A stretch of DNA of 61,878 nt, the filler included, from Sanchytrium tribonematis (taxonomy: Eukaryota): the NCBI GenBank assembly GCA_018985235.1. It is 6 parts of 6 records of this genome, joined end to end, with 100 filler letters (N's around TTAATTAATTAA, not from the genome) between each part and the next. Parts side by side here need not be neighbours in the genome. Positions count along the whole stretch, not along the records: positions 25,161 to 55,603 come from JADGIG010000053.1; 5 more parts are not named here. One strand, given 5' to 3'. Below are positions 1 to 61,878 of this stretch, in pieces. A program made the position numbers and the translations under genes. Under the pieces are notes generated by a model. The model was given only the letters and a program-made list of their open reading frames with translations, was not told where the DNA came from and ran no database searches. Each line of letters begins with the position of its first letter. The stretch's first letter is position 1.

Positions 1-174
1 TCAGAAGGGTACATTATCGATGCAACGAAGCTTCAAAATAAGCTGCTACTTAGTGAAAGCGAGAGTGAGAAGGAATCAGAATCAGAAAATGAATTCAGCG
101 ATAACTATAGTATCGATTCTGATGAGATTCCTTTGGCGCTGCATAAAAATAGGCCAACAGACAAAAGCGATTGA
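1..174 (+). CDS. 3' end of an unknown protein with an acidic tail (partial)
   Basis: Frame 1 is open from base 1 to TGA at 172-174: ...SESESEKESESENEFSDNYSIDSDEIPLALHKNRPTDKSD*. Confidence 0.55.
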   Translation, partial: SEGYIIDATKLQNKLLLSESESEKESESENEFSDNYSIDSDEIPLALHKNRPTDKSD

Positions 175-175
175 A

Positions 176-1222
176 TCATAAATTTATTGCCTCATGAATA
201 TCAATGTGGGAAGATGCCTTACTTTTTATATGCTCTATTAGCAAATACGAGTTTCTGAAATCTTGAGCGTCTTCTTTGTATTTGTTCATTATTCTGGCCA
301 ATTTTTCGGACCAAGCTCCTAGATCGCTTGCGCATTTTTCTGCTCCTTTAACGTCTCTCAACCTGAATCCAGTAGACAAGAACAAAAGTAAGCAGCAACA
401 ATAATAAAGTGTTTTACCTTTGAAATATTTGTTTTCGTTATCAATTTTGCTAGAAGTTTTCTCAGAAAGTTCGTAGATGTGTTCAAATATGTTGTATTTC
501 TCCAATGAATGATTATCTTTCGCCATGGAAATCCAAAACAATTTTTTAATGTATTTGATGATTTTAGGTTTTCCGAAGTTCAACGTGGATGCGTTTAACG
601 CAGTGCGATATCCAATAAACATCAACTCTGGGAATACAAAAGTCACATTTTCAATATAATTAAAAATTTGGCTGTCAAAAGATATATACTTCAATTTTTT
701 CTGTATCGTCTCCCCTAAATCATTGCCCAATTTTCCACTATAAATCAAGAGTTCATATATATTTTCATTGCTCAGAAAATCTAACAAATTGTCTTCATAT
801 AAAATAGATTGTAACAATACAAATTGCTGGTAAACAGGAGCTTCGATTTCCTGAGAAATTAGGCCACCGTTTATATCATGTCTATAATAGAAATTACCGT
901 CGGTGTTTTCCTTGTAGACCAGCCACGATGATTCACCACGATCAATTGAAATTTCTAGTTTCTCAATCGCAAAGTTTCTATTGCATATAACATTACGAGC
1001 AAAGTCTTCCAGAGAATAGTCGAAGCCACTTATAGCCAGCTGAAAACGGAGATCAATTGATCTTACATATTCAGTGTCATCAATATCTCGATTTGTCCTC
1101 CTGTTAGGTTTTGGTGGGGTTCGTTCGCGAACTTCTATTTCTTTCCTCGTTTTTTTAGACTTTTCAATTCCGTCGTGACTCTTCTTTATAAATTTAAACA
1201 TTTCTTCGTAATTTCTTTTCAT
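176..1222 (-). CDS. Hypothetical protein
   Basis: Long ORF; first ATG at 1222; no motif recognised. Confidence 0.6.
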   Translation of the reverse strand: MKRNYEEMFKFIKKSHDGIEKSKKTRKEIEVRERTPPKPNRRTNRDIDDTEYVRSIDLRFQLAISGFDYSLEDFARNVICNRNFAIEKLEISIDRGESSWLVYKENTDGNFYYRHDINGGLISQEIEAPVYQQFVLLQSILYEDNLLDFLSNENIYELLIYSGKLGNDLGETIQKKLKYISFDSQIFNYIENVTFVFPELMFIGYRTALNASTLNFGKPKIIKYIKKLFWISMAKDNHSLEKYNIFEHIYELSEKTSSKIDNENKYFKGKTLYYCCCLLLFLSTGFRLRDVKGAEKCASDLGAWSEKLARIMNKYKEDAQDFRNSYLLIEHIKSKASSHIDIHEAINL

Positions 1223-1256
1223 CCTTGAATAAAAATCAGATTGTCGAAACAAGGGT

Positions 1257-3536
1257 TTACTTTTTAAATTTCTTATTTTTCAAATATTGAGCATATCGGT
1301 AGTGCCTTGACCAGCCGGGTAGCTCCCCTCTATCATTATCGACCGTGTAGCTAGATACCAATTCTATTTTATTTCCCACAGAGACATACCTATCAAATAA
1401 CTCTTGATCCTTGACTACTGCAACGAAATCTCCGCTAGAATAGTCAGCCCATAATTTGTAAAAGCCAAATTCCGGATGATCTGTATGAGGATCTAATGAA
1501 CTTATAATTGGGGTTGCGCTGACCATAGAACTACCGATTTTTTTATAATTTGTTACATGTTTCTTGTAAAGATTGAGGTCAGCTGCTGATTCTTTGATTT
1601 CAAATGCTTCATCTGTTTCTGTACGTTTGAATTGAATGAGTTTGCGAGTTTCCTTATCTTTTTTACCTTTTTCAGGCCAATTTGTCTTGTAAAATTTCCA
1701 TTCACTTTCTGCATTAAGCGGTAGTGAGGGATGAGTTTTAAAAAACAAATTTTCAGAATTACCTTCGACAATTTCGAATGGGCTGACATGCCTCGGAAGT
1801 TGATTTATCTTTGAAGTACTCATTTGATTGAATAAAAATTGCTTATCTAAACTGCTAAACCTCGCCGACTTATAAAAAGCGACAAATTGGCGATTTGTAT
1901 TAAATCTTATAATTTTTTCGCCTGAGGTCTCTACAATATTGAAAGATGCTCTTTTATACAATTTTTGATTTTCGAAAAATTTGTAATGCAGCGATTTGTC
2001 AGAAGGCATATCCCATAAATTGTAAGACTGAAATCTGGGAATAAAATAGCCTAAAAATAAGTTGATGGAGTTTTGCTTATCCACATCTGTGAAGGAATTA
2101 CTGTAGTATCGTTTGATGCTTTCGATCACGTCACGCGAATGTGTTTGCCAGTCAGAGGTCTGTCGATATGTATTCACTGTATTCACCAGCTGAGATCCCC
2201 CATATTGCAACGCGATGGTGTCGCCCAGATCATGAAACATTTCCACTAATAATTTGTTGACTGTGCTATCAAAATAAATGTATGGTTTAAAAATAAGACC
2301 TAGTTTATGTAGCTGGTATCCCAATGCAATTTTACCGAGGAAAAATTGTGCCGCGTTAGTCCGATCAAGGCAGTCAATACAGCTTACTCTGGTAATACCA
2401 AATTGCTGGCTCGTTATCTTGAAATTTTCGTAAATGAACATTCCTGTTTCATTGATTGACTTCTCTGACATAGCCTCGAGCATTGAAACAACATCCTGGC
2501 CGTTTTTATTGGCTCGCGAAAGATCAAAATGTGTATATTTTATATAGTCAGATTTCAAAATATCATTAATGTATTCAATAAAAGTTTCAAATTCAGTACT
2601 AAGCAAAGATTCTCTTGGAGAGCGCTCTTTAGATTTGACTAGATTCCATACTAAAATCTTCTTTCCATATCTTTTAAACATATGTTCAAAATGCTTACAA
2701 CTCGCCCGATAGAATGGATCCAATTTAACCATTCTAATATCTGGCTTTGGAGCAAACAAGTTCTCTTGGGTCCAGAATAGAGGAATACTTCCCCTATGAA
2801 CTACAAAGCTACTTAATGTGGGAGGATTAGGATTGGGAACAATGTGAGTACCATCTATGACTATTTGTTCCGTTTCTACTTCATTTGCTACATCTCCTTC
2901 ATTTGTTATACCTCGCTTCAAAAAGCGAGTACCAGCAAATTTTTTTGAACGCCTTCCAATAAGAACAACAAACACGCAATTTCCGAAGACATCAATCTTA
3001 GAAGAGTCTACAAAACCATAAATTACTTTGGTGTAAAAGCTGTCATTCATTCCATTTACTTCTTGTAGAAGAAATTGATTCCATACAAACATGCTATTCC
3101 AAGTTTTGGAGACTGGCGGGTAGTAAGCACTGTCGTGAGCATTCAGAATATTAAATTGTAACGTATTTGACAAATTGTAACTGTATGAAAAGTAAAAGTT
3201 TTTGTTTAGATTGACATCATTAAATATGGAAAGGTATCTGTTTTCGTCATAATCTCCTTCTGTCGACGATAAGGAAATTACTTGGGTATCTTGAATATGA
3301 TAGATATAGTGCTGTCCAATAATAGCAACTGGTATTACTGAAGTTATAAGTATCATATAATAGCCTTTTGTGAATCGAATAAATCCTAGTATCCCATGAA
3401 ATGCTTTTGATTTGATACCTTGCGGTTCTTCCACTATTTCTATGTCCAAATTTTTATCATTCCGTTTAACTTTTATAACTTTTTGAGTGTTTTGAAGATA
3501 ATAGGCTTCTTTTGATTCATGTAACAGATATTTCAT
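1257..3536 (-). CDS. FIG4: SAC-domain PI(3,5)P2 5-phosphatase (Fig4/Sac3)
   Basis: GRRSKKFAGTRFLKRG, VANEVETEQ, HRGSIPLFWTQ, catalytic CX5RT motif in RVSCIDCLDRTN, GDTIALQYGGSQLVNT, KRYYSNSFTD. Confidence 0.92.
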   Translation of the reverse strand: MKYLLHESKEAYYLQNTQKVIKVKRNDKNLDIEIVEEPQGIKSKAFHGILGFIRFTKGYYMILITSVIPVAIIGQHYIYHIQDTQVISLSSTEGDYDENRYLSIFNDVNLNKNFYFSYSYNLSNTLQFNILNAHDSAYYPPVSKTWNSMFVWNQFLLQEVNGMNDSFYTKVIYGFVDSSKIDVFGNCVFVVLIGRRSKKFAGTRFLKRGITNEGDVANEVETEQIVIDGTHIVPNPNPPTLSSFVVHRGSIPLFWTQENLFAPKPDIRMVKLDPFYRASCKHFEHMFKRYGKKILVWNLVKSKERSPRESLLSTEFETFIEYINDILKSDYIKYTHFDLSRANKNGQDVVSMLEAMSEKSINETGMFIYENFKITSQQFGITRVSCIDCLDRTNAAQFFLGKIALGYQLHKLGLIFKPYIYFDSTVNKLLVEMFHDLGDTIALQYGGSQLVNTVNTYRQTSDWQTHSRDVIESIKRYYSNSFTDVDKQNSINLFLGYFIPRFQSYNLWDMPSDKSLHYKFFENQKLYKRASFNIVETSGEKIIRFNTNRQFVAFYKSARFSSLDKQFLFNQMSTSKINQLPRHVSPFEIVEGNSENLFFKTHPSLPLNAESEWKFYKTNWPEKGKKDKETRKLIQFKRTETDEAFEIKESAADLNLYKKHVTNYKKIGSSMVSATPIISSLDPHTDHPEFGFYKLWADYSSGDFVAVVKDQELFDRYVSVGNKIELVSSYTVDNDRGELPGWSRHYRYAQYLKNKKFKK

Positions 3537-3556
3537 GAAGGAGAAACGAAAATTTA

Positions 3557-4742
<1,186 letters not shown>

Positions 4743-5075
4743 TCAGAATAGAGGCAAAGATCGTATTTATAGAACGTCGAATTATATCTAGCACCAATCA
4801 AACAGCCTCAAAAACAAAGAGCTGTGGTTTAATTTTGCCAACATGTTTTATTGATTTGATTGAACTTTTTTAGCCAAATCTAATTGGAAAGCGTACAATT
4901 TTATGGCATCTTTGGAGGGGTTTTCATCTGATTTTAATTTTGAATAAATTAGACTCTCAAGGCTGATTTTCTGTTCTATCAATCTTTTTTCCACCGAGAG
5001 CCGCAATTCAATGTCCATTGACCTGCCATTTCCGTGAAACTTTTGATGTTTTTCAGCAGCAGTTTGGATCCGAAA

Positions 5076-6060
5076 ATGCCATATGGTGATCTCTTACTGC
5101 CTCAATATGACCAATCTACTTATATGGGAAGATTAAAACACTTTTTGCAAATAACTTCGCCTTTAAATTTATTAGCATCGGACTCTCAATTAGAGTATGC
5201 AAAAATGAAAGTTATAGAATACCAAGATGGCAAAATAGATCAGACAATATCCAAAGAGGATTATTGGAAGTATGCAAATTTATACAAGGCCACATATCAT
5301 CCAGATACGAATGAAAAGATATTTCTCCCATTTCGAATGGTATCCTAGTCTGATGTAGTCTAGCTATGTCCCAACAAATATTCCGGTTGTTGCATTAATG
5401 CTTATCCCAAATATGAGTACTCTCGGAATCGTGTTATCACAATGGCTAAATCAAAGCGCTAATGTTGGTTTTAATTACTTCAATTCTAACAAGTCGTCAC
5501 CATTGACAACAAAAGATATAGTGGTAGGATATACTGGTGCAGTTGGAGTGAGCTGCGCCATCGCAATAGGAATGAATTCCTTAAAGAATAGTGGTAGATT
5601 GCCAAAAGCTCTGGGACCTTACATCACATTTTTTGCAGTATCTATAGCTTCTACTAGCAATTTGCTGCTTATGAGGCAGAAAGAATTGCTTAATGGTATC
5701 AAGGTCTTCGATAGTGAAGATAAAGAGGTAGGGACATCTAGAATCGCTGCAAAATATGCTATTGGTCAAACCGCGGTGTCTAGACTATTGAGCTCCGTTC
5801 CAGCCTTAGTTGTTCCTCCTACGGTTGTCAATTACATGATAAAAAATCAAGTTTTTAGTATGCACAAAGCGACTCTTAGTCGAACTATGTTTGTGAATTG
5901 TACCCTAGTTGGTTTGTCTTTTTTGACAGGGCTTCCAGTCTGCTTGGCGCTTTTTGATCAAAACGTTCAATTAGATCCATCAACACTAGAAACGCACATC
6001 TCCAAAAGTTTTCAAGAGTTGAAATCTACTGGTTCTGTCAATTTTAATCGTGGATTGTAG
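5076..6060 (+). CDS. FSF1: Sideroflexin (mitochondrial carrier, Fsf1/SFXN), 2 exons
   Basis: YDQSTYMGRLKHF, HPDTNEKIFLPFRM|SSYVPTN across the intron, QWLNQSANVGFNY, C-terminal FNRGL. Confidence 0.92.
5340..5358 (+). other. 19-nt spliceosomal intron
   Basis: GTATCCTAGTCTGATGTAG; removal puts 5359 in frame with the ATG at 5398. Confidence 0.92.
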
Positions 6061-6213
6061 AAATAAAATAAATTTTCAAACATGGAATTTCAAATTTCAT
6101 TCACTTCGACATTCAATCCTTTAAATGGAATGTTTATTCCTCCGTCAAAAATAGACCGCAAGTCATTGCGTGTAAGCGATACCGCTATGCCTAATGCGAT
6201 GCTGAACGACAAA

Positions 6214-6313
6214 NNNNNNNNNNNNNNNNNNNNNNNNNNNNNNNNNNNNNNNNNNNNTTAATTAATTAANNNNNNNNNNNNNNNNNNNNNNNNNNNNNNN
6301 NNNNNNNNNNNNN
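6214..6313. other. Artificial contig linker (N44-TTAATTAATTAA-N44)
   Basis: 100-nt spacer with stops in all six frames. Confidence 0.97.
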
Positions 6314-6668
6314 TGCAAAGCTTTATTTAAACACTAATAAAAGAATTACAGTAACAATAATGAAGAGTCATCGAACATTATTCAGACTGGCAGGAAACTT
6401 AATACGACCCTGACATTACTAAGAACAAATAAAATCAATTTTTCTGAAATTGGTTACATTTACTGAATTGCTCCAGTTGCCTACAACACGACGTGGGGCT
6501 AAGTTTTGAATATGGCCACGCCAATAAATCTGTTGCAAGGCTCAAGAGATTGATTCCTTGCATATTAATTTGCAAGCTTCTCAAACGAATCTGATTCAAG
6601 CAATCCCAATTTCAAGGAGATGCAAGACTGGCAAACTTAATATCTACACCGATAGCAGTTTGTGGGCA

Positions 6669-7451
6669 ATGTTCATCTCTACTGTTTTTGCTGCTTCAAA
6701 TAGCGGTATTGTTGCAGCGACAAACACATTTAGATATCAAGTTGGGAAATCCGGATTTGCAGAGAATGCGTATTTAGATGCATGCTCTTCTGCATTCGCT
6801 AGAACCCTAAGCGCGACTCGAATCTTCAGCCACGATCAACCAGGACAGTCTTATGGGCAACGAATGGCGAGATATGGATTGGGTGATTGCGCAGAAAATA
6901 TAGAAATGAACCCAAATACAGACGACAAAGCAATTGTACAAGATTGGATCAACTCGCCAGGGCACAGAGAAAATATGGAGGGTGATTACAATTATGTTGG
7001 GATTGGTATAAGTGGAAATTATTTCGTAGCGTTGTACTGTAAAAGCGCACCAGGTGGCGGATCAATAACTGCTTTACCATCAAGCTTCAATCAAGCTACC
7101 AATTTATTCAAATCTGCTGGATTATCTTCTCCAGTACAACCGGCTCCAAAAGCTCCTGCAAAGACAATTACAGCATCTGCAGCTCCACCCAAACCAGCCC
7201 CTCCAGCTGCATCGTCGAAACCTATCCCTTCCGTGACCCCACCAAAGCCTGTTTATACACCTTCATCTCCACCAAAGCCTGTTTATACACAAGTCGTTGC
7301 TCCAATTACAGCTCCGAAATATGTGTCACCAACAGAATCCAAATACAATAGTCGTCCACTACCACAGCATACAGAGACTACTCCAGCACAATATTCATCA
7401 TCTTCAAGTTTTCCGTTAATGCTCTGGACATTGTTCATTGCATTTCATTGA
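6669..7451 (+). CDS. Secreted CAP/SCP-domain protein with Pro/Ser/Thr stalk and probable GPI signal
   Basis: FSHDQPG..RMARYG, AENI, WINSPGHRENM, VGIG; Pro-rich tail; hydrophobic C-terminus; ATG at 6669 gives MFISTVFA. Confidence 0.85.
   Translation: MFISTVFAASNSGIVAATNTFRYQVGKSGFAENAYLDACSSAFARTLSATRIFSHDQPGQSYGQRMARYGLGDCAENIEMNPNTDDKAIVQDWINSPGHRENMEGDYNYVGIGISGNYFVALYCKSAPGGGSITALPSSFNQATNLFKSAGLSSPVQPAPKAPAKTITASAAPPKPAPPAASSKPIPSVTPPKPVYTPSSPPKPVYTQVVAPITAPKYVSPTESKYNSRPLPQHTETTPAQYSSSSSFPLMLWTLFIAFH
7239..7290 (+). repeat. Coding direct repeat, 22 nt x2 with a 30-nt period (PPKPVYT)
   Basis: ccaccaaagcctgtttatacac at 7239-7260 and 7269-7290. Confidence 0.85.
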
Positions 7452-7518
7452 TTCAAATAAATTGATTTTCACCCAATCACCATCATTTATAATTCTTGTA
7501 GCCCAAATTTGACAAAAA

Positions 7519-7791
7519 ATGTCTATCAAAATGCGTTTGAGTTTACTAGATCGGCAATTAAAGTCCATTCAAGATGAGTTGATGCAATTTAACAAGGATA
7601 TTGCGCATTTTCAGTCAGCAGTCTTTCATCACAATCAAATGATTATAGATTCTTCGGAGCAATGCGATAAATTGCGCATCTACTTGGCTGAAATAGAATA
7701 CGCCGATGCATTCGCCAATGACATCCAAGTGCCCCTATCAGTTTTAATGCTCGTAATTTGTATTCTATGGGCTGTGAAAAATATTCTATAA
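7519..7791 (+). CDS. Small tail-anchored coiled-coil protein (possibly SNARE-like)
   Basis: Heptad-like N-terminal region plus a C-terminal hydrophobic helix LSVLMLVICILWAV. Confidence 0.45.
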   Translation: MSIKMRLSLLDRQLKSIQDELMQFNKDIAHFQSAVFHHNQMIIDSSEQCDKLRIYLAEIEYADAFANDIQVPLSVLMLVICILWAVKNIL

Positions 7792-7828
7792 GGGGTATTT
7801 TTGAAACCATCTTTTTTCTGACTTCAAA

Positions 7829-8095
7829 ATGGATCGAAAAGCAGTCATAAAAAATGCAGATATGAGTGATGAAATGCAACAAGATGCTATTGATTGTGCT
7901 AATAATGCCATGGAAAAGTATAATATTGAAAAGGACATTGCTGCATTCATTAAACGTGAATTTGACAAAAAATATGGTCCAACATGGCACTGCATCGTAG
8001 GTAGAAACTTTGGAAGCTATGTTACCCATGAAACTAAACATTTCATCTACTTTTACTTGGGACAAATCGCTATATTATTGTTCAAGTCTGGCTAG
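7829..8095 (+). CDS. DYN2: Dynein light chain LC8
   Basis: Near-identical to LC8: [17 protein letters not shown]...[40 protein letters not shown]. Confidence 0.97.
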
Positions 8096-8139
8096 AAATA
8101 AATTGAATTTGAAATGACTTTTTTGTGGCTTGACTCTTT

Positions 8140-10183
8140 ATGTTTGATGACTTGGGAGAGAAAATATTTGGATCTCATCCAGATTTGAATGATCTTACTA
8201 AAGAAGAGTTAGAACGCGTCAATGCGTACTTGACGAAAGCAAGAAAATATAAATCACGATTTCAGGGGACTTTTCAAATTCAGTGGATGGATGAGATGTT
8301 AATACACACTGGTCCATTCATTATTGCGGATTATAAGCTGGTATTCTTTGTCGACTATGATTATATATTAGATTTAAAGGAATTGACTCAAACACGTAAA
8401 AATATGGTTTTTGTCCTTCGTAGCTGTAAACACCCGCTCTTCCCAGTCAAAATTAGTGATTTAGAAATAGAAATTACTTTTATGAGTGAAGAACACGTTC
8501 AAAGATTCCAAAGAACCATGTTTAATATCAAAAGAGACGTTGAAGAGTTTAGAAAAAATGTCATTACATATAATGCTGCTAGTATATTACAAGCTACATG
8601 GCGCATGAGGCAATCAAGAAGAGATTACATTAAATATAGAAATGCTGTAATATTTATTCAAACGGCTTTTAGACGGAGGAAACACCGATTAAATGACAAA
8701 TTTCAAACCAAATTACGTCAAATTGGCAAATTGCATCCAAAAAGATCTATGATACTTCAAGAATTATACGATACAGAATTAAATTATCTAATTACACTAA
8801 ACACGTGCATCAATGTAGTTTATAAACCATTATTAGCCATATTTGATAATAAAAACCATGTAGAAATCCCAACATCAATGATACAGAGTATATTCTCTAA
8901 TATGGAAGAGATTTATGCCACCCATTGTTATTTTTTAGATCATTTACGTACCTGTTTAGGATACAAGCAAGTATTAAAAACTGAGAGATATACCAAATTG
9001 CCACCGTTTCTGGATATAGAGCAATTTCATTATCAAAAATGGGGACTAGAACCAGGTAGGAAAGTAGCAGAATCGATTCAATGCTTCTCTCTACAAGCAG
9101 AAGTTCCCTATATTCTGTATTGCGTAAAATATGATGAAGCCAAAAAGATCTTTGTAAAGTGTAAAAAGAACCCTGATTTTTTAAAATTTCTAGAAAGCCT
9201 CCAGCATGTCAAATCACTAAAGCGGCAGGATGTAGAATCTCTCTTAATTTCACCAATTCAAAGAATTCCACGATATGAATTGTTATTAAAGGATTTAATA
9301 AAAAATACATGGGATACCCATCCTGACTATGAATTTCTAGTGGAAGCACTTGCTAGTATATCAAAATGTGCAAAAAATATAAATAGAGCCAAATCTTACA
9401 AGGAGAGTGAAGATCAAATTAAACAGCTCAAAGTGAAAATACGAAGTTCTTCAATGGTATATCTCACTTATTTAGCATGGTAATCAAAGAATGTATATTG
9501 GAGAAGGTAAATTAAACTATTCTCACCATAATAATCCCATGAGATCCGTCTATGTTTTTGCATTAAGTGATCAAATATTGATTACAGATTTAAGAGAAAG
9601 CAAGTTGCAACAAAAGAAGTTTAAATTTATAGAAAATATATCCCTAGAAAGTGCTCAATTAGAAGCTAGCCCAGAAGATGCAAAACGACTCAAAAATTAC
9701 ATATTTAAAATCAAAGTCAAAAATACATCCAGTTTAGATCCAATCATTTATTCCTTTCAATGTGAGACACTAGAAGCATATACAAAGTGGATAGGTGATA
9801 TTTCAGAGGCAGTTGGGTGTTGTATTACTAAAAGTGATAATAAAATGGGGGATATTTCAGAATTACTTTCATGGACTGAAGATGAATTGGGATTTTCTGT
9901 AGAAATGACTAGAAATAGAACACCAAGTGGTTTGAATACAAAATCAATTCGATCATTAGAAGAAGATACACCTAGTATGAATAGAGGCAGTAGCTCTAAT
10001 TCGAAGATTTCATTAGATGGCAGCAAACAATCTTTGGATCGCAAATCCTCTCACTCCATTCCTGCTTCTCCAATATCTCCACTTAGAATAGGTTCTAAAT
10101 TTAGCATTGAAGAAGATGACCATTCTCAAAAGAAGCCGGAAAGACTACAAAAGAAGAGACCCTCAAAAGCGTCAATAAATTGA
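8140..10183 (+). CDS. IQ-motif RhoGEF (DH-PH), 2 exons
   Basis: IQ motifs (LQATWRMRQSR, IQTAFRRRK); DH motifs QELYDTELNY and LISPIQRIPRYELLLKDL; PH domain follows intron 9457-9475. Confidence 0.88.
9457..9475 (+). other. 19-nt spliceosomal intron
   Basis: GTATATCTCACTTATTTAG; joins the DH exon in frame to the PH exon (HGNQRMYIGEG). Confidence 0.9.
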
Positions 10184-10206
10184 TTTTTCAGGTGGCTTGA
10201 TTTAAA

Positions 10207-11292
10207 ATGGAGTTGATGATCAATGAATTAGTAATGAGTAGAATTATAGAGCGTAAATCGAATGATTTGATTTCTCAGGAAGAAGTACAGGATTTGACAT
10301 TTAAAATTGACGCGTATTGTAAATCTAAAAATATCAAAGTTTTGAGTTACTCAGATTTTAAACAACTTCAAGGCTCATTAGATAAGAGATATCGCAAATT
10401 CTTTAAAGCAAATGTATTCCTAAGGTTATCTGACGATAGATATTTAAATATTAATCGATTTTCATCATTTATCGTTAGAAAAGAGAGTTTATACGAAGCA
10501 CGACTCGCATTTGCTTGTTATGACTCAACGTATACTCAATCATTGACTATTGCTGATTTGAAAGGATATTTAATGGACCAAATTAAAGATATTCCCGAGT
10601 TTGATGCGTTATCAAGTGATTTACAAGAAATTTATTTACAAGTTGCTTGCAAAAAGTTCTTGATTTTATTGGGTACAGATCATCATAGACGTATTAGAAT
10701 ACAAGATATGTTACTTAGTCAAATATTAACTGAATTCCTTGAAGTTAGAGAAAATTATGATTCAAGTGACAAAAAATGGGAACAGGGCAACTTTTTCGCT
10801 ATCAGCACCGTCATGAAGATGTATAACAAATTCAAAAGTTTGGATGGGACTCAGAAGCAGTCCCTAAATGCAGCTGAGCTATTCAAATATGGTACATTCA
10901 ATGCATTATTTTTGGAAAGATATTGCGAAGAATATGGACATCATTCTCGTTTAAATTTTGACAAATTCACCGAATTAATACTAATTCATGAAAATTATAG
11001 TAATCCGCATATCATTCATTCTTGTTTTGAGACATTTGATGTAAATAAGCAAGGTTATATTGGAGCAGAAGAAGTCAAATATTTTCTAGACCCTATCGTC
11101 AAGAAATTAAATAACCAATTATCTGACAAATTAGATACTGCCACTGTTACAAATGAATTGATGGATGCTTTACTTGTCAAAGGATTTATTAGAAAAAAAG
11201 ATTTCAAATTGAAATTTGGAAGTATCTTGTTAAAAATATTATGTACAAAAGGGGGACTAGTTGAATATTATAACAGCTTCGCCTCAAGTTAA
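10207..11292 (+). CDS. PP2A regulatory subunit B''-gamma-like EF-hand protein (PPP2R3C/TON2 family)
   Basis: FFKANVFLRL, FIVRKESLYEARLAFACYD, ACKKFLILL...RIRIQDMLLS and FETFDVNKQGYI align by eye with PPP2R3C. Confidence 0.75.
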   Translation: MELMINELVMSRIIERKSNDLISQEEVQDLTFKIDAYCKSKNIKVLSYSDFKQLQGSLDKRYRKFFKANVFLRLSDDRYLNINRFSSFIVRKESLYEARLAFACYDSTYTQSLTIADLKGYLMDQIKDIPEFDALSSDLQEIYLQVACKKFLILLGTDHHRRIRIQDMLLSQILTEFLEVRENYDSSDKKWEQGNFFAISTVMKMYNKFKSLDGTQKQSLNAAELFKYGTFNALFLERYCEEYGHHSRLNFDKFTELILIHENYSNPHIIHSCFETFDVNKQGYIGAEEVKYFLDPIVKKLNNQLSDKLDTATVTNELMDALLVKGFIRKKDFKLKFGSILLKILCTKGGLVEYYNSFASS

Positions 11293-11447
11293 TAAATATT
11301 GTGCCTGATTGAATTTGAAATTTCCTATCTTTCCAATCAAAACTTGACATTAAATGACAAACTCATTAAAATCATTTAGATTAACCAATCTCAGACTTCT
11401 TGATTCCTAACTGCAAATACATAAGTCAGAAGTGTGAACAGTATACA

Positions 11448-12278
11448 ATGATCCAAATTCTCGGAATACAAGCTCGAAAATGTGTAAAAACTGCCAGTCA
11501 ACCCAACCCAGTCTCAAGTTACACCAATTCTGACTATCCAGATTACAAATTGGTTTTTCAAGATGATTTCAAATCTTTAAATGCATCCGCTTGGCAAAGT
11601 GTATCCGAAGCAAACAGAGGAAATAGTTACTTTTTACCATTTGGTGGGTTCCCAAATGACAATGTGTGTTATGTTGATGAAGCCATCACTACAAATGGAA
11701 AATTGACAATTACAGCATCAAAAACACCTAGTAGTGACCCAATTTGCAACAATAAACCAATGTCTAGTGGCAGATTGACATCATTTGGAAAATTAGCTGT
11801 AAAACCAGGTAGCATTGTAGAAGCAAGCATTAAAACCACTTCTAAATCTGATTATTTCAGTGCATTTTGGATGTTACCCAATATTCCAAATTGGAATTGG
11901 CCATCTGATGGTGAAATTGATATTATGGAATTATTTGATACAACCACAACTGAAATTAGAGGCACGCTTCATATGGATAAAAGCAAGCAAGATTGTTATA
12001 AATTTAGTAGCACATCTACAACGGAACCAATTGGCAGTCAATTTCATACATTTACTGCTATTATCGATACAGAATCAGTTGAAATGAAGATGGATGGAAA
12101 TACGTATTTAAAATATAGTAAAAATGACTTGTGTGAGGAATGTGGTGGCTCATCGAATTGGCCAATTGATCATATCCCATCTTGGTTTGTGATATTCAAT
12201 GTGAATGCACCCAATAAACTGCCTCAAGAATCATCTGATACCATGTTGGTGGACTGGTTACGAATTTACGAAAAATAA
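11448..12278 (+). CDS. Secreted GH16 beta-1,3-glucanase (laminarinase-like)
   Basis: LVFQDDF, SSGRLTS, SAFWML, WPSDGEIDIMEL (EIDIME catalytic motif), MLVDWLRIY. Confidence 0.9.
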   Translation: MIQILGIQARKCVKTASQPNPVSSYTNSDYPDYKLVFQDDFKSLNASAWQSVSEANRGNSYFLPFGGFPNDNVCYVDEAITTNGKLTITASKTPSSDPICNNKPMSSGRLTSFGKLAVKPGSIVEASIKTTSKSDYFSAFWMLPNIPNWNWPSDGEIDIMELFDTTTTEIRGTLHMDKSKQDCYKFSSTSTTEPIGSQFHTFTAIIDTESVEMKMDGNTYLKYSKNDLCEECGGSSNWPIDHIPSWFVIFNVNAPNKLPQESSDTMLVDWLRIYEK

Positions 12279-12282
12279 AACA

Positions 12283-12498
12283 TTATTTACTTCTTCTCTT
12301 ATATTTAGATCCAGTGGGTTTCTCATGTTGCAATTTAAGTTTCTTCTGTTCCTTCACGCCATCTTCATCAATAAATGGCAATCCTAATCCACTCAGAACA
12401 GTTCTCATTTGCCAATCTGTGAATGCACTGGTTTTGAATAAAACTGTAAATGGATAGAATTTTTGAGATTCAATAGCAGGAATTGCATCATAAGCATA
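12283..12498 (-). CDS. C-terminal fragment of probable mitochondrial ribosomal protein uL5m (truncated by the contig end; not in the ORF track)
   Basis: Open frame YAYDAIPAIESQKFYPFTVLFKTSAFTDWQMRTVLSGLGLPFIDED...KRRSK* resembles the uL5 C-terminus (TSA.TD...R.LLSG.G.PF). Confidence 0.65.
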   Translation of the reverse strand, partial: YAYDAIPAIESQKFYPFTVLFKTSAFTDWQMRTVLSGLGLPFIDEDGVKEQKKLKLQHEKPTGSKYKRRSK

Positions 12499-12598
12499 NN
12501 NNNNNNNNNNNNNNNNNNNNNNNNNNNNNNNNNNNNNNNNNNTTAATTAATTAANNNNNNNNNNNNNNNNNNNNNNNNNNNNNNNNNNNNNNNNNNNN
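12499..12598. other. Artificial contig linker
   Basis: N run with a central TTAATTAATTAA. Confidence 0.97.
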
Positions 12599-12759
12599 AT
12601 AACCAGAAACTTTTAATAACGGACGAGTAAAAAGCATCTCCCTTGTTTGAAATATTACCTAGGTTTATAACAATTGCTTGCCTTACAATTACATTTAAAC
12701 TAATATGTTTCAAACCGATCCATTCTTAATAGGTTCTCTTCAAATTTGCAACCGAATAC

Positions 12760-13359
12760 ATGAAATTAAAATCAAGTTTCGTCACAAACAATTCGATTCA
12801 GAAATCTCATTTTTATGATAAGGCTAAATTGAAATCAAAATCAATTATAGAGTTATTCAAATCAAAATTAAGTTTAAGCCAGAAAAGAAAGCAAGTCAGA
12901 TTTGAGAAGGAAATATCTTCAAATTTATTTGATACTTCACTTGAACTTACAATATATCTACTTGGGAAAAAATTAAATTATAAGAGAAAGAAGCAATTTA
13001 AAAGCCCAGTCAAGAGAATCGTTCATGAAGATTTTGAAATTTCTGAGAGTTTGCTTGTATCGGTTTTAAGGAAGCAATTTTTCGAGAGTGTGATGAATCA
13101 AAGGGAAGAATCCTGGGACATCCCTGATGACCAATGCCTGGCCTTTTACAGGATCATTTATGAAATTAATTCTGATTACTTAGAAAGAACAAATCAGACC
13201 AGCAGTGAATTTTTAATTGATCCAAGGATTTCCATAAATAATGGATCTACAGGTAGTTTTACAAATGAAAGCAGGAAATACACCAGTCCCGTGCACAGAA
13301 TTTGTCTCATCACTTTTGCCTTTTCTCTATTGATTGTATTATTTTTTGCTAGCCTGTAG
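12760..13359 (+). CDS. Hypothetical basic protein with a C-terminal TM anchor
   Basis: 199-aa ORF, hydrophobic C-terminus, AATAAA just after the stop. Confidence 0.55.
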   Translation: MKLKSSFVTNNSIQKSHFYDKAKLKSKSIIELFKSKLSLSQKRKQVRFEKEISSNLFDTSLELTIYLLGKKLNYKRKKQFKSPVKRIVHEDFEISESLLVSVLRKQFFESVMNQREESWDIPDDQCLAFYRIIYEINSDYLERTNQTSSEFLIDPRISINNGSTGSFTNESRKYTSPVHRICLITFAFSLLIVLFFASL

Positions 13360-13379
13360 ATTAAATAAATTTCAACAAT

Positions 13380-14808
13380 TTATTTACAATAGACTTCCGA
13401 TTTTTCTGGCTCCTCTTCCGGCTTGAAGTTTTTAGGAGCCACATTTTTCTTCTTTTTATTATCAACCACTCGGTAAATAGTTCCTGGAGGGTCATACTAT
13501 GTGAAAATAAATTACGACTTCAGGCTTCAAATTTTTGACCCAAGTTTTTTGATGACACCATGAAATTTCTAGACCAAGTACAGCAAAATTGGCTAGCAAT
13601 GCAAATATTGGAATCAAATAACTATAGCTTTTATCTAGAGTAAAACACCAAATCATTCCAAATATCAAAACAATCAATTCCCCATACCAAGTCACAGGCC
13701 TTTTGAATACATTGTAATAATGCATTATAGATCTACTTAATAAAGCTATTACAATGACTATTCTTTGCATATAAGGATGTAATAAAAATGTATTTATAGC
13801 CAAAAGTCCCCACCAAAAATGTGTTAATAAATAAAAGTAAAAGAAATCGGGCTTGAGCTTGTAAAATGCAGGCCCAAATCTGACAAATGGGATTGTTCCA
13901 GGAAATACGATAGATTTCAACCAATTAGCTCCTACAAAATTCATAGTAATCAAAGTGATCATTACTATAAGACCAATTAGATTTGGGATCCATTCATATT
14001 GTAATCCTTGTACAAATCTATAAACTAAAATAGGGGATTGCCATTCCAAATAGAAAGTCCAAGCACCCATACTCGAGTCTATCACTCTTTTCATATCTGG
14101 TAAAACTGAGTCAGAAAATGTCTTTTTCAAAATCGCAGTATAAACTTTAACAAAACCCCAAAACATAACGTGTAATGCCCAGAATCCGAATACCATAACC
14201 AATCCCAATAATGGCGCATACCCTGTTGGAATTTTAAAACATTCCCATTGGACTGCCAGTGGATCTAAAATAAAGGTTTGGAGACCAACCATCCAGGTAA
14301 GATTATTTGTCGAATTAAGTGTTGACAGTGCAACGAATAATTGAGCAGTTTTAACAATATAGGGTAGTAGTGAATAATGGGCAGCGTATGAACTGCCGAC
14401 AAACATTAAATAAATCAACACCATATAAGTCAAATAAGTATATAACGGTCCCAAAGACAGAATACATTGACTACATCCTGCATAATCCTGATAAAAACCA
14501 CTCGCACATTGCTGACAATTGTTGCCCTTATAACCTTGCAAGCAACCTGTTTCCGTACACCGCAAACATAAAGGGCTGAACTCAACAAATTTACATGGTT
14601 GCTGTGCATTCGTGGTGTCACACCGCACACATTCTCCATTGATTTTTCTAGACCATATATCACAGATCTCAAAAGTAGTTATGTTTTTAGCATCAGTGGG
14701 CAATTCCTTATTATAGATTAAAAAATGATTATTGTAGTGAGGAGCATCTATATTTTGATTAGAAATAACATGGCTTATTTGTATTGAATATATTATTGAA
14801 AATATCAT
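13380..14808 (-). CDS. Multi-pass membrane protein with an N-terminal Cys-rich (laminin-EGF-like) ectodomain, 2 exons
   Basis: C..GYKGNNCQQCASGFY..CSQC followed by many hydrophobic helices; intron 13497-13515 adds a 38-aa hydrophilic tail ending in TAA at 13380. Confidence 0.7.
13497..13515 (-). other. 19-nt spliceosomal intron
   Basis: GTAATTTATTTTCACATAG; matches the consensus of the other introns and opens a 39-codon last exon. Confidence 0.8.
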
Positions 14809-14954
14809 AAAAGTAATAGATTGTGTTTCAGGTTTATATAGAAAGGGAAGGTAATAAACTTCATGTCCACTCCGAAAACTTATGAAGATGGAAAAGAATT
14901 GAGACATTGATATAGAACTCAACAATTTTCATAAACTAAAATTTTGCCTCACAG

Positions 14955-14986
14955 CCGAGATCAATTTAACCGAGATCAATTTAACC
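14955..14986. repeat. 15-bp perfect tandem duplication
   Basis: ccgagatcaatttaa x2 (+cc) in the intergenic region. Confidence 0.85.
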
Positions 14987-15290
14987 ATCCAAATAAAGTC
15001 ATGCTGTTAATAAATTGCGTCATTTGTACCTTATTAATTGGTATTTAAAGCGGCACTATAGAGCCCCTAATAGAACACGTGGGTCTAACACCATCTATAC
15101 CTGGCAAAGAAATCGTTTTATATCAGAAACACAACCCATCTCTAAATGTTAAAAAACAGTTTGAATTTTGAAAAAAAAATTGGCTTGAGCTGGAAGGAGG
15201 CAGAACTTTTCAACATGACGGACCTATGGACTAATGACAACTAATTTATGTCTAATAAAATATTTTATTTACTGCATGATAACCAGAACC

Positions 15291-15811
15291 TCAAATATTA
15301 AAAACAAATAACATAATTGTTACTATCACCACATCATAAACTGGTGTGGATGACCCACTCGAAGAATACTTGCTAGGGTCCCAGTCCCAACTAGAGTTGG
15401 TTTTTGAGGACGAGCTTGACATCGGCTTAGAAGTTTGAGGTGTAACACCATTGATTGTAAAAGTGGAGCCCAAAATACAATCTGACGGAACTTGGCTATT
15501 ACATAACTGAATAATGTATGACCCAGAAGCCCAGTCAGATGGCAGAACATAAATCCAGCGCGCCCATTTTGATGGATCGTACATTGTAATTTGGCGATAT
15601 ATTTTCTTGTCATTCGCATTCAAGCAATAAATGTTCAAACTCTCTGGATATCCTTGAGGTAATGTGACTGGTGTATTTCCACTTAACCACTCAATTGTGA
15701 TTTCAGTACCTGCTTTCCACTACATAAATTAAAAAATACTATTTCTCCTTGAACAGGCTTATTGACTTTCCCATTAAAACATAGAATCGTTGATATAAAT
15801 ATATGAAACAT
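15291..15811 (-). CDS. Secreted Ser/Thr-rich GPI-type surface protein (Kre9/Knh1-like Ig fold), 2 exons
   Basis: Spliced product MFHIFISTILCFNGKVNKPVQGEI|WKAGTEITIEWLSGNTPVTLPQGYPESLNIY...SGSYIIQL...FTI, then an S/T tail and hydrophobic end. Confidence 0.78.
15720..15739 (-). other. 20-nt spliceosomal intron
   Basis: GTATTTTTTAATTTATGTAG; links the signal-peptide exon in frame to the mature domain. Confidence 0.82.
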
Positions 15812-16138
15812 GTTTTGATTCTTTAACAAAATCAATTAGCAAAGAGGCTATTCGCAGTTTGTTTGACTGCGCAAATTGATCGTACTTTCAGACCACAAAC
15901 CGCTAGATTTTAAAGTTAAAATCACTTGAACTAAGTTTGCATTTTAGAAACTTGAAATATTTTCTAATACAATGGTAAATGCAATAGAAGATACTACTGA
16001 GGGTTGCGTCATTAATCACAAATATGGAGACAAATGAGTTTTTCCAGCAAGACTTGTACTCAGGAATCTTCCTTGTTATATCCAATCACAAAGTCATATT
16101 CATTAATTTAATGGAAGTTGATCTCAATTGTACCATCG

Positions 16139-16654
16139 ATGTTCATCTCTTCAGTTTTTGCGTTCCAAGCAACTGTTACAATTAAAGGTAGCCCTTGGAA
16201 ACGTGGTCAAAATGACAGCGCAGCTAGTTTTGAATGGTTGGCAGGAAACACACCTGTCGCATTACCTGCTGGATTCCCTGAATCATTGGATTTGTATTTG
16301 ACAGACGAATCTAAGAAGCAAGTGATGCAAATCACTATTGGAGATCCATCCAAATTTGCTCGATGGATTTTCAGTGGTAACTATACCGTTCCAAATGTGC
16401 CGGATGGAAAATATTACATCGAGCTCGTCAATAGCAAAGACACCACCGATGTAGCATTCAGTTCCTCTATGGTTGAGATCAAAGGCGGGTCACCTCTTGC
16501 AAACACCACCACGACAAACACCACGAATACTACAAATTCATCCAGTAGTGACAATTCTACTCAAACAGGTAACAACTCAAACAAAAAAGCAGTTTCTTCT
16601 TCTAGCGCAATTTCAATTGCGTTGTTATCATTGATGTCATTCGTGTTTGCCTAA
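16139..16654 (+). CDS. Secreted Ser/Thr/Asn-rich GPI-type surface protein, paralog of 15291-15811
   Basis: EWLAGNTPVALPAGFPESLDLY and QITIGDPSKFARWI match the neighbour; hydrophobic C-terminal signal. Confidence 0.8.
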   Translation: MFISSVFAFQATVTIKGSPWKRGQNDSAASFEWLAGNTPVALPAGFPESLDLYLTDESKKQVMQITIGDPSKFARWIFSGNYTVPNVPDGKYYIELVNSKDTTDVAFSSSMVEIKGGSPLANTTTTNTTNTTNSSSSDNSTQTGNNSNKKAVSSSSAISIALLSLMSFVFA

Positions 16655-16698
16655 ATAAATATTTAGCGCACAAAATTGAATTGTTGATTGATTTATTA

Positions 16699-17712
16699 TT
16701 ATTCCACCATCCACCTTTTTTGAGTGATTTTGGCATTCCCATTTAAATGCTGTTTCAAACCATGTCCAAAATTCTTTTTAACAAACCCACCTGCGCCCAT
16801 ACTGGTTAATGCTAGTAAAAGACACATGCAAGTGAAATAAGTCAGTGATTTTTGAACACTTTCAAACCTAGTGCTTTGTTCCGGATCTAAAATTTGAGTT
16901 AGCTTCCATGTAAAATAACCAACGGTGCCAAGAGTGCCTGCAAAAAATAAATTTAAAATCTTTCGATTTTCTTTCTTTGCGCCAACACTTCCAAAAAAGT
17001 ACAAGACAAAAGCTGTTCCAAAACCAACTATTGCATTGAGTATAATTTTTAATCTGCCTTGAGAATTCAAAGTTCCTTGTTCACTTGAATTTTCATCTGC
17101 AAGAACAAGTACGATAAATTGTATAGAAAACCCCAAGTAAAAAAAGATATCAACTTGAAGCAGTAATTTGAATAAATGGTACCACCTGTACATTGTTTTC
17201 AATTGTATATCTGCTCCCAATGCTTTATAAATTTTCCAACCCAATTCCTTGTGCATTTTCCAACAACAAAAAGCAGATGAGAGTGTAAAAATAGCTGCAA
17301 GGACAATGACAGCCTGATATAATGTTTTTTCATTATCAATCCAGTCAATCATAGATGGATCGACTACTTCCAAAGCACTGTATTGGTTTTGTTGAATAAT
17401 GGAATAGACGAATGAGCACATGTTGAAAATAACGACTGCAATCAAAGAAATTGTATTTGTAGATGAAACTGCATCCATCACAAACAACAATTGAAATACT
17501 TGAGCGATGATGAACAAGTAATGGTAAACTTCTAGGGCTTTGATATTTCTTAACTCAATAGGAGTCACATCGAAAGCTTTGGTGTGGTAATAAAATTGTA
17601 TTGCGACGTAACCTTCGGCAATAATCATAACAAAGACTTGTAAAGCAGACACGATAAAAGTCCATTTTGACCATCTTGATTTCAAATTCTTACGGAAGTT
17701 ATCAAGACCCAT
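16699..17712 (-). CDS. UPF0658-like multi-pass (Golgi) membrane protein
   Basis: FQLLFVMDAV..NTISLIAVVIFN, ELGWKIYKALGAD, LLQVDIFFYLGFSIQF. Confidence 0.75.
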   Translation of the reverse strand: MGLDNFRKNLKSRWSKWTFIVSALQVFVMIIAEGYVAIQFYYHTKAFDVTPIELRNIKALEVYHYLFIIAQVFQLLFVMDAVSSTNTISLIAVVIFNMCSFVYSIIQQNQYSALEVVDPSMIDWIDNEKTLYQAVIVLAAIFTLSSAFCCWKMHKELGWKIYKALGADIQLKTMYRWYHLFKLLLQVDIFFYLGFSIQFIVLVLADENSSEQGTLNSQGRLKIILNAIVGFGTAFVLYFFGSVGAKKENRKILNLFFAGTLGTVGYFTWKLTQILDPEQSTRFESVQKSLTYFTCMCLLLALTSMGAGGFVKKNFGHGLKQHLNGNAKITQKRWMVE

Positions 17713-17804
17713 GTCGTATCTTCTGTCACTTCCTTTTCAAATGTAAATGGAAGCGATGATTGGTGTAATTCATTAATTCTTCCTTGCAAAATTCTATTTT
17801 GACG

Positions 17805-18780
17805 ATGTTTGAGGTTTCTCGTGAAAAACTCCTAGCAATCTTTGTTTGCACACTCTTAATCTGGCTGCCATTAGACAGAAATACCATTCACCAGATAAGC
17901 CAGTCAGAAGATGAAAAATATATGATTTATCTGCCACATTCAGGAATGAATAATCAGCGGATCGCAGTTGAAAATGCGTTAACGTTGGCGAAGTTATTGA
18001 ACCGGACTTTAATTCTACCGGGACTATTATTGGGAAAATCCAGGCCATGGCAACCATTTGACTTTTTGAGTGACACGATTCGAAATAAAATTGAGAGTGA
18101 GCCAGAAAATATATTAAAATGGTCAACGCTGTTCAATTTGAATGCAATAGCTAAGAAATTAAATATCAAAATTATTGAATCAGACAATATTTTTACTTAT
18201 ACCAACCAAATGAGCTCATTGCGCATAAAAGATAGCAAAAAGTGTAGATATACAATTGGCGATCAATTTCAAGAATATCATTATAATATTTTAGAAGGGT
18301 CTTGCAACAGTGGCAACATATATTTACAAGACTTAAGACAAATTCGTACAAAATTGTTGTATTTCGGATCTTTATTTGGAACTCAAAAGTTGTTATTGCA
18401 CGAAAATGAAAACTCGGCGATTCATGAATATGTTGTAGACAATTTTCAGTTCAATTTTAATAACTCAATTGTTGAGCAGGCAGATCCAATTAAAATTAAA
18501 CTAGGAGACTATATTGCTGTACATTTTCGAACCGGTGAGAAGCAATTTAGTGGAGGCGCCAAATACTTTATGGACTCAGTCACAAATCAATTAAGACAAT
18601 ATTATTCCAAATTTATATCCAATTTCGATCAAGATTTACAAGGCTTTCCAAATTTTATTAATTCTCCATCGGTCAATGAAATCATTTACAATGTACAAAA
18701 TAACTCATACACGTTTAAAAATGTTTCAACGTTTGATACTACATATTCATTTTCTTTAGCCGAATTACAAAGCCAAGACA
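17805..18780 (+). CDS. GDP-fucose O-fucosyltransferase family type II membrane protein (3' truncated)
   Basis: N-terminal TM; YLPHSGMNNQRIAVENALTLAKLLNRTLILP, FGSLFGT, YIAVHFRTGE. Confidence 0.82.
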
Positions 18781-18880
18781 NNNNNNNNNNNNNNNNNNNN
18801 NNNNNNNNNNNNNNNNNNNNNNNNTTAATTAATTAANNNNNNNNNNNNNNNNNNNNNNNNNNNNNNNNNNNNNNNNNNNN
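18781..18880. other. Artificial contig linker
   Basis: N run with a central TTAATTAATTAA. Confidence 0.97.
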
Positions 18881-19414
18881 AATACATTCGTGACTGACGT
18901 AATTATTAATAGCACATTTCAGTTGGTTTACTGTGAAGCTCCGAACACGCCTACATTGGGATCTCCCAATATTCTTAATATTACTGGTGCATGTAATTTC
19001 GCTGGTAATTATATGGCATCTAATAGTAGTAGCACTATTAATGAGTGTTCTACAACCAGTTTATTTACAGTTAGTTCGTGGATTTCTTCCAGCGCATTTG
19101 TGAGTGAAACCTTTTCTCCTCCAGCTACCATCATCACTCGAGTGTTTAAACAGGCAACTCAGTCAAGTATTAAACATACTACAATGCCATTAAATATGAC
19201 TCATACAACCATTTCTACTAATTTGATGACTACTGCGTCCCATTTGATTAATTTAAGCCCAAATAAGCAAGAAGTCATCAAATTGACCATTCAAATTCTA
19301 ATCCGACTATCCTCATCAATAATTGTATTCATGGTAATCATCAATCAATTATTAAAGAGAGTACAGCCGAAAAAGAAAACTAAACCGAAACAGAGTTTTG
19401 GGTCATTTTATTAA
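18881..19414 (+). CDS. 3' part of a surface protein (Cys cap, S/T stalk, TM, basic tail); probably the same family as the LRR gene at 56021-57840
   Basis: VTDVII...LVYCEAPNTP...CN resembles ITDVSM...LISCDLSNNP...CN of the LRR protein; TM followed by a K-rich tail. Confidence 0.55.
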   Translation, partial: NTFVTDVIINSTFQLVYCEAPNTPTLGSPNILNITGACNFAGNYMASNSSSTINECSTTSLFTVSSWISSSAFVSETFSPPATIITRVFKQATQSSIKHTTMPLNMTHTTISTNLMTTASHLINLSPNKQEVIKLTIQILIRLSSSIIVFMVIINQLLKRVQPKKKTKPKQSFGSFY

Positions 19415-19634
19415 ATAAATTCTTTTAATGCAAAGATCAACGCAGCATACTCATTAATAACAATCCCTCATCTGTATATTTTATTACATTCCAATACCAT
19501 CGATATCTGTCCAATGAATTTAAATATTTTTGATAAAATGACAAATCCATTTTAGAAGATTCCACATATCTCCTAATATATTCATCACAATGCAATGAAA
19601 TAGGTTCATATTCTTCTCTAACTGTGCAAACTTT

Positions 19635-20237
19635 CTAATCATTACAATCATAAACAGTCTTTATGAATTTTGGTGCTTCTTCTTCAATTGGCTTTACGAT
19701 GCAATATTTTGAATTGACATGCTCAGGACACGTTGGTGTATACCCACAAAATTCATTGGCATAATACTGTGCAGTATTAAATGATTTCGCGATTCTATAC
19801 ATGCCAGCATCTACTGCTTTTGATTCGGATGTATATTTATCCAATTGTTTATCAAATTGGACTAATAATCCACTTAATATCAATATATACGACACCAATT
19901 TGAATATCTTGTGTTCATTATGTCGTTTCTTCAAATGCGAATCACTAAAATAAGAAGACATTAAAATATTCAAAATAGTTTGCAATTCATGTGAATGTTG
20001 CTGCATCGTGTTTATAAATGCAACCCATTTCTGTCTTGCACTAATTTGAATCTGAATAGGCACTTGACAATCAATGGAATTCAATACTTTATATCTGCAA
20101 TGCTCTGCTACATTGGCATGCTGTTGTGCAAATGATAAAACAGAATTTGCACAAGTAGATAATTCAATCGGCAGTACTCTAGCAGATAACATTGTCATGA
20201 ACATCAAGGGGAGTATCCATTCATCATATGGCATCAT
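19635..20237 (-). CDS. Hypothetical, probably secreted Cys-containing protein; frame stays open past the TAG to about 19452
   Basis: 200-aa ORF with hydrophobic N-terminus. Confidence 0.5.
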   Translation of the reverse strand: MMPYDEWILPLMFMTMLSARVLPIELSTCANSVLSFAQQHANVAEHCRYKVLNSIDCQVPIQIQISARQKWVAFINTMQQHSHELQTILNILMSSYFSDSHLKKRHNEHKIFKLVSYILILSGLLVQFDKQLDKYTSESKAVDAGMYRIAKSFNTAQYYANEFCGYTPTCPEHVNSKYCIVKPIEEEAPKFIKTVYDCND

Positions 20238-20286
20238 TTATTAATAGTTTTATGGCTATTCATTGGTATCAAAAAATAAATTTTAT

Positions 20287-20826
20287 TTATCCCCAATTCA
20301 CATTCTGTAACACGCCAATATTCGTATCACTTTCCAATGCAGTCCACGCATTCATACTCAAATCTATTAAATCAATTCCACAACTAGCACATTCATCTAT
20401 AATTGGCACTTTAATGGATTTTCCATTATAATTCACAGTGATTTGTTGATTACAAATAGATTGACTAAAACAGTCACTTGAAATGGCTACAAATAAACCA
20501 TCTGATGGAATAGCTGTATTACAAGCTACTTGATTTGCATATCCATCATTCTCTGATGCACTTGTGACATCATAAAATGAAGCAGATCCACTTGAAATGC
20601 CATTACATTTGAAATTACCAGTAGATGGAGAAGAAATAGAAGATGTGTCAGTGGATGTACTGGTAGAACTGGTAGGTGATTTTTTGCTCTTTTTATTACC
20701 CCTCTGTTTCTTTTCAAATCTCAATCTTTTATGTCTATTTCTTCTCTTTTTAAGTGATTTTGAAGAATGTCTCTTTTCTAAATGATCTACAAATATTGCA
20801 GATAATAAATATATGATAAATAACAT
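20287..20826 (-). CDS. Secreted expansin-like / RlpA double-psi beta-barrel protein
   Basis: GSASFYD..VAC, FVAISS, CNQQITVNYNGKSIKVPIIDECASC..IDLSMNAW..L. Confidence 0.85.
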   Translation of the reverse strand: MLFIIYLLSAIFVDHLEKRHSSKSLKKRRNRHKRLRFEKKQRGNKKSKKSPTSSTSTSTDTSSISSPSTGNFKCNGISSGSASFYDVTSASENDGYANQVACNTAIPSDGLFVAISSDCFSQSICNQQITVNYNGKSIKVPIIDECASCGIDLIDLSMNAWTALESDTNIGVLQNVNWG

Positions 20827-21035
20827 GATAAAATGGGATTTATTTGATTTATATCCGAAAAGAGTGAGATCATGATGATGGAATGTGATGTATACGTCAC
20901 TTATACGTCGTGAATGACATGATCATCAAGTATGACATGGAATGGGAGATGGTCTAGCGTATTTCATAGAGGCTATTTAATGATATTTGGATAAAGATGA
21001 AAATTAGAAAATGGAAGAATTTGATTTTATTTGTT

Positions 21036-21572
21036 TCAAACAAGCATCAAGGTAGACAGTGTCAACACTGTAAATGAGGTAGTGGCAGCAGATGAAGTGT
21101 CATTTGAAGATGCGTCTGTTGTTGAATTGGTAGAATTGTTTGATTTGCCTGTAACAGTTGCCAACTTTTCAAATTTTGTGTCATTTGGATATTTCGCAGC
21201 ACAATCTCTCACTTGCTGCAGCTGTCCATGTAAATCTGCATTGCTTTTATCAGTTTCCCACAACGGATACATTTTCGCAAAAAATTGAGAACATTTGTTG
21301 GGGCATCCAATCAGGTCAATCTTTGATTCACTCATTGATTCGCTCCCACAATCCTTACCATCTTCTTGATGACATTGTAAGGCAGCCATTCGAACATTAG
21401 CGTATTTAAAATCCTTAGAATTGCATTTTGTGAATATGGCTTCCGTAGAATTTCTACATTTGTCACATCGATCAGATGGAATTCGTGTTCCAACACTTTG
21501 CATACAATCTGAAATAGTAAAAAGGGCAACTTGACATTTTGATGATAATAATGAAATTGATGATGATGACAT
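21036..21572 (-). CDS. Small Cys-rich protein with S/T tail and probable GPI signal
   Basis: About 10 Cys, S/T/N-rich stalk, hydrophobic C-terminus. Confidence 0.6.
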   Translation of the reverse strand: MSSSSISLLSSKCQVALFTISDCMQSVGTRIPSDRCDKCRNSTEAIFTKCNSKDFKYANVRMAALQCHQEDGKDCGSESMSESKIDLIGCPNKCSQFFAKMYPLWETDKSNADLHGQLQQVRDCAAKYPNDTKFEKLATVTGKSNNSTNSTTDASSNDTSSAATTSFTVLTLSTLMLV

Positions 21573-22056
21573 TTTCACAAAATATGCTTGAATCTATTTG
21601 TAATTAAATTGACCACTCACAGATGCTGGTGAAAAACTGGCAAGGGTTTGCAAATTTAAATTGGCGAATCAACGATTTGGTGGTAAATAGAGTCAATGTA
21701 GGGTTAATTTGCAAATATTTCGCGGTGTGGTATGATTAACGTAATTAAATCCGTAAATAAATCAATTATAAAAATGGAGATACAAGATTGACAAATGAAG
21801 CCAATTCAAGTATTTATGGAAAGATATAGAAAACAAGCAGCCATGGATCGACGTTGCAGATATTATTTGAAATACACGATAATCAAGCATGATACGCCAT
21901 TTCTAAAATGAGATGACGCGCGCTTCTTCTGAATCTAAATTCTATTCCATCAAGTAACTACCCATTTAATTAATAATCAATAAATAAATTATTGAATCGT
22001 AGCAACTTCACGCAGATCCATTTTCTCTAAATTGATTGGAGACCCCTAATTTCAAA

Positions 22057-25000
22057 ATGGATCCATCCGTTAAAAAATCTTTGACGAATGCCATAAATGA
22101 CAGTGGCAAATTAATTGAAATGATAAACAATGTTTGGCCTGATCATACTCATGATAAGTCTGTCAATCAACTCATTGAAATATTGATTAAATTCAAAAAT
22201 ACTTTAAAAATCATTCATTCGGAATCAACATTGAATCCTTATTCATCTGATCTAGATCGACTAAAAATTGAACTGGATGATATTCAGCAATATCTTATCG
22301 GTTATGAGAGTAAATCAAAAATAGGTCGATTTACCACTTTTAAAGAGTATAAATTGAACAGATGTATTAAAACATTATTAGAAATATGGAATGATATTAA
22401 AAATAAACAAGATATGGCACTAATTGATTCGCAAACAAGTTCTAGTACCTCCCAAGATAAAGCACCATTCTCAATTGGCTACATTGAAGATGTACAGTTG
22501 AATAAAGCAGAATTGATTGGAAGTGGTGCTTATGGTAGGGTTTATCTTGGAAAATGGCAAAATCAACAAATTGCCATCAAAGTGATTGAAGGTGTGCCAT
22601 TTATCAGTCCAAACAGCACCCAAGAAGTATCAGATGTTCTAGCACTGAGCAAATCAGTATTAAGGGAAGTAAAAGCACTTGAGAAATTAATGAAGAGTGT
22701 GCATATTTGCAATTATATCGGAGTTTCTTCAATTGATGGTGAATTGGGAATTGTGATGGAATATATTGATAATTATTCACTACACACGTGGTTGCATCTA
22801 TTTCCAAGACATAATGGCAAATCTCTTACAAAACCACAAATTAGAGAAATTCAATTGGGAATTGCCCGTGGTTTAGAGTACATGCACAATCAAAAGATTG
22901 CCCATAATGATCTCAAACCAGCCAATATCATGCTAGATTCTCAATTTAATCCCAAATTAATTGATTTTGAAATGGTAAGAATTTTAAGTACCACTAGCCA
23001 ATCAAGTGGTAATTCCATGTATGATCATCTGGGTACAGATCTTTGGAGGGCACCGGAGCATTGGCAATTCACTCAAAATACTCTCAGCAGTCGTAAATCA
23101 TATCCATTTGCAGGAGATGTATTTTCATTTGGCATTGTTTTAGGGGAAATGGCAACAGGCAAAATACCATGGGAGGGATTTACAAGCAAGATAATCGAGG
23201 TTTCAATTTTTAACCGCATGCGCCCATACTACAAACATCAGATAGAATCCAATTTATTTCAAATTATTGAAAATGCATGGCAACAGGAGCCAAAAGACAG
23301 ATTAGAGATAAATGAAGTATTGAAGCAACTGGAAGGATTGGAGACACACGAAATTGAAAAAATCAAGATTGTTGATCGATCAGCTACTCAATTATTCAAC
23401 AACCTGAAGAGACTGCTTGAGAATTCAGATTACTCAAGTTCTGATGAATTTGAGGAATGTTTGATTAAATTATGTCACTCCATGCCTATAGAAACTATTT
23501 TTGATTATTTGGGGACTTTGGAATTGTTCAAAATGAGTATATTGACTGCCCACATTTCAGATCCACTTTCAATTGCAATAATGAAATATTTTGGAATAGG
23601 TTTCAAACAAGACTATCAAGAAGCACTTGTTGCATTTGAAGAGTGCAATGACGCTGTAGCTAATATATTTATTGGAATATGCTATTTAAATGGCGATGGG
23701 GTTGATTTAAGCTTAGAAGGGGCAGAAAAGCATTTTTCAAAAGCAGTCAGCTTAGATCTAGCATGTGGGCATTATTATATGGGTTTATACTATGAAAAGA
23801 GAGAGAACCACTTCAAGGCATTACAAGAATATGAAATAGCAGTAGATTTTAAATATGTAGCAGCGTATTACAAATTGGGATATTTCTATGAAAATGGAAT
23901 TGGTATGGCAAGAGATTTTACTAAAGCAGCCCAATATTACCAACTGGGTGCGAAATATGGACATCCTTTGAGCTACTATGGACTGGCACATTGTTTCGAA
24001 AACGAAATTGGAGTTGAGAGAGATATTGAAACAGCCATCGAGTATTATAAAATAGCATCCAGATTGGGATGTAAAGATGCATATGAGAGGATGAGTCAAC
24101 TTGTAGAGTTTGATTTGAAGCCAAATGAAGAAAAAGTGGATATTATAGACGAATCTGTTAGTTGGGGTGATTTAGATAAATTAGAAGCATCGGACATTCA
24201 ATTAAATGAAGTATTGTCTGAAAACCAATCTTCAAAAGTCATTTCTGCCAAATATAAAGATGCAGATGTGGTGATCAAACTATTAAAGGGAGAAACAAAT
24301 TCTGATTTACTATCATTTAAGAATGAATATGATTTATTAAAGATTTTAAAGAGTCCATATATCATTCAATGCATTGGACATTCAAAAATTGATAGTCAGT
24401 TTGCAATTGTTACAGAATTGATGGATAATTTCACACTTTATTCATGGCTTCATCAATTTGAATATGAAGTTGAAATTAGTCGATTTCATGCTAATATTCC
24501 TAAAATACAACACCAGATTGCACAAGGCATTCAATTTATTCATTTTAATGGATTTACGCATAATGACTTGAAATCAAGTAATATCATGTTAAATCAACAT
24601 TTTGATGCAAAAATTATAGATTTAGGAAGTGCTACATTGATTAAAACATTTACATCAGGTACTAGAATCAGAGGAACACCCCAGTGGAAGGCACCTGAAT
24701 ATTGGACCAATTCGTGTTTGGATCCCATAAAAGCAGATATTTACTCGTTTGGAGTGATATTGGGTGAAATAGAATATAAAGAAGTACCTTGGAAGGATCA
24801 TCTGGTCCAGGATATTGAAAAAGCAGCCAGCAATGAAACCAAGCCATTTATGTCAAATAACTCAGAAATGGGTGATTTAATTGACAAATGCTTGGCGACA
24901 GATCCAAAAATGAGACCTACTATAAAAGAATTAATAGGTTTGATGAGAACTACTGCAAATTTGTCTCCAAAAGAAGCAGAAACTGAAATTTTTGAGCAAT

Positions 25001-25060
25001 TTAAATTTTCATCAATCAAGCCGTATGACCCATTAAATGGCATCAATACATCTCAATTTA
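22057..25060 (+). CDS. Tandem TKL-type kinase protein: N-terminal helical domain - kinase - Sel1 repeats - kinase (3' truncated)
   Basis: GSGAYGRV/IAIK/HNDLKPAN/DFE/WRAPE; Sel1 repeats (LGYFYENGIGMARDFTKAAQYYQLGA); second kinase VIK/HNDLKSSN/DLG/GTPQWKAPE. Confidence 0.88.
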
Positions 25061-25160
25061 NNNNNNNNNNNNNNNNNNNNNNNNNNNNNNNNNNNNNNNN
25101 NNNNTTAATTAATTAANNNNNNNNNNNNNNNNNNNNNNNNNNNNNNNNNNNNNNNNNNNN
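25061..25160. other. Artificial contig linker
   Basis: N run with a central TTAATTAATTAA. Confidence 0.97.
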
Positions 25161-25211
25161 TGATCAACATGGCATTTATAGAATATACTGATTAAGGGGA
25201 GAAATTAGGAG

Positions 25212-26192
25212 ATGAAAGCACAAGTATCTTCAGAAGATGTCATCCAGTGGTTGGAAGCCAATAATAGTCTCGATGACACACAACCTCAAATAATAAGTAA
25301 TATAAATTTGCTAGTGTGTATGTTATTGAAGCATCGCTTCCACCATACTTCCGTTGGAAATTACATTTATTTATTACTTTCCACGAGCAACCTCGACAGC
25401 TCGGTTGATAAGTCTATCGGAATGCTTCTCAAGTCATTGTCAACAAATGGTGGCCATTATACAGTAAGCAACTGTATTGAGCAGTTGGAACATTTCTATT
25501 TGAAGAGATTTTTCTCTGATATTGACAATGAATTGTGTGAATCGCTCTTAAATTCGTTAAGCTATTTCTTGAAAAATCATTTTCATCTCTTTTCACTTAA
25601 ATTTATCCAATGTATTGGAATACTTATATGCGATACTCTTTACAGTGGTCTCAAGTCATACTACAAATTGAACAATTGTATTTTGAAGGTGAAGAGTAAT
25701 GAATGTCTTTACTACACAATCAAGATAGCGCTAGTGCTGTGCGACAACGGACACATATTTTTCGAATCTGTCGAGCCTTTAGAATCTCTTAAAGCAGACT
25801 TAAATGAGCATAATTTGGCAAAATGTGAAAGATCTGTTGCTTTGGTAGATTGCGTTAATCAAGAAATTCATGTTACAGAAATTGATGATACTCTGGAAGG
25901 CAGACTCATAGAGATGGTGAATGATCTAATTTGTCACATAGGAAACCCATCATTTGTAAAAAACAGAGTTCTAGTTTATGAAATAGTTGAGTACATAAAT
26001 GAAAGCGTCGAAAAATCACAAAATGAAGGTGTTAAGAGGAAAGTAGGCCAGAACGAGATTGATTTTGCTTCAAGTGTCGAAAGTAAGAAAATCAAATTGG
26101 ATTTGAATCAACACGAAAACGCCGCAGCTAATGAAGAAGCAGATATTTTACTTGCTAAATACGATAAAGGTGAATTTGAAATCGAAATTTAA
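25212..26192 (+). CDS. Hypothetical helical protein with a C-terminal bipartite NLS-like stretch
   Basis: 326-aa ORF; KRK...KKIK near the end. Confidence 0.6.
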   Translation: MKAQVSSEDVIQWLEANNSLDDTQPQIISNINLLVCMLLKHRFHHTSVGNYIYLLLSTSNLDSSVDKSIGMLLKSLSTNGGHYTVSNCIEQLEHFYLKRFFSDIDNELCESLLNSLSYFLKNHFHLFSLKFIQCIGILICDTLYSGLKSYYKLNNCILKVKSNECLYYTIKIALVLCDNGHIFFESVEPLESLKADLNEHNLAKCERSVALVDCVNQEIHVTEIDDTLEGRLIEMVNDLICHIGNPSFVKNRVLVYEIVEYINESVEKSQNEGVKRKVGQNEIDFASSVESKKIKLDLNQHENAAANEEADILLAKYDKGEFEIEI

Positions 26193-26201
26193 CTAATAAA
26201 T

Positions 26202-27816
26202 TTAAAGTCTCAGATCTTTAATAATAGTGGGTTTATCCACGAATCTGACATGTTGGGTGTTACTGATTACATCGTGATAAAGAACAGCCTCGCTTTCATG
26301 AGGATGAAAAAGTCTTTGATCCCGACAGTTACCAATATACTCAATCCCTGGCGGATCAGTTAGCCTGAATATTCCATAATTTGGTGAATGTAAAGGAGCA
26401 CAGACAATGGCAATCGATTCAGGTAGTGTCAATTGAAATGGAAAATGTGTGTGTAAGTCTAAAGAACTCATAAAGCACTAAATAAGACAAAACTACTGTT
26501 TGGGTCGGATGTGTATGAATCCATCCAAGAGTGATTAAATTATTATCTATTTGAAAGCCTGCAACTAATTCCTCGTTTTCCATAACGCATGAGTTCGGGG
26601 TGCCAGATTGGTTCGGAATTATTAGGTGGGTGACCAAATAAGCAGCTTGCTGCCTTATTGAAGATCTTTTGATTTTTCTCAGCTTACCAGCAAGTAACCC
26701 GCATGTTTCTATACCCTTCCCAGTATTTAAATTGGCAATTCTCATAAAATCGCCTATTATCATCCTTGGCAAGTATACAGTATTTAGTCCATGATGAGGT
26801 CCATTTTCGTAATTCGGTTGCGCTTGGTTTACGTCAGGTACAGGCGGCAATTCTTTGCTGACCGACGGTGCCGAAACAGATTTCAGAATTTTAGTATTCT
26901 CTGGTATCAAAACTGGTTGGTCTGATCTAGGCTCATAAACTTCAGGTAATTGAACTGGGGGCCTATTGGATATTGAAGAAGTAACATCTATATTTGGGCT
27001 TACCACTTCTTTGGCTCTCTGATCTGTACTTTTAGGTGTTTCCATTATATAGCGTTCTTTTGCAACCTCGCTCTGATTAAATAAATAGTTTTGTAACATT
27101 TTGAATTTATATTCCTGATTTTCAGACCCTTGATCTGCGAAAAGCTCAACCGAATTCGACTGATAAACAGGCTCCGCAATCTGATTCACTTTTGATGGCT
27201 CGATAGAAAAAGTTTGAATTTTTTGCGGAATACTTCCTCGAGCTTGTTGACGGCTTGTTGGTATTGGCGAGGGTATTGTCTGGCGGTTGTTTAGCAAAAC
27301 TGGATTTTTGTTTGATATCTGTGCTGTGTTAAATTGCTTCTCTATTTCCTCCAGGGTTGGGTAATATTGAGTTGTAATTTGTTCTTGTTGTTTCTGATTA
27401 AAAACTGGATTTTTTTGAATATTGGACGGTTTTGGTGGTACATCGGGGAGAGGTTTCTTCGGAGGCGTATTTGGGATAGCAGGAAGAGCCTTTTGTGGTG
27501 GCTTTTTCTCGGCAACATTCTCATTGTCACTATCGCTCTCCGTATTATATATATTAGTTTTTAATTCCTTGGGAATAATCATAGAAAGTGTGCGGCTGAC
27601 TGTTTTTTGCATCGTGACTTCGTTACTATTCGAATTTTCAACAGGAGAGTCGAATTTTTTGAGAAATTTAGTAAATTTTTTACGTTGCAAATTTTTCATA
27701 AGAACATCTGCCTCTATTCTGGTTATTTCATCTGGGTCTTTGAGTAGCTTTATCAAAATTACTTCAGCGGCTTCCCATTTTGAAGGATCTTCAAGCATTT
27801 TATTTATGCCTTCCAT
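26202..27816 (-). CDS. AMSH/STAMBP-like JAMM deubiquitinase (Sst2-like), 2 exons
   Basis: NTGKGIETCGLLAG, LGWIHTHPTQT|CFMSSLDLHTH (JAMM motif completed by splicing), QLTLPESIAIVCAP, FHPH. Confidence 0.9.
26478..26496 (-). other. 19-nt spliceosomal intron
   Basis: GTAGTTTTGTCTTATTTAG; interrupts the HxHx7SxxD JAMM motif. Confidence 0.94.
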
Positions 27817-27964
27817 AAAAGGGTTTCTTGTTTCAAGTTAATTTTTTTGAAAGTAGCTGTTGCCAATTTTTGGCGTACTGTATTTGCTATCTAGGTTAGT
27901 ATTGCTAAAAACAATCAATACATCTGTATATGTACCTTAGTACTCCTTCAAACTTTTTGGGAAA

Positions 27965-30028
27965 ATGTTGTCTACTTTTCGTTTTAATTTGGATAATGTT
28001 CAAAGCGATGCTTTTGTCCGACACTTTATTGAGTGCGAAAAAGGAACTATTGATAAGAGTGGATGGATAATTATTGATAAGGATAATCAAACCATTGATC
28101 CGAAAACTCGAGACCAATACTTAAATATTCAATTTTTAGCAGATGTTGCTTTTCTTAAAAGGACTTTTGATTTGCAAAGATACTTAGTTTTTGATTCACT
28201 GGATAAAGTTGAACCGCTAAAGTCTCTCATTTTGAATGTACCTAATGAATTTAACTACATAGACATTTCTGGTAAATTTATTTTTTTAAGCACAACGATC
28301 GGAAGTAAAATGGCAAGTCTTGAAAAAATCACTAGTATACTAAAGGAAGGAGGGGCTATCGTTTATACAAAATTAGATAGCCCAGATGATTTTTCGAAAA
28401 TGGACTATTGTATATTCAACTCTATAAAAGGCGAAGACCTTATAAGAGCCTATGACTCAAAATGTACAATTGGAAACGTTTATTGGCTAATGTCCATTCT
28501 AAAATTTGGGTTTTCTGATCCTCGAAAGCACCAATTTTGGATGCCGTATCCCCACAAGGATGCAGGATGTCACAAGTTGCTCATTACAGTAACTAATGTA
28601 GAAGGTGTAGCCAGGGAATACATCCAACACATGTGTCAACTTATAAATGCTGAATTTACCGGCGTTCTTACCAAGCATTGTACTCATTTAATTTGCGGAA
28701 GGATGGACGGCCACAAATTTCAGAAAGCCTTAGAATGGGGTGGAATCAAATTAACCAATGTTCTTTGGATTGAGGATTGTTTTACAAATTGGGAATATAT
28801 AGACCCTGGCTTACATCAATACCAACATATGTCAAAAGTTCTTAGGGCCGAAGAACAACTCGGTAATACCCCCGCAAAATTCGAACTCTTTGAAACTTTT
28901 GTTGAACTAGAGCGCAATAGATTAGAACCGCAATGTGTCGAATTGGAAGTTAGAAAAACAACTGAACGGTATTCCTTTGGAGAATCTTTAGAAACAGACA
29001 GGTTTTCAAAAAAGTCTAGCATTGAGAATATCAACCCTCAACATGCTAATTTGTCTTTAAATTCGATAGAAAGTATTGAAAGTGCAATATCAAAAGACGT
29101 TTTAATTATGCCCGAAGAAAGAAATTCAGATCAAACAAACATTAAATTATTTGAATTAGAAAAATCAAGAATTAGAATTAAGGACACTGTCAACGTTAAC
29201 GCGAATTTTCAAGATAAACTTAATACGCCCAAAGGAACCCAGAATTTCTTGGAGCAGCCCATTAGCCAGACCCCGTTCTCTTCTTTTGCACAGTCTAAAA
29301 TATTAAGTAATGAAGTCGAAAACAAAAGAGAACCATCAGCAACTTTGACCACGCCAACACACCAGTCTACTTCAAATACTCACTCCAGGAGCCCTAGTCC
29401 ACTGACAGATCCAAGAAAGAGAAATAGCTCCACAAACTCTAGTACGAGTAAAAAGAAGAAAGGCCCTAAATTTAAACTTTTATTCACAAAAGGTGAGCCA
29501 ACCAGTGCTCAAAAAAAAATAATTAAAAGTTTTGGTTTTGAAATGGCAAAAGATTTGAAATCATGCACTCATCTAATTTCAGACACAGTAAAAACTACAG
29601 AAAAATTTCTTTGTGCTGTTGGAATGGGAAAAGAAATTGTGGTGCCAAATTGGATAAATACTACTGGGAAAGTCGGCACAATAGCGAGCGAAACTATTTT
29701 TCGACCGAAATCTGATCAATTTGAAGATTTGACACTTAGTAGCTCGATTGAAAAATCTCGAGAAATTCATCTTTTTGAGGGCAAAAAGTTTTTGATTTCA
29801 AAAGAAAAAGGACTTCCTCCTGTCGAAGCATTGACAAAAATGATATCCGCTGGAAAAGGCAAAGTAGTTAAAGTTTTAAAATCGTCAGATCTGGCCGCAA
29901 CGTATTATGTTTGCCCAAATAATGAGGATTTCTCTACGGTAAAAAATAACTATCCTGAAATCTCTATTATGACAAAAGACGAGCTGTTTAAAGCCATTCT
30001 TTTTCAGGAACTCCCAAATCAAGAATAA
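27965..30028 (+). CDS. Multi-BRCT DNA-damage scaffold (Rtt107/Brc1/PTIP-like)
   Basis: ITVTNVEGVAREYI...CTHLIC...KALEWG...VLWIEDCF; C-terminal tandem BRCT CTHLISDTVKTTEKFLCA. Confidence 0.8.
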   Translation: MLSTFRFNLDNVQSDAFVRHFIECEKGTIDKSGWIIIDKDNQTIDPKTRDQYLNIQFLADVAFLKRTFDLQRYLVFDSLDKVEPLKSLILNVPNEFNYIDISGKFIFLSTTIGSKMASLEKITSILKEGGAIVYTKLDSPDDFSKMDYCIFNSIKGEDLIRAYDSKCTIGNVYWLMSILKFGFSDPRKHQFWMPYPHKDAGCHKLLITVTNVEGVAREYIQHMCQLINAEFTGVLTKHCTHLICGRMDGHKFQKALEWGGIKLTNVLWIEDCFTNWEYIDPGLHQYQHMSKVLRAEEQLGNTPAKFELFETFVELERNRLEPQCVELEVRKTTERYSFGESLETDRFSKKSSIENINPQHANLSLNSIESIESAISKDVLIMPEERNSDQTNIKLFELEKSRIRIKDTVNVNANFQDKLNTPKGTQNFLEQPISQTPFSSFAQSKILSNEVENKREPSATLTTPTHQSTSNTHSRSPSPLTDPRKRNSSTNSSTSKKKKGPKFKLLFTKGEPTSAQKKIIKSFGFEMAKDLKSCTHLISDTVKTTEKFLCAVGMGKEIVVPNWINTTGKVGTIASETIFRPKSDQFEDLTLSSSIEKSREIHLFEGKKFLISKEKGLPPVEALTKMISAGKGKVVKVLKSSDLAATYYVCPNNEDFSTVKNNYPEISIMTKDELFKAILFQELPNQE

Positions 30029-30043
30029 ACTCCGTGTTTGAAA

Positions 30044-30214
30044 ATGTCTACACTGTCTTTTCTTGGAATGAAGGTCTACAGAAATAATTCGATACAGCCC
30101 TTTAAACCATTTTTATATGCAGGAGCATTCATGTTGTTTGCCACCTATAAAGTTAGAAAAGCTGGTATGGCGAGTGAAGCGAATGCCAAAAGCGAAGAAA
30201 ATTCTACTCACTAA
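30044..30214 (+). CDS. Probable mitochondrial ATP synthase subunit i/j (Atp18-like), 56 aa, below the ORF-track cut-off
   Basis: MSTLSFLGMKVYRNNSIQPFKPFLYAGAFMLFATYKVRKAGMASE...; P..PF..AG plus one TM as in Atp18; TAAATAAA at the stop. Confidence 0.55.
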   Translation: MSTLSFLGMKVYRNNSIQPFKPFLYAGAFMLFATYKVRKAGMASEANAKSEENSTH

Positions 30215-30344
30215 ATAAATGGATCTTAACTAATGCGACATCGCGAAACAAACTGCGAATCTATCAATCAGGGTATAATTCTTACTCAAGTGGAATATTA
30301 TATTGTCCCATGAAACTCCTTGAAATCATACCTTGATTTTTGCC

Positions 30345-33300
30345 ATGTACTTTCAAGAAGGCGAATTTGTAACGGTCAAAGGAACTACATGTAATATTTT
30401 GTCTCTAGAAAGCGGGACTTTGCAGGATGATGCAAATGCATTTGTTTATAAAATTAAAATGCAGAATGAAGATTTTGCATTGAAAAGCTGGGTACAAACC
30501 GAAAAAGCAATATACAACGAGATACACTCACTTGAGAGAACGGGAGGACACCCAAATATTGTTGAGCATGTAAAAAGCGAGTGTAAACAAAATGAGAAAT
30601 CATTAAATGGCCTAATTGTTATGGAATTTCTGGCTGGTGGTACATTGAAAGACTTGATAGCGAGTCGAAGCAATCTTATCGAAAATGCAAATTCTACTAT
30701 GAATCCCGGTGCTTATTTGAAGGATGAGCAGTCAATGCAAATTTTTACAGCCATCACATCAGCAGTGGCTCATTTACAGGCACTAGAACCACCACTTTAT
30801 CATTGGGACATCCAGCCTTCAAATATTATGATGGTTGTGAGCTCCGGCCAAATACCTCAAAACGATTTTACCTGTGTTAAACTTATTGATTTTGGAAATA
30901 GCTTTTCAACACCTATTAACCCCACATCCTTGTCTAGCAAAGAAATTGATGAAAAAATTGAAGTTTTTAAAAATACCACCAACTTATCTTACAGGGCACC
31001 TGAAATGGTAGCAATGAATGCTGTTATTGATGGTCAGGCAGATGTATGGGCTCTCGGATGCCTTCTTTATAGCCTGCTCTACCTTGAAGATTACTACAAA
31101 ACTATCTCCGATATAACATCAGGAAAATTTATTATCAAAACAACGCCCAAATATCCTCCTTACTTTGAAATTCTTTTGAGTAAAATCATCTTAAAGGAAC
31201 CCGATCGCAGGATGAAAGCTTTTCAAGTTCTGTCACAATGCAGAGAGTTTTTCATCGGAGCCTTACCAAGTTGGATTACTCGTAAGTACAAGCCTCAAGC
31301 TTATAATTCTCCAAATTCAATTACTTTATCTACTTCTGTTAGCAAATCATCTATACCAGCTAGTACCAATGAAGCACCAGGAATTGAATATTTCGATGAG
31401 CATATTCTTGATATTGCTGGTTTTTCAGATTTGAATAATCCGATGAGACAAATTAATTTTCAATTTCCGGATGAAATTTGCGTCTCGGTTGACAAAGTTG
31501 TTTTTACCATACCTTTGTCTATAGAAGATCAGTCTGCAAGCAAACACAATGTATCTGCAAGTATTGCTATATATCATCCTGCGGAGCACTTGCTTGTAAC
31601 TTGTTTTAATAATTCTTTGGATGTTTTTGATGTAGCTAAAAAGCAAAGGATTCAATCACAGGCCTTACCAACCAGTGAGGTCATATTTATGTCATGGCTT
31701 CATGACACTACCATATCCCTCATTACGAAAGAAGCAGTATACCATATGGAAATAGCTGGCGAGAATGAAATTATAGAGGAAATGTGTGGAATTTTTGATA
31801 GTGTCACAGAAAATAATATCGCTTATTACGACATTGACAGCAACGAAAATCCACAATGGCTGTTGATTGTCGCACCCAATACTAAAGAACCACCAAAAGG
31901 ACAAATTCAACTTCATAGCATGGAAAAAAGTGGAAGCCAGATAATTCCAGGAGAGACCGCGCGTCTTTATAAGCCAAATGGAAAATTAGACTTTCTAAAG
32001 TTGTTGCTTGTAAATAGAGGGCAGAATCACACTTATGTACCTTAATCTAATGTAGTTACATGTAGTTCCTGTAATTCAAGGAGCTGATCAGCCTTCAAGT
32101 ATTCAATTACCTGTTGGTAAAAATGATTCTGTTTGTTCTTTAGAAGTAGATCATGCTTTGAACAAAGCCTATTTATGCACGTATTTTGGCCAAATTATTG
32201 TTTACGATATTCCAAACAAAAAGCTTATATTTGAGGGTAAACTCTTGTCTAGTGGGTTCATTAAATCTCACCTAGATGTGGAAAGGGATCATTTGTTTGG
32301 TGTTGACAAAAAAGGGAAGCTATATAGGATATCTAATCGGAAAGCATCAGTTCGGACATCGGGTAAGGCGAAACAACCGAGTCCTGTAATCGCATCAAAA
32401 CCTAGTTCAAAATCTTTACCAAAGCAGAATTCGATACCGGCTGCAAATAAGGCGCAAGTAGCTTTAGACTTCAATGTGTACTTGGAACGGGTAAGTAACA
32501 ATGAAAAAATAAGCGAATCAGAGTCTGTCAAGTTTGCGCGATACGGTAATATTCTAGGATTATCTCAATTGGTTATTAGTTATATAGAAGAAGGTCGTTT
32601 GGAATTGAGCGAGGCCCTCGGTGATGAGCTCAATGAAGGGACAACCAAGTCTCAAGAGGTTGCATTGCTTTGTTATAAGGGAAGTAACTGTCACAGAAAA
32701 GTTCTTAGAATAATGGCCGAAAAGAAAGATTTTAGAAGATTAGTTAATTATTTGAGAACTGTGGAATATGCTCCTGAAGATCATTACATTATGGAAGAAA
32801 TTGCTTTTGCTGATACCGACATTGCGGAAGAATACGCTAGTAGGTATTATCAAACCAGTCAAAGAGAAGTTTTGCTTGAAAAAATCCTAGAAATTATGAT
32901 CCAAAAAAATTGCGATTTGGACGCGATTGCGTTTCTACAAACAACATTGACTTCAGACGATGCTGAGTACTCAGGACTACAAACCCAATTGTTCAAATTG
33001 ATGTTTGCAAAAGATGTAAAGGAAGCCGATGAATTATTGCATTCAAACAAATATACACAGTATGATAAATGGACTGTTAGCAACTTGTGTATTGAAAATG
33101 GGCTCTACTCAAGAGCTATCAGCCTTTACGCTTCCAGAGAATTGCTTTTTAAGAGTGACAACAGACTCTCTGCCAATCCGGTTTACACAGAGTTAAGCAA
33201 ATTTCTTCTAAAAGAAGCTAATCCAAAATATTGGGGAAATGCCATTGATACCCTTTTAGACAAAGAAGATGACCAAGAAAGACTAGGTAGTTATGAGTTG

Positions 33301-33837
33301 TTCGAAGTGAACGAAGAAAGCCAATTTGGATGCTTAATGCGTGCTATTTTGGATGGTTCATTCTTGGCAGGCATAGACGATGTCAAAGTTATATATAGTC
33401 TTCTAGAATCGCTTATAAAATACAAAAAGAAATTTTGGCTGAAGCATGTTTTAAGCAATATAATTAAAACCAAATCAGCATTTGCCAACAATATGACAAT
33501 TCAAACGTTAATGTGTCTCTCCACCTTGTTGTTTCGAGAGACAGAAGATTTTCAACCTGCTATAACAAATATGAGTGGATACGATCACTTTACAGTGGCC
33601 AAGGCAGCAAAAGTCATGGGTCATGTTGAAGATTCTTTCCGGATTTATGAGAGATTTAGAGAATTTCCACAAGCTGCAGATGTTCTGGTTTATGACATTC
33701 AAGATTTGGCAAGAGCATTGGAATTTGCGGACAAAGTCGATAAGGATGAAGTTTGGCCAATTGTAGGAAAGGGCATTCTGGAATCTATGCGCCAAAATAC
33801 AAAATTGAGGCTTGAGTTGCGAAAAGCGGCCGAATAA
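30345..33837 (+). CDS. NAK (Ark1/Prk1/AAK1/GAK-like) kinase fused to a truncated clathrin heavy chain-like region, 2 exons, about 1157 aa
   Basis: Kinase: ALK, GHPNIV, PPLYHWDIQPSN, DFGNS, TTNLSYRAPEMV, DVWALGCLLY. Clathrin-like: VIFMSWLHDTTISLITKEAVYH, GQIQLHSMEKSGSQIIPG, LELSEALGD, LQTQL...YDK...LC..NGLYSRA, IQDLARALEFADKVDKDEVW. Confidence 0.85.
32037..32055 (+). other. 19-nt spliceosomal intron
   Basis: GTACCTTAATCTAATGTAG; removal joins the two ORFs in frame (32056 to 32158 is 34 open codons). Confidence 0.9.
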
Positions 33838-33893
33838 ATCGTTGCAATAACTTGAGCCTTTATTTTGAGTTTAAATTTTTTTATCTAAACAAC

Positions 33894-35129
33894 TTAAAAG
33901 TCGTCAAACAAGCTGACTGCAGTTTGTTCAGCTAATTTTTGAAGCTGCGAATCTTCTGTGTAATTTGACTTTAAATCAGAAGTTGGAAAGACCAATTCGT
34001 CCTCACTTGAATCATCGTGTTTGCTGAACACAAAATTAACCCATTCTTGAACTGATTGAAACATAGAAGCATCACCTATAGTCTCAAAGTATTGTATGGC
34101 GCCTATAACTGATTCTGGAGCTTTGAAATTCACAGGCAATTCTAAAATCTCAAAACCACGCTGAAGTGGTGTGAATCCTAGAAAATTGAAGTCCATCGGC
34201 AAAACCATACTTGGAGTTTTTTGAGAATCTGATCGATATTGCTGCAGCCCAGGGGGAAAGTATTCAAATTTTTTTCCAACCAAAAGAAATAAAATATACC
34301 GCATAGTGATTTTATAGTCAACCTTGGCCGAGAAATTGAGAAGCTCTGTCAATATTTTTTCATTATCTGAAAAGACCGCACAGATGAGCGCAATCCAAGT
34401 AGTTTCATCCTCTGATAACTGCGAATAATGCTGCCTAACACTGTTAATAAAATATTCAGAATACACATTCTTGAGACTTGTTTCACTCATATTTGCTTTT
34501 ACGAGAAAAATCAAAGACATTTCTAAATTACATTCTGTAGGAGGAATGGACGGCAATTCTGTAACGCGATGATCCACAAACTTTTTCAAGTTCTCAACTG
34601 CCATATCAGGTGATTTGGGCCCATACAAGCTTCTTATATATCTATACAGAGCTTCGAGATCAGAATTGAGCAATGTCGCCACGACTGCCATTTGATGGTG
34701 TACCATTCCATTTTGAGGGTAAATATTTTCTGCCTGTTTGTAAAATTGCATGGACATTTTAAAGCTTCCATTCACAAACTGGTCCCTGTATCTTGCAAGA
34801 TCGCCCATGTAAATATAACAATTAAAAACCAATGCTAAAGAGTGTGAATTTAATTCCATTCTTGTAAGGACCACACTGAACCAACCGATCAAGTAGTTAA
34901 CAAAGGCAGTGAAATTTGACACGCTCAATGTTTTTTTTGAGATCTTTGATCTCTTGTCCATAATTTGTTTATAAATTATTTTTTTCCACAATTTTTGTAG
35001 TAATTGATACGTTTGGTATTCTTTGGGATACTGAATAGCGAGAAAATGAGCATCTAGATATTCTTCGAGAGTTGAAGTGCCTTTTAAATGCATTTGAAGA
35101 ATATTTTGAACTTCAACAGGGTCATTCAT
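33894..35129 (-). CDS. Est1/Smg5-7/Ebs1-family TPR protein (no PIN domain seen)
   Basis: LWKKIIY, CYIYMGDLARYR, FYKQA..IYPQNGMVHHQMAVVA, ALYRYIRSL. Confidence 0.85.
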   Translation of the reverse strand: MNDPVEVQNILQMHLKGTSTLEEYLDAHFLAIQYPKEYQTYQLLQKLWKKIIYKQIMDKRSKISKKTLSVSNFTAFVNYLIGWFSVVLTRMELNSHSLALVFNCYIYMGDLARYRDQFVNGSFKMSMQFYKQAENIYPQNGMVHHQMAVVATLLNSDLEALYRYIRSLYGPKSPDMAVENLKKFVDHRVTELPSIPPTECNLEMSLIFLVKANMSETSLKNVYSEYFINSVRQHYSQLSEDETTWIALICAVFSDNEKILTELLNFSAKVDYKITMRYILFLLVGKKFEYFPPGLQQYRSDSQKTPSMVLPMDFNFLGFTPLQRGFEILELPVNFKAPESVIGAIQYFETIGDASMFQSVQEWVNFVFSKHDDSSEDELVFPTSDLKSNYTEDSQLQKLAEQTAVSLFDDF

Positions 35130-35222
35130 CAATTAATTGAAAATCTTTTCGAACAAGGGATTTGCACAATTTATTGAGACTTAAAGGTTCAATTGGTGCA
35201 ATATGATAAAAATGTGTCTATA

Positions 35223-35753
35223 TCAATTGGCTAGTGCCTTTTGTGCCTTCAAATTGTCGTCCTCTACCAATTCATTTTTAGGTGCATCTGGAAGAACAAC
35301 TGGCACTGAGGGTAGTAACTCATTTTGCATTTTTTCTAATTCTTCAAGCTCTTCCGAATAGTCAACCGCATCAAATATTTCTATGTCTTGTAAATCCTTT
35401 AAATCATCCATGACTTTATCTGCATCTTTTAATTTGACATTCAAACTTGTAAGCAAAGTATTGCCCTGCGCCAGTGCTTCAACGACATGAACTTGGACAG
35501 ACTTCAATTCAATTTCGCTAATCATTTCAAAAAGCAACATTTGCTGAGCGTCTACTTGCTCTATCAATTTCCCCAAATGTTTTTTCTGCGCTAAATAATG
35601 AATCGCCAATTTCTTGTTTTTTATATGTTGCTGGGCCAATTTATGATTTTGATCTATCTGAAATTCCAATTTTTTACGATACTTCACCATCTGATCTCTT
35701 TGAATTTTAAGTTTCAAAAGTCCATTATCTTCTTTGCTAGCTGCCTTCCCCAT
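35223..35753 (-). CDS. VPS20: ESCRT-III subunit Vps20/CHMP6
   Basis: MG N-terminus (myristoylation), LKLKIQRDQM..YRKKLE, Snf7-type core, LPSVP..LP tail. Confidence 0.8.
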   Translation of the reverse strand: MGKAASKEDNGLLKLKIQRDQMVKYRKKLEFQIDQNHKLAQQHIKNKKLAIHYLAQKKHLGKLIEQVDAQQMLLFEMISEIELKSVQVHVVEALAQGNTLLTSLNVKLKDADKVMDDLKDLQDIEIFDAVDYSEELEELEKMQNELLPSVPVVLPDAPKNELVEDDNLKAQKALAN

Positions 35754-35782
35754 TAAAAGTTTCACATACGAAATTATTTTAT

Positions 35783-38700
35783 TTAATGAAAAAAGTATTT
35801 AGAATCAGATACTTGAGAGACATTGAATGAACCTCGTTGAGGAACTGGGTTTAAAATCATATTTCTTAATTCAGATGATTCAGGGTCATAAACTGCATGG
35901 TATCTGTATCTTTCCACAAACTCATCTCTCAATTTTTTCGCAACATCCAGAGTGTGTATTCGAATAAAACAGTTTCTCAAGACTTCATTCATTTCATTGA
36001 CATCCCCAGGATGTGTCCAATAACTATCATGAACAGCAGCAAATGACAGGTTGAGTTTGTCGCATTCAATTGCAGTCAACATCATGTGCGTGGCATCGAT
36101 TGAATGTATAAAATTTGGTGGAAAAGCTGCTGATTGCTTTTTTACATCAATTTTCGTAGCTTTAAAAGGATCTTCAATATTAAAGCGAGATAATGATGTT
36201 TTAACAACAGCCTTAGGAGCTGAACGATAAGGCTGAACGCATGTCAGGCCATTAGGTGGAGTCCAAATGACAGATGAACCCAAAGATTTGGATGAAAAAT
36301 CTTTAGGTTTAATTTTCAACTTGTATCGAATGTGATTCATGCTGGAATTTTCGACACTCTCACGAAAGTCTCTAGCTTGTGTCTCGGTAATTAGTTTCAT
36401 TGCTAATAATGAGTCTACATGATTAGATTTCCCAATAATATTTGCACTTTGATTAAGCCATGTTTGAATTTGGGTTGCGTTTGAAAATAAAGTGCCAATT
36501 GAATCAAATAATTTTTTGACAATATATGTGGCGACCTTGAACATGGAGACATCGTCATCAAAGTGGTCGTAGCGAGCTTCTCGAAGTCTGTTCATAACTT
36601 GATCTCGAGCTCCGATCTGAGTTACACCGTAGACTGTCGTCATGACAGTTTGTTTAACTAATTTTCTATTAATTTTATCTTTCATAAAATTGGCAAGCTT
36701 ACGGGTTTTCTCGCTGCTGCTTTTAAGATCATTCAACACCATTTCAAGAACATTGTTGGCGCACATAGTATAGACATCAGCTGGTTTTTCTTGTGGTTTA
36801 AGGTTCACTAATTCTGCCCCTTTTTCGTCCCCGCCAATTGCTGCATAATGCTGAAGTCCATTGCAAGAACCGTCCATGTGCACCGGATAATTGGAGTAAA
36901 ATTCAAGCGGATTACCGGAGTCTAAAGCATCCTTAATTTCAAAACACACACCGAGGCATTGCCATGGATCTTCTCCTTCGAGCCACCATTTTTTTCCGGA
37001 TAAAGGATTCGAAGCTGAATCAATAACATCATCAATATGATCGTCTGCAAACTGAGCTCTGTCATCAAATGAAGCTTTGTCATAGCCATATACATTTGCT
37101 AATTGGATTTTTAGCCACTTCCAACCGCTTTGTCCTAATTTTTTTTTATCTGCAAATTTAAGCAGCCCACGGGAGAAATCAGAATTAATATGATTTAGGT
37201 AGCTAGGAATAGGATAGGCTCTTCCTCTGAAATCAATATTGTGAGGAAAATAAAGTTTAAATTTTCGAAATCTATCTGCCACCTCCAATTTATAATTCAA
37301 ATCGCACCTTAAAGAAAATGTTTCTCGCACTAGCTTTTCTGACTTATGCTTTTTAAAGAGTGAGTCAGCAGAATTTCTGAGCATTTCTATGTCGGACTTT
37401 TCATAAAGTTGAGGAAAACCAGCAACACCTTCACCACTATTCCATATTTTCAAAGCTACATCTAGAACCTTTTCGTTAACGACCCAGGGCGTCTTACCTA
37501 AAACATTTAAAGAATTGAACACGACAGGAAGCTTATTTTGTAGACTAGCTTCTTTGATATAGTTCAACTGCTCTTCGTTCTGGGAGCTAATTCGCATTAT
37601 TGGTGAGTTACATGTAAGATAGCCACCGAATTGCCAGCTTTTCCAAGGCTTAGGTGGAACCAGCATAGGGAGCATTTCAACATCAACGGCTTGGATGACG
37701 TTTGAATTCATAATGATACTATTCAAATATGGGTGAACTTTAACAACTGAGATCCGAAATTGCTTATCAAATGAGTAAGCAGTAAATAAAGCAGTTGTTT
37801 CCTCCACCCCATCCTCGGAAGTAATTGAAGGAATGCTTAATTTAGACACTTTTATGAGATTCTTTACTATAAAAGCTCCAAGTAATATAATGTGTCGTTT
37901 ATCTAAATCAAGTAGCACTTCTGAATATTGGCTATCGTTTTTCAGGATAGTGGGATTGACATTCAAAGGGACTTCGTATTTTTCATGCAATTTTTTAATA
38001 ACTTGTGTCAAATATCTAGGATTTGACTTAATTTTAGAGTCGTAATCTTTCAAAGTATGAAAAATTTCATTGTTTCCCTCTTCTCGCTTGGATGAGTTCT
38101 TAAGACTGCGGAGCATCTCCGCATTGTACTGCTTAATAAGTTGGGTTCCGATATCTCGGCATAAATTGGAGGTTTTAGCAAAAACATGAGCTTTTTGAGA
38201 TACTTCGTCAACTGAATTAGGGACTTCGTTATCAAACCCTTTTTCCCACATACCAGTCTGCAAAGACTTAATTAATTCAAATACGCTAGTCACTGCTACT
38301 TGCTTAGGTTTAAACAATGATAAAATAGGATAAATATTATGTTCCTTATTTGGTGTTTTAAGATTATGATCCAAATTTAGACCAGAAACAATCGCGGAGA
38401 CATCTTCAAAATCATTTTCCCAAGTTGAAGCGTGGGAATTCTTAAATTTGTGGAGCTCAGCTTCTAAATTGCTTACCCAATTATATGCAATTTTCTTCAA
38501 TTCGGAGTGAACTTTAAAATTATTAGATATAGAATAATCACTCATCCCACGTATATTATTTAGAACATCTTTCTTCTTCTCAATCATTTCGAAATTCATA
38601 TTATAAGCCTGCTCTTCCAATCTGTATTGCAAATCAAACATATTCACAATATCCGGTCCAAAAGAAGGGTCTATATTTTCCTCAAATTTATCCAGACTAT

Positions 38701-39349
38701 CTTTTAAAAGCCGAACGCCCAAAGTTGGCATTTCTTTTATAATCGAGGTTTTCTTTTCAAACCGAGGAAATGACTTGATTTTTTCTGAGAATTGTAAATC
38801 AATTTCTGAATTTTTCAATTCAACATTATGGTTCTTTAAAATACTGTTAAATTTTAAAATTGTTTGATGTGGCGCATTTTTAATAATGGAATCAGACATA
38901 ATTTGTTCCAGTGCGGATATACTGGAATGTGGAGTAGGATGAAAATTGTCGTGCTCTAACTTTTGCTTTTTGAATAGATTATTGATATATTGAATATGAT
39001 CTTGATTATTACTTTGCAATAGACCTCGAGCAATAGTTGCTTGAAGTTTTGGAGTAGGTGGGTCCTTTAAAAGCTTATTTGCATCTTTATAGTATAAATA
39101 AGCGTTCTGCAGATTTCGAACTTCTTCAGTTTCTTCAAATTGCCGCACGAACCCGAAAATGATGTCTTCATACATGGACATGGTCACATAATTTGCATGT
39201 TTTTTCTTAAACTCTTTAAATACATTAGATGCTCTAGACATCTGCCCACTTTTAACTAGAATTCTAAATATTGACTGTATATCTTGCCATTTTGTACCTA
39301 ATGGCTTTTGACTGATTGTGTTCCGAGGACTCAAAATCAGATGTTGCAT
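35783..39349 (-). CDS. RPO41: Mitochondrial phage-type RNA polymerase
   Basis: PMLVPPKPW, FPHNIDFRGRAYP, DGSCNGLQHY, RKLVKQTVMTTVYG, PPNFIHSIDATH, VHDSYWTH, terminal YFF. Confidence 0.96.
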   Translation of the reverse strand: MQHLILSPRNTISQKPLGTKWQDIQSIFRILVKSGQMSRASNVFKEFKKKHANYVTMSMYEDIIFGFVRQFEETEEVRNLQNAYLYYKDANKLLKDPPTPKLQATIARGLLQSNNQDHIQYINNLFKKQKLEHDNFHPTPHSSISALEQIMSDSIIKNAPHQTILKFNSILKNHNVELKNSEIDLQFSEKIKSFPRFEKKTSIIKEMPTLGVRLLKDSLDKFEENIDPSFGPDIVNMFDLQYRLEEQAYNMNFEMIEKKKDVLNNIRGMSDYSISNNFKVHSELKKIAYNWVSNLEAELHKFKNSHASTWENDFEDVSAIVSGLNLDHNLKTPNKEHNIYPILSLFKPKQVAVTSVFELIKSLQTGMWEKGFDNEVPNSVDEVSQKAHVFAKTSNLCRDIGTQLIKQYNAEMLRSLKNSSKREEGNNEIFHTLKDYDSKIKSNPRYLTQVIKKLHEKYEVPLNVNPTILKNDSQYSEVLLDLDKRHIILLGAFIVKNLIKVSKLSIPSITSEDGVEETTALFTAYSFDKQFRISVVKVHPYLNSIIMNSNVIQAVDVEMLPMLVPPKPWKSWQFGGYLTCNSPIMRISSQNEEQLNYIKEASLQNKLPVVFNSLNVLGKTPWVVNEKVLDVALKIWNSGEGVAGFPQLYEKSDIEMLRNSADSLFKKHKSEKLVRETFSLRCDLNYKLEVADRFRKFKLYFPHNIDFRGRAYPIPSYLNHINSDFSRGLLKFADKKKLGQSGWKWLKIQLANVYGYDKASFDDRAQFADDHIDDVIDSASNPLSGKKWWLEGEDPWQCLGVCFEIKDALDSGNPLEFYSNYPVHMDGSCNGLQHYAAIGGDEKGAELVNLKPQEKPADVYTMCANNVLEMVLNDLKSSSEKTRKLANFMKDKINRKLVKQTVMTTVYGVTQIGARDQVMNRLREARYDHFDDDVSMFKVATYIVKKLFDSIGTLFSNATQIQTWLNQSANIIGKSNHVDSLLAMKLITETQARDFRESVENSSMNHIRYKLKIKPKDFSSKSLGSSVIWTPPNGLTCVQPYRSAPKAVVKTSLSRFNIEDPFKATKIDVKKQSAAFPPNFIHSIDATHMMLTAIECDKLNLSFAAVHDSYWTHPGDVNEMNEVLRNCFIRIHTLDVAKKLRDEFVERYRYHAVYDPESSELRNMILNPVPQRGSFNVSQVSDSKYFFH

Positions 39350-39477
39350 ACTCCTTCAAGGGATCCCTTTTAAAATATTAAATAAAATTCAAGACATATA
39401 TAATTTGTTGTCTATACAAAAGTCTAAAATACCCAATTAAGACTATCCAATCATAAATTTCCAATCAAACAGCAACG

Positions 39478-40629
39478 ATGGAACGTAAAAGAAATGTTGC
39501 ACTTCAGAACAAAGGGGGACATCACAAAATGAACGAAAATTCAAATTTAAATTTGTGGCTACCTTACCAATTTCACCCCAATATAAACCCCGAATGCTTC
39601 TCCAATTTAGTTAATGAAACCCAAACCACCATCAATAATACCTTGCACGATCAACATGTAGAGCGGAAAAATAGTTTAAAAAGACGCAAAAGCTATAGAG
39701 CCAATATAGTTTGTGTTGCTAAAGACGATTCAATTGAAGAACAAATCATTGACGAAAATTATCACGAAATATTAGAGCACGAGGATGCGCAGTGGTTAAG
39801 CGAGATTCAAAATATGTTGGAAGGATTGGACAAAATCGAAACTCACTGGTCTTTACCTTCTCCTATAAAGAGGCGGAAGGGAGTCAGAAGAAGAAAAATT
39901 CGACCTTCCATTGCTTCTTTACAGGAAGAACTCAATAAGTCTTATCCAGTAGATAAGTCGTTCTGGGGACGACTGAGAAAGTCTTTATTTTCAAATTCCA
40001 GTAAAATTCAAGAAGAATTAACAATCGAAGATCTTATTGTTGCTTCTCAATCGAAGCTTCAAGTTAGACGCCCACTTTGTGCACAAGTATTAATAACCAA
40101 TACTTTGAGAATGATTGAACCAACCAAATTTAAGCAATTGCAAGTCAAAGATAGAAAGAAACGCAAAGAATCGGCGGGTCCAAGATTCGGTCCAAGGGCA
40201 GTGACTCGTAGAAAGTCTTTTGACATCATGGCTCTCCAACACACTGAGCAATTAGACACCCCTTCTGGATTTTCATTTTGTGTGAGAAATAAGACCGAAA
40301 AGCACCAGCTATCTGATGATAGGTATGAAATTGAGGATGAGTTTCGACATTTCACATTCGTTAAGGATGCAACAACTGCTCAATTACACACTCTGGGGCT
40401 GCATTTGCAAGACATCCACCAAAAATACAGAAGATATTTTGATGATAAGATCCAGTATACCGTAATTGACGACGACGAGATAATAGAATACGAATTTACA
40501 GAAATCCCAACAATACCTAATTATATTATAAATGATATGGATAGTGCTATTGAGATAGACTCAGAGGATGATTTACCACTGCATTTGTTAATGAAGCAGC
40601 GCCGTTTAAGTATAATTAGTGCGCCTTGA
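39478..40629 (+). CDS. Hypothetical protein with a divergent Zds1 C-terminal-like motif
   Basis: SQSKLQVRRPLCAQVLITN resembles the Zds_C pattern SHxKLANPRRPLxxQVLxSN. Confidence 0.45.
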   Translation: MERKRNVALQNKGGHHKMNENSNLNLWLPYQFHPNINPECFSNLVNETQTTINNTLHDQHVERKNSLKRRKSYRANIVCVAKDDSIEEQIIDENYHEILEHEDAQWLSEIQNMLEGLDKIETHWSLPSPIKRRKGVRRRKIRPSIASLQEELNKSYPVDKSFWGRLRKSLFSNSSKIQEELTIEDLIVASQSKLQVRRPLCAQVLITNTLRMIEPTKFKQLQVKDRKKRKESAGPRFGPRAVTRRKSFDIMALQHTEQLDTPSGFSFCVRNKTEKHQLSDDRYEIEDEFRHFTFVKDATTAQLHTLGLHLQDIHQKYRRYFDDKIQYTVIDDDEIIEYEFTEIPTIPNYIINDMDSAIEIDSEDDLPLHLLMKQRRLSIISAP

Positions 40630-40674
40630 ACATAATAAATTTATTTATGATACAAATTAATTATACCCATTTTG

Positions 40675-41505
40675 ATGTCGCGTGAAAATATAAATTGGTC
40701 TATTTTCGAGCAAAAAGAAAGCGAAGACAATTGGGATAAAAGAGACAAAATCATGAGGTTAGTTGCTCAACAAACTCCAAAGTTGGAAAGAAATCAAATT
40801 GAATATTTATGCTCTACAATTTCAAGTTTAAGGACGGCTTTACAATTGTCTGGTTTAGCAGCTTTAAAGTCATTAGTTATTGTACATAAAATGGACCCAT
40901 ATCATGAAGTTCTTTTAATAACTTTATTTAAAGTAATTGGTGGAACGCGAAAAATTCCCTCGAATGAAGCCAATAATGTCGCGCATTTAATTATGGAATC
41001 AGTGACTCCTAATAGTAGAATTTTAAACCTACTTTTAAATGCTTCCAATGATAAATCTATCGATGTAAGAACTTCATCTACTGTATTTTTGACCATTTTT
41101 TATCAGCAAAGCTTGGAAAATAGCTGGCTTGAAAAAAGCAACTTATTGGAAAACCTTGTCTCGGCAGCACTTAGATTGACCCAAGATGCAAGTCCAAGTG
41201 TCAGAGAGAAAGCAAAGCTTTTGACACGATTATTGGACACATTTAATCCAGAATACAAGCCTGGTGTCAACATACCTAGAAGGGATTTTGGCAGGCGATC
41301 GGCACCGGTCACTCCGCTTTCTACAAGACTTCCATCTTTAGCACCATCCGTTCTCTCGGAGCCATCCTCTTCGCTCAAAATACCTGTCAAACGATATTCT
41401 CAACCAACTTTACCCCAACTTGAAGGGACCACGACCAACAGAAGCAATATCCCTTCTTACGCTGAAATGAGAAGAACTCCAACAACCCCCACTAAACCTC
41501 TTTAA
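40675..41505 (+). CDS. Short CLASP/Stu1-like TOG-domain protein with a Ser/Pro/Arg tail
   Basis: KESEDNWDKRD, SLRTAL, DKSIDVR, DASPSVREKA; paralogous to 44934-46704. Confidence 0.78.
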   Translation: MSRENINWSIFEQKESEDNWDKRDKIMRLVAQQTPKLERNQIEYLCSTISSLRTALQLSGLAALKSLVIVHKMDPYHEVLLITLFKVIGGTRKIPSNEANNVAHLIMESVTPNSRILNLLLNASNDKSIDVRTSSTVFLTIFYQQSLENSWLEKSNLLENLVSAALRLTQDASPSVREKAKLLTRLLDTFNPEYKPGVNIPRRDFGRRSAPVTPLSTRLPSLAPSVLSEPSSSLKIPVKRYSQPTLPQLEGTTTNRSNIPSYAEMRRTPTTPTKPL

Positions 41506-41568
41506 GCTCATGATGATAATTTAAAAAAATTTCTCAAAGAAGTAAAACATCTCCATTCAATTCAACTC

Positions 41569-42705
41569 ATGGGTATCTTTCTCTTAGATCTTGCTCTGTT
41601 CCCACTTTCAATTTTATTTTCACTATTTTATCTAAGAAAGAGAGCTAAAGATTCGATATTTGGAATAAAAAGGCCTGAAGCAGAGAATACAGAATTTTTT
41701 GATAATTTATTAGGCTTAAGAATATATCACACACCTAGACATCGATTGCTTAAAGTCCCTCGAAGTATATTGTCCATACACGGACTATCGGGAAAAGGTT
41801 TAGATGTTACAATACATTTACCAGGTTTCGGCATGAGTGACAGAGCCAATTTGTCTGCGAGTCAATATGGATACTTTTTATATCATGTGATTCAAAAATT
41901 TAGACCTCAGGTCATAATTGTTTATGGCTGGTCGATTGTACCAACACTTATGGCACTTGGAAATGCACCTACTCTTTGTGAAAATCTTAGATTGGTGGTA
42001 ATTGACCCGTTGATAACTCACGAATACATCTCTTTCAGAAATATTTTGTATTTAGGTAGGCTCTATCTCTGGTGTTCGACAGTATTATTGTTATCCAAAA
42101 TATTTGAGTTATTTGGTTATTTTAGAAATACATGGATCGCAGTAGTAGAATTTATTAAGCTCGCAGTAATTCCGAAGCCAGTTTTGAGAGTTTCTTACCA
42201 GTTTGATTTTTCTAATGTGAGATATCTCCTGTTGTTTTCTTCAGCAGCATCGTATTTTTGGAATAATTTGAGCTCAAAATGGCTTGAATATGAACAAAGG
42301 GCATTTGTTTTGTCAGAATATTCGCCAATTGTACCGTGGCTACGATATTTGACTAGGCCTTCGTTTATAGCTAGTGGTTTAAGTGAACCAGCCCCTAACA
42401 TTAATGTTCTACCAGAAGTGGCATCTTACCAGAAGGATTCTAGTAAGGATTCGCAGGAAGGCAAAAATTCAGACTATTATACGCTTAGGACAATCGGTCT
42501 TACTTATACCACAACCTGGGATGATTTAGTTGTAAGTTTGAAACCATTTTTTAATGAGAAACAAACAGTAATAGATTTATATTATACAGAATACTCAAAT
42601 AGCTCTCAAATGAAATATTTTGAAGATCTCTTTTCTCAAAAAAGTCAGATTGTACCTTACCATGGACTGAAATCGGTAGTCGAAAGTAAATTGAATAATT
42701 TTTAA
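41569..42705 (+). CDS. Membrane-anchored degenerate alpha/beta-hydrolase-like protein
   Basis: IHG, HLPGFGMSD, YGWS, LVVIDP pattern; N-terminal TM. Confidence 0.45.
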   Translation: MGIFLLDLALFPLSILFSLFYLRKRAKDSIFGIKRPEAENTEFFDNLLGLRIYHTPRHRLLKVPRSILSIHGLSGKGLDVTIHLPGFGMSDRANLSASQYGYFLYHVIQKFRPQVIIVYGWSIVPTLMALGNAPTLCENLRLVVIDPLITHEYISFRNILYLGRLYLWCSTVLLLSKIFELFGYFRNTWIAVVEFIKLAVIPKPVLRVSYQFDFSNVRYLLLFSSAASYFWNNLSSKWLEYEQRAFVLSEYSPIVPWLRYLTRPSFIASGLSEPAPNINVLPEVASYQKDSSKDSQEGKNSDYYTLRTIGLTYTTTWDDLVVSLKPFFNEKQTVIDLYYTEYSNSSQMKYFEDLFSQKSQIVPYHGLKSVVESKLNNF

Positions 42706-42727
42706 CTTTGCATAATTTTGAAACATT

Positions 42728-43598
42728 ATGATCAAAGCAAGTAGGAAAAAGGAAAAAGCAGCTGTATATGCCTTGTGGAAGTCCAAACCCATTGGGGTCA
42801 CAATGGCTCGTTACATTGACTTATTAACAACATCTAGAATCAAAAAGAACAGTTGCTCCCTTCAAAAGAAGGCATTGTTAGCTGCCAATGCCAAGGTAAA
42901 TATGGGATCAACGTCAAAAATTATTAAAGATGTCGCAAAATTAATTTCTGTGAAACAGGCCCGAAAAATCGCTCCACCTCCTTCTAGGAACATCAGCAAT
43001 GATACCAAAATATTGCTTCTAGAATCAATGAGAGGATCAAAATATTTGAGACCAATTTTATTGCAGACTGTAGGCAAACCAACTCAAACTAGCTTGAAAT
43101 GCATCTTTGAATCCAAAGTCAAAGACGCCGATTCGATAATAGATTATGCTAAACTGTGGTCACTTTCCCTTAAAACCATATTTGTTCAAAAAGAGAACAA
43201 GGTATATATAGCTGCATCAATTGTAAGAAATGCTATGAGAAGCCATAAAGTAACCCCATACAGCGCTCTCTTAGTGAATCTCTTCTTTGGTGGTGCTGAA
43301 AAGGCAATTCGTTACTGGGTATCCATTCTCAATGATATTAAATCATTTGAAGTCTACAATATGGCAAAGGAAAGAATCGATAGCATTACGAATGAACTCT
43401 TCACTTGCTTTAATTTAAAATCGGTGCGGCATTATGTTTTATATGAATACGATTGTATTTTTTTTTAACTTAGATAAAATTTGGGCAAACTTTGTACAAG
43501 CCGGAAATCTGGTAGAAAAATCGAAGCCTGGAGTTCTAACCGAAGCTAAATGGCTTTGCATCCAAGAGAGACTGCACAAAATTATTAACAAACAGTAA
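42728..43598 (+). CDS. Hypothetical basic protein, 2 exons
   Basis: Intron 43455-43473 extends the ORF by YKIWANFVQAG...KIINKQ* to a stop 2 nt from the convergent CDK stop. Confidence 0.65.
43455..43473 (+). other. 19-nt spliceosomal intron
   Basis: GTA-T9-AACTTAG; matches the consensus and opens a last exon. Confidence 0.8.
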
Positions 43599-43600
43599 AT

Positions 43601-44492
43601 TTATTTTTCATCAAAGTAGGCTAATGTAAGTGCTTTGCGGCAAGAAAGTCTAGCATTCGGATAATAAGTCAAAAGACCTGTTAGGAGCTCACATTGATGT
43701 TCATCTATATCAAGTTTATCTCTTAGGTTTTTAGTTTTGAACTGAGGAAAAGTATTAAATTCTGGAAGTTGAGTAACTCCTGGCCAAATATCATCATTAG
43801 GCGTTCCAAATATTCTATGTTAGCGAAAATTACTCGAATATTTTCCAAAGTTGGTCTATCTCAGAGTCGCCGCGGAACACAGGATCAAATTTTTTGTTCA
43901 GAAGTTCTCCAATTATACATCCAACGGACCAAGAATCTATTCCAAAGCCATATTGCTTTGCACCAAGCATGATTTCCGGTGCTCTATACCATAGTGTGAC
44001 TACCTCATGGGTGTAAGTTCTCATTGGAACACCCACAGCCCTTGCTAATCCAAAATCTGCTACTTTTAAATTTTCTTGATCATCAACAAGAATATTTTGA
44101 GGCTTAAGATCTCTATGAATACATCTCCGGGAGTGAGCAAATGCCATGGCATCCAGCAGTTGTGATGCAAACTTTTTGATTGTTGAATGTGGAAGTCCAG
44201 AAGCTTGATTTTTTTCCATATATTTTTTCAAGTCTGTTGTGCAATATTCAAAAATTAAGTGGATGGAAGGACCATCGCTGATAATATGATGCAAATATAC
44301 AATGTTTGGGTGCTCATGTAATTCTCTTAATATCGATATTTCTCTTAGAGCTGTTGATGGAAAACCTTCTTCGTCATGGTCAGTTCTTATTTTTTTAAGT
44401 GCAACTGTTTGGCTAGTTGCTTTAACAGTGCCTTTCCATACAACACCATAGCTTCCCTCTCCTAATTTTTCCTCTCTATTGTAGTCATTCAT
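43601..44492 (-). CDS. Cyclin-dependent kinase, CDK1/Cdc28-like (PSTALRE variant), 2 exons
   Basis: GEGSYGVV, EGFPSTALREISIL, HRDLKPQN, RTYTHEVVTLWYRAPE, GDSEIDQL; exon 2 IFGTPNDDIWPGVTQLP...YFDEK*. Confidence 0.9.
43815..43833 (-). other. 19-nt spliceosomal intron with a canonical CTAAC branch point
   Basis: GTAATTTTCGCTAACATAG; removal restores KIFE-IFGTP. Confidence 0.95.
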
Positions 44493-44933
44493 AGTTGATT
44501 TTGAAAACTCGAAAGCTTGTCGTCGCAACATGAGTTTCAAAAAAGATAATTTTCGTTATTACAAAACTACAACCTCCTGCTTATTGGTGATTGTAAATAC
44601 ATTTATTCAATTGAGCGTTCTAGTTTGAAGCAAAAGACTTGTTTGCCTTCAATACAAGTTTCAAGAATTACTAAGCCAAATTAGGAAAATAAAATAATAC
44701 AAGGTTGATTTTGTTTATCGTTTCCATAAAAAATTCCACCTCTTAAAATTGAGAACATCAGCAATAGTAAATTGAAGCTTTTTGTAAATCACTCTAATGT
44801 ATCAAAAACACCCTTAATTTTCAAAAGTGAGTATTACCATTTTTAAAATACACATGTAAACCTCATGTAATTATAAATTAAATTAGTAAAATATAAAAAG
44901 AATCTGAAGTATAATACAGTTCCCCACGTTTCG

Positions 44934-46704
44934 ATGGACTGGTCTACTTTTAATGAGAAAGAATCGGAATTTAATTGGGAAAAACGAGATGCTTTGATGA
45001 AGCAACTACAAGAAAATCCAATTGAAATAGATCGCGTTCAATTAGATTATCTTTGTACAACTATTAATAGTCTACGGACAACTTTGCAATTTAGTGCTTT
45101 AAACGCAGTCGAGTCTATCATTAAAAATGTGCCAATTGATAACTATGCAGAAATATTGCTCGCAGCGTTATACAAGGTCATAATTGGCTCTAAAAAAGTT
45201 GTTTCCCAGCCTGCCATTAATGTCGCGACTTGTTTAATTCAGCATACGACTCCAAATAATCGAATCTTGGGAATATTTTCCAATATGTCCCAAGATAAAA
45301 ACGTTGTGTCGAGGACCACGACTGTTCTTCTCTTGACTCACTTTTACAACAATACTTTGCCAACAAATTGGCTTGTGAAAGCAAATACAATGGATTTATT
45401 CTGTAAGATCTTGGACAGATTATTACATGACGCTAGTTCATCTGTAAGAGAGCAAGCTCGAACTTTATTTCTTTTATTTGAATCTACATACACTGTTGAG
45501 TCCAATTTTATTTTGCAAAATGTTCAAGATCATATCGCCAAAGCCATTCTAAGAGAAAGAAGTAAATTAGGATTTAACAAAGTTGAAAAACCAGCCAATC
45601 CAATTGAGGCCATTTCTTCTCCCAAAAAGACGCGATCTTTTGGAGGTTTAAAGCAGAATAGAAGTCGATCGCAAAGCAGGGAGTCCTTGAATTCTAATGG
45701 TTCTATAAAATCAACGCCATCTGCGTATCTTTCTACACCACAATCAAGAGACCCAAATGAAACTGAAGCTTTTTTTGATGAGGTCATGGGTAAGATAAAT
45801 AAGTCGTTTGGAGACCTACACACTGATCTGGCTACTCTTGTCCCGAAAAAAGTGTCTGGAAAAGCTAATATTGAAGGCCAAGAAATATTACTAGTTCCAG
45901 AAGGCCCCAAAGACATTGACATCCCATCAATCGGGGAATATAATATCGAAATTGCTTTAAGTGATGGAGATGTTGAAAATGAAATAGGAACAATACTATC
46001 AAGAACAGAAGATAGATTTTCTATAGAAGATTTTAATAACCTCCTTTCGCTGTCTAAACAAAATCCTATAATAGATGAAGCGACATCAAAAATTTGGAAC
46101 GTCCCCACAACTAATGCCTTGCTTTACAAAATATACCAAATATTGAATGAAACTGAAGAAGATGATTCAAAAGAAGATGCTTTCATCATCTTACAAGAAA
46201 TTGTGGTGAATCAAGGGAAGCTTTTATCTGGAAATGAACCAGAAGTTTTATCTTACGGATTAAAATACCATCTGTTTGATGTTGATTTTGTAAGATATAT
46301 TAATTTAGGTCAAAGCAGCTGGTTTTTATTGCTTTATGGCTTGTATTGAATGCTTAGAACCATCTCGAATGCTTAAATGTGTCTTCGATATCATTCAAAA
46401 AGGAATTGAAGACGAAAATGAGTCAAATGAGCTTCTTGTAGACTTACTGGAAGCTCTTGAAGTTTTGATCAAGAGATATCCATCTGAGGGTTTGAATGAG
46501 AGGAAATCGGCTCTTGTCAAACTCATGTTGTGTGTCATAAATCATCAAGAACCCGCTGTTCGACTATTTGGATATCGAAATCTTGTGTTACTATACCAAA
46601 GATGCGGCTCGAAAGTGTTGAAAGATATTTCTGGACTAATTGATTCCCATCAAGTCGATATATTTCAGGTATACTTGTCTGCGGAAAGTTCGAAAGTTAA
46701 ATAA
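44934..46704 (+). CDS. CLASP/Stu1-like protein (TOG domain, SR linker, C-terminal HEAT region), 2 exons
   Basis: KESEFNWEKRD, SLRTTL, QDKNVVSR, DASSSVREQAR; C-terminal HQEPAVR...LVLLY. Confidence 0.8.
46290..46308 (+). other. 19-nt spliceosomal intron
   Basis: GTAAGATATATTAATTTAG; removal puts 46309 in frame with the ATG at 46336. Confidence 0.9.
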
Positions 46705-46717
46705 AGGAACATGCTTA

Positions 46718-47698
46718 TTAGTTTTTATTTATGTTATATCTGTGGTTAATATTTGAAGATTTGCTGCGATGATATAGAAATAAGCCTATTACAAGCGGCA
46801 AATTAATTAGACTTACAAAAAATAAGCGCCTACTTGCCAAAACACTATTTTCCGCATTTCCTAGAAATTTTAAAACTTTTGGGTTAATGGACGAATTTAA
46901 TTTAAGAGATGCCTCAATAGATTGATGAAATTTATAAGAACACCAAAGCATGGGCAAATTTACCAAAGAGCTGGTTGTAATAAATGTGGACGTTAAATCT
47001 GAATCAAGCAAAGGCATTAGACAGCAAAATAATATATACCGTTGGCTGTATTTTATGGTTAAAAGACTATTTTTAAATGGCTGCGTGATAGAAAGAATAG
47101 GGTATCCCGCGATTGCGTACGACGCTTTTGTGAAATGCGCCAGTGGATTAAAATGTGGAAACTGCCAGATTGCTAAAATAGTGGGAAGTATTAATGAAGT
47201 AATATCAATGCTATCATACCTAGCGCAGTAGCCCATTAAAGGCGGTATAGCTCCTACTAAACTTCCCACCCAAAGACTGGCATGATGAAAACGTTTTAAA
47301 GGCGTGTAAACAAGCGCATAGAGCCCTATAGTCGATGCTCCTAAGATTGCAGTCTTTGTATTAACTGTGGACAGTAGACTTATACCCAATATTCCGCTTC
47401 CCAAACCGACAGCCAAAGCAGTCAGCGGAAGGCACCTACCAGATGTCAAGACTCGAGTACGTGTTCTCACCATTTGAGCATCCATTGGATATTCAAAAAG
47501 CTGGTTTAGTGTATTAGCGCTAAATGCACAAAGACTTGTCCCTGCCACTGTTGTCAAAGCTTGTAAGACTGATCCATTATCTTGCTTGTCATCTCTGTTG
47601 ATCGCATATCCACTTAAAGTCGTGAATACAACCAGTGCGCTCAATCGTGGCTTTCCGAGCTGCCAAATTGAACTGTGTATTAACGGTCGCCAAAACAT
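46718..47698 (-). CDS. COX10: Protoheme IX farnesyltransferase (heme O synthase)
   Basis: LGKPRLSALVV, SANTLNQ..E..D..MVRTRTR, YTPLKR, WVGSLVGAIPPLMG, WQFPHF. Confidence 0.93.
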   Translation of the reverse strand: MFWRPLIHSSIWQLGKPRLSALVVFTTLSGYAINRDDKQDNGSVLQALTTVAGTSLCAFSANTLNQLFEYPMDAQMVRTRTRVLTSGRCLPLTALAVGLGSGILGISLLSTVNTKTAILGASTIGLYALVYTPLKRFHHASLWVGSLVGAIPPLMGYCARYDSIDITSLILPTILAIWQFPHFNPLAHFTKASYAIAGYPILSITQPFKNSLLTIKYSQRYILFCCLMPLLDSDLTSTFITTSSLVNLPMLWCSYKFHQSIEASLKLNSSINPKVLKFLGNAENSVLASRRLFFVSLINLPLVIGLFLYHRSKSSNINHRYNINKN

Positions 47699-47776
47699 TT
47701 TCTCCTGGAAATTTACGTAAGAAAGAAATGTGTTATTTTTTGCAACTTCGTTCAGAATCAGCTGAGACTAAGCTTG

Positions 47777-48532
47777 ATGACCATTTCAGTTGTTCAAGAA
47801 TCCGCCATAGTAGCTAGTCTAATGCTGTCATTTACTTTTGTATTGATTTTGTATGCGGATCCAGAAACTCGTTTTGGAGATTCGTTAGATCCAAAGGTGA
47901 TCAAAAAGCGAGCAATTTTGTCCTTGATCAATTGCATAGCATCTGCTATGTTTATCAAGCTCTATTTTATTTCATTTTTAAATGCCAAAGTCCTTGGCTT
48001 TACAATTTTAGGGATAAATGATTTTCACATAATTTTAAATACATTATTACTCTTTGCTGGGCCCATTTACTCGGAATTTTATTTAGGTACACTGTTCGAA
48101 ATGTCAAATTTCTGGAGATCAATGAGAGCATTAATTTTTGCTCCAATTTTCGAGGAGTTTGTTTTCAGAGCACTTATTGTTCAACTTTGGAAGCATGCTG
48201 GTATTTCTGATACCGTGATTACTTTTGCTTCCCCTCTAATGTTCGGCGTTGCACACATTCATCATTTACTTTACAACATTAAAATTGGGTATTCAATTCC
48301 GACTGCATTAGTTAATTCGATATTCCAAATATTTTACACTTCCATCTTCGGATCTTACCAAGTCCATGCTTACCTGAAAACTGGAAATTATTTCACAATT
48401 GTTCTTACCCACTCTTTTTGCAATCATATTGGCTTTCCTCTTATTTCGACTCATTTTAATAGTGTTCCTTTATCTAAGTTAGTGTATACCTTTGGAATTA
48501 TATTGTTTTATTACACTTTCCCGCGGTCGTGA
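47777..48532 (+). CDS. RCE1: CAAX prenyl protease 2 (CPBP family)
   Basis: APIFEEFVFRA, FGVAHIHH, FQIFYTSIFG, HSFCNHIGFP. Confidence 0.9.
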   Translation: MTISVVQESAIVASLMLSFTFVLILYADPETRFGDSLDPKVIKKRAILSLINCIASAMFIKLYFISFLNAKVLGFTILGINDFHIILNTLLLFAGPIYSEFYLGTLFEMSNFWRSMRALIFAPIFEEFVFRALIVQLWKHAGISDTVITFASPLMFGVAHIHHLLYNIKIGYSIPTALVNSIFQIFYTSIFGSYQVHAYLKTGNYFTIVLTHSFCNHIGFPLISTHFNSVPLSKLVYTFGIILFYYTFPRS

Positions 48533-48577
48533 TACACAATAAATTTGAAACTTAAACTCGTACTCCGTGTGTAACAA

Positions 48578-51500
48578 ATGTCGGATTCCGAAAATGAAGA
48601 CAATTTTACTACTTCACAGGCAGTTGAGGATATCTACCAAAAGAAAACTCAATTGGAACATATTTTACTAAGACCTGATACGTATATTGGATCTGTTGAA
48701 AAAGCTAACCAGGAAATGTGGATTGTGAATGAAAATGGCAAATTGCTCAAGCAAACAGTATCATTTGTACCTGGACTGTATAAAATTTTCGACGAAATAC
48801 TCGTTAATGCAGCTGATAACGCACAAAGAGACAAGAATATGAGGGAAATTAGGGTTGATATTGATGTGAAAGAAAATAAAATAAGTGTCAAAAATGATGG
48901 AAGAGGAATTCCCATTGAGAAGCATAAAGTCGAAAATGTTTGGGTACCTGAGCTTATCTTTGGCCATCTTTTGACTTCTTCCAATTTTAATGACGACCAG
49001 AAGAAAACCACTGGTGGTCGAAATGGATATGGCGCAAAACTTGCAAATGTTTTTAGCAATAAGTTTATTGTAGAGACACTCGATTCCAACACGAAGAAGA
49101 AGTATAGTCAAATCTTTAGATCAAATATGAGTCTTAAAGAGGAACCACTTATAACAAAACTGTCAAAGTGTAAAATTTCAGATGATTACACCAAAATTAC
49201 ATTTTATCCTGACTTACAAAAATTTGGAATGCACTTGCTGGATGAAGACATTGTGGGACTTATGAGAAAGCGAGCATATGATATGGCTGGTACGGTTAAA
49301 AAGGTAGATGTGTATCTAAACGGAGATAAAATTAAAATCAAGGATTTTAAAGGCTACGTTCAATTATATGCTGAAGCTCTGAAGGACGAAAATAATTTGG
49401 AAAATATTCCAAAGATTTTGTTTGATTCTCAACCGAATTGGGAAATAGCTTTACTGCCATCGAATGGACAATTTCAACATTGCGCGTTTGTAAATAACAT
49501 CAGCACATTTAAAGGTGGAGCTCATATAAACAAAACTGCTGATAAATTTGCTGATTACATATCCGAATTCATAAAGAAAAAGCATAAAAATTTGAGGGCG
49601 CTCAAGAATTTTCAAATTAAAAATCAGATGTTTTTGTTCGTCAATTGTTTGATTCAAAATCCCGCGTTTGATTCTCAAACAAAAGAATGCTTGACCACCG
49701 TACAGTCAAAATTTGGATCTAAATACGACCCCGATGAAAGTTTTTTGAAAAAAATTATTTCATGCGAAATTGTCGATCAGATATTGGAATTTGCAAAGGT
49801 TAAAGCTGATAAACAATTGAAAAAGACAGACGGCTCAAAGAGGTCTGTGATCACTGGTATTCCTAAATTGGATGATGCGAATAATGCAGGGACCAAATTG
49901 GCTAAAAATTGTGTTTTAATCCTTACAGAAGGAGATAGTGCGAAAAGTTTGGCTGTTTGTGGCTTGAGTGTTGTAGGCAGAGATAATTATGGCTGCTTTC
50001 CCTTGAGAGGTAAACTACTGAATGTTAGAGATGCAAATGCATCACAGGTTAGTAATAATTCCGAAATTCAAAATTTAAAAAAAATATTGGGCCTCCAACA
50101 AAACAAGAAATATGACAGTGTTGACTCACTCAGATATGGATCCGTCATGATCATGTCCGATCAAGACAATGACGGTTCTCACATTAAGGGTTTGATAATT
50201 AATTTTTTCGATACGTATTGGCCTTCTCTTCTTAAACTCAACGGATTTTTAAAGGAATTTGTGACCCCTATCATTAAAATTACACACAATCGCACTAAAG
50301 AAGAAATCTGCTTTTTCACTTTGCCGGAATATGATACATGGAAGTCAGAAAACGAGAATGGTAAGGGCTGGACAATCAAATACTACAAAGGTTTAGGAAC
50401 TAGTACTGCTGCAGATGCAAAGAAATACTTTCAAAATCTTCAAATTCATCAAAAGCCTTTTCTTCCCATGACTGACGAAGATCGAGAATGCATAACTCTT
50501 GCTTTTTCTAAAAAGAAGGCGGATGAAAGAAAAGTTTGGTTAGCCAACTTCATACCCGGGACGTATTTGGATCATAGTCGTAAACATTTAGCTATTTCAG
50601 AATTTATCAACAAGGAACTTATATTATTTTCTATGGCAGATAATATTAGATCTATTCCGAGTGTTGTAGATGGCCTGAAGCCTGGTCAAAGAAAGGTTTT
50701 GTATTCTTGTTTCAAACGTAATTTAAAGAGCGAGATAAAAGTGGCACAATTGTCGGGATATATTTCAGAACATACTTCATATCATCATGGTGAGCAATCT
50801 TTGAATCAAACTATCGTTAATTTAGCTCAAGATTATGTTGGCAGTAATAACATTAACTTGTTGCAACCTATTGGGCAGTTTGGAACCCGCTTAGCTGGAG
50901 GAAAAGATTCTGCTTCAGCTCGTTACATTTTCACTATGCTTAGTAATATTACCAGGATTGTCTTTAACAGCAATGACGATGAGCTGCTTAATTATTTAAA
51001 TGAAGATGGGGATGACATTGAGCCTGAATATTACATGCCTGTTGTTCCAATGGTTTTGATAAATGGTAGTTCGGGTATAGGAACTGGCTGGTCTTCTTCT
51101 ATACCAAATTACAATCCTGTAGATATTGTAAATAATTTGAAAAGTATGATGAATGGATTCGAACCGGAAGAAATGCATCCTTTTTTTAGAAATTTTAATG
51201 GTAAAATCCAAGTGTTGGGTGATAAAAAATACAAATTTTCTGGAATTTTTGAACGAGACGGGGATAGATGTATTCACGTAAAAGAATTACCTATTGGTTT
51301 CTGGACACAAAATTTCAAAGAACTACTGGAACAATTAATGGTGAAAGATGAAAAGAAAAAGAGTGAGATTATAGTACATGATTACAAAGAATATCATACT
51401 GAAGAAGTAGTTTCTTTTGTGGTAAATTTAACTGATTACGGAGTTAACTTATTTAGAAGCGATGATGAGATTGAGAAAAAATTGAAACTCTCAACTTCAA

Positions 51501-52613
51501 TAAGTGCTACAAATCTAGTTTGTTTCGACCCTCAAGGAAAAATCATGAAGTACGATACTGTTGGTGACATATTGAAAGAATTTTATAATTTGAGATTGTC
51601 TTATTACCGAAAAAGAAAAGTTGCAATGCTGAAAAATATTTCTCAAGACCTTGATATAATATCTCAAAAGGCGAGATTCATACAGCTCATGATTGATGAT
51701 ACCCTCATTATTAAAAATAAGAAAAAAGACACAATTTTTAATGAGCTCGAGTTATTAGGATTTAAAAGAATGGAGGATATCAAAAATTGTTCCGACGAAA
51801 ATCTCGGTAGTTACAACTACTTGTTAAGCATGCCAATCTCTAGTTTTACCAAAGAAAAAATTGACACTCTTTTGAGTGAAAAATCAGGCAAAGAAACCGA
51901 GTTGAGTGAATTACAAGGGAAAACTATCGAAGATTTGTGGAATTACGATTTGGACAAATTTTTGGAAGAACTTCAGAATAAGGAAACCGCCGCCATATTA
52001 GAAAAGCAACGCGACAATAGGAAAAAAACCAAAGGCAAGTCTAAAGTTATTTCAAGTCAAAAAACTATTGAGAAATCTGAAATATCTTTCTTCAAAAGCT
52101 CGAATCTAAAAAAAGATTCTCAATCAAAACTAACTTCGCATTTTCAAACTTCGGCTCCAGTTGATATTGCTGAAAGAATTAGATTAAGACTTGAAAGTCA
52201 AAAAATTAAGAGTAAAAAAGATTAATTTAGGATTAAGTCAGTCTCCCGATAAACCGAATTCTGAGAAGCGACCTTTGGAAGAAGCTACTAGCCCATTATC
52301 AAAGAAGAAAAAAGTTGAAGTCTCTTCCGATGTCAATTTCGATGATGATATCCAAATAGTCGATATAAAGCCTGTCACAAAATCGAAACAAAAAATTATT
52401 AAGAAAAAGAAAGATAGTTTTATGGAATCTGAAAGCGGGATTAGTCTAGACGAATTGAGCGAATCAATAGATATTCCCAGAACGGCACCTCCAAGAAGTC
52501 GAAGTTCAAGAAAGGCAAAAAATAATATTGCAATCGAATCAGATGACACTGCTTCAGATGCAGAATTGTTTTCTGGAGCTTCTGAATCTCAATCGTCCTA
52601 TATGAGTGACTAG
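48578..52613 (+). CDS. TOP2: DNA topoisomerase II, 2 exons
   Basis: YQKKTQLEHILLRPDTYIGS, GGRNGYGAK, LTEGDSA, PLRGK, YYKGLGTS, SASARYI; charged CTD joined by intron 52212-52230. Confidence 0.97.
52212..52230 (+). other. 19-nt spliceosomal intron
   Basis: GTAAAAAAGATTAATTTAG; removal gives KIKR-LSQSPD, in frame with ORF 52191-52613. Confidence 0.88.
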
Positions 52614-52632
52614 TAAATCGTAAATTTAAGTC

Positions 52633-53967
52633 ATGAAAAAATCTTTTTCACTTGAGCTCGTAAATTTAAAAAACACAATAAATGGTCCAAAAGAGAATAG
52701 AATTGAAGTAGAGTATTTGGAAAGCAAAATTATAAGCCTTAAGGACTCACTTTCTTCTTTGGAGTTTAAATACAAAATTGCAACCAAGGATTTGAAAAGG
52801 CAAACAGAGGAACTCGAATTGATTAAGTTCAAATACAATGATGGAGCCGCAACAGAAATTTTGAAATCGAACTTGGCAATAGAGAAATCTTCAAAGCAAC
52901 AAATGAATGAAGCAATAATGCAGCTACAAAGCAAAAAAGTAGAGCTGGAAATTAAATGTAAAAAATTGTTAGAATCACAGCAAACACACAAAGAATTGAT
53001 TGCCGCAAAGGACAATGAGATAGTTCAACTCAAATCCCAAGAAAAAAGAACGCAGTTGGATTCCAACTCGATTTTTTTTAATGCCGAAGAAACAAAATTC
53101 AAGGTTTTGCAATTAGAGCGTGATCTAAAGATGCAGAGCGAGTGCTTCAAGCTACAGCAATTTGAGAATGCAAAGCTGCTCAACGATTTGAATTTATTGA
53201 AAGAAAAAGACAGTCTTCTTATAAATGGCGTGGACGAGTTACAAAAGTCAATTTGTTACCTTGAAGAAAATAAGAAAAATACAGAATTGTCGCTGAAAGA
53301 AACGTTAAAGCGATTGAATGAAATCGAGAAGGAAAAAAATAACGAAATTGGGCAGCTAACTGCAACAATTTTGGAACAAAATTATAAAATACAAGCCTTG
53401 TCAACTAATCTGGAAATGCAGATATTATCCACATTTTCTGCAAATCAGGATCTTTCAGAATGTCAAAAGAAATTAGAAAATTCGAAGCAGCATGTAAATA
53501 GCTTAAGAATTGAGGTTGCGTCAAAAGCTGAGGCACTAAGAGAAATTGAAGAAAACACCCTCATATTGCAAAAAGATTTTGCCATAGCAAAGGAAAAGCT
53601 CAAAGAAGCGCTTTTAATTAACCAGACTCCTATAATTGAAACCAAATATATTACTCAATCAGTCTCAATTGAAAACCCAGTGAATCTGATTCTTCAGTCG
53701 GAATTGGAAAAATCAAAGATAAAAATTCTAGCATTGGAGAAAATTATCCAGTCACATAAAGATACAGAAGAAAGTCAGATCCTGCTCAAGAAGATGATAT
53801 TTGAAATGAAATGTAGATGTGGCAATAGTTTGTACCCTTGTATATTTCTGGAGTGTGGCCATTCTACATGTGAATCATGCGCAACTATATGCAAGACATG
53901 CAATGGAAATAGAAAGATAATTTGTAGAAACTTTAAGTTGGAGCACATTTATATGCTTACAAAATAA
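52633..53967 (+). CDS. Long coiled-coil protein with a C-terminal RING-like finger
   Basis: E/K/L-rich heptads; CRC...CGHSTCESC...CKTC. Confidence 0.75.
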   Translation: MKKSFSLELVNLKNTINGPKENRIEVEYLESKIISLKDSLSSLEFKYKIATKDLKRQTEELELIKFKYNDGAATEILKSNLAIEKSSKQQMNEAIMQLQSKKVELEIKCKKLLESQQTHKELIAAKDNEIVQLKSQEKRTQLDSNSIFFNAEETKFKVLQLERDLKMQSECFKLQQFENAKLLNDLNLLKEKDSLLINGVDELQKSICYLEENKKNTELSLKETLKRLNEIEKEKNNEIGQLTATILEQNYKIQALSTNLEMQILSTFSANQDLSECQKKLENSKQHVNSLRIEVASKAEALREIEENTLILQKDFAIAKEKLKEALLINQTPIIETKYITQSVSIENPVNLILQSELEKSKIKILALEKIIQSHKDTEESQILLKKMIFEMKCRCGNSLYPCIFLECGHSTCESCATICKTCNGNRKIICRNFKLEHIYMLTK

Positions 53968-53972
53968 ACTGA

Positions 53973-54905
<933 letters not shown>

Positions 54906-54959
54906 TAAAAATTTCTCAAATCCTTGATTTTGATTGGGTTAAAATTTTCATTTAACCTG

Positions 54960-55603
54960 ATGTCTAATTTGCAAAATGAAATGCTGCCTCAAGATATTAT
55001 CACCGAAATATTTCTAAGAACAAATCATATGGAGACTTGTATTGCAGATAACAAACTTTACGAAGCCACATTAATACGAAAACATAATCCTATGCGTCTT
55101 CATTTACGAATTGACAAGCAAATTGATTTATTTATAGATTATCGATTTGGATGGAAAGTTTTCATAGGAGATGTAGAGCTTGGTACCTTTAAAAATTCTC
55201 AAGATTTAATTACAATAATATCAAATTTTATAACATCCTCCATTACGTTTTCATTAATTGGGGATATTGCAATATCTCTTAATGGTTGGCAAAAAACAAC
55301 TGGATTTCTAAAACCATTCGCATTATTAGTAGAGGGTACATTGGAAGAGAAAATGTCAAACGTCATTGAAATATATTGTCAGACTTTGAAATTAAAATAC
55401 CTCAAAGATATCAAATACGATAATGACTTTATAATATACAAATCAGACGATGTGTGGATACTGCTGTATGACCAAGAGGTAGCGGTGTCTACATTTCATT
55501 TCGATTTTATTTTATCACTCTTAGCGCAAACAGGGATCTTTTTGACTGACATGCATTGTAGAAGTAATGGTGTAGTCACCAGCTTTTACATCATTAATGA
55601 ATG
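54960..55603 (+). CDS. Hypothetical protein with an F-box-like N-terminus (3' truncated)
   Basis: LPQDIITEIF motif; ORF runs into the linker. Confidence 0.45.
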
Positions 55604-55703
55604 NNNNNNNNNNNNNNNNNNNNNNNNNNNNNNNNNNNNNNNNNNNNTTAATTAATTAANNNNNNNNNNNNNNNNNNNNNNNNNNNNNNNNNNNNNNNNN
55701 NNN
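55604..55703. other. Artificial contig linker
   Basis: N run with a central TTAATTAATTAA. Confidence 0.97.
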
Positions 55704-55705
55704 AT

Positions 55706-55996
55706 TATGAGAGTCAGAAGCCGTATGATCCAAAAAAGAGTGATTTATATTCATTTGGAATCATGGTGGCGCAGTATGCTATAGGAACATCATTGAGTGA
55801 TTTAACTTGTACAAAAGATATATTCGAAAACACGACATTTTCAAAAACTTTTATTGAGTTTATTGCTAAATTAGTTAAATGTGAACCAGGAAAGAGAATG
55901 ACAGCTGAAGAAGCTTTAAAACATTCATTTTTAGTGAGTAAATCAAGAAATAGAGGGAAAAGAACCAGCAGAAAGAGAAAGCTAAATAGTAAATGA
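55706..55996 (+). CDS. C-lobe fragment of a Ser/Thr protein kinase (5' truncated)
   Basis: YDPKKSDLYSFGI (subdomain IX) and EPGKRMTAEEALKHSFL (subdomain XI). Confidence 0.8.
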   Translation, partial: YESQKPYDPKKSDLYSFGIMVAQYAIGTSLSDLTCTKDIFENTTFSKTFIEFIAKLVKCEPGKRMTAEEALKHSFLVSKSRNRGKRTSRKRKLNSK

Positions 55997-56020
55997 ATTT
56001 AAATATATTAATTATTTACA

Positions 56021-57840
56021 TTAAGCAGTGAATTCACTAATGGCTCGATTTCTCAATTGTAATTTAAATGGCGTTTTAGAAGCAACAATCCCAACCAACA
56101 TGGCATTTAAACACAATTTAATCGTATAAATGGGAGACCAAATGAATTGATATGGTTGTACTTTCCATTGATATGCATGAATCACTGGTAAATCGGAAGA
56201 GATTGGCATATTTGTGGCAATGATTTGAGATGTTAAAACAGTCATTTGAGTATTTTGACCATTAATACGAGTAGGACCTAAATAAATTGGAATTACGAGT
56301 AACTAGAGTAACATCTACTTGTAATGCTACAGTTTGAGTGTCTTCTCGAGTCTCCAGTTCAGTTGTATTCTTCAAAGTGGTCCATTTTGAATCAGTCTTT
56401 TGCAATGTCGTGGTTGTTGGATTAAATGTTTTACTTGGAATGTAATAGGTGTGATTAGCATCCAATGGGACTATTCCACATGTCGTATTGTTACTTGAAT
56501 ACATATCATCCAAATTGCAATAATTGTAAAATGTTTTATCAAACACTCCAGGTGACATTGGATTGTTGCTCAAATCACATGAAATTAAATTTGTTGGATC
56601 AACCATAGACACATCCGTAATCTGATTATTCTGGATATGCAACTGACTTGGACTTGCGAATGAGAAAGCACCACTCAAGAAATTATTATTCAAGTCAATT
56701 GAATATCCAGTAAATTGGAAATTAATACACCCACTTAATTGATTATATGATAAATCCAAATAACCAACATTTTGAAGTGAAATCGGGATGCTTCCAGTGA
56801 ATAAATTATGGGACATGTTCAAGAATTCTGGTGAAATACTTGGAATATTGCCCGTTAAAGAATTACATGACAAATCTAACCATGATAATGTACTAAATAA
56901 ACCACTAGTAATATTGCCGCTCAATGAATTACCGGCTAATCCAAGAGCGGTAATAGATTGAGGCAATGAAATTGGAAGTTTCTTAAATTGATTGAAACTC
57001 AAATGCAAATACATGACTTTAGAATAGCTCATATCAATATTACCCGATAATAAATTGTAAGAAAAGTCTACCGTATAATAAGAAACTGAACTCAGCACTG
57101 GTAAATTTCCAGTAAATAAATTCCATGATATTTAATGTTCCATTCAATTGGTTATTATCCAGAGATAACAGATTCAAAGTTGAAGATATATTGCCAATAT
57201 CACCATAAATCAAATTATGACTCGCAACAAAACTAGTTAAAGTTTTTGGAAATATATTTGGTAATTTATCAAAAATCATATTATAAGAAATATCAAACGT
57301 TTGTAAGGTAGGTGGCAATTGAGGCATTGAAGTGAGCATATTTTGACTCAAATGTATCTTTACGGTATGAGATGGAAATGACTTGGGCATTCCACTTAAT
57401 AAATTTTGACGTAAATCTAATACACTCAATTGCGATGGTAAGATCTCAGGAATAGCGCCATAAAGTATAATATTATAAAGTGATAGATATCGGATTGAAT
57501 TTGGTAAGTCATTTGGAATGGTGGTACTTAGTGCCGTATCAGAAATGGTTAAAGTTTGTAAATTGGAAGGAATAAATTGACTTTTGATTTCACCGTCAAT
57601 ATTAACACTCTACATATAAATATAAGTCACAACATCACCGGTACATTGTATTCCAAGTTCGCCTAATTTCCATACGATGGATGTTTGGCAGCAGTCGATT
57701 GGAACTTTTTTATAAAAATAGGGATCTGTCAAATGAAGATTCAGACCCTGTAAAAACTTCATGACTAGTGGACAATCTGGCGATATACCATATAGACGCG
57801 TGATGCAAGTAAGGTAAACTAGAATCATGGATATACTCAT
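56021..57840 (-). pseudogene. Receptor-like LRR surface protein (signal, Cys cap, LRRs, S/T stalk, TM-like segment) with an in-frame stop and a frameshift
   Basis: LxxLDLSxNxLSGxIP repeats; TAG at 57610-57612 in frame; frameshift near 57120; intact 19-nt intron at 56278-56296. Confidence 0.75.
56278..56296 (-). other. 19-nt spliceosomal intron
   Basis: GTAATTCCAATTTATTTAG; joins ORF 56262-57098 in frame to 56021-56245. Confidence 0.85.
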
Positions 57841-57882
57841 TTCAATAAAAATAAAAAAAGTTTCTGACCTATTTTCATTGAC

Positions 57883-59134
57883 GTGACCGTGAAATGTATG
57901 TTGTTTACCACTCATTTACCAACTAGATATCTTGGTTACTATGTAACACCTGCTGGAATCTGTACCAATACTTGTTTGGAGTATAAAAAGAAGCAAATTA
58001 ATGGTAAATTTGCTCAATTACGCCAGTATGGTGTTTATTATAAAGGGTTACCTATCAAGATCATTCAAATTTTATTGAATAGTCATATTGTACCGTTGCT
58101 GGATTTCAATATGCAAAATATTCAATACTCCTCAAAACAATTAGACTTATTGGACCAATTACTAAGAAAACAAATTAAATATATTATTGGGGCACGCAAG
58201 GCCATGCCAAATTTAATCTTTTTATAATGCAATTACTTTACCACGTGCCAAAGAAAGAAATTTGTATTTTAATTGGAAACATAAAATGCACATGTCGTGG
58301 AGAAATCATTCAACATTTATTCATCTCATAATTATTTGAAGGCCAAATTAGACTGTTTTCACTATCACAAAAATGTACTTGCAAATGTCAGACAACAAAT
58401 GCAACCCAGACAAGTCATAACTAGTAAAACCACCAACACATGCACATTTAAACCACACATTGCTAATGGCAATTGCGTATTTTATTGCGATGCCTAGTCG
58501 TAATAAATATGGAATTGGCATTGTCAAAGTTCCACCGTGGCATCTGATACCCACTTTAAGGAAAAAATTAAAAATGGAGAATTTTGCAATTTCAAATATC
58601 CCGTGTTCTACTGAATTAGAGATGGTAGGCATCAGATTATGTTTACTTGAAATATATTTGGACAACGAATTTACTAATTTTAAAATTATCTGCGACAGCC
58701 AAGCCTGTATCACAATTTGTAGTGCAATCGAAGGAGGTGAAGACCCCTCAAAATATTCATTTTCCTTTTTGGTGTATAATATCATTAAAAACATTCAACA
58801 GCAAGGCAAATTAGTAAATTTTGAATGGATTCGAGGGCACAATGGTGCAGAATTCAATGAACTAGTAGACCGATTGGCAAAAGAAGGACAAGAATCTGAA
58901 AATGTAATTCATTTTAAAGCTACAACAAAGTTGGCAACCAAACCACCTGATACAATCCTGGTAAACAGAAATTCCATTAGTTTGGATCGTCTAAATGAAC
59001 AAAGTCTGACGATTTTAAAATCAAATATCGCATGTTTTATGCGCACCATGTATTTATTTTAAATATAGTTCAAGGCATTTGCTGAAAGTATTCTTTCAGT
59101 TTAATTCCAATAAATCTTAATCTTAATCTTAATC
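57883..59134 (+). mobile_element. Degenerate, 5'-truncated non-LTR retrotransposon remnant (RT thumb + RNase H)
   Basis: RYLGY thumb motif and LDF...LDQLLRK.IK.I.G; RNase H ELE, ICDSQA, FEWIRGHNGAEFNELVDRLAKEG; several stops and frameshifts. Confidence 0.75.
59114..59134 (+). repeat. (TTAATC)n hexamer microsatellite
   Basis: atcttaatcttaatcttaatc. Confidence 0.7.
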
Positions 59135-59348
59135 AAGAGATTTTAAAGATCCAGGGAATTCAGAAGCAGCTTATTCTAATATTGCACAAGCATTGGAAGC
59201 AGATCATCAAGATGGGCATATTGTGCTGTGTCATGACAATCGAACTGCTTGTAGAGATGCATTTGCGAAAATTGTGGCATTATTTCAAAAATACAAATAT
59301 CAATTTGTGACATTGGAAGAATGTTTGGGGATTGCACCTTACAAGTAG
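59133..59348 (+). pseudogene. 3' fragment of a CE4 polysaccharide/chitin deacetylase (not in the ORF track)
   Basis: SRDFKDP...DGHIVLCHD...KYQFVTLEECLGIAPYK* corresponds to NodB motifs 4-5 and the typical fungal C-terminus; no start codon, stop directly upstream. Confidence 0.78.
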
Positions 59349-59414
59349 GCTTATATAGAAATAAATTAATATTTTAAGGCCATTAATTTCGACGACGCAA
59401 CCTGAAACATCAAA

Positions 59415-60071
59415 ATGTCAAATATTGAGAAAGAAACATTTGAAAACAAATTAGATAGACTGGAATTAGATATAGAAAATTTAAAGATTGACAATAAGAT
59501 TTTAAAGCTAAAAATTGACACTAAGAAGCTAAAAATTGACTATGATATTCTAATGAGGCAATATTATGACCAACAGAGCATCATTATATCTAGACAAATA
59601 GTCTATACCATGTTTGATAAGATATGTTGGCATATTTACACAAAGATGTGGAATATTCCTAGAAATCTGATTTGTAAATTTGAAAAACAAACCAAAGTTA
59701 AAAGAATTGATATTTTTAGCAAGGGAAATAATCGAGACTGTCCTCGCTTTATTAAATTTAAAAAGTCAAATAATATTAGCTACAGTGACGAAACTTTTCG
59801 AGATGGCTGTGAAAGAGCTTTCAAGACAATAGAAAACGAATTTAACATTGGGGAGAAAGATTAGTATCAATTTTACAAATTTTGCAATCAATTTATCAAT
59901 CCATTTCGCAAATTTGGTGGAATTCCAAATTATGATTTTACGAAAAACATGACAAGAGAAAAATTAAAAGAAAAATATTTGCAATGTTGTCGATATTTGG
60001 GAAATGAAGCAGATCAAGAAACTTTTAATATGATTATGGATTATAGTTTGATGTTTGGCAAAGAATGGTAA
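59415..60071 (+). pseudogene. Hypothetical coiled-coil protein interrupted by an in-frame TAG at 59862-59864
   Basis: 149-aa ORF followed in the same frame by 68 further sense codons to TAA at 60069-60071. Confidence 0.45.
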
Positions 60072-60144
60072 GTTTTTAATAATGTAGCCTAATTTCTCCC
60101 CTTAAGCTTTTTTGAGAACGTTGAAATAAAATTTAGTTTTAAAT

Positions 60145-60837
60145 TTATTTGCTTTTAACGGTGGGAGGCGTATACGCCATGAATCTCTGGACCAGGCTTT
60201 CCAACTTTTGATCATGCTGTGGATTTCTTTGCTGTTCACGCTGTAAATGTGCTTGTGAAATATCTGGTGATCTTTCTTGGTAAACGTTTTGATGGATTCT
60301 TTTAGGAGCCTGCTGTACTTTCAAAGTTTGCATGGACCGCATATTCTGCATAGCTTGCATTTGCATAGCCTGCTGCATGGATTGCATGGATTGCATTGGT
60401 TTCATTTGATGCATGCGATTTGGCAATCCGTAATTTTGGACGACTGCTGGCGCGGTCATTCGTTGAGTCGCCATTAAATAATCCATAGACTCGCTATCAA
60501 TTGACATAGTGTCTGAATTAGACAAGTCATCCATCATTGAGTGCTGTGGGTGACTCAATCGAATATGTTTCTTCATATCGTGGGATCTTTTAAAAGATCT
60601 TTGGCAATATTTGCACGAGTATGGACGGTACGGTGTATGAGTCAATAAATGACTGATTAATCGGTATTTACGGTCCACTGTGACCCCACAACCCTTCCAC
60701 TGGCATGGCCATTCCAAAGATGCCTCATCTTGTTCATTGCAATGTTCTTGACAATGTTTGTATAACTCACCTGGATCTTTACATTCTTTACCGCAAGAGT
60801 TGCCCCATTCGCAAATTAGTAACGTCATTGACGCCAT
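60145..60837 (-). CDS. Three-finger C2H2 transcription factor, PacC/Rim101-like, with a Q/M-rich tail
   Basis: CEW..C...LYKHC..H, CQWKGC...SHLLTH, RPYSCKYCQRSFKRSHDMKKH. Confidence 0.8.
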   Translation of the reverse strand: MASMTLLICEWGNSCGKECKDPGELYKHCQEHCNEQDEASLEWPCQWKGCGVTVDRKYRLISHLLTHTPYRPYSCKYCQRSFKRSHDMKKHIRLSHPQHSMMDDLSNSDTMSIDSESMDYLMATQRMTAPAVVQNYGLPNRMHQMKPMQSMQSMQQAMQMQAMQNMRSMQTLKVQQAPKRIHQNVYQERSPDISQAHLQREQQRNPQHDQKLESLVQRFMAYTPPTVKSK

Positions 60838-61055
60838 AAATCGGGCTACCAAATAAATACAAATCGTTTTTGAGATTGTCCAATCAGTTTCTTCATTTCT
60901 TATTTGCAAGCACGAATCAAAGACTTTGCAAGTCATTCACAAAGTCTTACCATGATCAATTGCCAACAAAAAGGCGAGTATCACAAGTTTACTCTGCTCG
61001 CAATTTAGCGGACGCATTTTTTAGTAATTTTTCAATTTTGAAACACGATTTAATC

Positions 61056-61878
61056 ATGGAATCTAAGAGAAATAATAGTGGCTACAAACCAAATACAGCC
61101 AGACCAATGACCCAACAGGGACTGGGTGGACTATCAAAACAGCCCCAACAGAGATTGGTCCAAGATAAGACATTTTTTATGAATCAGTATAAAAAGAGGC
61201 TGGAGGCCATGGAATATGAAATTCTTCATTTGGAATCTAAATTAAAAGAATCTAGCCAATTAGATCCAGTTGAATTACAACAAAGATTTAACAAGGCAGA
61301 AGTGGAAGTGAAGGAACAGCAAGATCAACTACAAATTTTAAACATTTATTTAGAAAGAAGGCGTACTATGTCTAGTATTGATGATTTGCACAAAGATCTT
61401 TCCAAAATTACTCGATTAAAATCTGACGAAATGGACCGATTGGAGGTCGTATTTAAAGAATATCAACAAAAAGAGATTGCATTGCAAAAAACCGATAAAC
61501 AGTTGAAAGAAGTCACTCAGCAACTTGATGAAATGATGCAATCTTCTCAAAACTACTCTCAATTTCTCCAATATCAAGAGAAAACGAAAGAATGTCTTAA
61601 AAATCAACAAAATCAGCAACTTCAAACAAAAGAGTTGCTTCAACAAATTGAACAATTATCCACTAGAATAGACAACAAAGGAGACATTAATATAGAGCAT
61701 CGATTGAAATTGATGGAATATCTGAGAAAATCTAATGAATTGCATAAAATCAGAAATAAACCTCCTAAATCATTCAATATTGAGGATGTACAGCGTGAAA
61801 TTAAAGAATTACAAGCCCAATATGATGAGAAACTAGCTAATAAAGAGGGAAAAGGTAAAATAGAAGAGAAAACCAAAG
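61056..61878 (+). CDS. IFT74: Intraflagellar transport protein 74 (partial, runs off the window; not in the ORF track)
   Basis: MESKR...RPMTQQGLGGL...QRLVQDKTFF then a continuous coiled coil; RPxTQQGL...RxxxDKxYF is the IFT74 N-terminal signature. Confidence 0.8.
   Translation, partial: MESKRNNSGYKPNTARPMTQQGLGGLSKQPQQRLVQDKTFFMNQYKKRLEAMEYEILHLESKLKESSQLDPVELQQRFNKAEVEVKEQQDQLQILNIYLERRRTMSSIDDLHKDLSKITRLKSDEMDRLEVVFKEYQQKEIALQKTDKQLKEVTQQLDEMMQSSQNYSQFLQYQEKTKECLKNQQNQQLQTKELLQQIEQLSTRIDNKGDINIEHRLKLMEYLRKSNELHKIRNKPPKSFNIEDVQREIKELQAQYDEKLANKEGKGKIEEKTK

Follow-up and report, generated by a model that had tools for sequence, protein, structure and literature searches.

The gene considered here occupies positions 30345-33837 on the plus strand of a 61,878-nucleotide stretch of DNA from Sanchytrium tribonematis (assembly GCA_018985235.1); this whole stretch is referred to as the window. 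It is one gene, interrupted by one 19-nt intron, and its predicted product of 1157 residues begins with a NAK-type kinase domain, followed by the terminal propeller and a short stretch of the leg of clathrin. The kinase-clathrin fusion in the window is real, and its architecture is observed directly. Two open reading frames are involved, ORF1 (30345-32045, 566 aa) and ORF2 (32056-33837, 593 aa). The Pfam Pkinase family matches residues 36-297 of ORF1 (E 2.8e-25), and residues 356-541 match positions 16-201, within the terminal domain, of clathrin heavy chain (CHC; E 6e-13), in the same frame and with no stop between, just as a preliminary description of the locus had stated. ORF2 is matched by Pfam Clathrin (E 4.9e-26), and aligns with CHC 421-630 and 1006-1117. 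Of the three profiles that the preliminary description expected, Pkinase and Clathrin were thus found, but Pfam Clathrin_propel did not match the gene product, although PDB sequence and fold searches do match the propeller. The features are listed below, where P0001, P0201 and P0053 are homologues.

30345..32036, plus strand: exon 1 (564 codons), with the kinase-like domain, a linker and the first part of the propeller; the predicted start codon corresponds to P0001 residue 1
30345..31277, plus strand: kinase domain derived from the NAK group (AAK1/BIKE/GAK/Ark1), likely a pseudokinase; borders from the P0201 model
30801..30824, plus strand: catalytic loop HWDIQPSN, with Asp and Asn kept, HRD Arg replaced by Trp and Lys by Gln (motif table)
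30933..30977, plus strand: NAK-type activation-segment helix (ASCH), a feature defined in PMC4780864, by correspondence to helix 187-200 in the P0201 model; the anchoring acidic residue is Val
31278..31382, plus strand: Ser/Pro-rich linker, predicted disordered (pLDDT <50 at P0201 306-342)
31383..32340, plus strand: clathrin terminal-domain beta-propeller (CHC ~5-330), split by the intron (sequence and model alignment)
31614..31649, plus strand: clathrin-box strand, with aromatic 91 and basic 96/98 kept and anchoring Gln89 replaced by Asp (site comparison)
31854..31952, plus strand: arrestin-box residues W164, L183, Q192 and I194 (vertebrate CHC numbering), identical in 6/6 members tested
32037..32055, plus strand: predicted 19-nt GT..AG intron, phase 0
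32056..33837, plus strand: exon 2 (593 codons and stop), with the propeller end, a linker and the alpha-solenoid
32341..32421, plus strand: low-complexity stretch replacing the clathrin helical linker (CHC ~331-400), predicted disordered (pLDDT <50 at P0201 647-688); no CHC window in 331-420 scores
32491..33129, plus strand: clathrin ankle and first leg repeat (CHC ~421-635; CHC profile windows)
33130..33399, plus strand: helical bridge over an internal deletion of ~270-290 CHC residues, with two repeats missing (CHC profile windows)
33400..33783, plus strand: leg repeat corresponding to CHC ~991-1121, where clathrin homology stops (CHC profile windows)
33781..33834, plus strand: C-terminal helix particular to the family, with 75-88% identity to P0001 and P0201

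Near the break between the two ORFs there are 31 GT..AG intron candidates, three of which keep the frame open, and the 19-nt candidate gives the 1157-residue product. The other two, of 46 and 55 nt, were rejected because they would remove residues conserved in homologues. The intron-free homologue P0001 is continuous, and in register, across the predicted 19-nt junction, which is colinear in P0001, P0201 and P0053, and so the 19-nt intron proposed earlier, joining the remaining propeller and the solenoid, is supported. Seven ORF pairs in the window, this gene included, can be joined by 19-nt GT..AG candidates. In a sideroflexin gene in the window, a 19-nt candidate intron joins Pfam positions 84 and 85 exactly. 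A 12.4-kb Logan contig (run X1) covers 29500-34500 with zero differences, but is not independent, since X1 is possibly the source of the same DNA. A 56-aa ORF upstream of the fusion gene matched no Pfam family.

The same architecture was sought in relatives and was found as one open protein in four other records (P0001, P0201, P0053 and P0055), which comprise Amoeboradix gromovi, Paraphysoderma sedebokerense and two metagenome proteins. An artefact of assembly or splicing is therefore excluded, and it is a direct observation that five kinase-bearing records, spread over two fungal phyla, share the fusion. The folded parts of the window protein are 53-68% identical to P0001 and P0201, against 18-42% for the linkers, which indicates that all three modules are under constraint. 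The notion of an artefact or decaying relic, arising from misassembly, from an intron wrongly placed or from two duplicated genes joined as a pseudogene, can draw on one metagenome copy that is broken by a frameshift (P0200 and P0052, otherwise identical to P0201) and on the long branches in all trees. It is largely refuted by the fusion in five independent records, by the domain-wise conservation, by a gene tree that agrees with the species tree (family support 100/100) and by codon GC that is even along the gene (GC3 0.31-0.33), and we consider it highly improbable.

Judged by its sequence, the clathrin part clearly descends from clathrin heavy chain itself. The family profile matches CHC with an E value of 1e-96, and the terminal propeller, ankle and leg repeats follow the same order as in CHC17, yeast Chc1 and the paralogue CHC22. 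The seven-bladed propeller of CHC is present in both the sequence matches and the structure model, where residues 343-648 of P0201 align to CHC 5-332 (Z 33.0, rmsd 2.5 over 299 residues). Together with the CHC matches given above, this bears out the terminal domain and leg repeats that had been read at the locus by eye. In contrast to CHC, at 1675 residues, the clathrin part has only ~800, with ~20-25% identity to normal CHC; the helical linker is replaced, two repeats are deleted, and the proximal leg, trimerisation domain, W box and Royle box are gone. There are two Pfam Clathrin stretches rather than the seven of full-length CHC, and so the full leg of seven repeats is absent. When 60-residue CHC profile windows were applied to six members of the family, none gave a colinear score at 631-900 or after 1140, and no window within 1231-1650, which covers the trimerisation domain, scored in any of the six. 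What is directly observed, then, is the loss of about two leg repeats and of everything past residue ~1125, including the light-chain and trimer regions; in CHC the light chains bind the proximal leg segment. A self-association prediction for the last 242 residues of P0001, in three copies, was uninformative, with a score of 0.00, no alignment used and a target outside the calibration of the tool. To our knowledge, all known paralogues of clathrin heavy chain are full length, CHC22 among them, unlike the clathrin part of the fusion family. Vps41, Vps18 and Vps11 also combine a propeller with a clathrin-type solenoid and have no hub, but are much more distant, as is CLHC1, an animal protein that contains a piece of the clathrin linker.

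The CHC terminal domain has four adaptor sites, namely those anchored by Gln89, Gln152 and Gln192 and the Royle box (PMC5182127, PMC11543927). Residue lists defined in the literature were applied to six members, and replaced those of a first test (P 1e-5) whose list was picked after viewing an alignment. In the arrestin box, four of seven conserved positions are identical in all six members, against a background of 16/208 (P 7e-4), and in the clathrin box none of eight is identical and five are similar (P 0.008), although these P values overstate the signal because the members are not independent, four being of sanchytrid type. No position is identical in the W box (0/7) or the Royle box (0/5). 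Among the anchoring residues, Gln192 is found in 6/6 members, Gln89 and Gln152 in 1/6 each, and the Royle residues in 0-1 of 6; three further, more distant records have Gln192 in 3/3, and S185 and a basic residue at 188 in 1/3 each. The arrestin box has also suffered losses, with K245 gone and F216 replaced by Leu, and W164, L183 and I194 may owe their retention to folding. While this pattern of kept and lost residues is observed directly, it suggests that the clathrin part retains predicted adaptor-binding grooves, formed by the arrestin-box residues and partly by the clathrin box, with the W and Royle boxes lost.

The kinase domain finds its best sequence and fold matches in AAK1, BIKE, GAK and yeast Ark1 and Prk1, which likewise have an N-terminal kinase domain with the ASCH. 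Against PDB sequences, the top 12 matches of the ORF1 kinase are AAK1, GAK and BIKE (E 3e-19 to 2e-17), the best non-NAK match being at 1e-7, and a family-profile search gives NAKs at 1e-32 to 1e-28 and NEK1 at 1e-18. With the Paraphysoderma kinase as a single-sequence query, ULK2 and PAK1 (E ~1e-11) come ahead of AAK1 (1.6e-8), and this kinase groups with those of sanchytrids at 98 SH-aLRT in a quick tree in which long branches are joined. The DFG-to-APE insert is of NAK length. The P0201 model has the NAK-type helix at 187-200, a partly circular result since the alignment contained NAK rows, and the kinase model matches AAK1 with Z 34.4 and rmsd 2.1 over 284 residues, again with NAK rows in the model alignment. 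The NAK affinity read from motifs in the preliminary description is thus supported by the PDB matches, with small corrections: the catalytic loop is HWDIQPSN rather than HRDxK, and the 'TT' ahead of YRAPE is shifted by one residue, so that Asn stands in place of the conserved P+1 Thr. The fusion protein lacks the long disordered tail in which NAKs carry DPF, NPF or clathrin-box motifs; the clathrin piece takes the place of this tail, and none of these motifs occurs in the linkers.

Unlike in the known NAKs, the catalytic residues have decayed. In a table of five kinase-bearing copies and 25 NAKs, the HRD Arg is found in 0/5 and 25/25, respectively, and the glycine pair, catalytic-loop Lys (Arg in one copy) and P+1 Thr are each absent from all five copies and present in 23-25 of the NAKs. 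The catalytic Asp is kept in three copies and lost in P0001 and P0053, and the beta3 Lys, loop Asn and DFG Asp are kept in all five. The salt bridge between the HRD Arg and the ASCH Glu, which locks the active state of NAKs (PMC4780864), is absent, the Arg being W, W, W, L and F and its partner V, Y, Y, Y and W. By the rule that a pseudokinase lacks one or more of the three residues beta3 Lys, HRD Asp and DFG Asp, P0001 and P0053 qualify, and the window copy, P0201 and P0055 do not. Overall, these residues make it likely that the fusion kinase domain is a pseudokinase. An active, self-docking NAK kinase, in which the propeller would grab adaptor tails for a working catalytic site and so replace the clathrin stimulation that AAK1 needs, appears unlikely to us. 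AAK1 is indeed clathrin-activated, the ASCH is predicted in the model, and the window copy retains K47, the alphaC Glu E59, D155, N160, DFG and APE, as do P0201 and, largely, P0055; however, four conserved features are gone from all five copies, the catalytic Asp is gone in the close relatives P0001 (53% kinase identity) and P0053 (38%), and A. gromovi has a separate Ark1/Prk1-type kinase. The earlier picture of a kinase carrying its own terminal domain is not supported as it stood, given this decay and the kinase-less family member of Blastocladiella emersonii. A parallel is provided by AAK1L1 of Trypanosoma brucei, a putative pseudokinase of NAK descent whose motifs have changed to HRN and DFN and which takes part in cargo uptake (PMC10952953), and with which P0001 shares Asn at the HRD Asp position. 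AAK1L1 is of independent origin and, in contrast, stands alone, with a disordered tail, a DPF motif and no clathrin module.

The B. emersonii member, H9P43_003597, comes from a species used as a laboratory model and is a complete gene model of the clathrin-paralogue family; the kinase is also missing from three further records, each of which starts inside the propeller. The fusion probably goes back to the last ancestor that Sanchytriomycota and Blastocladiomycota shared. P0088, which is sister to the family, shares its C-terminal end point and lacks the internal deletion, and may be a surviving intermediate. An origin from a fungal clathrin is possible and not rejected (p-AU 0.089), and the free tree places the family on a long branch outside the opisthokont CHCs. 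Two scans of JGI metagenome contigs gave no relative (0/69 and 0/73 pattern matches), and a B. emersonii propeller query recovered only itself among 7167 candidates in a search insensitive enough to miss the known relative P0055, so that its want of matches in Allomyces, Catenaria, Coelomomyces and chytrids carries no weight. A separate, normal clathrin and Ark1/Prk1 were also looked for, and A. gromovi has both beside the fusion, as a CLTC match (score 1346) and a K08853 kinase distinct from the fusion gene (PMC8371127 supplement 4). The preliminary description did not mention the deletion within the leg, the truncation point common to the members, the selective keeping of binding sites or the occurrence in two fungal phyla.

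We favor, with a probability of about 0.45, the view that in this gene a NAK-type kinase domain, likely inactive, is fused to a shortened CHC duplicate, and that its product is a non-trimeric clathrin mimic, predicted to bind adaptors, that damps or times normal coats. The coat regulator or clathrin mimic suggested previously thus also appears to be the best reading here. The propeller would catch clathrin-box-type peptides, such as those of AP beta hinges, epsins and AP180, through the arrestin box and, more weakly, the altered clathrin box. Because the hub is missing, the mimic would be unable to polymerise, and would compete with triskelia for adaptor peptides. The kinase fold, on its flexible tether, may hold NAK substrate loops, like those of the AP mu chain, Pan1 or epsins, and shield them instead of phosphorylating them, perhaps with ATP binding retained, and the short leg could serve as a spacer or make contact with the lattice or some other partner. 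Clathrin is bound by AAK1 and stimulates this kinase (PMC4780864; PDB 9f8t), and the trypanosome NAK pseudokinase acts in endocytosis (PMC10952953). A review (PMC8805674) describes the engineered TDD fragment (Chen et al. 2020), likewise non-trimeric, with the terminal domain and a partial leg, as excluded from coats and sequestering AP-2 and SNX9. Unlike the fusion protein, TDD is, in that account, artificial, keeps all four binding sites and has no kinase domain, and the W box used by its derivative Wbox2 is a site lost in the family. Against such a coat brake, a constitutive coat inhibitor would be costly, and tight regulation must be assumed.

It is possible, if doubtful, that the protein instead forms a lineage-specific scaffold or minimal coat, a propeller-solenoid rod resembling Vps41 or other protocoatomers, with its own partners in a membrane task of zoosporic fungi, for which zoospore cleavage, encystment vesicles and flagellar base or side-body membranes are candidates. 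A propeller with a short solenoid is the protocoatomer layout, and atlas neighbours after clathrin include Vps18, Vps11 and Vps41; some residues are invariant in this family alone, its new C-terminal helix is conserved, the family is retained even in the reduced sanchytrid genomes of 10-11 Mb, and every named carrier is a zoosporic fungus. The retained surface residues, however, are those that bind ordinary adaptor peptides, and no member was found in zoospore-making chytrids by searches that were insensitive. A chain terminator, whose ankle and leg repeats would pack on normal triskelia, cap or bend coats and bring the kinase-like domain into the lattice, seems less probable still. The ankle and the CHC 1001-1130 repeat are the best-kept parts (60-68% identity to P0001 and P0201, and 32% to P0055 against 20% for the propeller), and ankles cross beneath the hub and bind auxilin in the lattice, according to a review, but the engineered fragment, as described in PMC8805674, is not built into coats, and the deletion takes out a large share of the distal leg.

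Few eukaryotic proteins are as conserved as clathrin heavy chain. We put at about even odds the broader proposal that early-branching zoosporic fungi evolved a second, hub-less clathrin, welded to a dead copy of the regulatory kinase of clathrin, as a natural decoy or minimal coat, made of a single chain, in which one adaptor site has been selected, undescribed in any eukaryote; no description of a NAK-clathrin fusion was found in the literature, in keeping with what had been supposed. Duplication would have come first, followed by truncation at a point common to the members and then by the loss of two repeats, with the kinase copy joined on. As a natural experiment, the family may help to reveal whether the four terminal-domain sites have distinct jobs, since here it would be mainly the arrestin box that selection has kept, and how clathrin regulates AAK1-type kinases, a question called unsolved (PMC4780864). 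The family is also probably one more character that unites Sanchytriomycota and Blastocladiomycota. Finally, the keeping of a hub-less CHC paralogue over two fungal phyla, even in such small genomes, points to an unrecognised layer of coat control.

The fusion gene lies in a compact eukaryotic genome with tiny introns (window GC 0.346) and comprises the following features.

30345-32045, +: ORF1, kinase domain, then the clathrin terminal-domain start in the same frame
32037-32055, +: 19-nt GT..AG intron, whose removal gives a predicted 1157-aa product
32056-33837, +: ORF2, remainder of the propeller plus leg repeats

The preliminary description had placed the kinase and the propeller start in one ORF, with a 19-nt intron leading to the rest, and this arrangement holds. 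ORF1 carries both in frame, and P0001 (1146 aa), the only one of 50 ORF1 matches (search against proteins of 992-2830 aa) to contain both modules, is 53% identical across the entire query and colinear with ORF1 and ORF2, also through the intron position. Candidate introns of 19 nt connect seven ORF pairs across the window, including this one, and in a sideroflexin gene such an intron joins the halves in exact Pfam register. Besides the one in the fusion gene, candidates of exactly this length lie at 5340-5358, 9457-9475, 46290-46308 and 52212-52230 (all +), and at 56296-56278 and 43833-43815 (both -). Their recurrence means that intron-blind gene calling will break up many genes of this organism. 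The public protein collection holds the fusion gene as two fragments, P0051 (566 aa) and P0054 (374 aa), divided where an intron-unaware ORF caller would cut it. The locus is covered with zero differences by one contig of sequencing run X1, possibly the source of the same DNA. The kinase-plus-clathrin architecture is almost certainly real, and an artefact is highly improbable.

Several other features of the window were recorded. The filler between joined parts consists of 44-N pairs around a 12-base core (6214-6313, 12499-12598, 18781-18880, 25061-25160 and 55604-55703), none of the five being close to the fusion gene. Directly upstream of the gene, a 56-aa ORF (30044-30214, +) has one hydrophobic stretch and no Pfam match at 0.001; by eye, we take it to resemble fungal ATP synthase subunit j. 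A 1026-aa frame (22036-25116, +) carries two kinase domains separated by Sel1 repeats, and two CLASP_N-domain genes lie within 6 kb (40651-41505 and 44877-46349, both +).

With P0001 as query, 1170 matches came from a set of 1.84 billion representatives, and the best 150 of these, with their cluster members, supplied the family records below.

Family records among the best 150 of 1170 P0001 matches and their cluster members
P0053, Amoeboradix gromovi, 1124 aa
P0055 (KAI9140412.1), Paraphysoderma sedebokerense, 1268 aa
P0201, metagenome, 1150 aa
Short clathrin, gene model without kinase
P0056 (KAI9184543.1), Blastocladiella emersonii, 1555 aa

The architecture sought in relatives is thus present in P0001, P0201, P0053 and P0055. 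A metagenome copy (P0200 and P0052), elsewhere identical to P0201, is broken by a frameshift near residue 467, reflecting either an assembly error or recent loss. The window's fusion protein clusters with the A. gromovi and metagenome proteins, which points to a sanchytrid fungus as its source. In a tree of five family rows and 20 normal clathrin heavy chains (CHCs), the family forms a single clade (support 100/100) that divides into sanchytrid-type and blastoclad-type branches, in agreement with PMC8371127, where the two phyla are sisters.

Kinase and clathrin matches occurred together in 11 of 322 proteins screened, six of them family members and five unrelated C-terminal-kinase fusions; the screen also yielded two additional short-clathrin members, P0093 and P0076, each starting within the propeller. 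The unrelated fusions are P0062, P0203 and P0204 of Iris pallida, with CHC 363-780 (present twice in P0062 and P0204) and a receptor-like-type kinase; P0193, with an MSP domain, CHC 362-760 and a kinase resembling the Iris ones; and P0104, with CHC 4-880 and a Ser/Thr-Tyr-type kinase. The plant fusions are, we presume, reminiscent of integrated-decoy immune kinases. Another fusion of a NAK with an endocytic module is seen in the protist proteins P0129 and P0045, which carry an ANTH domain.

The kinase domain has AAK1, GAK and BIKE as its top matches, and was compared in the five kinase-bearing copies with 25 NAKs. The beta3 Lys, HRD His, loop Asn, DFG Asp and APE Glu are retained in all five, and the alphaC Glu in four. 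A hydrophobic pair stands in every copy where, according to excerpts of PMC4780864, an Arg-Glu salt bridge holds the NAK activation segment. Identity to P0001 and P0201 is 53-60%, comparable to other folded parts, with linkers at 18-42%. From the residues kept and lost and from this conservation, the domain is probably a constrained pseudokinase, possibly nucleotide-binding, throughout the family. The window copy has all three canonical residues and may be weakly active; this favors an active, self-docking kinase, a reading made unlikely by the absence from all five copies of the HRD Arg, loop Lys, P+1 Thr and glycine pair, and by a catalytic Asp in only three. The Paraphysoderma domain is strongly diverged: NAKs are not top-ranked in a single-sequence search, and a quick tree, carrying a long-branch warning, groups it with the sanchytrid domains (98 SH-aLRT).

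Profile windows map the clathrin module to CHC positions of about 20-330, 400-635 and 990-1120, with no colinear window match at 631-900 or past 1140 in any of six members examined. The leg lacks about 270-290 internal residues, equal to two repeats, and the proximal leg and hub are missing. An AlphaFold2 model of P0201 (94-row alignment; pLDDT 83, pTM 0.41) comprises kinase (1-300), disordered segment (306-342), propeller (343-646), second disordered segment (647-688) and solenoid (689-1149). As the preliminary description anticipated, it resembles AAK1 with Z 34.4 (rmsd 2.1 for 284 aligned positions) and the terminal domain of clathrin with Z 33.0 (rmsd 2.5 for 299), but these matches are not independent evidence, because NAK and CHC rows sat in the alignment. 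Such a protein could be a special scaffold or minimal coat, which we consider rather unlikely, or a lattice terminator, which is less likely than either this or the active kinase.

Adaptor sites were assessed with residue lists from portions of PMC5182127 (Table 2) and PMC11543927. Four of the seven conserved arrestin-box positions (W164, L183, Q192, I194) are retained in all six members, against a background of 16/208 (P 7e-4, an upper bound on strength owing to the kinship of members). At the clathrin box, the hydrophobic and basic nature of the site persists (5/8 similar, P 0.008, with the same limit), with Gln89 in just one of six; W-box and Royle-box residues are not preserved in these members. 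Among P0093, P0076 and P0088, Gln192 is found in all three, and S185 and a basic residue 188 in one each.

The preliminary description also called for a separate clathrin and Ark1. In the consulted portion of PMC8371127, supplement 4 lists for A. gromovi a CLTC match (E 0, score 1346) and a K08853 Ark1/Prk1-type kinase, and has a distinct entry for the fusion gene, whose sole label is that of a weak clathrin (score 107). The fusion is therefore additional to these two genes. In file 8, the presence rows for chc1 and ark1/prk1 have the value 1 in B. emersonii and in each of the two named sanchytrids, a value that the fusion itself could account for.

We favor, at a probability of about 0.45, a non-trimeric clathrin mimic: its hubless propeller would bind adaptor tails, and its probably dead kinase fold would provide a second grip on NAK substrates, all functional steps being inferred. 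A parallel is the TDD fragment, which is excluded from coats and sequesters AP-2 and SNX9 (excerpts of review PMC8805674); the family likewise has a propeller with predicted working grooves and no hub, whereas TDD is engineered. Clathrin binds and stimulates AAK1 (excerpts of PMC4780864), and the PDB 9f8t entry describes the AAK1L tail on the clathrin terminal domain, so that the fusion joins natural interaction partners.

The impression that no NAK-clathrin fusion had been described was borne out in the full-text literature searched, mostly from outside subscription journals. This yielded no account of such a protein, and no paper joining clathrin heavy chain, kinase domain, fusion and early-diverging fungi. 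Clathrin with sanchytrid gave only a classification work among the text surveyed, the parts of PMC4022609 (clathrin heavy chain with Blastocladi) held no comparable protein, and titles and abstract openings on truncated, divergent, second or kinase-fused clathrin mentioned no such fusion. The B. emersonii genome paper (PMC9730499) mentions clathrin 0 times. A NAK pseudokinase is described in sections of PMC10952953, but it stands alone, whereas here the NAK-type domain is fused to a clathrin module; each component is known, and their combination did not turn up in the literature searched.

P0088 (1041 aa) begins within the propeller, stops at the family's CHC end position, and shares with the family derived propeller residues and a Ser/Pro-rich stretch behind the propeller; unlike the family, it retains the middle leg repeats. 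A quick tree with long branches places it as sister to the family (99 SH-aLRT). It is a possible evolutionary intermediate, or else a fragment of some normal clathrin that evolves fast. If its end is genuine, truncation of the family's clathrin would have preceded the internal deletion.
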